The position numbers were made by a program, and so were the translations under genes. The notes under the pieces are model-generated. The model ran no database searches and was not told the origin of the DNA. It saw nothing but the letters and a program-made list of their open reading frames with translations. This document shows positions 1-58,927 of a stretch of 58,927 bases of DNA, one piece after another; position 1 is the first letter of the stretch, and each line of letters opens with the position of its first letter. This DNA is from Intoshia linei (taxonomy: Eukaryota > Animalia > Orthonectida). The stretch spans positions 1 through 58,927 of the forward strand of contig LWCA01000078.1 in NCBI GenBank assembly GCA_001642005.1, read 5' to 3'.

Positions 1-702
1 TCATAAATTATATATATTTTTTTAAATCCCAAAAATAATTGAAAATAAAAATTATTTGTAATAATATACTTAGTTCCTTATGTATTTACGTCCTTTTGTT
101 AGTCTTTGTATTTTTAAGATTGTATATTAAATATCCATTTTGGGTCAAGTAGAATTTTAACAATTTTTCTTTTTAGCTTAGCGGTACTAACTGTGAAGTA
201 TGTTGGAACCGCTGTTATAGTACAATAGAATATACTATAGTATTTATAAATATTTGTTTTTAAAAAATTTCTTTCGTCGGATAATATATTCTTCAACAAC
301 GAAAACGGATCTTTTAACACTTGATGATGAGGTTTGACTGTTCAATAACTCAGCATAAGTTTTAGATAATTTGATTTCACACAGTATAATTGAAAATTGT
401 TAATTTATATTATCGTTTTAGGTATATTCGTTAAGAGAATAAACATTTTTTCACATTATGACTTTAATAATATTATTATAACAATTATGTCAGAAATATG
501 ACATTTATGACTTGTTAAAAATCGATATACTCCATTAAATGTGTTTATTAGAGTTCCATCTTACATTTCTAACATTTTTTTATTATTAAAAAAAATAATT
601 ATTTTTGACATTGTTCGCCTTAGTAATTAGTTATGAAAAAAATATGATAATTGAATTATCAATTATAATTTAACTTTTTTTGTAATGATAAATATTTTTT
701 AG

Positions 703-866
703 GAACATGGAGCTTTAATTCTGAACAAAATGGCATTGTCATGTTGAGAAGTTTGCTTTGGCTAGGATTTGTATTCTACCATGTACCGAATTCTACTAAT
801 TTTGGATCAATTTATATTGGAACTGGAGAAAAGAACATTGATTTACCATTCATGTTGTGTCATTAA
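703..866 (+). CDS. RSPH9: Last exon of radial spoke head protein 9
   Basis: After a ttttag acceptor (701-702) the exon reads TWSFNSEQNGIVMLRSLLWLGFVFYHVPNSTNFGSIYIGTGEKNIDLPFMLCH*. This matches the recalled RSPH9 C-terminus (LRSLLW-G--FYH-P...Y-GTGEKN-DLPFML). Upstream exons were not found in the window. Confidence 0.93.
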
Positions 867-920
867 AAGATAATTAAAAAATTATATTTAAATTTAATTC
901 GTCCGTAATATACATTTATA

Positions 921-1783
921 TTATTTAGTATAATCGTAATATCTCAAATATTTTTTCTCTGATTGTAACGAAACAGTTCGATATCCTGTATAATTTTTAT
1001 TTGCTTTGGTTTCACTAATTGCAGGGTGTAAAATACATTCATCACCACTCTAAATAATTTCATAACATTGAATTCTACGAAATTTTACCTTCCAATCTAC
1101 TGGAGTGGCTAATTTACTATTATGTGTGAGTTGCAGGGAGTCAATGGTTCGTAAAATTTCACTAAAAAAGGAAATTTATAAATAACCATTCACATTACTC
1201 AAAATTTCTTCCCGTCGTAGCTGGATACAAGATTGATAATTTTAAACTTTTGTCTGGTCCAAAAATAAAAGCCTAATAATAATTTATATTATACAATTTA
1301 CATTCAAATGAAATGAATTACTGCTCTGCACGTCAACGGCATTCCGTTCTTGCTTTTTTCGACGGGATCCAACATGCCTAATTTTGTAGCAATGTGTCGT
1401 GATTCATCGGCAATTATGTGATACGCTAATTCACCCTTGTTGTCGCTTACACATTGAATATCCTTGAAAATTTAATAAATTTTATGCAAAGTTATACTTT
1501 AATCCATTCTTTATGCTTTTCGACAGAGTCAATAGACAATGCCAAAACTTTAACTTTTTTTTCGAAAAATTTGTGACTTAAATCATGTAATCTGGCCAAT
1601 TCTGTTGTACAAACTGGAGTAAAATCTGCAGGGTGCGAAAATATAGCAAACCATCTGATAAATTTTAGAATTAGATGTAATGTTTAAAATTGAAAAATAC
1701 CCATTTTCTACATGGTCATATAATTTGTAGTCTCCTCCCGTTGTTTTTAAATCGAAATTTTCAATTTTATCCCCCAAAATCAT
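921..1783 (-). CDS. PRDX6: 1-Cys peroxiredoxin (peroxiredoxin-6), 6 exons
   Basis: Spliced translation MILGDKIENF...FSHPADFTPVCTTELAR...ALSIDSV...GMPLTCRA...LYPATTGRNFDEILRTIDSLQL...ATPVDWK...KYLRYYDYTK*. Has the PVCTTE 1-Cys motif and five GT-AG introns of about 35-50 nt. Confidence 0.96.
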
Positions 1784-1869
1784 TTTATATTTTTAAATAA
1801 CACTTTGTAAATTTCAAATATCAGAAATTAAAATTCAGAAATACATAATGTATTATTTACTCAGTTTAT

Positions 1870-1923
1870 TGACTCTGCGTGTAATTAAGTATGACATTAC
1901 AGTGAATTGTCATGTATGACTCA
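1870..1923. promoter_or_regulatory. ARE-like TGACnnnGC and AP-1-like TGACTCA in the divergent PRDX6/INTS5 promoter
   Basis: TGACTCTGC at 1870-1878 and TGACTCA at 1917-1923, about 90-140 nt upstream of the PRDX6 ATG. Confidence 0.35.
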
Positions 1924-2306
1924 AATGTGTACTTGAATATATAGTTACCTCAAATTAATTTTAATGTAGTTGATTATAATCTCATTAGTTGACGTTGAAT
2001 AGGCTTACAATGTAAGGCTTACATACTAACTGTAACATAGTTTGTAACAGTCTTAAGAAAATAAATACTGACATCTGTAAATGTAAACACAATTTAAATC
2101 AAATATATAGATTTAAGATGGTTCCATTAAATTTACATGAATCGCATTTTCAAATAAGGAATTGTGAAGTGGTTTGATGCAAGTTACATTCGCCTGATGT
2201 CATTAGGTGAAAAGGTAAAAACAAAAATTTAAGAACAAAGTATACAAAATATAATACAAAATAATACATAAAATACAATAAATTAAAATTTATATTAAAA
2301 TTATCT

Positions 2307-5300
2307 ATGTCTGACGAAAACTTGACAAATTTACATAAAATTGATAAATTTATAAAAATATGCGCAATAAAAGATTATAAGGATTACAACGATCATTTAC
2401 CGTTACTTAAAGAACTTTTAAAAGAATGTGTCATATTGAGACCTTTAATTTTTAAATGGATAGCAAATTTATTTCATCATTTATCTAAAAAACACCATAC
2501 AGGTAAAACTTTACACAATTATTATTTTTTTTATAAATGTTATCAATTTTCATATTTATCACCCGTGCTGAATGAACATCCGATAGTTCGAAATTTTTAA
2601 TACGTTGAACCAGATTTTTTGAATTACTGTATTGTCGCATTTAACGCACCATATGTTTAAATTAAACTTTCATTTGGATTTTGCAAATTTAAACCTAATT
2701 TAATTTTAATTGTGAAACGTTTAATTATATGGAAATGTATAATAATTATACTTAAATTGAAACGGATTTTGTGACGGGGATAAACGAAACCGGTCGTATC
2801 CAATACATGGTCCGACTTTATGCAATTTTTGAACAATGATGAATACATTCAGATAAAACAACTCTTCAAAATCATAGAAAATTATAATTATTTCTAAACA
2901 TTTTTGATCGAAATAGTCTTTCGATTTTTCTGTATTTTTAAAATCGTACTATAAAAACTGGTTTTTTAGGTTAATTCATTTTTTTTATAAAAAAACTGTG
3001 TTAAAATGGTCTTTTAAAAAAATTTCATATATTCACTAAATGTGATGGGACGTATTTACCATATCAGTTAAAATTATATGTGTAATTTTATATTCTTTTA
3101 TCTGCTAAGTATTGGAGTTCTGCGACAGGATCTCAAGTTTTTTTGTTCGGATCGTCTTTGGACCGCGTTACAGAATTCTGCTATGTATGATTACAAATTT
3201 TAAATTTTTCTCATTTTACGGATTCTGTTACGGATCAGGTGGGGAACATTCATTTGAGCGATCTATTGTTCGAGCTAGATAATCATCCATTTTGTTAATT
3301 AATCATAATATTCATTTTTTGACAATAATTTTGTGGTTTCTTCAAGGTTTCTTAAGACACAATAACCAAATTTTTGTAGGGCTTTTAAGGGAATTTTTCC
3401 TACTATTTTTTAAAGATTTTGAATATAATTTCGGTACCCAAATTTTGTAGAGTTTTGAAGGGAATATTTTTAACGTTTTATGAGATATTAAAAATCTTTA
3501 AAAATTGGGTGAAAAAAAAATGTTCCCTTAAAAACCCTACCAAACCTTGGGACCAAAGTTATCTTCAAAATCATTAAAAAATGGTAAAAAACAATTCCCT
3601 TAAAATCCTTCCAAAATTTTGCTTCCAAAATTAAGTCAAGTATTTATTCGTATTATTTACATAAATTAGTTTCGCTTACTATGACTGAACAGTATATGAG
3701 AATTTCCTCAAATATATCTTTTTCCAATTTTGCAGAAAATGGTAGTTTAATTATTATTTAGATGAATTGACCCATATTGGTTCTGAAATATTGGAAATTG
3801 TAAATCAAATGAATTTATCTGAAAATATGATGATTGTATTTTTTATTCTTATTTATTTTGTATGATTATTTTGATAAAATGGGTATTTGAAAAAAACTCT
3901 TTAGTTAAAAAATCATTACTTATATAATATGCTTTGCAATATATGTTTTTGGTATAATAAAAATGTGCCCTCGGCAGAGCTAGGTGTCGTAATAGTGTTT
4001 TCGTTTGACCCTTATTTTTAATATATTGCTTCCCTGAAACCTAAATTTTTTTAACGCTGTCTTAGTTGTCTACTACAGTGTTTCCCATATACCGCTTGGC
4101 GGACAAGTACAGGTCCGTGAAAATTTTTTACTAATTAGAACTTGTAATTTAAAAGTTAATTTATTACGTTTTTTATAAAATTTTGTATAATGTTGCCTAG
4201 TAATTTTGCTTTAATGGTCCACCTTTTAATTTATGAAAAAAGTGTGGGAACCCCAGTCTACTACGTACTACTACATATAAGTAGTTAGAAAATATACAAT
4301 GCCAATTTATTTCAAATTTTACGCTAGTCAGTATTCAAAATGTTACTCATATTAAACGAAAATGACAATAATATTACAGTGTCCGACATAAGTCTTAGGC
4401 ACCTCCATTGTAATTAATTTAAACACTTCTGATTCATGATTTAAGACATTCTCTTATATCATATCTAGTGTATGATCAAGAACAAATATTTAACAACCAT
4501 AAAAAAGTAAAAACTATAAAAATTTTTTAATAATTAATGAAATATAGGTATTTTTAATTAAAATTGCAAAATTCCGAGCGACATAAGTCTTAGGCACCTA
4601 TAAAATAATACAATTAATTATGTTAATTAAATGAAAATATTAGATAAATATATATAAAATTACTAATATTTAGTATTCCATCCTTTATTTTGTATAACTG
4701 ATACAATTTTTCTGGGCAATGAGGCATAAAAACCTTGAATAGTGTCTAGAGGTACACGGTCCCATTCTTCCTGTATAAATCTCCACAGTTCTTCTAAATT
4801 GGTTGGATGTAGTTTATAAACTTTATCTTTCAAAATTTTCCACATAGGTTCAATAATATTTAGATCTGGGCTTTGCGCGGGCTAATCTTGTAATGTTTTT
4901 ATACGATTTACCCTGATAAATCGGCGGGTTGTCTTTGCTATGTGGCACGGTGCTCCATCTTGCTACACCTTCACTCCATGGAAAAAGTTTTTATCATTTG
5001 CTTTTTTAAGAATTCTCTGGTATTTTTGAGCGTATACTCCTTCTTTACATTTAATTAATATTTTTTTTATCTGCCCTAATACCTCCCCAAATCATAATTG
5101 ATTTGCTATGTTTTATGCTTCTACGTGTGTATCTTGACAAAAACTTTGTTTTTTTGGGTCTTCGTACATATACTCTGCTTTTTGAAAACAATTCAAATCT
5201 ACTTTCATCAGTAAAGGCTACATTTTGCCATTGGTTCGTCCATGCCACTTTTGCTTTACACTATTTTAAACGGTTTGATCTGTGAATTTTTTTCAGAAAC

Positions 5301-8300
5301 GGTTTTCGACTTGCAATTCTTCCATATAATCCAAATCTATATAATACACGTTTCACCGTCTTCAAACTTGGATTTTTGGAATTATTCAAGTGTTGTTTGA
5401 TGTCCAAAGCTGTCAAGAATGGGTTTTTAATTGATTCCCTTTTTATAATAGCCTCTTCCCTAAATGTTAGCATGCGTTTTCTACTTGATCCTGGCACGTC
5501 AGTTATGCCTAACCCCTTTTTATATTATTTAATTATATTTTGAACCGCACATCGAGACATTATTAAGATTTTATTTATAAAAACCTGAATTTTTTCTTCC
5601 TTGAATAAGGACACAACATTGCATCTTTTTTTGTCACTTATGCGCGTCATTTACTAAAAAAATAATAATATTTAATTTATAGATCATTACATTTTAGTTT
5701 TTATTGAAATTTAATTAAATTTACTTGAAATTATGAAGGTGCCAAAGACTTCTGTCGTCAATATTTTTATTATCGTAAACAAAAGTGAGTGAGAGAGTAA
5801 CTTTTAATGACTAGTTTATGAAATCAGTATGGTTATATGTTTGATAGATGATGATTTAATTTTAAGTTAAATCTAAGAATTATTAACTTTATAATAGATT
5901 TTGATCAGAATGTGTAGGGTGATTAAGACTTATGTTGCGCACTGTAGAGTTAACTCACTGAATAAATCTGTATTATAATTTGTCTTGTAATTCTACGAAT
6001 GTTATTTTTTAAATGAACGAAAATACAGACATGCAACTTTAACTAAAATAAGTAAGGGTAAATTTGATAATTATAATAAAAATTAATAACAAACATTACA
6101 TTTTTATCATAATTGTAAAATCATCGTGATTGATGCATAAATAATACAAAACATTTCACGGACTCTTAGGGTCCGTGGACCCCAGTTTAAGAAACAATGA
6201 TATAAATAATCGTTTAATAGTTTCTATAAAATCATTTCTTAAATATACCCTTTAATCAAATAAAATATATTTTAGGAACTAATAAAATTTTACCACGAAA
6301 TAATGCGTGAGGTAGATGTTAAATCTGGAAAACTTGAAAAAAAAATATTGTTACTAACCGATTTATCTTGCTTACTTAATTTCGGAATGAAATTGATGAA
6401 ATCATTTTGTAAAATGGTGGATAACTGTGATTTTAACCATTCCGAAGAAGAAAAAAATGAATACGATTCAAATATTTACATTAGACATATGGAATACCAT
6501 TTTATGGATAATTTAATTTCCCAAAAATACCTAAATCACTATAATACATATACCGTATATTTTTTGGAACCATACTACGCCAAACTATTGGGCTACCGAA
6601 TTTTTGAAAATGTGTTACGTAAAAATTGGATTCAATTAGATTATTCAACTAGTTTGCATCGTTTTGATGTATATATAGATTTTATAAATATGGTTGTTCA
6701 TTTATTCTATATATACCCAACTGAATTTTATGAAATTATTTCTTATTTTTTTAAGGTTTGATTTATATTTGTTTGATATTATTTGTATTTTAGAATTCAA
6801 AGTTAAAATCAGATTTAGTGTTTCTTTTAGCTTTAATTTCCAGTAAATACGAGAAATTTAATATAGAATTACTAAAATACCTGCTACTCCAATGCAATAT
6901 TAACGATTTCATTAGTAAACCATTATGTTCCGTTTTGGATAGTTTATATGTCACGTATAAGGATAGATTTGTAAATTTAATTTCTTTGTTGATTAAAAGA
7001 AATAACGAACAAAACTGTGCCATTTTAAAATTGCTTGTAAATTCTGCTAAACAAGAAAGGTTTATTGCTGTTATTCTCAAAGCTATTTTTTCTGAAACGT
7101 TTGAGGAATTTGTTTCAAGTTCTGATGATTCGTATAGCACATCAAATATGTCTTGGATTCATAATTTAACTATCGATGAAATTTTTTTATTATATTTTGA
7201 ATCTAGAGGTGATTGGTAAAATTATATTTTTTTATAATTACATGCAATTTAGTCGACAACAATTTAAAGATATATTATTGTTTTATTGTCAATTGAAGGG
7301 TTCTTTGACTAGTCAATCTATTGGAACAAAATTAGTTTTAACCAATCCAGAAGTTTTTGATAAAAATGACTTGATTGATATTTTATTTTCCTTTTTGCAT
7401 GAAAATTTGGATATTAAAAATATTTTTCTTATCCCAATTGAGAAGTTTAATAGTGATATTCAAAGTGTCAATAAAAATTGCCAAATTTTGCGAAATACTC
7501 AGATTACTCATTTATGTATCAATATGCATAATATTTATAAAAGTTCTGGTGACATTTTGAGGTAAATTTATTTAATTTATAATATTATAAGTTTACGTGC
7601 TCTTTTTATCCAAATTAAGTGTGGTAGCGCAGTATAATCGTTTAATTTAGAGATATAATGATAGATTTGCTACGGGAGAATTATTTTTTGTTTGAAAAAT
7701 CATTTGTTTTTGTAAATGTATCAGAAAGGGAATGGATTTACGACGTTCGTATACTATCAAAATGTAACATTTATAGCATGGAAAATAGATTTAAAATTGT
7801 AAACCTCTATGAATGTCTACTAATTGAATTATTTACCAACCAACAACAAAGTATTTTATTTTAAAATACAGAATTTATTAATTTATGAAATATCTATATT
7901 TTACACCGTTATTAATATTATAACCGGGATGGACAAGTGTTAATTTAGGAAAAATACATATTTTTTAAAATTAATCAACAACAGTGTATAGTAGATTTAT
8001 TTTTATAACGGTTAAATGTTACCTATGCTTAATGTACACAAATTTTAGAACAATGTTCTACTCTTTTACCCTATATATACGACGGAATGCAAATGTTATC
8101 CAAAAATAAATCTACATTCCTGTATAAATATGGAATTACTCAATTATTAAATTTGGTAATGGAAAAGGTTAGTTTTTTTTAATTATTTTTATGGTATATT
8201 TTTGTGTTACATGTATCAAGATAATAATCATTATATTTTTAGGAAAATCGTTTCATTTTCATTGACAATATCAAAACAATTCCCAAGAAAATTACCGGAA

Positions 8301-10913
8301 ATAGTGCTTTTCGTAAAATTAGTTTGGTAAGTTATTGTATAGTGATTGTGTTCTGTAAAAATACAGGCAAATGTAATTTCCTGGAATTTTTCGAAAATAA
8401 TTAATGAACAAATTAAAAAATAAATAATATTTAACATTTAGATAAAATATGAATTTAAAAGTGATAAAGAAGTGTGTAAGGTTTGAAAAAAATGAATTTT
8501 TAGTATGGGTTCTTAGTATCGATTAGTACCATATGACTAGGATTTATCAATCGCATTAATCGAGCGCTATCTGTATTGGATTAAACTTTTTATACATGGA
8601 TACTATATGATTAAATTTTTTTTGTATTGCCCAGTTTTTAACTTTTGAAATTTTCCGGGAAATCACAATCATTTGTATTCCGAACAGTTATTTTTCAATT
8701 TATATAAACTATTCTAATCGAAGCACTGAGATTTCGAATTTTTTCAATGTAGTATATATTCTGTCAGAGGTTATATGAAATTTATTATAATTTAACCTTT
8801 AAAACAGGGTCGCACAACCTGCTGCTGTGGACAATCCATGTGATCATAATGCATTATATCATTTTACTTCAAATTGAAAAGTTAAAATCAGATTTTTTCA
8901 AGGGAAATTTAAAATGTTTTAATCAAAAAGTTACATTTTATATAAACCTATGCATAATTGGCAACTTTTTAGCACTATGCGTGAGTTAAAATTTGTAATT
9001 TTTTAACATTTCTATAATTTTCAACTACTGCATAACACTACTGTTATGTTGAATCCCATGTTCTCACTGAACATTTTAATTTTTTTAATTTAGTTATTGC
9101 TAACGTATTTAGACGTTTAAACCGAGAAAAATTGGTATAATAATACATTATTTTTCAAAATGTAAAACACCCTAATGTATGTTACTTTATGATATAAATA
9201 ATGATTTTCCCATTAAAATATCATGGATACATGTAGTAATATTAGTTAATAATAACAAAAAAAATTATAATAATTAAGATGTTATTTCATTTTATATGAG
9301 AAAATATGAAAATCAAAGAATATTATGTGTTTTTCTTTAGAAAATAAAAGTTGCGTGCGAAACTTTATTCGTGATAAAATTTTTTTTTTGTATTACGTGT
9401 TCTTGATTGAACTTTAACAAATTGTAACATAAAGTTGTTACCATTGACAATATTTTTAAAATATTAAACATCCCAAATATCCATGACCAAATTTCCTAAT
9501 CTTCGAAAAATTGATTTCCCAGGATTGAGAACCACTGAACTATTAATTTAAGTCATTGAAATATAAAATTTAAGGTGTCGAGATTTAATCAAGTTGGTTG
9601 TTTGAATAACACTATTATTTTTTATAATTTTTAAGTGTAAATTAGGAAAACAATTGTTGATAGTTATAAATTTTATTATTGTGTGGCCCAATTATGTTAT
9701 ATCGGCTTATATATTTATTATAATATTTATACTAGAAAAGTATTTCACCCTGTCAAATTATCATTGATTGTATTTTCTTATTATGTTCAACCGATTCAAA
9801 TGAATTGCAAAATGATTCTAGTGAAGACTTAATTGCTGGAACTATCTATGACTTGAATGAAAAATGTCTCTGTGGTTTAGCAAAAGAAATTAACAATGTC
9901 TGCATGAAATCATGTTTATATCAAAATATAATATGGCCAAATATTGAATTTATTAAAGTTTCATTGGATAGGTATATTTAAGTTATTAAATAAGGCACAT
10001 TGTGGCATCCATTTATAATGCTTCAAAAATTACTTAAATTACCAGAAAGGGGGCTAGTTCAAATGTGTTTTTTTAATTACATTGCGACCATTTCCCTTTC
10101 CTTCTCTTAAATATATCTCGGTTACCATTATTACTTATTTTCTTGAAATATTCGTCTAAAATTTAAATTTAATATCACATAATCAGAAGCCATGCTCGAC
10201 ATTAGACTAATGATTATGATTCATGTTTAATTTTATTTATTTTAGCGATTTATTGGTAATGGCCTTATTTAAGGAAATTCCTTTACTATGGGATATCATT
10301 ATATTGGTTTCAATGAGTAATTGTGTTTTAACATATCAGTATTTATATTTCAGAACCTAAATCTTTCATAAAAATGTCGCCAATCATTCGATCGCTCATG
10401 TCTATTTTCATAAATGAATGGGGCAACTGTACAATTAACAATTTCATGGACTCTAGTCTATATCAAAATTCAAAAAAATTATTGTATACTGTAGAATTGG
10501 TTCTAATTATTCTGCCGATTTATATTAAATTTAGTCTAATTTAATTGAATATCCTTGGATGACAGTTTTAAATGAATTGTTTAATGGTGTTACTACTACC
10601 CAAGAAATTTTAATAATTATTTGTCTAGTGTGGAAACATTTTGAGGTATTTAAATTAATTTATATTAATTAATTATTTTACTGATTTTATTTAACATTAA
10701 TTAATTGTATTTACATAATGCCAAAATAATTCTTAAATTAGAACTTAAAATTGTGCATGCAATATACACCGACATCGACTGAAGGTAATTTAATTTTGAT
10801 TTTAAATTAAATAATTTTTAGTTAATAATGTTTTTAAAAAAACCGTTGACCATATAATTTACTCAAATGTTACGAAATTTACTTATATTTATACAAAGTA
10901 TGATTTAGCTTAA
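2307..10913 (+). CDS. INTS5: Integrator complex subunit 5, highly divergent, about 16 exons
   Basis: Exons at about 2307-2502, 3762-3835, 6276-6755, 6794-7216, 7253-7561, ..., 9737-9971, 10246-10315, 10354-10499, 10535-10645, 10742-10784 and 10822-10913 splice in frame. The C-terminal part IIWPNIEFIKVSLDSDLLVMALFKEIPLLWDIIILVS..PKSFIKMSPIIRSLMSIFINEW...QEILIIICLVWKHF follows recalled INTS5 (WPEE...T-ERDL...F---PLL-ELL-LVA..P---S-LLR-L-------W...EV-L-LL-VW-F). Middle exon boundaries are approximate. Confidence 0.8.
4076..4255. mobile_element. hAT (Charlie/Buster-like) MITE
   Basis: 8-bp TSD GTCTACTA at 4068-4075 and 4256-4263; ends cagtgtttccca / tgggaacccca. Confidence 0.7.
4377..5944 (-). 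mobile_element. Degenerate Tc1-like transposon with IR/DR ends, in INTS5 intron 2
   Basis: TA target sites at 4375-4376 and 5945-5946. Ends cagtgtccgacataagtcttaggcacc / ggtgattaagacttatgttgcgcactg, with inner repeats at about 4579 and 5738. The disrupted transposase (4663-5650) retains FTDESRF, QDGAPCH, PAQSPDLNIIE and the typical EEW...SLPRKI-SVI-NKG tail. Confidence 0.95.
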
Positions 10914-11138
10914 TATGTTTATATAAATTTTAATTTTATTTATTTACATTTTAATATTTGTTTAATTACTTTTTAAATGTGACGTTTGTGTAACCTTGAA
11001 TTAAATTTTTGACCTGTTAGACTTGATAAAATTATAATCGGAGGATAAAAATTTTTTGACAAACTGCTGTTCTCAGCTGCAAATATGTAATATTTTATTA
11101 TAAATGTATTAACAATCTTAAATATATTCATTTTACTT

Positions 11139-11640
11139 TCAGTCGTTCCAGCAAATAATGTTCTCGTCTAATTGTGATTATAATTTTTAATTTTTTTAAA
11201 AATACCATCATTTTCGCTATCGGTATCATTTTCATCATGTTCATAATATTCTGTAAATATAATATTTAGTTGTTATTCATAACTGAGTCTCAAACAAAAA
11301 ATTTTAAGTCTAGCGAAAAATATATTTATTACACTTTTGAAATTATTATTTTATATTTTTAAACTTATTTCTCCAGTGATTATCAATAAGTATTGTTCAA
11401 TTACAGAATTAGTGAAGGTTATCTTCAACAATATAGTTTTTAATTATTAAAAAAATATCATTTCTCAAATTTTAACAGAGTTCAATGAACTTATGCCTTA
11501 CGACTTAAAATACTTATACCTGACTACCCTTGGATAACACTGGTTAACTAAAACTAATTGTTGTAAATTTAACCTTTATAAATTATTAAATTACCTGTTG
11601 ATATATCGCACAAGGATCTGTATAAAAATAGAGGTTTCAT
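11139..11640 (-). CDS. Spliced acidic micropeptide, copy 1 (about 39 aa): MKPLFLYRSLCDISTEYYEHDENDTDSENDDENIICWND*
   Basis: Exons 11640-11595, 11250-11206 and 11167-11139 with phase-1 GT-AG introns; in-frame stop upstream of the ATG. Paralog at 15404-15704 differs mostly at synonymous sites. A further candidate exon at 11547-11520 would shift the frame. Confidence 0.65.
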
Positions 11641-12749
11641 TATGATTTTCAAAATTTATTTAATAATTTAAACAAACGCACATTGTATAGTTTCAAAATG
11701 AGTTAAAAGGATATTGTGTACACGACTGGAGGAAATAATAGTTAATATTTGTATAGATTCTACTGGAATCTTAGATATTTTTATGTTCTTTTATTATTTC
11801 TATCTCTATTATTTATTATCTGACACGTGTTTGTCTATTTGTTCGGATGCATACGATCTATCTAACTTGTTTTGGCCAGTTCTATTCATCCAATTTTTAA
11901 CTTCTAGTATATTTCGGTTTCACATCCAATGATTATATATAAATCATTCAAAATTTTCAAAAATAATCGAATGGTTTATATAGGGCGTATAACCAAAAAA
12001 ATAGAAATACTTAAATCCAACCATTTTTAATAAAAAACTTATTGGAAAAATCCACTTTTACCAACATGCGATTCTAAAACACGCTCTCTTTTTATTTTGT
12101 ATATTGAATTAGATTGCCTTTTTTCATGTATATTTTGTCACAACCGACTAGTTATTCGAACACGGTTCAAAGCATAAACATTAAAACTTCAGCAATAAAT
12201 ACATTTAACTAAGTTTGTCAAATTTCGTCAGCACCATATGAAGACGATCTTCGAACCATGTTACAGAACTGTCCCAAGTTTGAATATTTTTCTAATTGGT
12301 TGTCAAACTTTTTTTAACAGTCCCCTCTTCACTAGTCACAGATTTATTAACTCTCACCTTCGCAATAAATTACCGCTGTCACCCACTGTAAGAAACCCTG
12401 GTTTAATTATTGGAAGGTCAATTATATTTAGTTGAAAGGTTGATAACTAATAATATGTAATATGTTATCAAAACGGAATGGTTTGAAGGCATTTCAAAAA
12501 ATTAAAAATCGTTTTCTAGTAGAATAATTTACAAAATTGTAAATGTTACAATTTCGTGAAAACTAAATCATGCGTGTTATATTCTTCATATGCAGTAGTT
12601 GGAAAATATAGAAATTCTAACAAATTGAAAATGTTACCACACGAATAGTTTTAAAAGATTATAATAAGGATTAATTTGCAATCAATTTTAAAATTCTATT
12701 AATTAAATTATATGCCTTAATAAAAAAATTATCTAGGACAATCTTATGT

Positions 12750-13110
12750 AGTGGTTATCAGAAGTGAGAGAGGCACCAAGGGTTTTTGGTAATTTTCAAG
12801 AAAATCGAAAAAATTTCAGAAGGAAATCAATCATATTTCAATTTAGATAAGCAAATATTACTGATTAAAATTCTTTTATATTCGACAAAGATTTCTACAT
12901 TAGAGATGTTAATTAAAAAATGATATTTTTGGAGAAGACTCATTGATTCAAAAATATGGTTAAAATCATTGTTATACCAGGCTGTGTGGAATCATTGAAT
13001 AGTAATAACATTTACATTTTGATCCAATTTAACCTTGAAACGGTACATTCTATTTCAAAAGAAGTCAATAGACTTTATTGGATTTTTTATACACGCCTTA
13101 AAGCATGAAT
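12750..13110 (+). mobile_element. Possible very degenerate Merlin/ISXO2-like transposase remnant
   Basis: Broken fragments ERGTK, STLEMLIKK*, WNH and FDP occur in the order expected for Merlin-type transposases; many stops and frameshifts. Confidence 0.3.
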
Positions 13111-13583
13111 GTTATACTTTCATAAATAAAAATCATTCAACAGCGGCCTGTAACTACATTTAAGAATGAACACGATCTCTTAAAATCTCTAATGTGAACT
13201 TTACATCGTTTTGTAGAAATCTAATGTTTATTCGTTACTATTTGTATGATATTTGAAAATATGATTTAAAAAACCAACTCCACTCTTGATTTAATATATT
13301 TAATGTTACAAAAATTATAATTACATGATAGTACATACATGTATAAAATAAAATTATATTTGAAATAGGTAAGATAACAGTTGTTCGAATTGATAAACAT
13401 TTAAGATTATAACCGGAGATTGAAAATTTGAATCAATAATAAATCAACTACAATAGTATATCACTTCTTTATTTATATTTTAATTATTTTAAGCAGACTA
13501 TTTCCACTTTATACTCTAAAGAGCTTGATATAAAAATTTTATTGACTTATGTAAAAAATTAAATCGTATCATCTTATAATATT

Positions 13584-13750
13584 CTAGGTTGACTGTTATG
13601 TACTACGTACAAACAGCACCTAGTTCTGCCAAGGGCATATTTTTATTCTACCAAAAACATAAATTCACGTTGAAAATATAATTGAAAATCCTACTATTCA
13701 CTATTATCAATCTTTCAAAAGAGTGGTTCCCAAACTTGTTTCAGGTGGAA
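13584..13750 (-). mobile_element. Helitron-like non-autonomous element 3' end (related copies 19735-19897 and 44591-44632)
   Basis: On the minus strand the hairpin CTGTTTGTAC-gta-GTACATAACAG is followed 5 nt later by CTAG. About 165 nt is closely similar at 19735. The copy at 44591 ends CTAG|T. Confidence 0.55.
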
Positions 13751-15403
13751 CCATCATATCACATTAATTTTTACTTTAAAGTGAAATATTTCATCTTAAT
13801 TTTTTAACTTTCATTTTTTGATTTATTAGACAGAATGTGTCTATATTGAGTATTTGTCTATATTGAGTATATCTATATTGATATATATTGAGTGTCTGAA
13901 TTATGCAATCTTAATTTTTTGTTTGTTAACATTTGTGTAAAGAAATTAAAAAAAAATTGTTATCCCATTTTTTTAATTTAATTTTTTTAGACAGAATGTG
14001 TGTATAATATTAAAAATAAAGTAAAAACAGTCCAATCCTAAAAATAAATAGCATAAATTCCAAAAAAAATAAAATTATCAAAACCTATTTTATTATTTTC
14101 AATGTGATGTTATATATTCAGTACCAATTTAATAACTACTTAAAAATACCAATTATTTATCAATAATTAACTGAATCTTCACTTTATAAACATATTTCAG
14201 GCAAATTTTACCAATATTGCTTAGATTCCATATTTTTAAAAATCATTTTGCTCGCTACATACAGACTAAAATAAGGCTCACTGTTTTAGAACAATTTTAT
14301 AGCTTATAAAAAACGAAGAGTATTGTATTTTAATAGTGACACTTTCAATTGTTCACTTTGAATAATATTTCAAAATTATTTTATGAAATAGTTTTGCTTT
14401 TATTTTTTGAAATTATAAATTATTTAATTTTCATGAAGTGAAAATTTCAATAAAATTAGTGTAAAAATTTTTTAAAAATGATTAGTCTCGTAAGGGTTAA
14501 GGATTCGTAAAATTGAAATTTTCACATAAGGGTTTGTGAAAATGAATTTTTCTCTTTAAGGTTGGTAAATAAATTGAAAAGTGGATTTTTAGTATAAATG
14601 GTTGGGTTTAAGTAAAAATGGTTGGGTTTAAAAATATTCTCATTATTAATTATATGAAATGATCTGCAAATTTTAGGTTAAGTGGAATGAAAATCAAAAT
14701 ATTTTAAGTTTGTCATTTGTTGTAATGCAGTGGTTTCCAGTTCAAATAGTTTACGGCCCCCTTTAAAAATATTGTAAAAAAAAGGATTTTTTTATTGAGG
14801 GTTTGTAAAATTTCATTTTTTATTTTGGATTTTGGACTAGGAAGTTGTTGCTTATAAAATTTATTAAAATATGATTTTTCAAAATACTATTGGAAAAAGA
14901 AGATATTTACCTTAATTTTGGTACATTCAAATGCTTAACTTTGAGTATTATCAAATGAGGAGAAATGAAATGTAGTATTAACAAGGGATGTTTAAAGAGA
15001 CGGTATATCATTTTGACAAAGAATAAAGACATACATCAAGGTTTTATGAATAATAAAAACAGTGTAGCTTCGTGTCAATAATTTAAATTCCTGAGTTGTG
15101 CGCAAAACAAGACTTTGCGAAACACTGTGTGACCTTATCAAACTAAATTAATTGACCTTGAATAAAACTACATATCTAATTCATTTTTGATAGAAATCCA
15201 GAATTTGATGTACCAATTACCACCTATATGAATTCATAAAAATATTTATCACCTAATTTTACGAATAGTTCGCAATGATATTATACTGGACCAAATAATG
15301 AACCCATTTGATTGAATTCATGGTTTTACTTTGAATGTTATTAATTTTAGAATATAGTGGCTACCGCGAGCTGCAAATTAAATAAATTTTAATTTTAAAA
15401 TGA

Positions 15404-15704
15404 TCAAGAATAGTAATTTTCTGGTTCTTTGTCATTTTCTGGTTTTTCGTCATTCCAAGAAATATAATTTTTATCTAATTTTCATAACAAATACACCATT
15501 TAAAATTTATAAAATACCATCTTCGTCGTTTTCGTATGGTTCTAAAATGTATTTTATTTATATAAATTAAGAATTATTTAAATAATATGTTAAAATTACT
15601 TTCTAAAAATAAAAATTGTACAAAATGCAGGTATTATTATTAAAATTAATAATATTACCGGTGGAAATATCACACAGGGATCGGTATAAAGAGGGTGGTT
15701 TCAT
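15404..15704 (-). CDS. Spliced acidic micropeptide, copy 2 (46-47 aa): MKPPSLYRSLCDISTE(K)PYENDEDDKNYISWNDEKPENDKEPENYYS*
   Basis: Exons 15704-15659, (15602-15600), 15541-15518 and 15474-15404. Same 46-nt first exon and intron phases as copy 1; in-frame stop 3 codons upstream of the ATG. Confidence 0.7.
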
Positions 15705-16894
15705 GATTTGGTTTTATTTATATGTTTCAGTTAACCCACATTATCTAATTTCTAAATAAGCTAATGAGCTATTATGTGCGCGACTGACGAAATTGCAACG
15801 GTAAATATTTATATATAATATATTAGTCTTTATACACTGCGTATTTGTATTTTTGACATTTATTTAAATAGATACTATCTATCTAACTTGATTTTGGCTA
15901 TTGCATTTAATTTGGAAACGTGACAATTTTTTTAATAAATAATTACAAAAAATTATAATATTCGCGTTCAATTTTTAAAGTATTAAACGATAGCAAAGTA
16001 AAAAAAATTGATCGAATAGTTGCAAAATGCAATGTTCCATAGTAAGGAATCCGTACATATCATGAATCATGATTAGTATTTGCTAAAGCTTTGCTGTTAT
16101 TGATAATTTAGAAACTTTACTTGATTAAATTTTACTTCAAATTGAGAATATATCCAAAATGGAGTTAAATTAGATTCCAATCAAGAATTGGTTGATTTTT
16201 TCCAAAAATATCAAATATTTTAAAACTTAATGTAAAATTTTTGTTAAATTAGTTTAGAGAATCGGATTTTTTTTATATTGTTAAAATCTCGAATTGTAAA
16301 TTTTAATGTTTTGTTTGATAAACCTTTAGTTACTCATTGTCGTATTTCAAAACTTTGTAAAATGAAACCTAGTCAGGTATCCTTTACTTATATAAATATG
16401 AATGTATGTGTGTGTTACCGTTTATTTAAAAAATTCAATATCTAATACAATTTTTCTCAGGGCGTGTTTGTATCTATTTTTCAGTTTCCAAATTTAAATC
16501 CTTCAGGGTCAAAACCACAATTTGACATTTTGTTTAAAAATAAAATCAACCCAAAAATTTAATAAAACTTAAATTCTGGGACGCGTTTTAAAATCATTAA
16601 CATTGTCATAAATTTCATCCTCACACTATCATGGTCAAAACCATAAAAAAATTATCCTATTTTAAAAAAATGAAACATTACTAAAATTTTATTAAACATA
16701 AAATCTGGTATAGTTTTTAAAATCATAAGCATTATTATAAATATCAACATCAAAAAAGTTCATTTTCATGATCAAAATCCCAGATTACTTTTTTTAAAAA
16801 AATAAAAATAGTCCTAGAATTAAAAAATTTTTATAAAAGTGTAAGTTAAGAAAATGAGCATATTCATGTCGTTCAAATAGATAAACCACCAAGT

Positions 16895-17410
16895 AAAATT
16901 GGCTAACATTCAGTCTAGCGACATAATCATAGATTTTGCTAATTAACCATATTATTGATTTTTTCATCCAATTTTTAAAAATTTTAAAGATAATTTTGGA
17001 ATCATAATTTGGTAGGGTTTTATACACATTTAGGGAATATTTTTAAAATTTTAAAATATCTTTAAAAAATGAATAAACAAATGTTCCCTTAAAACCCTTC
17101 ACAATTTTTGTCGAAAAAGTATCATAAAAATCGTTAAAAATTGGATTAAAAAAAAAAAATTGTTCCGTTATACCCTTCAAAATTTTGACCGAATAATTAT
17201 CATAAAAATCTTTAATAATTTGGTAAAAAAATTGTTCTTTTAAAAACTCAACCAAATTTTGGACCCAAAATTATCTTCAAATTCTTTTAAAATTGGTGAA
17301 AAAATTTTCCCTAAAGAAAACTACAAATATTTCTCAAAATAATCAATAATACATGTATGATAAATTAGTAAAATCGATGATTATATCGCTCTATAGAATG
17401 GACGTCCTAC
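16895..17410. mobile_element. Non-autonomous long-TIR (Mutator/foldback-like) element; related ends at about 3250-3630 and 45040-45260
   Basis: agcgacataatcatagattttgctaattaaccata at about 16917 is inverted at about 17350-17392; the same block recurs near 3270 and 45082. Confidence 0.5.
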
Positions 17411-18102
17411 AATTAACTGTTAAAATTAATATATAAAAATTAACCGCGATCCCTCTATCAGAATCTATGACCCACATAGGATTTTTATGAATACCTTTGA
17501 AAATTAAAATTTCAAAATCGCATATTCCTCAATATTTATATTTTGGCAAAAACATTCCTGAACCGATGTCATTTAGGTAATGTAAGATAATTAAAACTTT
17601 GTTTCAACACTTAGTTTTAATTTTCACGAAAATACACATGCAAATATCAATTAGTGGTTTTTTTAATTTGCTAAGAAATGATATACAGTAAATTCTCCAA
17701 CGATGAACATTAAAATATGAAATTAAAAAGAATGTTCAATACCCAATGTAGAAGAGAAGAAAATTTACATTTATTAACCAATTTAAGAATCCATATGTCC
17801 CTTATCTTTTAAGATTATGCGTGTTATGTACTTCATATGCAGTAGTTGGAAAATATAGAAATTCTAACAAATTTCAAATTTTACCATACGAATAATGTTA
17901 TTTGTACTGGTGAGATTATACTTTTTGAAATCAAATTTTGAAATTTCTGTAAAACTGGTCGGTGTTAAAGTTGAATTAATGCAAAAAATCAAATAAAATG
18001 TAAAAATTGATTTATTTTAGTTAATCTAATTAACTTCGTAAAATTTGTAACATAAATTTGAGGATATGTTTAATGTCATAATACTATAGTAAATAATAAT
18101 TA

Positions 18103-18117
18103 GCGCCAAATTTTAAA
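18103..18117 (+). promoter_or_regulatory. E2F/CDE-CHR (DREAM-type) element upstream of MND1
   Basis: GCGCC-AAAT-TTTAAA, which includes GCGCCAAA (reverse E2F site TTTGGCGC), about 60 nt before the MND1 ATG. Confidence 0.55.
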
Positions 18118-18175
18118 TATTAGAGAACAGGTATAATCATATAAATTTACACATTTAAGATTATCTGTTCATTTA

Positions 18176-20870
18176 ATGGTATGATGTTGTTATAATTAAT
18201 TGTACTGATTTTTTAAATTAAAAGAGTTCAACTGCAAAGAAAAGAAGAGGACTTAGTAATGATGAAAAACGGTCGAGAACTGTCAAATTTTTACAAAACA
18301 AGGTAAGTTTTAAAAATCGGACTTTTATGTTTTTTAATTAAAATTGTGAATAAAAAATTTGTCTAGTAGAGTTCTGTGCAACATTGTGAACATTTGTTCT
18401 TTATAATCTTTACTACATTACTAACAAGGTAAGTAATGCAAGTAAATGTTTTTGTTTGTGTCCTAATTTATGGTTCCCGATTCAAACAGTGTACGGGCCC
18501 TCATTTAAATTTTTTTTGAAAACAAAAGAATCATGAAATATAAAACATTTATTAAAAAATTAAAGGTTATTTATCATAAAATATGATAGAATTGTGTTTT
18601 TCAAAAATAAATTGGAAAAAAGAGATTTAAGGGTTGGTAAATTTGGGTTTTTATTTTTGGTTTTAGATTGGGAAGTTGTTGCTCATAAGATTTGGTTAAA
18701 TCGGATTTTTCCCTGGTTTGAAATGGTATTTTTTATTGAATTTTATTAATGGTGGGTAAAATTTGGATTTTTTAAATAATGCTATAGCGGTCATCTAGGC
18801 TTTGGGATAAATTCCCAACATCTGGCAACTCTGTAATAAATATTATAAATTCTCCTATAAAAATAAACAAAAGTTGATAAATTTTTTTTTATATATTTTA
18901 TTTTAATCTCACAGACCCCAGGTATATAGTTTTGGACCTAAACAGTCCAGGGATCTCAATCGGGAACCATTGGTCAAATTGATTTAAAAATGCAATTTAT
19001 AGGTCAGTTTTTTTTTGGATAATGAAATAAGATTAATTTGATTGTTCAAGTGCAAAAACGCAAATTACTGTTTTTATTATCCAATATTTTTGAACCATGT
19101 AAAACATGTCACTGTTTTTTTTTAGGGTAAAAATTTAATATAATAGTAAAATTACTAATTAAAATATCACATGTTTTAGATCTTCAATTATAAAAATATG
19201 TATATTGTTAAAATCAGAAAAATTAGCTGATTATTTTAATATATGTTACATTAAGTTTCTTTTTACCATGTTGGACAGTGTTATATAAGTAAGGATTAAT
19301 TATATTATATAATTATATTATTTTAAAAATTTTGAAAAATATCGATTTATTGAGAGGTTGTGCTCTATAGGAAATTTTCAAAACTTAATTTCTTTATACT
19401 AAAATCTTAGGATGAATGTTTTCAATTGAAAGATTTGGAAAAATTACTTTCTAAATACGAAGGCATAAATTCCATGAAAGTAAAAGAAATTTTAAAATCT
19501 CTTGTAGACGATGACATGATTGAATCTGATAAAGTTGGAATGTCAAATTATTTTTGGTGTTTTAAAGCCAAAAAAGTTGAAAAGGTTAAAAATTTTAATT
19601 CTTACATTAGGTTTTAACAAAATTTTTGTTAACGTTATCTTCAACACATGACAAAAAATATGTCTCTTACCGTCGCCTTAAATATACCATATAATGTTTT
19701 AAACCATATATTTTATGTCGATTATATATTATGACTTGGTTGACTGTTATGTACTACATACAAACAGCACCTAGTTCTGGCGAGGGCCCATTTTTATTCA
19801 ACTAAAAAAATAAATTCACGTTGAAAATCTAACTTATAAAGCATACTATTTACTATTATCAATCCTTTAAAGGAGTAGTTCCCAAACTTGTTTCAGGTAA
19901 ATTGTTAATGCAAACATTTGAAAAATATTGGTTGACAATATTTTTCAAAAAAAGGACAATTGGACTTTTGTTCCTTTTGATCCGTAAGATGTGAGTTTGG
20001 GAGGTTGAAATTTATGTTACTAAAACCCGGAAAAAAACTTTAATAGAAATGTGGACTATATAAAATTCTAAGACCGGTAGTTATTGAAATAAACGATAAC
20101 ACACAGACAAAAAAATCATATATATTTCAATTTATTTTGTTGTAAAATTATATTTAGTTAATTACTCTCAAGGAAAAATATACCAAATCAATAGAAGAAA
20201 AAGAATGCGAATTGAAAAATATTTCGGAAAAGATTGATAGTAAAAAGAATCTATGTCAAGATTCCGTAATTTTTGAAAACTTAACAATATACAGTGCAAT
20301 CAAAAAATATTTGATAATTTTTCTAATAATTATTTATAGATAATATAATAATAACCAGGTGGTTAACATACACACTAAGGCTATCCCTATTTAAACATAA
20401 AAACTGTATTATATTTGTAGAAAATAGAACATTAAAAAAGTTTAAAAAAAATAAAATATATATTGTGAAAATGGCTAATTGACTTTGAAAAATAATTTAC
20501 ATTAACTATTTGTACGTTTGTACGTTCACTAGATAAAACATAAATTGACAAATTTGTAGGAAAACCGTACCGACATTTTGACAAATCTTGGCAAAAATAA
20601 TGAAAAATTAGAAGAAATTACTAAAGAAATCAATACATATGAAAAAAATGACCCAGGTAAAATTAACGCATTGAAACAGGAGAACGCAGAAAAAGTAACA
20701 GAAATTAACAACACTACGGGTATAATTTGTGTATTTTAATATAATTAATGTTAATAAATTTAGACAACATATTTGCTTTGGTTTCATGGTCCACTAAAAA
20801 ATTTGGTTTTCTTTCAAAAGACATGTATAAAAATTTTGCGATTCCCACTGATCTTGATTATGTAGAATAG
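18176..20870 (+). CDS. MND1: Meiotic nuclear division protein 1
   Basis: ATG-only first coding exon (18176-18178), then [26 protein letters not shown]...[30 protein letters not shown] and TDNIFAL...[11 protein letters not shown]. Exons at about 18225-18302, 19411-19584, 20158-20265, 20560-20719 and 20764-20870. Confidence 0.95.
18468..18971. mobile_element. hAT MITE of the same family as 37942-38430 (opposite orientation); related copies about 21650-22190 and 35052-35690
   Basis: Ends atggttcccgatt / aatcgggaaccattg; internal sequence is the reverse complement of the 37942 element. Confidence 0.75.
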
Positions 20871-23800
20871 TAAATTTGTTATAAAAATTATATTAATTAT
20901 GTATGAAATGTTTATTTTGTTTCAATTGATTCATATTACTGTGTAATAATTACAATTTATTAAAAACTTTGCATTTAAAAGTAATATTTCTTTACAGTTG
21001 CATAAAGTTTTTGTTTGTCTATTTTTAGTATATTAATATATTCTCGGTTGATTAGCTTTTTAAATAGATTATCTTAAATTTTGTTTATTTCGATTTTACT
21101 GTTTCAGTCTATCAGGTGTGATCATTGATCACATATCATAATATGTTAAGTTATTTACAAAATAATCAACTTTCAATTTTATCCAAAATTGAGTATAAAA
21201 GATTTTAAAATGATGTTATCATTTTGCATAGTGTCATTTTTAAACAAATCAAAAATATTTCAATATGGGATCATTGATAATAATATGACAGTAATCCACT
21301 ATTCACTTTAAAATTCAATAAAATTATTGTGTCATTATTTCAAAAACATGTTGAATTGATATCAATAATAGATTTAATTTTTAACAATTATTTTTGAATA
21401 AGTTTCTGTTTGTTATTTTCGCCTAATTTATTTAAATAAATAGGTTAAATATTAATATACTTATCTTTTATTTTAACTTATTAATGTTCATAATATTATT
21501 AAGACGTAAAAATTAAATTTTTTCACAATTTAAAAATTTGACTAAAAGTTTAATACACAAAAATATTGTATAACTAGAGTTACCAACTATCCTTTAATTA
21601 AATGAAAATTATTTAATATTTTCATTTTTTGGAGTTATTCTTTAAAAAGTGTCATGTTTTTTAATTTAAAATTACGTCCTTTAAAAATTTCATTTATTTA
21701 TTTAAATATTTATTTTTTACACAAAGAAGACATGAAATATAAAACATTTATGGAAAAAATAAAGGTTCTTTAAGATCTTAAGGATCATAAGATTTGGTAA
21801 AATAGTGTTTATCAAAAAAAAGGCAACTTTTCACTTAAGGGTTGGTAAAATTTGGATTGTTAATTTTGTGGTTTTATTAAGTGGATTTGTCAAAAAAATA
21901 TCGGTAAAAGTAGACTTTTCCATGATGGTTTGAAATGTTATTTTTTATTAAAAATTATTAATGGTGGGATAATTGGAATTTTTAAATAATAATATAGCGG
22001 TCGTTTAGGGTTTCGGATAAATTCCCAACGTCTAGCCACACTAATACAATTTAAATATTAAATATTAATAGTTCTCCTATAAAACTAAACAAAAGTTGAT
22101 AAATTATTTTTATATTTTATTTGAATCTCACGGATCCCAGGCATATAGTTTTGAATCTCTAAGGGGTCCATGGACTCCAATCGGTTACTGCTCAAATAAA
22201 TTTCTCTTGAGCCACTTCATTTGCAAGCATCGTTTAATAATAAATACCGATTGTACATTTTTTAAACTACGATTTGCGAAAAATTTGGTGAAAAATATAT
22301 TATTTTTTTAATATACAATAAAATGTATAAACTTTACAATTTTGTATGAATTAGCGGTGGATTTTGATTTAAAGTTAAAAAAATTCATTGTTTTGTTTTG
22401 AAAGTTATAATTTTTAATTGTTTAAAATTATTTTTAAAGGTTTCGGCTCACGTGATCCTCTAGTCGCTTGTTGTACGACGACACTGCTTATTTGGTTTCA
22501 TTTATCCTTATTATCATTATAATAATGATAATACATGTATAATACATAGTGATCCAAACACATGGCGAGTGAGGGCCAAATAATAAATTTTTAAAATTTC
22601 GCAGGCCACATTGAAAAAACTTATACAATTATTTTAGCATTTCTTCCCTCTTAGTTTTTTCTCTCTTGCACTGCTTATTTGGATATCATAAATATTTATT
22701 AAAGTTTTATTAAAATTTTTTATTATTTACATGTTTTACAAAATATATTACTAAATAATTTCGCGGGCCACAGAATTGCATCTGGCTGGCCGCAGGAAAC
22801 AAGCGTACAGACAAAATATTGTTATATTATATAATTATTAACGCACGGTTATGGGCGGTGGAGTTAAAAATTGAAAAACTTAAAATTTACTTTAATTTTA
22901 TTTTTTGTGTCGGTATGGATTGTAATGTACAATTTCTTACAAATGGTACATCGTTACTTTATATCCAATGGTTAATACAAATAATATTGAACATTAACTT
23001 AGATTTGTTAACTTAATATATAGAACATTCGCGATTAGGGGCGTTTAATGAACAATTTTAACAGTAATAACAGGAAACGTTGGCTCGTGTAGGGCTCTAT
23101 CCCAGACTCAAAAACCCCTCAAGCATTTTATTATTAGTACTATATATTTTTTAGTAAACTGATGGGTACACATTGATGATTTTTAGTGACCACTGGTCTA
23201 AGGGTTATGCAAAGAACAGAACTTTGCATCATAATTATAGCCCCGATTTCTTAAATAAACATTGAACGAAGTAGGTCCACTGAACAGATAAATTGTATAT
23301 ATAAGGATTATTAAATATATAATAACTAATTAGATAATACCGTATATAATTTAGTACTTATTTATGTATTTGATATAGGATTAGTGAATATACTAAGATG
23401 TTGTTTTATTTTTTTATCTCACTGTAACCTTATATCAAAACTACACATGTATTTGCATGTGTTAGTAATATAATAATTATTATAATTATATTATTATATT
23501 TGTTTAAGATTTGTTATTTGTATTTAAACATTTCCCGGTTTGATTAAATGTTATGAATATATTATATAGCATTTTTTTAGGTTTTTGAAAAAATAAAAAT
23601 ATTGATTAGGTATATCTAAAATAATGATAGACCTAGACTCAATAAATTGTGAACATTGAAATTTTTGTATCATTTCGGACTTGCTTTATTCAAAGAAAAA
23701 TGCACATATCATATAAATTATGCAAATTTATTTGTAAATATGACATTATAGCGTACAATCTATTCATGTGAGACTCAAATGACCTATATTTTGTTTTTTA

Positions 23801-24445
23801 AGATAAAATTTAAACCTGAAGGTATTATATAGTTTGCATGGATATCGATTAAGAGAATCTAAAACTAGTAAGATTATTTTATATAGCGCATGACGTGCAA
23901 TAGGTAAATTATTTGTTATTATCAAAGTATTACCGAGCTGAATCGTATCGTTACAGAAACTCAAATTACAAAAATTCTTACGTGTAGTGGATATTGTTGC
24001 AGTCCCACTAACATTTATAAAAACTAATGGAATCAATGAATCGTATACACAATAAATAGAACTCTAGCTCGTTAATAACCGTGATTGTAGTAATTTTAAT
24101 GAAACACAATAAAAGAAATAGTGAATAGAATTATACTAGATTTAACACATTTCACGAAAAATATTTGGTTAACATATATTACTTGGATCTAAAAATTATT
24201 TTAAATCTCATTGCAATTTAAATCAATTGTTGAAGTACACAATATTGAGTCACCTATAAACGTTATTCCATACATCAACGCATTGAAACATTGAATCTAG
24301 TTCAAAAACCTTCAAGTTCAATTGGATTGAAACGTTATATAATTTAACTTTGTTCAACAAATAGTTAAATTTCATTCATGATATATTGAATATAAATAAT
24401 TGATACATTTCAAATTTTTATTTTTAAAATTTTAAAATAATCTCA

Positions 24446-27400
24446 ATGTCAAAAAACAGTTCTTACGACAAATCTTTTTCCTATTCGAATCCTCGACTGG
24501 ATGTTATTTTGAAGAACGTTGAAGAGGCAAATGAAATTACATTTGAAACGTGTAAGATTCGTCAACACGAGAAACAATCTCTTCAAAATTTAAATAAAAG
24601 ATTACTGAATTATATCGAGCGCATTCATTTCCTCAATGCTCAAAACAAACAGCAGTCCGAATTGGTTGAAGACCTTCAGAATAACATGCAAAAGGAGATT
24701 GACGGTATAAAAGAGACTTATGAAGCTGAAATCAATGACATGCGAGAAAAGATTGACACTTTAACCAGTGATAATTGCCGTCTTTTAAACGAACTTGTAA
24801 ATTTTTAATGAAATCGTTTAAATTTGTATTGATCACATTAATGTTTCAATTTAGTCCGCCAACGAAGAAGATTTGGGAAATTTGCAGAAAAAGTAAAATT
24901 TTTTTAATTTAATCTGACGTTAAACTCTTTTTTAAATTTGTTTAGATATGGTGAAGTGGCCAATGAACTCAATGATAACAAACGCATTCTGAATCAATAT
25001 ATTGATAAAATGGCACGGTTAGAAGGGGATAACTACAAAACAAATCAACTCCACAAAAATCTTAGTGAAGACCATAAACGTTTATCCATGGACCATTCAA
25101 ATGCTATATGCACCGTTAAAAATTTGAAAAGTGTAATTTTTGCCACTAACGTTAATATGTCTAAACTTAGGAAATACAAGATTTGAATTCCCAAAAATCA
25201 GCTTCAGAAATCCGCCGAAAGAGTGTTATTGATGAATTAAACTTTCACAAAAGCGTTCACGATAAGGTTTTTTATTTAAAATATGAATAACTATAAATCT
25301 GTAAATAGGAACTTGACGGACTTCGAAAATCTGTTAGTCGTGATAAAACTCCCGAAAACCGCGAATACTGGAATAAGCAATTGGCAAATGCTTTAGATGA
25401 AATCCAAAGAATGCATGATGATAAATTAAAATCTATTAACAATGAATTGGAACGACAATACGGCGATAAAGTATATTTTTTTCAATTTTGAGATAATAAT
25501 AATAATGACATCCTAGCTGAACGATTATTCTAAAGAAAATAATAATTTGGACCAAGAACTTATGAAAAAGAAACAAACCATTCGAGACTTGCGTTCGGAA
25601 ATCGACAAAAGTCACGATAACATTAGCGATTTGGAAATGATGGTTATTTTTGATTATTAATCAAATGACATATTTTATTAGAAAGACCAATTGGATAATG
25701 AGGTGTCCAAATTAAAAAATAAAATTCAATTAAATCAATCAAACGTTGAAAAGGAACGAGAACAATTTGACGAAGAAAATCAAGTCTTGAAAGACCAATT
25801 GAAACGTTTATTGTCAGAAATTGATCTATTAACCGATACAAAACTTTGCCTCGAACTTGAAATTGCTGCCTACCGGAAATTATTGGAAGGAGAAGAAAAC
25901 AGGTATCTATAATGTTTCAAAAAACTATTTATTTGGTTTATTTTAGATTGGGAATACGGGAATTGGTTGAATCTTATGTATCAACTGAACGAAATAAAGT
26001 AGGCCAACGGTGTGATAACGCGTCTACCGAAAGAGACAGTATGAAATATTATGACACTAATAATAAGTTGAATGAAATAAAGCGTGGGGATTTCAATTAT
26101 AAATATGGTTAGCCTAATTATTTATACAATTGAATGTATATTTAATAAGAAACAAAAAATGTGAAATAGTGTAGATTACGTTCCTTTTTAGTTAATTTAA
26201 TCAAGTAGCTATACATTTTATTGTGTCTTATCTTTTGCATGTCTGTTTTTTTTATTTTTTGACAATTTATATGAACATTATAATTATTATAATGAATGCG
26301 ATCTGTCAATTTTTAATTTTGCTTTAAATTGTATTACTTTTTACTAAATTATGTCTCAGATTTATAATAACCACGTAAGTTTTGTTTCAGATCAAAATTT
26401 TTATTTATTACTTTTTATGTCGTATTATGATATATTTAAATTTTCGTTTTTTAATTTAATATCTTAATTTTTATTTTTCTTCCTGTATATATTGTTCCAG
26501 TTTTCGTTTCAGTTTTAATCGTTTTTGACTATATGTAATGTATTTATAAATCAATTATTTGAACATTTACACCTGGTCAATGTATTATATATTTATTTTA
26601 ATATTTATTAATGATTGACCCATTTTGTATTTTTTAATTTTTTTGATGCGTGTCAATGTTAGTACATTGTAGGATTTCAATAACACTTTAATTTCCATTA
26701 AAAGTTTGCTTTAGTATATTTTTTATCAACATGAATGTTAGTATTTTTAAAATTTAAATTTTGGTCGGTATTTATCCTGTTATGGTTCCAATCTCGATAT
26801 ATTGTAAAATATAATAAACGGATACGATAATTATCATAATTAGTATTACCAGTTATGTTATTTACGTCATGTTAAGCTGAGATTGATGTGACCTCTAAAT
26901 TTGTATAAATATAAATTTCCATAAATAAATTATGTATTTAATATTGTCACTATCATAACAATCTATAGATTCTAAAATAAATCCATCAGACGACGTCTAT
27001 GTTGAAAGTAAAAATAACCATACAAGTAAATATATACAATGACTGTTCGAATTGTAAGATAGAATAAGAATCGCAATATTCATTTCTACCATGTTAAGCT
27101 TACATTTAGTTAAATTCTCCATACATGAATAAGTGAGAGATCCGATAAGCAAGTTATTTTGGTATTAATCATTAGTAATAAATTCTAAATTATTATTTAA
27201 CAATTCTTTTGTATAAAAAGCTTACAAGTCTATGTATTAGCTTAAATGTATATTTAAATTTAAAATAGTAAATGTCCTTTTGGATTAATTATTTACCAGT
27301 ATCACCAATAATTTGCTCTTTACATAAATGTTCATTAATTAATTTTCTTTTAATAAATGACATAGTTCAACGATATGTACAAAGTTAATTATTTACGTCT

Positions 27401-30400
27401 TATTCACCTTCAAAATGGTAAACTTTAATACAATAATGCTAAAAAATTAAAACATTACCAGATAATCTAGGGGTAAACACGTTTATTTAAAAAATTCACA
27501 ATTTATGCGCGGGTTCATGGAATATCAGACATTGTTGATGGATCATGGGGAGTCCCCATTGGGGACCACAAAAAAATTATTTTTGATGGGTCTAGGGCAG
27601 TGATGGCAAGACTTTTCAGTTGATATGTCAAAAAAAATTTTTGCTGTTTTCTTTTCTAGTTGCGTCTCACTTTTAAATGATAAATAATTTTAGTTAGAAA
27701 TGTATGTATACTTTTCTATTATTACACAATTTTGAGTTAATTTTTCCACACCATATTAAAAATTTCTAATAAGCTTTTTACCAGCATGTCAAGTAAAATC
27801 CCTGTAAATTCCGCATGTCATATTTTTGCCATCACTGGTCTAGGGCAAAAAGGATTGGCTATCCATCGGTAGGTAAAATCTGTAATATGCTGGTTTGATC
27901 GTTTGAGTCAATTGTCAGTTGAGTTAATTTTTTTCAGTGATAACAATTGATATTGATTTCTTAATATTTGAGCTACTTTTAAAAAACAATAATATAAATG
28001 TATATACATGTATTTCATACAGTAGGACAGGATCGGCAACCTTTTGCATCTCGTGGCCCACTTTAATATCAAAAAATTCTACGGCCCGGAAAATTTACAC
28101 ATGATATATTACAATTTTAATTAAAGAGAAACGTTTCTAGTATTTTTAACAAAATAAAATTTAGGGCGATTCGAAAATTCAGTATTAAAATGTTTATAAT
28201 TATAATGAGCCAATTGTAGTAGACAATGTTTAAAACGGTGTTTAAAAGTTAATATATAAATAATCTACATATTTACTTAAAGGACCATCAAAATTATTCT
28301 GTGGGCCACTGGTTGCCGACCCCTGTAGTAGGTGTCACATTTTTTTGGAAAATTTGGGAATTTCTTTAACGTCTAGTATACATCGCTTAATTGATCGATA
28401 ATTATTTAAAAATTAAAAATAACTACTTGGACTATTAATATAACATTTTATTATACGATAATTTTAGTATATTGAGAAATTTCCAACATTACATATTAAT
28501 AAATTTAAAAAGTAGGCCCTATTGATTGTAAACCGGGATTATATTGCCCTAGCCACTCTCCACTGCCCTGATTGTATACCTAACTTAACAAACTAATTCG
28601 TTATTGTTCATAACTTATGAGAAAAGGTGTTACCAGCATTTCTTATTTTATTGTAGAGTTGTCAGATGTGATTTTATCCCAAATTACTATTGATAAAATT
28701 TAATAATATATAATAATTTATAATATTTAATAAAAAATACAATTTTACCAACCCTTAACCTTAAATTAAGGCAAAATCTCTTTTACTACATTTTTTTGGA
28801 AACTTGGATTTTACCAAACTTTAACAGAATTAACTCTTAATCCTACTAAAAAATAAAAAACCTAAATTTTAGCAACCATAAAGGTAAAATCCCTTTTTCA
28901 GAATACAAAATTCTAAACATTACAAATTAGTGAGACTCACAAGCGTTATTATATTCAGTTTACATTTAAAAAAGCTTGGTGGCCTCTGATTAAGAATAAT
29001 ATAATTTTTAAAGCTCAATTTGAAAAAACTAGGCCATCATTACAGATTTTTATAGTTTTTTTATTAAAAATTACTAGTTTGTTATAGTGTCACCTAAACC
29101 CCTTTTAAAATTTGGTTAGAAAATTACCAAAATAATCTTTTAAAAATTAACATTTATTTTAAAAGTAAACATTGTCAATTGGAAATATGTATTAACCAAG
29201 TGTTATGGATATATTTTTTTATAAAAATAAAAGGTTAAAAACCTACATGTGTCACCTTAATACTTATAATTAAGGAATTTCAAATGCGCTATTTTTATAC
29301 ATTTTGTCTATGTTTAATCAACCTGTACATTTGTATACTTTTAACGAACCAATTATTGAATTATTTATCAAAATTAAGGTTAACTTGGGGTTTACCTTTA
29401 ACAAGTATTTTAGTTTACAAACAACAAAATTTGTGTCACAGTAATTTAAATAATTAACCATCCCTGTCATGATTGCAATCTAATGAAATTTACGTGGTAT
29501 TTTATTGAAAACTTTTATAATGAATTAAATTGAGGTGTTTTATTTCAATGATTGAAATGTCACAGTTTTGAATTTTCATCATCTAAAAGTCTACTTTAGA
29601 CCAGTCCAAGAGATAGTGGCTGAATCAACTGCTTATACTACCATAATATTAATGTTGTTATACTAATTGAATTAAAGCATTAATAAACGAGTTGAAAATA
29701 TCATATCTACGCTTATATTTACTTTCAAGATTTTGAATTGATAATTTATTTTTAAATTTTAGATAGAAATGTAAACAGGGGCAATAATGAAGATTCATCA
29801 CATCGAAATAGTTATAGTAAAAAAAAACAACCAAATTATGAAGATCAGTTGAGATCAATTAATAAAAACCTTGATAATTCTGAAAATTCTAGTGATTATA
29901 AATATTGGTCAAAAGAAAATAGAAACTACGATGATAACAATACTCACATTTCTAGACATTCTATACCAACATCAGGTTACTTGTATTTATATATTATTAT
30001 TTTTGATACTAGATGGAACAATTAAAGTAAACCAAGTCGTAAAAGGAGAACTTTCTGCTAAAACCACGTATAGGCGCACTGCTAAAGAGTCAATAGCTGT
30101 TACAGACTGTTCATTGTCTGGAAATTATATATGTATTGAAAATACCGGAACTAAGGTCTATACATTTCATTATTGATAAAATTATATATTTAGGATGAAA
30201 ATATAGGAGGGTGGACAGTTTTGAGATGTGTGGATGGAGAAGACTATTCTAATGCCATAAAATATACCATCCCAGTAAGTCACGTTTTGCCTGGTTGTAC
30301 GAAAATGAAGGTAACGTATATTAATCTTTTTACTTGCGTTTATTAATTTTATAGATATTTTCAGCTGGCAAAGCTAATCGACAAAATTTTTCCAAATATG

Positions 30401-30519
30401 ATTTAGAGGCTCAATCAGTTTCAGACTGGAAAAAACCAAACCGTGAAGCTAAAACTATACTCATCAATAGCTATGGAGAGGAACGAGCAATGCACGTCCA
30501 AAAAACAACATTTACTTAA
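24446..30519 (+). CDS. Cytoplasmic intermediate filament protein with lamin-tail domain (invertebrate long type)
   Basis: Coil-1A EKQSLQNLNKRLLNYIERIHFL and rod end KLCLELEIAAYRKLLEGEENR. Tail KGELSAKTTYRRTAKESIAVTDCSLSGNYICIENTG...ERAMHVQKTTFT*. No CaaX box, so not a lamin. Confidence 0.92.
27598..27837. mobile_element. hAT MITE
   Basis: Perfect TIR cagtgatggcaa / ttgccatcactg and perfect 8-bp TSD GTCTAGGG (27590-27597, 27838-27845). Confidence 0.9.
28028..28325. mobile_element. hAT (Charlie-like) MITE
   Basis: Ends caggatcggcaacc / ggttgccgacccctg; degenerate TSD cagtagga/tagtaggt; an inverted copy lies at 56641-56942. Confidence 0.8.
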
Positions 30520-30732
30520 ATAATATCGGCAAACCAATATCTCTAGTGATCAACTATACAATTAATTTGATACTTACTAATTGCCTTTAATATTTGTTTA
30601 TTGTGATTAATATATTAAACTTCATTTCAAAATGTTTTCATTTTATTATTTACCTTTTTTAAACAATTAAATATGTAATTGATAATTAATAATAATTGTA
30701 AGATGCATATTTACATTTTTAATTTTAAAATA

Positions 30733-30900
30733 ACATTTGAAAAATATTGGTTGATAATATCTTAAAAGTAATTTTTCACTGGGAATGCGTAGATTTGTGG
30801 GGTTGAAATTTTGTATTTATATCAACTAGAATAAGCTGTATCAGAATAATCTATTTTTTTAATTGTAGGACCGTTAATTACTTCAAATTTTTTATTTTAA
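30733..30900. repeat. Dispersed repeat (copies near 19914 and 50980)
   Basis: aaaaatattggttga-aata...gggaatgcgtagattt-tggggttgaaattttgtattt is shared with 50985-51120, and the 5' part with 19914. Confidence 0.7.
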
Positions 30901-31052
30901 TGAAATAGCATAACATAAAAATAATATTTAAATGGGTAGATCATATCGATTTTTTTAAAGCTATAAAGTCAGTAAAATTGAATTTAGAGCAATTTAAAAC
31001 TTGCCGTTTAAATTAAATTTTGATGATTCATCACTAATAATTATTAATTATA

Positions 31053-31733
31053 CAGTGGAATCCGCTTATAAGAGACGCATCGGGACCAAGCATTTTGTCT
31101 CTTACATCCGAATGAATACATAAAATGTTAAGTAATATATATGTCGTATAGAATAGGTAAAACTGTAAAATGTACACATTCTATGGGTTAATCGTAGAAT
31201 GTGTAAAAGTTTTATTTATATTTTAGTTTAATTTTGGGTTTTAGTAATTTTTTTTAAACAAAAACTTTTAAGGGGATTTTTAGGAAGTTTGTTTTGAACC
31301 AAACTTTCAAGGGGAGTTTTTAATATTTTTTTTTGATCAGTTTTACACATTCTATGCAACATATACTTGATTGATTTTTATTAAAGCAATAAAACTATAA
31401 AAATCAAAATTTATTTTCTAATTTGGAATCAATAAAATCATGACACTTATCCAATTCCAATTTTGAACTTTTTTCATTACACTCTTTCAGGAAATATCTT
31501 CTTAATTTCTTTACGTATTCCATTGCCTCTTCATCATTCATAAGTACCACTTTACAATCCAATTGAGATGATTCGTTTTCAAAATATTCATTTTAAGAAA
31601 CAAATTGCCTGTCCACTATAAGCGGGTTTTTGTCCCTTATATCGTCTGTGATTGATATACAAAACAAGCGTTTGATTCCGTTCCTAGCTTTTTGTCCCTT
31701 ATAACCAGTATCTCTTATAAGCGGATTCCACTG
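31053..31733 (-). mobile_element. pogo/Tigger-like internally deleted element
   Basis: Perfect 23-bp TIR cagtggaatccgcttataagaga and TA target duplication on both sides. A minus-strand remnant (EEAMEYVREIKKIF...NQSSI) resembles a pogo transposase C-terminus. Confidence 0.85.
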
Positions 31734-31949
31734 TATTTATATTCGACTAAAAATTAATTAAAGTTTAACTCGATAAAGTTATAACTGGATATACTGTAAC
31801 CACCACTACATATATAAAATAACCAAGGTACTTTTCAAACATAAAAATCAAATTAAATCAAAACTTATTTTTAAATTAAACATTTTGCGAATATGAAAAT
31901 TGTAAGTTTAAAAAAAAATTAGTACCGGCATCTTTTTTTTCTCTAAATT

Positions 31950-33094
31950 ATGGAAAAAGAAAATTATTTAGTAGTTAGTAAATTCTATAGAGATGTTCCA
32001 GAAAATTTGAAAAAATTATTGGTAAAAATAATAAATGGTTTTTATGAATACACACATAAATTGATATTAAATGTTTTGTTGCGATATATTTGTGTTTCTG
32101 AACTGGACATGACTGAACTGCTGAAACTAGATAAAAAAGAGACACGAAAAGCCTTGTCTATTTTACAATCCGATAGAATAATTAAATGTAAAATACGAAT
32201 GGAAACGAACCCTGAAACAGCAAGTTCAACTAAACACACTTACTACTATATAAATTTCGGTTCAATACGCAACATTATAAGATACAAACTTGAAATGATT
32301 AGAAAAAGTATTGAATCAAAAAACGTCAATAACACTCAATTGGTAACATTTATTTGTCCAGAATGTACTAGCAAATACACAGACTTGCAAGTAAATTTAT
32401 TGATGGATATGGAAACAAACACTCTGAGATGTACATATTGTGGAGAGGAAGTTGTTGAAAATGACAACCAGGAAAGACAACATTCTAGAAATTTAATGGT
32501 TTCATTTAATGAACAATTGAAGGATATTTTTGAAATAATGCACACTAATCAGTCTTTTGATCTCAAAGAATATTTAATTGATCCGGACCCTTGTCCCTTG
32601 ACATTTTTACAAGATAGACATGCCGTCAAAACTGAAGAAAAACATAGAGGTGAAAAAACTAGCATAAAGGTTAACATTAAAGACACCACTATCGATTCTA
32701 ATGCTGTTAAAAAGACTCAGCCCGTCTGGATATCTCAAAGTACAGTTTTAGGAACACAAGATAATTCTGAATTTGTTCAAGACTCAAAAACTGAGACTTT
32801 AGATGAAAATGATTCCATTATGGCATCCTTAGTTAACCACGAAAAGACAGACAAAGAAGACGTACCAATTGACGATCCGTTTCTTGAATCTAAAAATGAA
32901 TTTGAAAGTAATTTTTTGTTTTACATTTTAAAATGTTTTCTTCAGATACACTGCAGAATTACAAAATTAATGTCCAAGGAAAAGCGTATCAATATGAGGA
33001 TATTACTGACGAACTAGTGTGTAAAATGTCAGCAGACGAGAAAAATATTTATATTAAGGCAGGTCAATTACTTTATTCTGACTATTATGTTTAA
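31950..33094 (+). CDS. GTF2E1: General transcription factor IIE alpha subunit
   Basis: YYYINF winged-helix motif and zinc ribbon FICPECTSKYTDL...LRCTYCGEEV. Removing intron 32908-32945 restores the conserved C-terminus VQGKAYQYEDITDELVCKMSADEKNIYI...*. Confidence 0.95.
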
Positions 33095-33233
33095 TCTTGT
33101 TTTCATGTAAATAAATTCTTTAATTATACGTTTCTGTGGCATACAAAAAATGTTAAGTTTAAAATATTAATCTCAATTATTTGGATACTGTATCTATATC
33201 AATTTAATTTATTTTTTAAATTTGTTTTTTTGA

Positions 33234-33985
33234 ATGGTCGCGCCCATTTTCAAGTATCAATTTAGGTAAATATTTGATGACTTGTGTTTGTAAACTAAAA
33301 TATTCAGATTCATTCTGATTGGGGACAGCACCGTAGGAAAAACTTCATTATTGAGATACTTATGCACTCAACAATTTGTACTGCAAGAAGAAGCTACAAT
33401 CGGTGTTGATTTTCATGCAACTCTTTTAGAAATTGAACCCAATTTATGGATCAAATTGCAAATCTGGGATACAGCAGGACAGGAAAAATTCAGGTTTAGC
33501 AATTATTTTTGTAAATATTTAAACTTTGTTATAGAGCAATAACTGCAGCGTACTATCGCAATGCAGTTGTAGTGATAATAGTGTTTGATATCTCAAATAG
33601 AAAATCATTTGATAACATTACAGAATGGTACAACGAAGCCTGTAAATATACCAAAACAGAAGAAACCATATACGCTTTATGCGGCCAAAAAATGGATTTG
33701 CATATGCAACGACAAATTTCCACTACTGAAGCCAATGATATGGCCGATTACCTGGGTATACCTTATTTCGAGGTATCGGCTAGGGAAGGAAACAATGTCG
33801 TCAATTTATTCACCACGTTATCTAAAACAGTCTACAGGTCAGTTGAAAATGGAAATTTCATTATCAGACCTGAGTGGAGTGGGGTTATTAAAGGCTTCAT
33901 GTCCCACCAAAATCAAATTGCATCCATTTTATCACCACACGAAATTGTCCTGGATAAAAAAAGAGAACGGCGATATTGCTGTTGA
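33234..33985 (+). CDS. RAB39: Rab39-family small GTPase, 3 exons
   Basis: MVAPIFKYQFRFILIGDSTVGKT...TIGVDF...EIEP...IKLQIWDTAGQEKFR...YYRN...CGQKMD...EVSA...RRYCC*. The YQFR/GDSTVGK start and non-N G4 motif are typical of Rab39. Confidence 0.9.
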
Positions 33986-34053
33986 TTGCAAAATATATAA
34001 ATTGTTGAATCATTACAAAATAAATATAAAACAAATATTTGCAATAGCATCAA

Positions 34054-37000
34054 ATGGGAATTCACAATTATTTGGACATCCTAAAAGGAAAGATTATAAA
34101 TTTTGTTAATTTGACTGTCATTTTATCCACCAGACATCCTTACCGACTCATATTTTTCATGCTTCTTATTTCCTTTTGGATTTGGTATTTTTTCATTAAA
34201 CTTTTTCATATTATAGTAAACCTCTCATTAATTCGGAAATTAAAACAAGTAAAGATACGTTCAAAGATCAAAACATTCATGTAAATAAAGTTAAAGGTGA
34301 AAAACCTACCTGGGTAATATTATTAGAACATTAGAATCAAGTAATGTTATACAGTTTCTAATCTTTTAACATCAATTTGAGTCTACAAATATATACAAAA
34401 AAGAGGTTTTGGTAAATATTTCATTGCACGGATAACTGCCGTATCCGAGACACCTCTTCTAAGGCCTCAACGAAATTTTTGTAAAATGGTGACTTCATTT
34501 TTCCAAATTGAGCATTAAGAAATGATATTTAAGAATATCATAAGTATTTTGTGTATTTAATTTAAAATTAAAATCTCAAGTCAACAGCTTTAAAAAGGTA
34601 GTTAGGGTTATTGACGCCACGCATTGTTTTCGATAAAAATTTTAGGGACCTATTTTTCATTTTTGCGTCCACTTGGTAGGTTGGACTCTGGCACGGATAA
34701 CTAACTAATACGTGTATTACTATTGTCCGTCAGTTCTTAAAATATTTACAATGCATTACCATTTCAATGGTAACTTTTTAGAGGGTTTTCAAATAATGAC
34801 ATTAATGAATTTTTTTGGCGTTGGTTTAATTTAATAATGATTAATACATCTTAACAATATATATACATGTAGAAAAAATAATATTGTTTATTTATGATCA
34901 TTGATTGTGTTAGATAAGACTTATCTTAAGTAGATTAAGTATGTTCATTGTTCAGTAAACAAAAAAATAAACAACTTTTTAAAAAAATATCGTTCACTTT
35001 TTCGTTTTACCTTACAAAACAATTCAAAACGAGTATTATACAACAATAGAGCAGTGGTTCCAGATTGGGATTCAAAACTATATGCCTGGAGTCATGATAT
35101 TCAAATAAAACATTTTATAAACAATCAATTGTTTATTTTTATGGGAGAATTTTTTATATTTGTTAGAGAGTTGTCAGATGTTAGGAATCTATCCCGAAGC
35201 CTAGACGCCGCTACATTATTTATTTCAAAAATACCACCATTAATAAAATTTAATAAACAATACCATTTCAAACTATCAGGGAAAATTCCAATTTTACCAA
35301 ATCTTATAAGCAACAACTTCCTAATCCAAAACAAAAAATATAATTTTATCAACTCTTAATTGAAAAATCCCCTTTATACAATATTTTTTTCAAAAACACG
35401 ATTTTACCAATATCCTCTTTTTCAAAAAGTCGATTTTATCAAATATTATGGGCAACAGTTTTTTAATTCAAAACCCAAAATAAAAAATCTCCTTTTTCCA
35501 ATATTTTTTTCAAAAAGTCGATTTTATTAAATCTTATGGCAACAATTTTTTAACCCAAAATAAAAAATCTAATTTTACCAACCCTTAAGGTAAACCCCCC
35601 TTTTCCAATGATTTTTTAAAAAAGCCGATTTTACCCGACCCTTAATAGAAAAATCTTCTTTTTATAATATTTTTTTTGAACGAGATATAATTTGTACATT
35701 GAACATGACCTATCCACATATCAAATTTTTAATGATTGAATTTATTTTGTCTCTGACAACGATGAAATTAATATTTGGATCGTGAATTTATATTTTCAAA
35801 TATAAAAACCATATAACCAGATAAAAGTAGGAAGTTATCATTTTAAAACTTTTCATATTCATCCCGTTTTTTATCTTTCAAAAATAAATCTATCCTATGA
35901 CCCAGCTCAAACACTCTTTGTAATGATTTACCACGAGCCAGGCATCTTGATTCACATTAATATAATAATGTTAGTGATCAATGATCAGAGTCATTATCAT
36001 TACATAATTTTTTGCTATGAATCATTGATTTTTCATGAATTTTTAATTAGCTAGTTGCCGAAACAGTGGTCTATATTTACGAAATAATTGTATTTCAAAC
36101 CATTATTGAAGAAAGTACAGTAAACGACGAAATGTATCAAATCTATGAGCACTTTTTTGAAATAAATCAAATATTACACGATATTCTTGATACAAGGTAT
36201 ATTATTTTATTATATTATTATTATGACAATTATGTATTCGGTATATTGGTGATTGCAGATTTAACATATAAATATTTGGATCATCAGAGATGACACACTG
36301 AGGTTACGATAATATGAGGCATTTCGTTTTAGTTCAATTTAATTTGTTATGATTTTCATAGATATGTTTTTTTGTGTACCCCAGCTTCCACATGCCCAAC
36401 ATTAAAAGTGTCGAATTAAATGATAATACTTTTAGATGTTGGTTATTTTTTATTTTTTTAACAGTTTCAAATTACATTTTAATATTCTTTATTGGTTTTC
36501 TAACACAATCGCATCAGTTTAATCGTGATTACTCAGTAATGCAAAATATTGATGTACGGTATTGTATTGTATTTATCATTAAATTTTCAAGTAATATATT
36601 AATTTAATTTACAAATGAATAAAAATTTTTCACTATCTTAATAAATTCATCGTCATTTCAAATCTTATAATAAATATATTTAGAGTGATAACAAAAAATC
36701 CATGCTTTATTATGCCCGATTCAACTACAGATGAAGAATTACTTTTGGAAAGGAGAAAACCTTTAATTATTTCTCCAACAAACATGTGGAACAACAACAT
36801 TGAATTGTATATACATTTTAACCAGACTGAGCCTTGATCGACGGAATTAATTGATACTGACATTTATCACTACTTTTTTAAAATAGTTTATTTGTACATA
36901 GAATGTTAGTTTCTCTATAAATGTCAACAAGAATATTGTGAAAAAACAATCAAATCTAGAATTTATGCTTGTTTTAATTATTATAGTTTCTATTATTACA

Positions 37001-40000
37001 ATGTTGACATGTTATTATTAATTTGTAAAAAATTTTATACTTGCACTTTTTAGGATAATTTCCCCTAAAATATCCGTAGACCAGAATAAATGTGACTATA
37101 TTACTATTTTTATCTTTATATAAATCAATTTTACAACACGCAATTTTAGTTTCAAAAGTGACAAAAATATAAGTGAAACAATTGAATTATTTAATTCAAA
37201 AAAGAAACTGTGCAAACTGGCCGGTACATTATATATAAAATTAATAATAATTAAAAAACTATAATTGTTTTTAATGAATCATTTTATATTTTTTTATATA
37301 TTTTTTAGAATTTATAAGCATACCGATAGAAATTAGCAATATAAAAATAAAAAATATCACTGTAAAATCATACGCCAGCTCAGTTATATTTGGAATAAAA
37401 AACATTGAATCCTTTAAAAATATATTTATAAATCAGTTATCAAAAAATTTTTCGTTAAAAGAAAATAACGAACAAATACTTTACACATTTTATGAAAATG
37501 GTTCAAAATCCTATGATACGTTCAATAAAATTGTGGTTTACATATTCTTTGTGCTTTACACTATATTGTCTATGAGTAATATTAATAATACTACCCAATG
37601 TATACATATTTAGGAAAAATACAAAAACATTCAATGTTTTTAGCAATTTGTGCAATTTTGACTGTGTGTTTATCATTTTGCATTTCTGTTTCGATACTAC
37701 ATCACATTGGATTTAAATTTACCATATACTTACAGTAATTATTATAATTTCGACCCATTTGAAGTTTGAGATATTCATGTTTGAGTAGAATTTATATTAT
37801 TTTTCAAAAATTGATATAATGGGTGTAAGAACCGTAGAATGTCGGTCTGTACGCTCTAGTATTAACTAAAAAATTGAAACTATACATAATATAAAATTCA
37901 AACTGATTTTTAAAAATTTCAATATTTCAAACACTCTAAACCAGTGGTCCCCAATTGGGTCCCTGGACCCCATGGGTCAAAACTATTATTCCTGGGTCCA
38001 TGAGATTTAAATAAAATATACAAAAAATTTGTCAACTTTTGTTTATTTTTATATATAGAACTTTTAATATTTATTACAGATTTACCAGATGTGGGAAATT
38101 TATCCCAAAGCCTAAATAACGCTACATTATTATTTCAAAAATCATATTTTTATCGTATCATTAATAAAATTTCATAAAAAATAAAATTTTAAAGCCTCAA
38201 GGAAAAATCCCTTTTTCCAATATTTTTTTGAACATGATTTTATCAAATTTTATCAGAAAAACCTCTTATTCCGATCCCAAAATAAAAAATCTAATTTTAC
38301 TAAATATTATGAGAAAAACTTTAAAAAAACATTTTTTTATAAATGTTTTATATTTTATGTTTCTTTTGGGATCCAAAAAAATAAATATTTTGAAATGGGT
38401 CCGTACACTAATTTGAATCGGGAACCACTGCTCTAAAAGAGCGATGACATTGTATCTACATTATATTTTATTTAGTATAATTTTCCCCTACCTTATTATC
38501 GGGATAGGCCTAGACAAGCGTATTTTGTATGTTAGAACCATACAAAATTTACCCAAACACGTTCCGATAAATTCACGAATGAAGAGGGGTTTTTATTTTG
38601 AATGATAAAATTAATCAATTTTAGCAATTGTCACCCAATGCTGGTACATAATACGAGAATTTATTATTCAATCCTCGATATACCTGTGTGGAGTTGCATC
38701 ATTACATCCAAAACTACAAGAATATTCTGCAGTCGCTTATATTATGGAATGGACGGATTTATTTGTTCAACATTTTATATTTGTTCCACTCATGACACTC
38801 TACATTGGAAAAAATCCTATTAAAGAGGTTTATTAAAATCATTAAACTCTCATTAACTAAATTTAGGACAATGAAATTGTTCATAAAAATCAGTACCCTA
38901 TTCATTTTTACGGTTATGATGAATCCATATTCGATAAGGATAAAAACAAGGTGGTTTATGTCCCACCAAAAAATAGAATTAATTCAATTTCGAATAAATT
39001 CCAAACGTCCAAATTCGGAGAATTTATATCAATAATTATACGAATATTGAAAGTATTTTTAAAAAGCAAATTGCATTTTAAATGTGTAAATAATCATAAA
39101 TAATAGATTGCCATCATTGCTTCAATCATTGCATTGACATTGCTACATTACAATATAATTGGAAATAAACAATTTGTGGCCCAAGATTTTGAACAAAACC
39201 TGGATGATCATATTGATAGAAGTTACAAATATGGTTATTCAAAGCCTCTTCATACTTATAACTGGAAAATGCTTTTTAATGAATATAGAATCGATGTAAC
39301 CGATAAGTAACAACTTTAATTTTAATTAAAATTTTTAACACCCTGCAGGCCCTAGTATTACAATTCGATTTGGTTTGTAACCAGGAATTAGTCGTTTCAC
39401 TGGCGGGTTGTTATGTTTAGAAAATTTTAACTTTGCGTTACCTCACGTTCAATTAAATCCTATATCCATATTTATAAAGTATACACTAATTGTAAATTAA
39501 TCATATACTACTAAAATCCAATCATTTTTACTAAAAATCAAGTTTTATCAACCCTTAATGGAAAATTCAACTTTTACCAAGTCTGGAATTAATTATGTAC
39601 AGCTGCAAAATATTTTCTAAGAAAAAAATAAGATTGGATGTAATTGATTTGCCGTTGAAAATGCTTAGAAAGCGAGGAAGATCACTAAAACATCTAATTA
39701 AACAAATATAAAATATTTCAAGGATCTATAATCTATAATGAATATATTTTTTATATTAAAATTTATTTGTTTCATCATCAGAATAGTATGATCTTAAGTA
39801 TTACAGAGGTTATAACATCTGTTTATGGATAATCCTTCTATTTAAGAAATTCACTTTGCTTTTTTTGTGATACTGAGTTATTATATGATACTCTGAAATT
39901 CGATAAATTGGATTTTTCCCTTAAGGGGTGGTCAGAGTGAATTTTTCCTTTTAGGGTTGCTAAACCGGAATTTTCCTTAAAGCTTGTTAAATCTTGATAT

Positions 40001-43000
40001 TTAGTAAAAATGTTTGGATTTAAGTAGACACCCCTTTTGAATGATTGATATTGCAGGTATTGATAATAACGAACATTTATATTGCAATTATTTTTAGATT
40101 TATCGGGTTTTTGCCATCATCAATGATGTATATTGGAAATAAAGACAAACTAAGCAAACTAGATACAATAATAAGGGACAAACGACAATTTTATGAAAAA
40201 TATAGATTGTCTTCTGTAATCGACATGAGACGCTACGACCATTTGGCAGATAAAATATATAGTCAAATGATTAAAAATGAAATTACTTTGTTAATTTATA
40301 ACAAAATAATGTCAATTGTATTCTTTTTTGCTTTGTGGATTTTTTTCTGGGTCACATATTATCGTATCAAAAAAATAATAACTATCAAAGGAATTGGTGT
40401 TTTCAATTACACCATTTCAAAATGCGATTTGTTCAAACACAGTGTAAATTTAAATACATATGTAATCCTTAAAATTAAATTAAAATTAATTTAGTATACC
40501 ACTCAAGTTAAGTCAAACCAATATTATGTAGTTTCAGTAGACAATTGTAACATTGTACATATCTGGAATATTGACCAGCATGTCGTTTATAATGATAGGT
40601 TTTACACTTTATCAAGTATTAAAATTATTTGTTAGAAATATATTTCAAGATATAACGTCAAATAGTAATTTAATAGTATTGGAGTATGTTAATCATGTAT
40701 ATAGTTTATTTTCAAATAAACGACTTCAAAGAATCTGAATGCATATGGGCTTTTGATATTACTCAATTTTATTTAGTTTTAGGGTGCATGAGTGGTACAA
40801 TATATGTAATTTTTTATTTTTTTGCCATTTCTTATTTCCTTTTAGATTTTGACTCTCAATAAATTTATTAACACGTGTAGAATCGTTTCTAAGCATTCAA
40901 AACATAAATCAAGCATAGTGATGATTAATATTACATCAGATAGGTTTATAATTTATAAATCAGAGATATCAGGGAAAAGCAATCTTATTGCTTTTGATAA
41001 TTTTTCGATAGATTGTTGTATAATTGCCAGCTTTTAAAATAAAACAGATCATTCAATCGAGGTCCTATTTCTGATTTAAAAATATAATATCACATTAAAA
41101 ATTATATTATTATGTATGTGTTATAATTATGAAAATATAAACTTTATAATTAACATATACATATAATGTATAAGGTAGAGCAGAGGTTCTCAACATTTTT
41201 TAGACCCTTAAACCAAAAATTTACACATAATTTTTGTAATCGGCCCCTTTATAATAATGAATTATAAATTATAATTCAATATAAAAAAATGATATACATT
41301 TTTAGTTGTACAATATTTTTAGATCTATAAAATTTACTATATTGAGTGTTTCTCAATTTTATTCAAAAATTTACGCATAGAACCAATAATTCTCTTAAAA
41401 AATAAAATATTTTTGTATGTTGTTAGTTAAAACTTTAAGAAATTGTTTTAACATTTTAATCAAATGTCGAAGAAAAATTTTAGATTTCCATTAAAATTTA
41501 ATTGTAATACTTTATAATGCGAATATTCTTAAACCCAACCCATTTTTATTTAAATCCAACCGTTAATACTAAAAATCCATTTTTACAAACCACTAAGGGA
41601 AAAATTTATTTTCACAAATCCTAAAGTATAAATTTCAATTATACCAACCCTTTAGTGAAAAATTGATTTTCACAAACCTTTAAGTGAAAATTCCAATTAT
41701 ACCAACCCTTAATTCACTTTTATCAATTTTTAAGGTAAAAATCCACTTTTACAAACCCCTAATTCCCCCATCGTTGAGAATCACTGAGGTAGACTAATAC
41801 ATCTATTCTATCTAATTTAATACATTTGTTAAATTCTTTGCGTAGGCCATATTAAAAAGGTTGAGAACCTGTTAGACACAAAAATTTATCAATACAACGC
41901 AATGTACATGTAGGTTTGATTAACTGTACATCGGGCATTCTCAACCTTTTTTACACCGTACCTTTAAAGTCAAAATTAAATGTAAATGTGTATAAGATAA
42001 ATCTATATATTTATACAATATATGTATACTATACATACATATGCATATAATTATATGGTCAAATAATACTTCGCTGGGCCTACTTAAATTTTGGCGGATA
42101 AGAAATACTGAAATGTTTAATAGTTGAAAAAATCTAAATTAACTTTTATTAGATTAATGGATTTACCTTATAAATCTTTTAAACGTTATTATTTAATCAA
42201 TCAGTTTAGTCTTGTGGTGATACGAATAGATGGTTGCTTGCAGCATTTTCGAATTTTACATAATATGGAACTTTTAGGTTAAATTATATATAATGAAAAT
42301 TAAAAAAGTAGTTTTATGGCTTCCTGGATGACAAACCTTTTTGGCAAATGAATAAATTTTTCTAATTTTGAAGTAAAAATTTATCCAATTAAGTAAAAAA
42401 TTATCAATTTCAACTTTGTTACATAAATTTCATAATTATATTTATTATTATTTAGAATTATATGAATCTAGATTATTTGGAAATATTCCGGTATATGTCC
42501 AAGTGAAAAATAATCATTGCATACTTTCGGATACTTATCACAATACAACGGTATAGTTAGAATTTATAACATTTTGGTTAATAATAATATAAAATATTAG
42601 ATATTCAATTACAAAAAACCACAATTTGAATATACCATCAACCGCTCTTTCTCAGTGGTACAGAGTGACATAAGTGAACATGTAATTTTATTTATTAAAA
42701 TTTGTGATATTTCTGATAAGTTAATTAAAAAACTTACAAACTAAATATATTTAATATACTGTCCAGCGGGAAAATTTTGATATTTTAATTATAATGTATT
42801 CCATTTTAGCCTTATATTGCAGCCCTTGTTTTCAGTGATAAAAAGATAATAGTTGTGGAAGTTGAAACATCAAAACATTTGTATGTTAAATTTTGGTATA
42901 CTGAAATCGAGAAAATATATATACACAAGAAATATTTAATTATTCAAACAAAATCTCAGAATATCAGCGTTTTGGATTATTTACGAGGACAAATTAAACT

Positions 43001-43320
43001 GCATTTAACTATGGTATTGGGGTTTAAATTAATACATGAACTTTAGGATAAATATTATGTACAATATATAAAAAATGGAAATATTTATGCATTGACATTG
43101 GTAAATTATTTTACCATTAATGTATTCGTATAAATTTATAAATTAGTACGGACTTGTTCAAATCAAAATAAAGGAAAAAAAAACTACTACACTATTGAAT
43201 ATTGCTATAAATTCTGAATATGAACATTTTAAACAAAATAATATCAAAAAATATAATTACACTCATATTTTAAAACTAAATAGACCAGAGTTAATTATCA
43301 TTGGTATAAATTCTATATAA
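34054..43320 (+). CDS. SCAP: SREBP cleavage-activating protein (sterol-sensing domain plus divergent C-terminal region)
   Basis: N-terminus LDILKGKIINF...HPYRLIF and loop-1 motif LIISPTNMWNNN. SSD YTILSMRKI...LAICAILTV...IFPYLIIGIGLD...INSRMKR...HPKLQEYSAVAYIMEWTDLFVQHFIFVPLMTL aligns with recalled SCAP SSD. The last exons and the stop at 43318-43320 are approximate. Confidence 0.85.
37942..38430. mobile_element. hAT MITE in a SCAP intron
   Basis: TIR cagtggtcccc / gggaaccactg; TSD CTCTAAAC/CTCTAAAA. Confidence 0.85.
41181..41786. mobile_element. hAT MITE carrying a tandem ACCAACCCTTAA module
   Basis: TIR cagaggttctcaac / gttgagaatcactg; TSD AGGTAGAG/AGGTAGAC. Confidence 0.85.
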
Positions 43321-43827
43321 TCGTTTATTTTTGTAAATTTTATTCTTAATAAAATTTTAAATTAATTTTAAATAATGTACACCAAAGAATTTAATAAAAT
43401 GAAAATATGTGCCTATCAAAATAAAAAAAATAAAATTAAACGCCTTCATTTTCAATACTTATCATGGCGAAACCAATTTTGATTGAAAGTTAGATGTATA
43501 AAACAATTCAAAAATGTATCAATTTGTATTAATAATATAGATGTATAATAAAACAATATACTTCTCATTAGGCAGCATTTCGCGGAAATGCTGCTTTAAG
43601 AAAAGTGTATAGTTGTATTTTATTACAATATAAAAATAAGAGTTGTAGAATATTATATATAATTTTTTAAAAGTAATAAAAAATTTAAAAAGGCAGAATA
43701 TAGTAAATATTTAGAATTGTTCCATAATTTATATACACAGAGAAAAAAGGATTACATACTATGTATTCAATCAAGCAATTAGTGTACTTCAGATTTAGAT
43801 ATATTAAAATTTTATTCATAAATAACT

Positions 43828-45791
43828 TTAGTCGATAGTAATTACATTGTCTTCATTTTTCAATTTTTTTTCAATTTTTATAGATTTTTCATCAAAATGC
43901 TTGGCTAAATCCAAAGTTAACTTTACACTATTTTCTAAAGTTAAATATAAGAATGTAAATGTCAATGCATATTTGATTAGTAAAATATAGACAGAAATAT
44001 GAAAAATTCACCAGAATGCATACAAATTAGAAGAGTGACACTCAACCGTTTTGCCGCGCGATACACTTATTGCACTAAGTAGATTATTTCTAATAATAAT
44101 AAGCAGAGATTGGAAATAATTGATTGCAATCAATTGTTTTGTATAAACCAATTAATTATTTGCTAAATATTGATTTTTTTCATATAACTGAAAAAATATA
44201 AATTGAATCTTTTTATTGACGAATGATTGGATGAAAAAATTAATTAAATTTTTTTTATGTAATTCAAAAATTAAATTTAATATTTATACACTATAATTTA
44301 TAATACAATATTAATTGTCAAGTTGACACTGTCAACAGTGTTCGTTGTAGCCTACAACTTGTAGCGTATGACAGTGTCACCATGCTTTATTTATTTTCAG
44401 AAACAATTTTATTTCTAAATTCGAAGGAAGATATCAAATAAAATAATATGAAAATATTTTCTAAATACTATTTTTCAAATAAAATAGTTTAATATTAGAA
44501 TATTCATTTTCAACTAACTTTTCATTATTCTATGCAATTTTAGAAAAATAGAAACGAGTTTGTCACCAGAAAAATGATTTATTCAATCTACTAGCTTGAC
44601 TTTTATGTACTTCGAACAAACAGCATCCTAGTATATTCATTATAACCACATGTCCAGTTTTTTAAAAATGATTATGATATTGTTATCAATCTTCAATTAA
44701 TTGAAATTTTTTTATATTTTAAAAAACCATTTTATTGCAATTATTTTTCATAAAGCATTAATTGGAAAATATTTTTTCGTTTTTCAAATTGCAATTGCAA
44801 TAATACATTTTAACTTTTATTTTTGTTGAGAAACCTCCGATGTTCCCATATGGACAATCACATCGGAATCAAAGCTCCCAGGAGTGAATTTTTTTGTAGG
44901 TGCGTTAGTTAGCATATATTCGACAACATATGTAAAGTAATAGTATCTGCGACCACAAAAACAATGAGCGGCGGAATAAAGGTTAAGAGTACAAACCAAT
45001 TAATTTTTAAACTATATTGATGATTTTAGGTTAATTAGCAACATTCAGTTGAGCGACATTCATTTTAGCGGGTATTGTTGGAGCGACATAATCATCGATT
45101 TTGTTAATTAACCATAATATTTATGTTTTGACAATATTTTTGGTTTGTTCAAAGTTTCTTTAATGACAATGACTAAAATTTTGTAGGGTTTTAAGGGAAG
45201 TTTTTTCCCCAATTTTTAAAGATTTTGAAGACAATTTTGGGAGCAAAATATTGTAGTGTTTAGGAAGTTTTTTTGTTTGATTAAAAAAAATCTTACAAAT
45301 CCCTTGAAAGTTATGTTAAAAAAATCTTAAGAACCCTCATTCAAAGTTTGGTTAATAAAAAAAAATTTTAAGTTAGATTTTCATTACTAAATAGATAATT
45401 TGCAACTTTTAAATTCTGTCTTGATTTTAACAATGATAAAAATTACTATTGATACGTTTGATTTTTAAACTGTGAATCTAGATATTATATCGTGGTTCTC
45501 ATGAATATAATTGATGTAATTTAGTAATTTAAATAAGTGTGACGAAAAATATAACCTTTTAATTAAAATGAGTATTAAATGCATTATACACGTCCACATT
45601 TTTTATCAAGAATATCAATTTATAAAAATAATAAATGTACCCAATTTTACTACCAAATCCTCGTTCATTTTCATCGTTTTTTCAATAGATTTACTGCAAT
45701 CCCTAAAACAATTTTCGCAATCTTTTTGCATATTTTCAGCGTTGTGTGACTAAATTAAATTAATAGTTTATTAAAACTTAAATAAAACCAT
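43828..45791 (-). CDS. Unannotated 72-aa predicted coiled-coil protein, 3 exons
   Basis: ATG-only exon (45791-45789), 39-nt intron, exon 45749-45641 and exon 43934-43828 are phase-compatible. Product MSHNAENMQKDCENCFRDCSKSIEKTMKMNEDLVVKLENSVKLTLDLAKHFDEKSIKIEKKLKNEDNVITID*. AATAAA lies about 11 nt after the stop. Confidence 0.6.
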
Positions 45792-46135
45792 TCAAATAAA
45801 AATTAAAAATGCTATCGTGTCTAGATAAGATAAATCTTAAATAATTGCCTGTTTAAAAAAATTTAATTTGTGCGCCAATTCAAAAAAATACAATTGTACA
45901 TTAAATTCTTTCTCATTAATTTTCAAAATACCAGACTGCATTTATTTTGATAGTCTGGTTTATTTTATACATTTTGTATGTAAGATTTATTTTTTACAGA
46001 TTTCAATTAATTTACTAATTGATGTAATAATCTGATAAAAATGAAAAAAATGTTGTTTAATTTAGTTTCACCAATTTTGTATATTAAATTGAATAAAACT
46101 TTACTATCAATAAATTTTATAAAACTATTAGAAAC

Positions 46136-46149
46136 GGCGGAAATTTAAA
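46136..46149 (+). promoter_or_regulatory. CDE/CHR-like element upstream of the kinesin
   Basis: GGCGG-AAA-TTTAAA about 75 nt before the ATG at 46222; a related GCGCCAATTCAAA lies at 45872. Confidence 0.45.
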
Positions 46150-46221
46150 TTATACAGATAAATTTATACCAGGCAAATTACAAGAAAAGTTAAAATTATA
46201 ATTATTATTATGTGAGGAATA

Positions 46222-49200
46222 ATGCCAAATAAAAATTTAAACACTAAAAGAAGTTCTCAAGAAATTGAATGCAATTTTTCTACTCCAATCAAATTTAGAA
46301 AAGTTCAATGGGATACTCCTAATACTAAAAAAATCAAAAAGAAAAGTAATGATAGTGGTGAATGTCAATCTGAAAATGAATGTGAAATAAGTTCAATTTC
46401 AGTTATTGTAAGGGTTAAACCTATTAAACCTGACGATGAAACGTAATTTAAATTTAATATTAAATAAACCTAAAAATAAATAATTTTAATAGAGCCTCTG
46501 ACCAACCAAAATTAAGAAATTTAGTAAAATATGTTGACAACGAAAATATAGAAATTTTTAAATCAAATACTAAAAACATTCAATTTAAATTCGATCAAAT
46601 ATTTTGTTCAGATATTAACAATGAAAGTCATCAACATTCATTACAATTCCGTAATAAAGATCAAGATTATGTTTACAATTTTATAACTAAACCAATGCAT
46701 CAACACATCATTGATGGTTTCAATACGTGTTTGCTTGCTTATGGTCAAACTGGCTCAGGGAAAACGTATAGGTACTATATTATATTTAGTCATATTTATC
46801 TCAGTTAATTCAAAAATATAGCATTATTGGAGAAGATTCTATAGATGGAATTATTCCTAAATTTTGCAAAGATATATTTACTAAATTTGATACTACCGAT
46901 CCAAATGTAATATTACATTATAAAAATGCTTTTGTATTACAGAGGTGGGGAGGCATATACTGTTCGAATGCCACACTAGCGTCCCAAAAAAATTTAATAG
47001 GGCCGCACCTTTCTAAATAAAATTTAATCAAATACAGTAGTGCTTTTCATGTGGGGGACTAGTCATCCAAGCGGTGAAGGATAAATTTGGGAAGTATTTT
47101 ATTTATCAGTATTTAATTAAAATACTGGCAGTTTTTTAATAAAAAATTTTCAGTATTATTAACAAAAATTGTCAGTAATAAAATGTATTTTGTCAGTTTT
47201 TAATTTTAATACTGACAAAATAATTTTTTTTACTGCCCTTCCAATTTAAATACTGACAATCAATTATTTATACTGACACCTTGTCAACTGGCACCTAAAA
47301 TACTTAAAATCTATTATATCAACTGACAATTCAATATTTCTACTGACAAGACCATCTAAAATACTGACGCGATAAATACAAGCCGATAAATTTTAGCATA
47401 TTTTATTCAGTTTAATAAAATCTTATGAGAAAAAATCCCCTTTTACCAATATTTTTTTGAAATATCTTTCCATCTGATTTCAAAAGAAAAAACTTAATTT
47501 TACCAACCCTTAAGGAAAAAACCGCTTTTACCAATATTTTTTTGAAAAATCTCATTTTACCAAAAATTAATATTTTAACATATAATTTTAAATGAAAAAT
47601 AATTCAAATAGCTCAGAACGCCGCACTTTCCCACTTCTCCCCTAATACATACCTTATGTTTGACATGTATTTATATTTTTACGGTTTTAGATTAAATATA
47701 AATTTGAAATTTCTTTTTATGAAATATACAACGAAAAAATTAAAGATTTTCTCGCAGATAAAACCACCAAAACTATCAAAATGGTATGATTGATTTTGTA
47801 AGTGTAACCATCTTTAGCTCAAAGTTAGAGAACATCCTATTTTGGGACCATTTGTTGAAAATTTGACTGTTAAAGAAGTTAAATCATATAGCGATATCAA
47901 ACCGTGTATAAATATTGGTGTCAAAGAAAGATCTACCGCTTCAACTATGATGAATCAAAGAAGCAGTCGATCTCATTGCATTTTTAGTTTATTAATCACC
48001 AAAATAGAGGCAAATATTTGAAACAATATATAAAAGACAAAAAAGTGTTGATCGCGAATCTATTGCGATATTTATCCTTGGTTTAAAAATATTGTAAAAA
48101 ATTTATTTTGTTGTATAATTTTTTTTAATCTGGGCCATGTCACATGGTCCATCTTTCATCTAATTTTTTGTTAAAATTAGCATTTGATAACTAGATACAT
48201 AAGCAATTTATAGATGAAAACCGTGAAGTGAAGGAAAAAGGTTTTTCAAAACCAGGACCATAAAATCCAATTCCTAATAAGCTCATAATGATGAATAATG
48301 GACACTACTGTTTTGTCTGAAACTCTGAATTGTATAAAACGTATATCTAAATTTAATAGATTTACCATATTGATGGCGAAATCCACCAATTATCCACAAC
48401 TAGCCGAGCAAATTTTGTAGATCTAGCAGGAAGTGAAAGGCTCACAAATGTATCATCTGATAGTATACACATTAAAGTACTATCTAATGTAAATATTTTT
48501 TAAATAAAAAATAAATTTAGGAATCAACATCGATTAACAAAGCATTACATTACTTGGGTAAGGTTATAATGGCTTTATCTGAAAGAAATATTTGCGATAA
48601 AAATAGTCACATTCCTTACCGAAATTCTATTCTCACTTGGTTTTTAATAATGTTTTATTATATAAAGTATAGGATTCTAAAGGATAGTCTTGGGGGAAAT
48701 AGTAAAACGGCTATGCTGGCAACAATAAGTTCAGATATAAAAAACTTTGAAGAAACTTTAAACACATTACGAGTAAATTAGCAATTTATTGATTAAATTT
48801 TAAATTACATGTATTAGTATGCTACAAAAGCAAGTAGTATTGTAAATTTGGCTAGAGTAAACAAGGACCCGAAGGAATCTCTGATTTCTCGTAATTTATT
48901 ACCGTTAGCTTTCTTTTTTAGTTTTCGTTTTTTAGAATTGACTGAAGAAATAACTAAACTTCGAGAAATGTCGACAAATTTTCCTAATGATATCTCAGAT
49001 AAATTAAAGAAGGATATAAATATTCTCAAAGATAAATTGACCGAAATGGACAATTTAAATTTTAAAATAGAAAAGTATTAAAAATACATATATATTTTTA
49101 TCATATCATCTTTTAGAATTAATACAGATTACAAGGAAAAATTTAAAAACTTGGAGGATGAAAAGGTAATTCGTAATTGTTAATTAAATTTTAAAATTTT

Positions 49201-49565
49201 AGATAAATAATCACCATTTAAAATCCCAAATCAATATTCGTGATAAACAAATTCTAAACTTGGAAAAAGAATTGATGGTACATTTTTGTTTAAAAAAATT
49301 AATTTTTTAGACATTGAAAATGAAATCGCATACCAAAGTAGACAGTAAAGAACATACAAAATACCAGTTAGACCAGGTTACTTTTATTTATTTTAAACCG
49401 TCATTTTATTTTATAAATTTTTTACGATAGAAAATTGATGACAAATTTACAAATTACAACAAAAGTATAGAAAATTCGTTGAATAATTTAACTAAGCATG
49501 TACAAAAAATGAGTGAATCCCAATATGTAATGAAAAAAATGGATAATATATTAAAATTTATCTAA
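46222..49565 (+). CDS. KIF14: Kinesin-3 motor, KIF14-like, with short C-terminus
   Basis: [84 protein letters not shown] and IVNLARVNKDP, then a short coiled coil to ...NILKFI*. Confidence 0.8.
46940..47640. mobile_element. hAT-like insertion in a kinesin intron containing an inverted TACTGAC array
   Basis: Ends cagaggtgggga / ttcccacttctc; no clear TSD; internal periodic motif at about 47100-47370. Confidence 0.45.
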
Positions 49566-49625
49566 ATTGTTTTTTCATTTCCCGGTTACACCAAACATTA
49601 TTTAATTTATACAATTTAAATTGTA

Positions 49626-50108
49626 ATGGATGAAGCAAAGACTCAATATACTTATATAATTTCAACTCAGATGGTTTTATTCTTGTTTGATTTGATAGTC
49701 AATACAGTAAGCTTTGCAATTAATATGTCACTTACCACCCTCTTTATTTTTCACGTTAGTCAAATATTGTGTATATTTTTTTCCCTTATCATTATTTTTC
49801 TCATGATTATTAATACTACTGCCTACAAACTTGGATTTCAAACCATAATCATCAAAAAATATCGCGGAACTATTGCTATCGGAATATTATATTTGGTATT
49901 AACAATAATTTTACACACAATTAATTTTGTTAATCAATGGCACGACGCTACAACATATAATTGGACTGTGCAAACGTTTATATTCTTTTTAATCCAAAGA
50001 ATTTGGTCAATTATTAATTATCATACATACAAAAGAGCATCTTTGTCGTTAGCAAAAAGAATTTATTATGATAAAAAATTTTGGATTCAACAAGACATTA
50101 ATTCATAA
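49626..50108 (+). CDS. TMEM138: Transmembrane protein 138 (ciliary), intronless
   Basis: 160 aa with Q-VLFLFDLIVN, INTTAYKLG...IIKKYRGTI...YLVLTIILH, YNWT...FLIQR...YHTYKRASLSL...YYD...W, matching the recalled TMEM138 pattern. Confidence 0.88.
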   Translation: MDEAKTQYTYIISTQMVLFLFDLIVNTVSFAINMSLTTLFIFHVSQILCIFFSLIIIFLMIINTTAYKLGFQTIIIKKYRGTIAIGILYLVLTIILHTINFVNQWHDATTYNWTVQTFIFFLIQRIWSIINYHTYKRASLSLAKRIYYDKKFWIQQDINS

Positions 50109-53100
50109 CTATTTGTCAACATTTTTTTCATAAATCTTGTCTACAATTTCGTTAAAAGTATCTTTATCCAGGTCGTATTCTGGTAATTTTTTTAATATTG
50201 ATCGAGTATATTTTTTTATGTCAGATTGCAAAGATTTAGAAATTTGACAATTTTTATTGCACGTTATTGTCGATTTTATATTTATTTTTTCATTGTTGTA
50301 ATCTCGATTGGAAAATTTGTCATTCAATTTTACGTTTTTTAGTTCAATCATGAAATTCTTAGAACTATATTGAAGATAATGGCCATTTTTTTCCAATTTT
50401 ATTTTTTCACTAAATGAAATTATAAAGATATCTTGGAAATCATAGATTAACACTTTTTTCAGATATATTTTTAAATTTACTTGATTAAATTTTCTCCTCG
50501 ATGGGTATACATGGTGTAAATTACTTGATCATTAGATAATTCTTTATACAAATTATTTCCATATTGTATCGACAGTGATGCACTCTATAATAAATAAATT
50601 TAACATGTTTTTGAAATGAGTATTTGATATACATTTGTACCTTGGAATGAGGTTGTTTGAGAATACTGAATAATTGAAAAATATCGATATCCAATGCAGG
50701 GTTTCTTAAACATAACGTACATGTATCAATAGCCTCTGAAAATTTTTTTAATTCAGAATTATCAAATGTTTTCTAAATAATAAAAACGAAATCAATTAAA
50801 TTTTAAACAATGTTTTGAAAATTAATAATTTGATATTGAGAAATTGTGTAACAATGAAAAAAATTCCCAAGGAATGAATTATATAGATTTTCACCCATAT
50901 TTCTTTATTGGAAATGTGTAGAGGTTCAATACATATTTTTTTTGAAATGTAGGATCAATATTTATATTTTAATCGAAATATTTAAAAAATATTGGTTGAT
51001 AATATATTAAGAATTATTTTTCACCGGGAATGCGTAGATTTCTGGGGTTGAAATTTTGTATTTTTATCAACTGGAATAATCTGTATCAGAATAATCTTCT
51101 TTTTTTTTAATTTGCATACGGTTAATTTCATATTTTTTTTAATAAAATATATGAATACTAAAATGCTTTTTTGACCGTGAAGTCGTCACTTATTCAGGAT
51201 TTAAATTTTTTGAAAATCTGTTCAAAGAGCACGGCTTAATTTTTAACACTATTAAATATTGATTTTTTTGTATATAAACATTATAAAAAGTGCAATGTCC
51301 CAAATGCTGATTTGTGGAAAATACTTTGACATAAAATTTAGAAAAATTTTCTAAGGAATAATACTTGAAGGCATTTGATATTTTAAACTGCTAACTTTGC
51401 AAAAAGTTAAGATACACTAAGGCTCAGTCATAATTAAACTAAAAATATAAATTACAAATAAATCATCTTCCATAACTAACGGCACGTTTAAATTATTTTC
51501 ATTTTCTTGATAAACGGATATCATGGTATTCATTATTTGTTCGACTTTATCGTTATTTTGCTAAATAAGGATATATATCAATTTATTTAAAAAATACGTT
51601 TCCAAAAATAGGAAAAGAAATACACTTTCTTCTAGGACAATAATCTTCTATAACCGACATGATCTGTTCTTCAAAACCACAATAACCTGTTGAAATATCG
51701 AACAGTTTCATAAAACCCTAAACATTTTCAGTTTATATAAAAAATTGAATATTTACTTGGAATCGGTCACATTCTTCCAAGCGTTTCTGCAAAATTTTTT
51801 CAAATCCATCACTGATTTGTTGAAAAACGACTTTACCTTCTTTAAAAGGAAAATTACTAAATAAAAGTATCTGAGTATAATTAAACGATCATTGTACATC
51901 ATTAGGACTTCTACTCCTCAAATAGTATGCTGTTTATCACACTTTGCGAGGCAATAATAAATACTTTTTTTAATTAAAATAGTTCAACAAATAATAATTA
52001 ATTTAAAATAGGTTAATTTTTTTAAATGAAGATTTTGAATTAATTAATAAAATAACAATCCAGAAAAATCGAATTTTACCAACCCTTTAGAGAAAAATTC
52101 TTTCAATATTTAATTTTTATGTCATGTCACTTAAATCTCTGGACACGACGTACATTCCTGGACTGATCCATTATGATAAAATTTTAATAACCTCTCCGCA
52201 TTTTTTACAGAGAAAATTGATGAACTATCAAATTCGGCTAACATAGATTCTTCCCAACATTTCCAGTTCTCTACTTCTCTAAGTTTTTAACATTAAATTT
52301 AAATATAAAAGATGAAATAATATACAGTGCCGTGTCAATGCCGTTTTGATCCAAATAAATTATTTATAAAGTATACTATTTTTTGTGTCAAAATATCATT
52401 CATTAAAGAATCCTTAATATTTACAATATTACTAGATTATAAAGACAATAGTAAACCAAAAAACATATTAAAGTGAAGAATACTAAATGTATATTTTTCT
52501 TAGTTAGGATATTCCTATTTTAAGATTATATTTAAACAATATTTCAAATGAATTAGGTTTATATGTAATTAATTCATATATTTTCAATACTTTGAGTTTT
52601 TTTGTATCGTTTCATATAATTTCGGAATAATTATGTTTATGTGTATCTTATATATACAATTAACTGGTATTTGTTCACTATTGTCTGATAGATGAAAAAT
52701 TACAAATAAGAAGGAAATTTAGTTTACAACTTGCATGTTTGACTTTATTTTGATCGTGGGTCGGACACGCTGGTATCTTATAAATATTGAATTATAAACC
52801 AAAAAATAGGGATTCTTACTTGGCAGCAATATTGTCTGCCATTATAATCACGTTATCCATTTCTCACAATAACATTTGCATATTCCACACAATTGACATT
52901 GATATTTAACTGCAACTACAAAATGAACGACACCGCAGACTGAATGTAAAATACCTAGATTCAACAAACATATTTGGATTGATTTTTTCAATATTTCCGG
53001 GACTAAATTGACATTATAAATATAAAATATTCTTAAAAATACAAGATTTCATTGGATTCTTCAAAAACGCTTTCTTTGGTTTTTAAATTGTCTAAACCTT

Positions 53101-55870
53101 ACATTATCACAAAATAAACATTATAGAAAAGTAATTTATAAATATATTAAAAACCTTCAAAATCAAAGACAATATTACGAGGTAAATACCCTTTTCCATT
53201 CTAAATTGTTTAATAGAATTGCATACAAATGATAATACTCTTATCTTTACAAATAATTTATTTTCACTTACATATTTTAAATATTATAAAACAGTGGGTT
53301 GTAAAAGTATACATACACCCAACTTTTTCATGATACAATTGTAATACAGATTAAATTAAAAATTTTTTTCGAGCAATAACTAACAATGAATTAAAGGTGT
53401 AAAAAAATTAGAAAAATATCTATAGAATTTTTAAATATCACGGAAAAATGATATTAGGCACAATATTGTTGCAAAACTCTACACACACGTTCTAATATTT
53501 AATATTACACCCTTTAGCTTCAAATAAATAGCTAATTCTGTAATTATATCAATTGATAAGATCATACATAATATATTTGGATATTTCCTCCATTCTTCCT
53601 GGTATCTTTATACAAATTTGCAATTTACTGGTTTCTTCGTCCGCCTTTTTTATATGTAAATTAGACATTTTCTATTGGATTTAGACCAGGTCCATGGGAG
53701 GACCATTCTAATACATCAATTTTTTGGAGCAAAGCCACATTCATCTTTTGTTCGATGTATGTTTAGGATCATTGTCTTGTAGTACAAAATTTTTCTCTAA
53801 TTGAAGAGTTTTTGCGGATCTTTATAAGTTTTTTGATAAACGTTTTATATACATTTAACTATCGTGTGCCCATTTATTTTGCCGAGTGATCCAATTCCAT
53901 TTATACTGAAACATGTCCAATAAATCAGACTTCCACCCCATATTTAGCGGTGGGTTTATATTTTTTTCTTCCAACTAGTGATGCGACAATTCCTAAATTT
54001 TCAACGATGCCGATTCCAAATACTTTTAAATCATTCTAATTGTAAGTTTTATTTGTTTTAACCCTAATACTCCCAGTGTGACCATATGGTCACACAACAT
54101 AACAATTATAAAAACGTATCAAATTGAAACAAAGTTAATTAAATATGAAAAATTAAATTAATTAGTATATTATATAACATTCGAGTATATTAGTTATGAG
54201 TTTTCACCGATTAGCCTCTTGTGTCACTGACAGTGGGCCAAAATGATTTTTCAAAGCAAAAAAAAATTCACTAAAAAAATTTTTTATATTTTTTTTGTTA
54301 AAGTTGTGATAACTGAATTTAATTGAATATATATGATGAATTCATGTATTGGCTACAATTTGGTGAAATAATTAGGTATATTGACGATGCGGTTTTAAAT
54401 ATACACGCTTTTATTTGCCTTATTCTCCCAATGTGAACATATGGAATGTGAAATAACTCCATAACTACAATTGGTAATTACCTAAAATTATATATGGTGA
54501 AAAATAGGCAACTATGTATTAACCTTCCAAATTTTTGGAAAAATCGAAGCCAAAAAATTGGAAAAATTTGTCTGGGAGTATTAGGGTTAATTAGAAAAAT
54601 AACCAAGAATAAACGACTAAAACAATAAAAATGCTTAAAATTAATTAATTAATATTAAATTAATGTCAGAACCAAACAATTTTAAATTATAATGTTAAAA
54701 TATTAGATTTTCACCAGTTGTACCAAACATTCTATTTAGTTTTGGAGAACATTTTATTGATTTATTGTATTGAACGATAATCCATGTTTAATTCATTTTA
54801 ATTTAAAAAAACTGGTTTTTTGCAACTATTTTTTTTTTTTTTAAAAAGTCATAAAGAATCGGAATCGTAAAAATGGTAAAATTTTGCCGATTCCTGAAAA
54901 AAGAACGATTACAGCGATTTCCGATTCTTTGGAATCGTCGCATCACTACTTCCAAACCCTCATTTGACCTATTCCACAAGAATCATTTTGTGTTATGTCC
55001 AAATAATTTAATTTTTGTTTCATCTGTCAAAATAACACGAAACCAATAAGAATTGGCATATGTAAATGTTTTAAGGAAAAAAGGTATCAACTCTTTTTAT
55101 TTTTTACACTGAGAAGTGGTTTTCGTAGTGCTTTAAATGCTCTCAACCCCATTTTTGTAATTGCTCATTAAATAGTTGATTTTTTCAAGAGTGATAAAGG
55201 AATCTTTAATAGTGGACCTCATTATCATGGACATTCCTCTATCGTTTGTCTTAACTGCCCCACCTGATCTTATATGTTTTTAACAGAGTAAGATTTTTCC
55301 CATCTTTTGATTATTGATATTACACTAGGTCTCGGCATAATTAAAATTTTGGAGATATTTCCATAGGATAATTTTTGCAAAATAGATATAGGTAAATACA
55401 TAATGTTAACTGTTAATATATTTTATCGATTAAATGTAATGAAATATTACGTTAATCAAAAAAAATGAAGGTGTATCGTTTTTAATTGAAATAATCAAAT
55501 CCTATGAATAGATCTCCATTTTTTTACATTTTTAATAAATGGTTACATATTTTTATAGTAAAAAAATAAATATTTAAAGCATTATTATACATTGTAGACT
55601 TTTGCAATGCACCGTATAAATACATTATTCATTGCAAAATGTAGGTAATGTACATAAATGTATATGTTAACATGTATAAAAAATTACAGATCTCCATAAA
55701 ACATTGATATCATTTAGTTCAAACCCTTCGGAAGCATAATAATTGTAATAATAGACCTGGTAAATATAATTGAGATTTGTTTATAAATCCTTGCATACAT
55801 TTAAATTCCATATATTACTTGAAACCACATTAGCCAGATTACCTAATTGAAGAGTAATTATTTCGTTCAT
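50109..55870 (-). CDS. MSTO1: Misato/Dml1 tubulin-like protein
   Basis: Starts MNEIITLQLGNLANVVSSNIWN; later exons give YLPRNIVFDF and LEECDRFQGFMKLFDISTGYCG...IEDY, which are Misato segment-II and tubulin-3 motifs. The 3' exons are approximate and end in ORF 50109-50453. Confidence 0.88.
53976..54948. mobile_element. hAT MITE nested in the Tc1
   Basis: TIR tagtgatgcgac / gtcgcatcacta; TSD CTTCCAAC/CTTCCAAA. Removing it rejoins the transposase (NEGLEEKNI). Confidence 0.88.
54062..54586. mobile_element. piggyBac-type MITE nested in the hAT MITE
   Basis: TTAA at 54058-54061 and 54587-54590; perfect 15-bp TIR ccctaatactcccag / ctgggagtattaggg. Confidence 0.9.
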
Positions 55871-55980
55871 AATAATTGAACGATAATAAGTATTTTCTCT
55901 TAAAATGATAACACTGCTATGCAAATCGAAACTGTTCATTTTTGCTTTTAAATTTGCTTGTATACAATATATATATTGTT

Positions 55981-56270
55981 TTAAGTAATAGTTTTTTTAA
56001 AATTAACTTTTGTGGTTTGCTTTTTAAAAAACTGTTGAGGATTTGAGTGATGTAATTGCTTTAAGTAGTTGGTTCGTTATTCGGTTGTAGAAGAAATTTT
56101 TGTAGAGGTTTGTTGCAAATCGTTTTTTAAATATTTTTCCATTTTGTCGGGTTGTTGTGAGGTTAAATTGGATAGGTGAGATTATTTTTATCAGACATAA
56201 ACAGTATAACCCGAGTACAAGTAATGTAGATGTAATATGATTAACGTGGTATTATTATTTTTTCCAATCA
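55981..56270 (-). mobile_element. 3' remnant of a CR1/L2/Jockey-type LINE ORF2
   Basis: Open stretch TTRQNGKIFKKRFATNLYKNFFYNRITNQLLKAITSLKSSTVFKK resembles the post-RT tail pattern TR...K......FF--R....S---FK. Confidence 0.6.
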
Positions 56271-56640
56271 CACCAAATTTTTGAGTCATCACCATTTTTT
56301 ATCAATTTTAGTCGAGCCGGTGTTAACACGGCTATATTTGATTAAGAACATTATCTAAAATTTTATAAAATATTACATTAGAAAGGCTAATAGAAATTCA
56401 ATATTAAAATGATTATAATAAGCCAATTATAAGAAAATGGGTGTTTAAAACTTGAAAAATATATAATGTGCCACCAAATCATTCTGTGTGCCAATGGTTG
56501 TCGTCCCTTGTTGTAAATATTTGTAATTGTGTAAGTTTAAATTTCGTTTTGTATAGTTGTAAAAAAAATACCCACAAAAATATTTTTATACGTGATGTTT
56601 ATGTAATTTATTATTTACCAAAAAATGTTACAGCCTACTG

Positions 56641-56942
56641 CAGGGGTCGGCAACCAGTAACCCACAGAATGATTTTGATAGTCCTTTAAGTAAATATGTC
56701 TATTATTTATTTTTCAACTTTTAAACATAGTTTTAAACATTTTCTACTGCAATTGGCTCATTATAATCATTTTAATTCTGAATTTTCAGATAGCGCTGGA
56801 TTTTATTTTGTTAAATATACTAGAACCGTTTCTCTCTAGTTAAAATTGAAATGTATCATGTGTAAATTTTCAAAAACGGGGCCCGTATAATTTTTCCATA
56901 TAAAAAAGTGGGCCACAATATGCCAAAGGTTGCCGATTCCTG
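56641..56942. mobile_element. hAT MITE, inverted copy of 28028-28325
   Basis: Ends caggggtcggcaacc / ggttgccgattcctg; internal sequence is the reverse complement of 28028-28325. Confidence 0.8.
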
Positions 56943-58927
56943 TCTTAAATTCCAGAATTCTAATTCAAACATAATTAAAGCGTAATTTTATGATTAAGAT
57001 TATGATATAAACTTAATGTTAATGTAAACATTGTTTACACAAGAATTTTAAATTTGATCTATACCTTTCCTTCTTATAACCATGAGATTTTTCTGGACAC
57101 CTAAATTTACCTTCGACAAACATACAATAACGTAACAAATAAATATTACTATTGGTAACAATTCGTACTATTTATACATCAATTTTTATTCTTTTGCATT
57201 TAATATGAAATCATTAATTATGCTTGTTTTGTATTTCAATTTATATTTTTCATTATCTCTCTTTGGAAATAGAAAACGTAATTTTAACATAAATAACTTA
57301 TATATGTTGCATTGAATGTGTATAACCAGAGATTGAAAATAATTGATTGAAATATTTAATATTTAATTTTAATGTTTTGAAAATAAATATTTGAAATTTA
57401 AAAATTGCGTAGCAATAACAAAATTCCGAAGTAATGAATTATATAGATTTTCACCCGTATGTCTTTATTGGAAATATGAAGACGTACAATGCACATTTTT
57501 TTGAAATTGTAAGATCAATATTTACATTGTCAATTTTTATTTGAGATAAATTATTATTTGATTTGATTTATTTGGGACTTTTGTCATTGTTTATCGAAAA
57601 TAAGTTTATCAAAGTTTTGTTAGAAATAAAAAACTATCATGCAGGACCATGGAAGGGCTAAGAACCATATGGCTCAGGTTTACTATTTTAATTTATAAAT
57701 AGGTAATTTTAAAAAGTTTCGTTTTTATGATGACCAATGCGATTTTCAACATACATTTTTAATTTTTATACAATAAACAATCGATTAAAGCAATGTGTAG
57801 ACGTCCCAGTTTTAAAAAAATTTATACGGAGCTTACAATTTTCATCTGATAGATAGATATATTGTTGGAAAAGGGCAAATTTTTTAATATTATAAGTGCA
57901 TTACGTGATTTAATATTGAAATAATCACTTATTTGAGAAATTAAGTAAAAAATAAATTACATTCCAATTTAATATATATAGTAATAATAATAAATATTAA
58001 TTTCAGAAAATACTATGAGTTAATAAAAACTAATCAAGAAATTACTGAATCGAAATCATTATGTATAACAAATGTTTTTATTTTGATGTTTAGATTGCTC
58101 TCCAGTAGTGTATCTTAATAAAACAGCATGTGAAATTTGCTTTCCAAACAATAAAATGTTATTTTACATAATATTAATTAACAGTGGCGATACTCCAACT
58201 TGGGCTAAGGGATTTGAGCCCGAGTTGGTATTTTTCAGTTTGTTTTATAAAAAAATAAAATTTTTGTTTCACTAAATACTTTACAATCAATACACATTAT
58301 GATGTAATGTGGTATGAATAATGATTAGCATTTTTACAATAAAGAAATTTACATTTTTCAAAAGAAAACTACCAAAAAGGACTGTGGCAACCCTAATTGT
58401 ATTGATAGTAAATTATATATTATCACATAAAATAATAATATGTCCTAAATAAATACCAATATTTTAGTTGTTCAAGTAATTTCAAATTCATTACATGTCA
58501 TTATTACAATGATTTGTCTTTATTTTATTAATGAAACTAATGATTATTTTCAGATAGTAAATTTTTTCTTATATACAATTGCAAAGTAATTAAATACTGC
58601 AGTATTTGATAATTTCGACAATTTTTTTTATAATGGAGAATATTTTCTGTTATATAATTATCAAATTGATAATTTACATTTACAATGTAAATTATTTTGT
58701 GGGCCATTGGTGATCGTCCTCTGGTTTACAATGTTAAGAGGTTCGTACAAATTAAAATGCATTAAATAATTTGTATTGATTTTTGAAAAATTGAAATTGA
58801 TGATGAAGCCGGTCCGGAATTGATGATAAATTTGGATTATCCGACCAACTGCATCTTATCTCATTTTAAGAGTTATTTTTTTTTGAAAATGATATAACGG
58901 GAATGAATAAATATGTGAACAATAAAC

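Follow-up and report, generated by a model that had tools for sequence, protein, structure and literature searches.

Several small proteins and micropeptides are relevant for comparison with the locus described here. DSS1/SEM1, an acidic and disordered protein of 70-90 aa, stabilises multiprotein complexes. CDC26, the small APC/C subunit, functions solely through its approximately 25 N-terminal residues (K-P-x-x-L-x-x-x-L-x-D-I, then acidic residues), behind which lies a charged tail. The W-acidic cargo motif of kinesin light chain reads [LM]-[DE]-W-[DE], and LYR-motif proteins are basic, three-helix proteins of at least 60 aa. Among animal smORF or microprotein genes, Drosophila tarsal-less/pri and sarcolamban have coding sequences of fewer than 50 codons which fall below annotation cut-offs and are recognised through amino-acid conservation; their ORFs are intronless, or polycistronic, or encode membrane peptides.

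The window analysed here, the whole stretch of 58,927 nucleotides of contig LWCA01000078.1 from Intoshia linei, harbors two adjacent loci, A and B, that very likely represent real but overlooked lineage-restricted microprotein genes under selection, with splicing and expression predicted from the sequence. Like DSS1, the deduced peptides are tiny and strongly acidic, carry aromatic residues and Trp within acidic runs, are devoid of a signal peptide and combine two short conserved putative contact motifs with a flexible linker, yet they are only about half as long and their N-terminal LYRSLCDIST has no counterpart in DSS1. The arrangement of a short N-terminal segment and a charged tail recalls CDC26, whose conserved M-[LI]-R-R-x-P-T start is absent from both peptides. 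As in W-acidic motifs, a single Trp close to the C-terminus is surrounded by strongly acidic, disordered sequence, but the consensus is not matched because the Trp is preceded by C or S and followed by N, and the WND motif of A and B fits no motif class that could be named. The triplet L-Y-R is shared with LYR-motif proteins, from which the peptides differ in size (39-46 aa) and in being strongly acidic. With tarsal-less/pri and sarcolamban they share the short coding sequence, its position below annotation cut-offs and its recognition via amino-acid conservation; unlike those genes, they have a monocistronic ORF with two phase-1 introns and a predicted acidic soluble product, and the evidence for them comes from paralogues.

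Results

Two tandem, spliced genes on the minus strand had been proposed in the original prediction, and three-exon models with open frames could be built for both (A, 11640-11139; B, 15704-15404; Table 1). All four introns are bounded by GT..AG and, as had been claimed, their phases are equal in the two models (1,1). The predicted lengths of 39 aa for A and 46 aa for B are borne out, while no support was found for an optional additional K that would extend B to 47 aa. Each model is a complete ORF of at most 100 codons with its own start and stop, as expected of a smORF. In-frame stops occur five (A) and three (B) codons upstream of the ATG, and the stop codon is followed by AATAAA at 40 nt in A and by ATTAAA at 11 nt in B. 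The predicted peptides have net charges of about -10 (A) and about -8 (B). The open frame of exon 1 of gene A spans 28 aa, and the longest stop-free frames containing an exon span 33-36 aa.

Table 1. Predicted features of genes A and B, with positions in the window.
Gene	Feature	Position	Strand	Remarks
A	Distal upstream block CCAAAACAAGTTAGATAGAT	11856..11875	-	GATA-like AGATAG inside; exact pattern match, alignment
A	TATA-like box	11742..11755	-	About 28 nt upstream of the A in CAGT; aligns with gene B box
A	Initiator-like CAGTCGTGTACACAATA and putative 87-nt leader	11641..11728	-	Conserved uATG at 11683-11681
A	Exon 1, MKPLFLYRSLCDIST	11595..11640	-	ATG start, 15 codons + 1 nt, then donor G/GTAATT
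A	Exon 2	11206..11250	-	45 nt; encodes the acidic E YYEHDENDTDSEND; both ends in phase 1
A	Exon 3	11139..11167	-	29 nt; D ENIICWND, stop
B	Distal upstream block CCAAAATCAAGTTAGATAGAT	15877..15897	-	Pattern match
B	TATA-like box TATATAAATATTTA	15802..15815	-	About 30 nt upstream of the A in CAGT
B	Initiator-like CAGTCGCGCACATAATA and putative 81-nt leader	15705..15786	-	Conserved uATG at 15741-15739
B	Exon 1, MKPPSLYRSLCDIST + 1 nt	15659..15704	-	Donor G/GTAATA follows
B	Exon 2	15518..15541	-	24 nt (E PYENDED)
B	Exon 3	15404..15474	-	71 nt; D KNYISWND, tail DEKPEN-DKEPEN-YYS, stop

The introns measure 344 and 38 nt in gene A and 117 and 43 nt in gene B. In length the second introns resemble two Rab-gene introns nearby (42 and 41 nt) and agree with the median intron of 57 bp reported for I. 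linei (PMC6543705). GC content is 0.25-0.46 in the exons versus 0.11-0.22 in the introns; that of the contig, whose gene content is invertebrate, is 25%, and neither property resembles human DNA. Differences in exon length between the copies are multiples of three, exon 2 of B being 21 nt shorter and the tail of its exon 3 consisting of an 18-nt in-frame tandem duplication (15416-15454), whereas the intron length differences, 227 and 5 nt, are not in frame.

Selection was evaluated on the single paralogue pair A versus B, with codon counts obtained from exon pieces concatenated from window coordinates. In exon 1, nine of the 15 codons differ and seven of these differences are synonymous, among them AGA/CGA and TTG/CTG, which differ at the first position, exactly as had been listed from inspection of the sequence; the synonymous pairs noted for the later exons (tat/tac, gat/gac, aac/aat) are also present. 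The ten base differences of exon 1 result in two amino-acid changes (simulated P = 1.6e-4; pS 0.76, saturated, versus pN 0.06), and in five to eight changes in each of the remaining five frames. When exons 2 and 3 were anchored at their acceptors, 16 nucleotide differences were found to cause five amino-acid changes (P = 2e-5). For the 32 aligned codons taken together, dN amounts to 0.13, with dS at saturation. All three exons are thus under amino-acid-level purifying selection, as had been proposed, the substitutions being synonymous-biased and frame-specific, and both reading frames are conserved.

Conservation also extends upstream of the ORFs, where the shared blocks of the original prediction are real. 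The distal block of 20/21 nt occurs only upstream of A and B in the 41.6-Mb genome (exact pattern search), and CAGTCGYGYACAYAATA is common to both copies (11728-11712 in A, 15786-15770 in B). In each copy a TATA-like box precedes the conserved initiator-like CAGTCG by about 30 nt. A third match to the initiator motif, on contig C2912, was rejected as chance, since no similar gene lies downstream of it and a control pattern also matched twice. The putative leaders of A and B are about 70% identical, whereas neutral sequence is unalignable. The conserved upstream ATG (uATG) in the leader could lower translation of the main ORF, or the true start site could lie downstream of it.

Alignment scores against shuffled sequences delimit the region shared by the two copies. 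Exon 1 reaches a z value of 17.8 and the 300 nt upstream one of 11.8; exon 2, intron 2 and exon 3 score 3.1-3.8, while intron 1 (-0.5) and the downstream 200 nt (0.2) are unalignable, so that only the three exons and some 300 nt of upstream sequence can still be aligned between A and B. The loss of alignability in intron 1 and the 3' flank shows the duplication to be old and excludes a recent duplication or blanket gene conversion. A search for further shared exons downstream of and between the copies yielded only AT-rich noise. Throughout the genome only two copies were found, A and B, which are adjacent; a BLASTN search of the genome recovered the query itself as its sole match, because the copies are too diverged. 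The proposed tandemly duplicated family therefore holds as a pair of tandem paralogues, while its extent as a family does not go beyond two genes in one genome.

Database comparisons were consistent with the claim that the peptides belong to no recognisable family, although pieces of 15-22 residues give almost no power in such scans. The Pfam scan of the exon frames gave no match at E <= 10, and phmmer against PDB, queried with equally short pieces, gave none at that threshold besides a chance 14-bit match to TLR4. The unspliced 33-aa exon-1 frame of B had no matches at E <= 0.001 among 1.84 billion proteins, a null that is uninformative because its 15 real residues cannot reach significance in so large a library. 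Metagenome scans with two degenerate exon-1 patterns also gave no matches.

Named candidates were considered individually. For DSS1/SEM1 (PF05160) the exon frames gave no profile match at E <= 10; the canonical DSS1 of the genome, which is its only genomic match to PF05160, is located on another contig (C1728:14821-14988, 38.8 bits). LYR-motif proteins (Complex1_LYR, PF05347) were rejected, with no profile match at the locus. ANAPC15 (PF15243) matched neither genome-wide at E <= 10 nor in hmmscan of the exon frames. For CDC26 (PF10471) there was no profile match at the locus, in a 15-residue test of low power, and the peptide starts M-K-P.

Discussion

The preferred explanation of the whole locus, which we regard as probable, is that A and B are old tandem paralogues of a small independent Pol II gene encoding acidic adaptor-type microproteins. 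Each copy would be transcribed by RNA polymerase II from a TATA box and initiator, and would comprise an approximately 85-nt leader and three exons separated by two short introns. The peptide may reside in the cytosol or nucleus and act as an adaptor or regulator that is disordered over most of its length and carries two conserved elements for making contacts. The first would be the N-terminal 15-mer with the invariant LYRSLCDIST, in which L6, Y7, L10, C11 and I13 could make one hydrophobic face of a short helix, and the second the C-terminal hydrophobic-aromatic D-x-N-[IY]-I-[CS]-W-N-D in its acidic context. Between them would lie an acidic, Tyr-containing linker whose length (8 versus 15 residues) is free to vary. 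Residues beyond WND seem to be dispensable, since A ends with this motif and in B it is followed by an expanded repeat. With this layout the peptide would dock onto a basic surface on its partner protein, in the manner of acidic microproteins of the DSS1/Sem1 type. That it is an intracellular short-motif regulator we infer from its composition and the arrangement of its motifs, in line with the original prediction. It is also conceivable, though we hold this further step only tentatively and at somewhat less than even chances, that the two genes represent an orthonectid-restricted family of translated, spliced microproteins, acting as dedicated "motif-only" regulators that consist solely of two short docking motifs and an acidic linker, with no homologue in described families.

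Among the alternatives, the one that survives best is that the exons form part of a longer or differently spliced gene, for instance because exon 1 or 2 skips exon 3 and joins distant exons, or because the ORF is an upstream ORF within a longer transcript. In gene A, the stop is followed directly by a GT and, about 60 nt beyond this, by a possible acceptor, and the 15-mer, being the best-conserved piece, could be an N-terminal module. However, exons 2 and 3 are themselves constrained at the amino-acid level, no conservation between the copies is found past exon 3, and exon 3 of gene B, which has no GT before its stop or elsewhere, cannot be an internal exon. Moreover, a plus-strand gene converges on the locus about 1-3 kb downstream of A, and the nearby minus-strand ORFs have no detectable Pfam domain. 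A longer gene is therefore considered unlikely, though it deserves more weight than the other alternatives.

Non-coding transcripts, in which a promoter, leader, regulatory element or RNA structure was duplicated and the open frames are incidental, would be in keeping with a conservation of leader and promoter (70-73%) that is close to that of exon 1 (78%), and with the possibility that the leader's 5' end pairs with exon 1 over 8 bp. Such transcripts would not account for substitutions that are frame-specific and synonymous-biased in three of three exons, nor for exon indels that keep the frame. Folding of the consensus gives a weak structure (-4.55 kcal/mol, no compensatory pairs, with the low power of two sequences), and Rfam had no match in the window. 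This makes a non-coding origin very unlikely.

Marginally less credit is given to extremely diverged orthologues of a known tiny protein, for which CDC26 is the best lead. The resemblance to CDC26 comprises six identically spaced matching residues at the extreme N-terminus, together with small size and an acidic continuation. Also, six-frame HMM searches of the genome (E <= 10) revealed no canonical CDC26 or ANAPC15, so that such a gene may be hidden. Against this lead, the match is estimated at about 8-9 bits, which is the chance level, the M-L-R-R start is absent, and the empty searches at E <= 10 include the Pfam scan of the exon-1 frames and phmmer against PDB, in which CDC26 chains are represented. 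A tandem pair of CDC26 genes would also be unusual.

Equally doubtful is a role as host-directed or secreted parasite effectors exported without a classical signal peptide. Intoshia linei is an endoparasite whose plasmodium lives in host tissue, and duplicated, lineage-restricted small genes are typical of effectors. Yet selection on A and B is strongly purifying and not diversifying, and there are only two copies. Secreted precursors have a hydrophobic core of at least seven residues, whereas the longest run, as read by eye, is five (PLFLY in A, PPSLY at that place in B), in agreement with the signal peptide having been judged absent. Finally, although short ORFs and splice-like sites abound in AT-rich genomes, a transposon fragment or chance ORF pair is effectively refuted by copy number and codon tests, as exactly two copies in 41.6 Mb do not make a transposon, no repeat flanks surround them and the z value of exon 1 is far above that of shuffled sequence (17.8).

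The microprotein reading of A and B introduces no new principle, since conserved microproteins are a known class. What the locus illustrates is that the protein-coding status of spliced ORFs of 39-46 codons can be read from sequence alone, an ancient within-genome duplicate giving the codon-level evidence that usually needs other species. Such genes fall under every ORF-length filter and are probably absent from the annotations of compact, fast-evolving parasite genomes. If expressed, the peptides could readily be made synthetically for use in partner screens, and A and B would be candidates for lineage-specific regulators in an animal from which much of the usual bilaterian gene repertoire has been lost. 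The motif-only reading, if true, would mean that duplicates of such genes have been retained in an animal genome that ranks among the most reduced.

Gene models and genomic setting

Two neighbouring minus-strand genes, A and B, each with three exons, are predicted to encode microproteins of 39 and 46 aa, respectively. Every detail listed in the original prediction was recovered by reading the minus strand and by script, and the optional extra lysine that it allowed in B is absent. Introns measure 344 and 38 nt in A and 117 and 43 nt in B; all are bounded by GT..AG, with donors G/GTAWTW and acceptors ending AG/A (slash, splice site), and both introns are in phase 1 in A and B alike. In-frame stops lie 5 (A) and 3 (B) codons before the ATG, so that the frames stay open for 28 and 36 aa, with no acceptor between stop and ATG in either gene, and these ATGs are therefore taken as the starts. 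Exon 3 of B must be terminal, since it contains no GT. Introns of 38 and 43 nt, as modelled, are typical here, because two introns of the Rab gene in the window, whose ends can be placed from the conserved P-loop and switch II motifs, measure 42 and 41 nt, and the reported median for I. linei is 57 bp (PMC6543705). GC content is higher in exons (0.25-0.46) than in introns (0.11-0.22) of both genes.

The window, which is not human DNA, has about 25% GC throughout; animal genes account for the larger ORFs (TFIIE-alpha, a Rab-type GTPase, a lamin-like intermediate filament, TMEM138 and MND1). A plus-strand series of long ORFs (152, 133 and 129 aa) without Pfam match probably represents exons of a large, fast-evolving gene converging on gene A. 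Separately, a minus-strand tandem repeat (unit 74-78 nt, about 2 copies, matches 77-80%) overlaps two minus-strand ORFs (70-77 aa) in which F-Y-D-x-[YF]-S-x-K-I-[VL]-K-G units recur; neither ORF has a Pfam match.

Features of genes A and B and their surroundings
Feature	Position	Strand	Remark
Gene A exons	11640-11595, 11250-11206, 11167-11139	-	read by eye, checked by script
Gene B exons	15704-15659, 15541-15518, 15474-15404	-	read by eye, checked by script
Conserved upstream ATG, AATGTGSGTT	11683-11681 (A), 15741-15739 (B)	-	in both putative leaders
Shared 20/21-nt upstream block with GATA-like AGATAG repeats	11856-11875 (A), 15877-15897 (B)	-	unique to these two genes genome-wide
END-x-x-x-EN unit, A exon 2	11207-11233	-	
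Tandem duplication, B C-terminal tail	15416-15454	-	18 nt, in frame
Long ORF series	6303-7565	+	no Pfam match
Tandem repeat	16794-17322	-	overlaps two ORFs
MND1 HTH exon	19426-19617	+	neighbour gene
Lamin-like intermediate filament exon	24446-24808	+	neighbour gene
TFIIE-alpha	31950-33017	+	neighbour gene
Rab-type GTPase	33234-33985	+	neighbour gene; introns 42 and 41 nt
TMEM138	49626-50108	+	neighbour gene; apparently intronless

Selection on the coding sequence

Global alignment of A against B by segment, scored as z against shuffles, gave 17.8 for exon 1 (36/46 identical), 11.8 for the upstream 300 nt, 3.1 and 3.8 for exons 2 and 3, 3.5 for intron 2, -0.5 for intron 1 and 0.2 for the downstream 200 nt; wider comparison downstream of and between the copies returned AT-rich noise only. 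The duplication is therefore old: unconstrained sequence has diverged past alignment, and the parts that still align are under constraint.

All codon tests rest on this one paralogue pair. The 10 base differences of exon 1, spread over nine codons, change two adjacent residues (L/P, F/S), as against 5-8 residues in the other five frames, and two or fewer changes arose in 0.016% of 100,000 simulated trials of 10 random substitutions. By the Nei-Gojobori method pS is 0.76 (saturated) and pN 0.06. From Leu6 through Thr15 the six differences are without exception synonymous, and two fall at first positions (AGA/CGA, TTG/CTG), changes that are explained only by selection on the protein. Exons 2 and 3, aligned from their acceptor sites without free gaps, differ at 16 bases and in 5 residues (P = 2e-5), with P = 0.0009 for the first seven codons of exon 2 and P = 0.006 for the exon 3 core, each alone. 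Taken together, the 32 aligned codons give a dN of 0.13 and a saturated dS. Exon 2 differs in length in frame (45 vs 24 nt), whereas the introns differ out of frame (344 vs 117 and 38 vs 43 nt). Codon counts, frame controls and simulation thus bear out the purifying selection originally proposed, and support the reading of A and B as genes under selection; we consider it highly probable that they are real selected coding genes.

Promoter, leader and 3' end

Both copies have a TATA-like box 28-30 nt 5' of a conserved CAGTCGYGYACAYAATA motif, which implies putative leaders of 87 (A) and 81 nt (B). The conserved upstream ATG within them opens uORFs of 7 (A) and 4 (B) codons. It could have a role in translational control; alternatively, the genuine start site could be 3' of this ATG. 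The identical 20/21-nt block about 240 nt before the ATG, containing a GATA-like AGATAG, could serve both genes as an enhancer. Folded as a consensus, the RNA of leader and exon 1 gave a weak structure with no compensatory pair. Hexamers resembling polyadenylation signals follow the stop, at +40 in A and +11 in B; in DNA this rich in AT they are weak evidence.

Copy number and relatives

The search for further paralogues that had been suggested, covering the whole assembly (41,603,068 bases, 3,520 contigs, the window being contig C1970) with a degenerate exon-1 pattern (two or fewer mismatches) and protein searches with exons 1 and 3, recovered A and B as the only two loci; local tblastn with all exons found no third copy in the window. 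Homology searches took single-exon frames, each a stop-free stretch of <40 aa. These exon frames had no Pfam match at E <= 10 and no meaningful PDB match, the window had no Rfam match, and two metagenome pattern scans with exon 1 were empty. A large HMMER search of the unspliced 33-aa exon-1 frame of B against 1.84 billion proteins returned nothing, a query whose 15 real residues cannot reach significance.

Identity with CDC26 is very improbable: exon 1 has the spacing K-P-x-x-L-x-x-x-L-x-D-I in common with the CDC26 N-terminus, but the match is estimated at about 8-9 bits, the level of chance, no tool supports it, and the PF10471 profile had no match genome-wide at E <= 10 in a six-frame HMM search. 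The ANAPC15 profile (PF15243) likewise had no match at E <= 10. The CDC26 and ANAPC15 profiles thus lack matches in a genome where DSS1 was found by the same approach, a weak test; loss of these small APC/C subunits, interruption of their genes by introns or excessive divergence could each account for it. The genome's own DSS1/SEM1 sits on another contig (C1728:14821-14988, 38.8 bits). A LYR-motif protein, prompted by the L-Y-R tripeptide, was dismissed as PF05347 has no match at the locus and the peptide, besides being acidic, is too short, and a transposon is ruled out by the two-locus copy count.

Proposed function

The predicted peptides are strongly acidic (D+E/K+R: A, 12/2; B, 13/5). They have two conserved elements: the N-terminal 15-mer, in which hydrophobic positions 6, 7, 10, 11 and 13 would line one helix face, and D-x-N-[IY]-I-[CS]-W-N-D, a C-terminal motif. 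The acidic, Tyr-containing linker between them would be free in length and the tail past WND dispensable. The duplication in the B tail reads DEKPEN-DKEPEN, and the END-x-x-x-EN unit is common to this tail and A exon 2, pointing to growth of the acidic parts through short repeats that keep the frame. Such a layout would suit a disordered bivalent adaptor docking on a basic surface, resembling DSS1/Sem1 in function and not in family membership; granted that the genes are real and selected, we place this mechanism at slightly under an even chance. Expression and function remain putative. A and B join a known class, conserved microprotein genes, as new and apparently lineage-restricted members.
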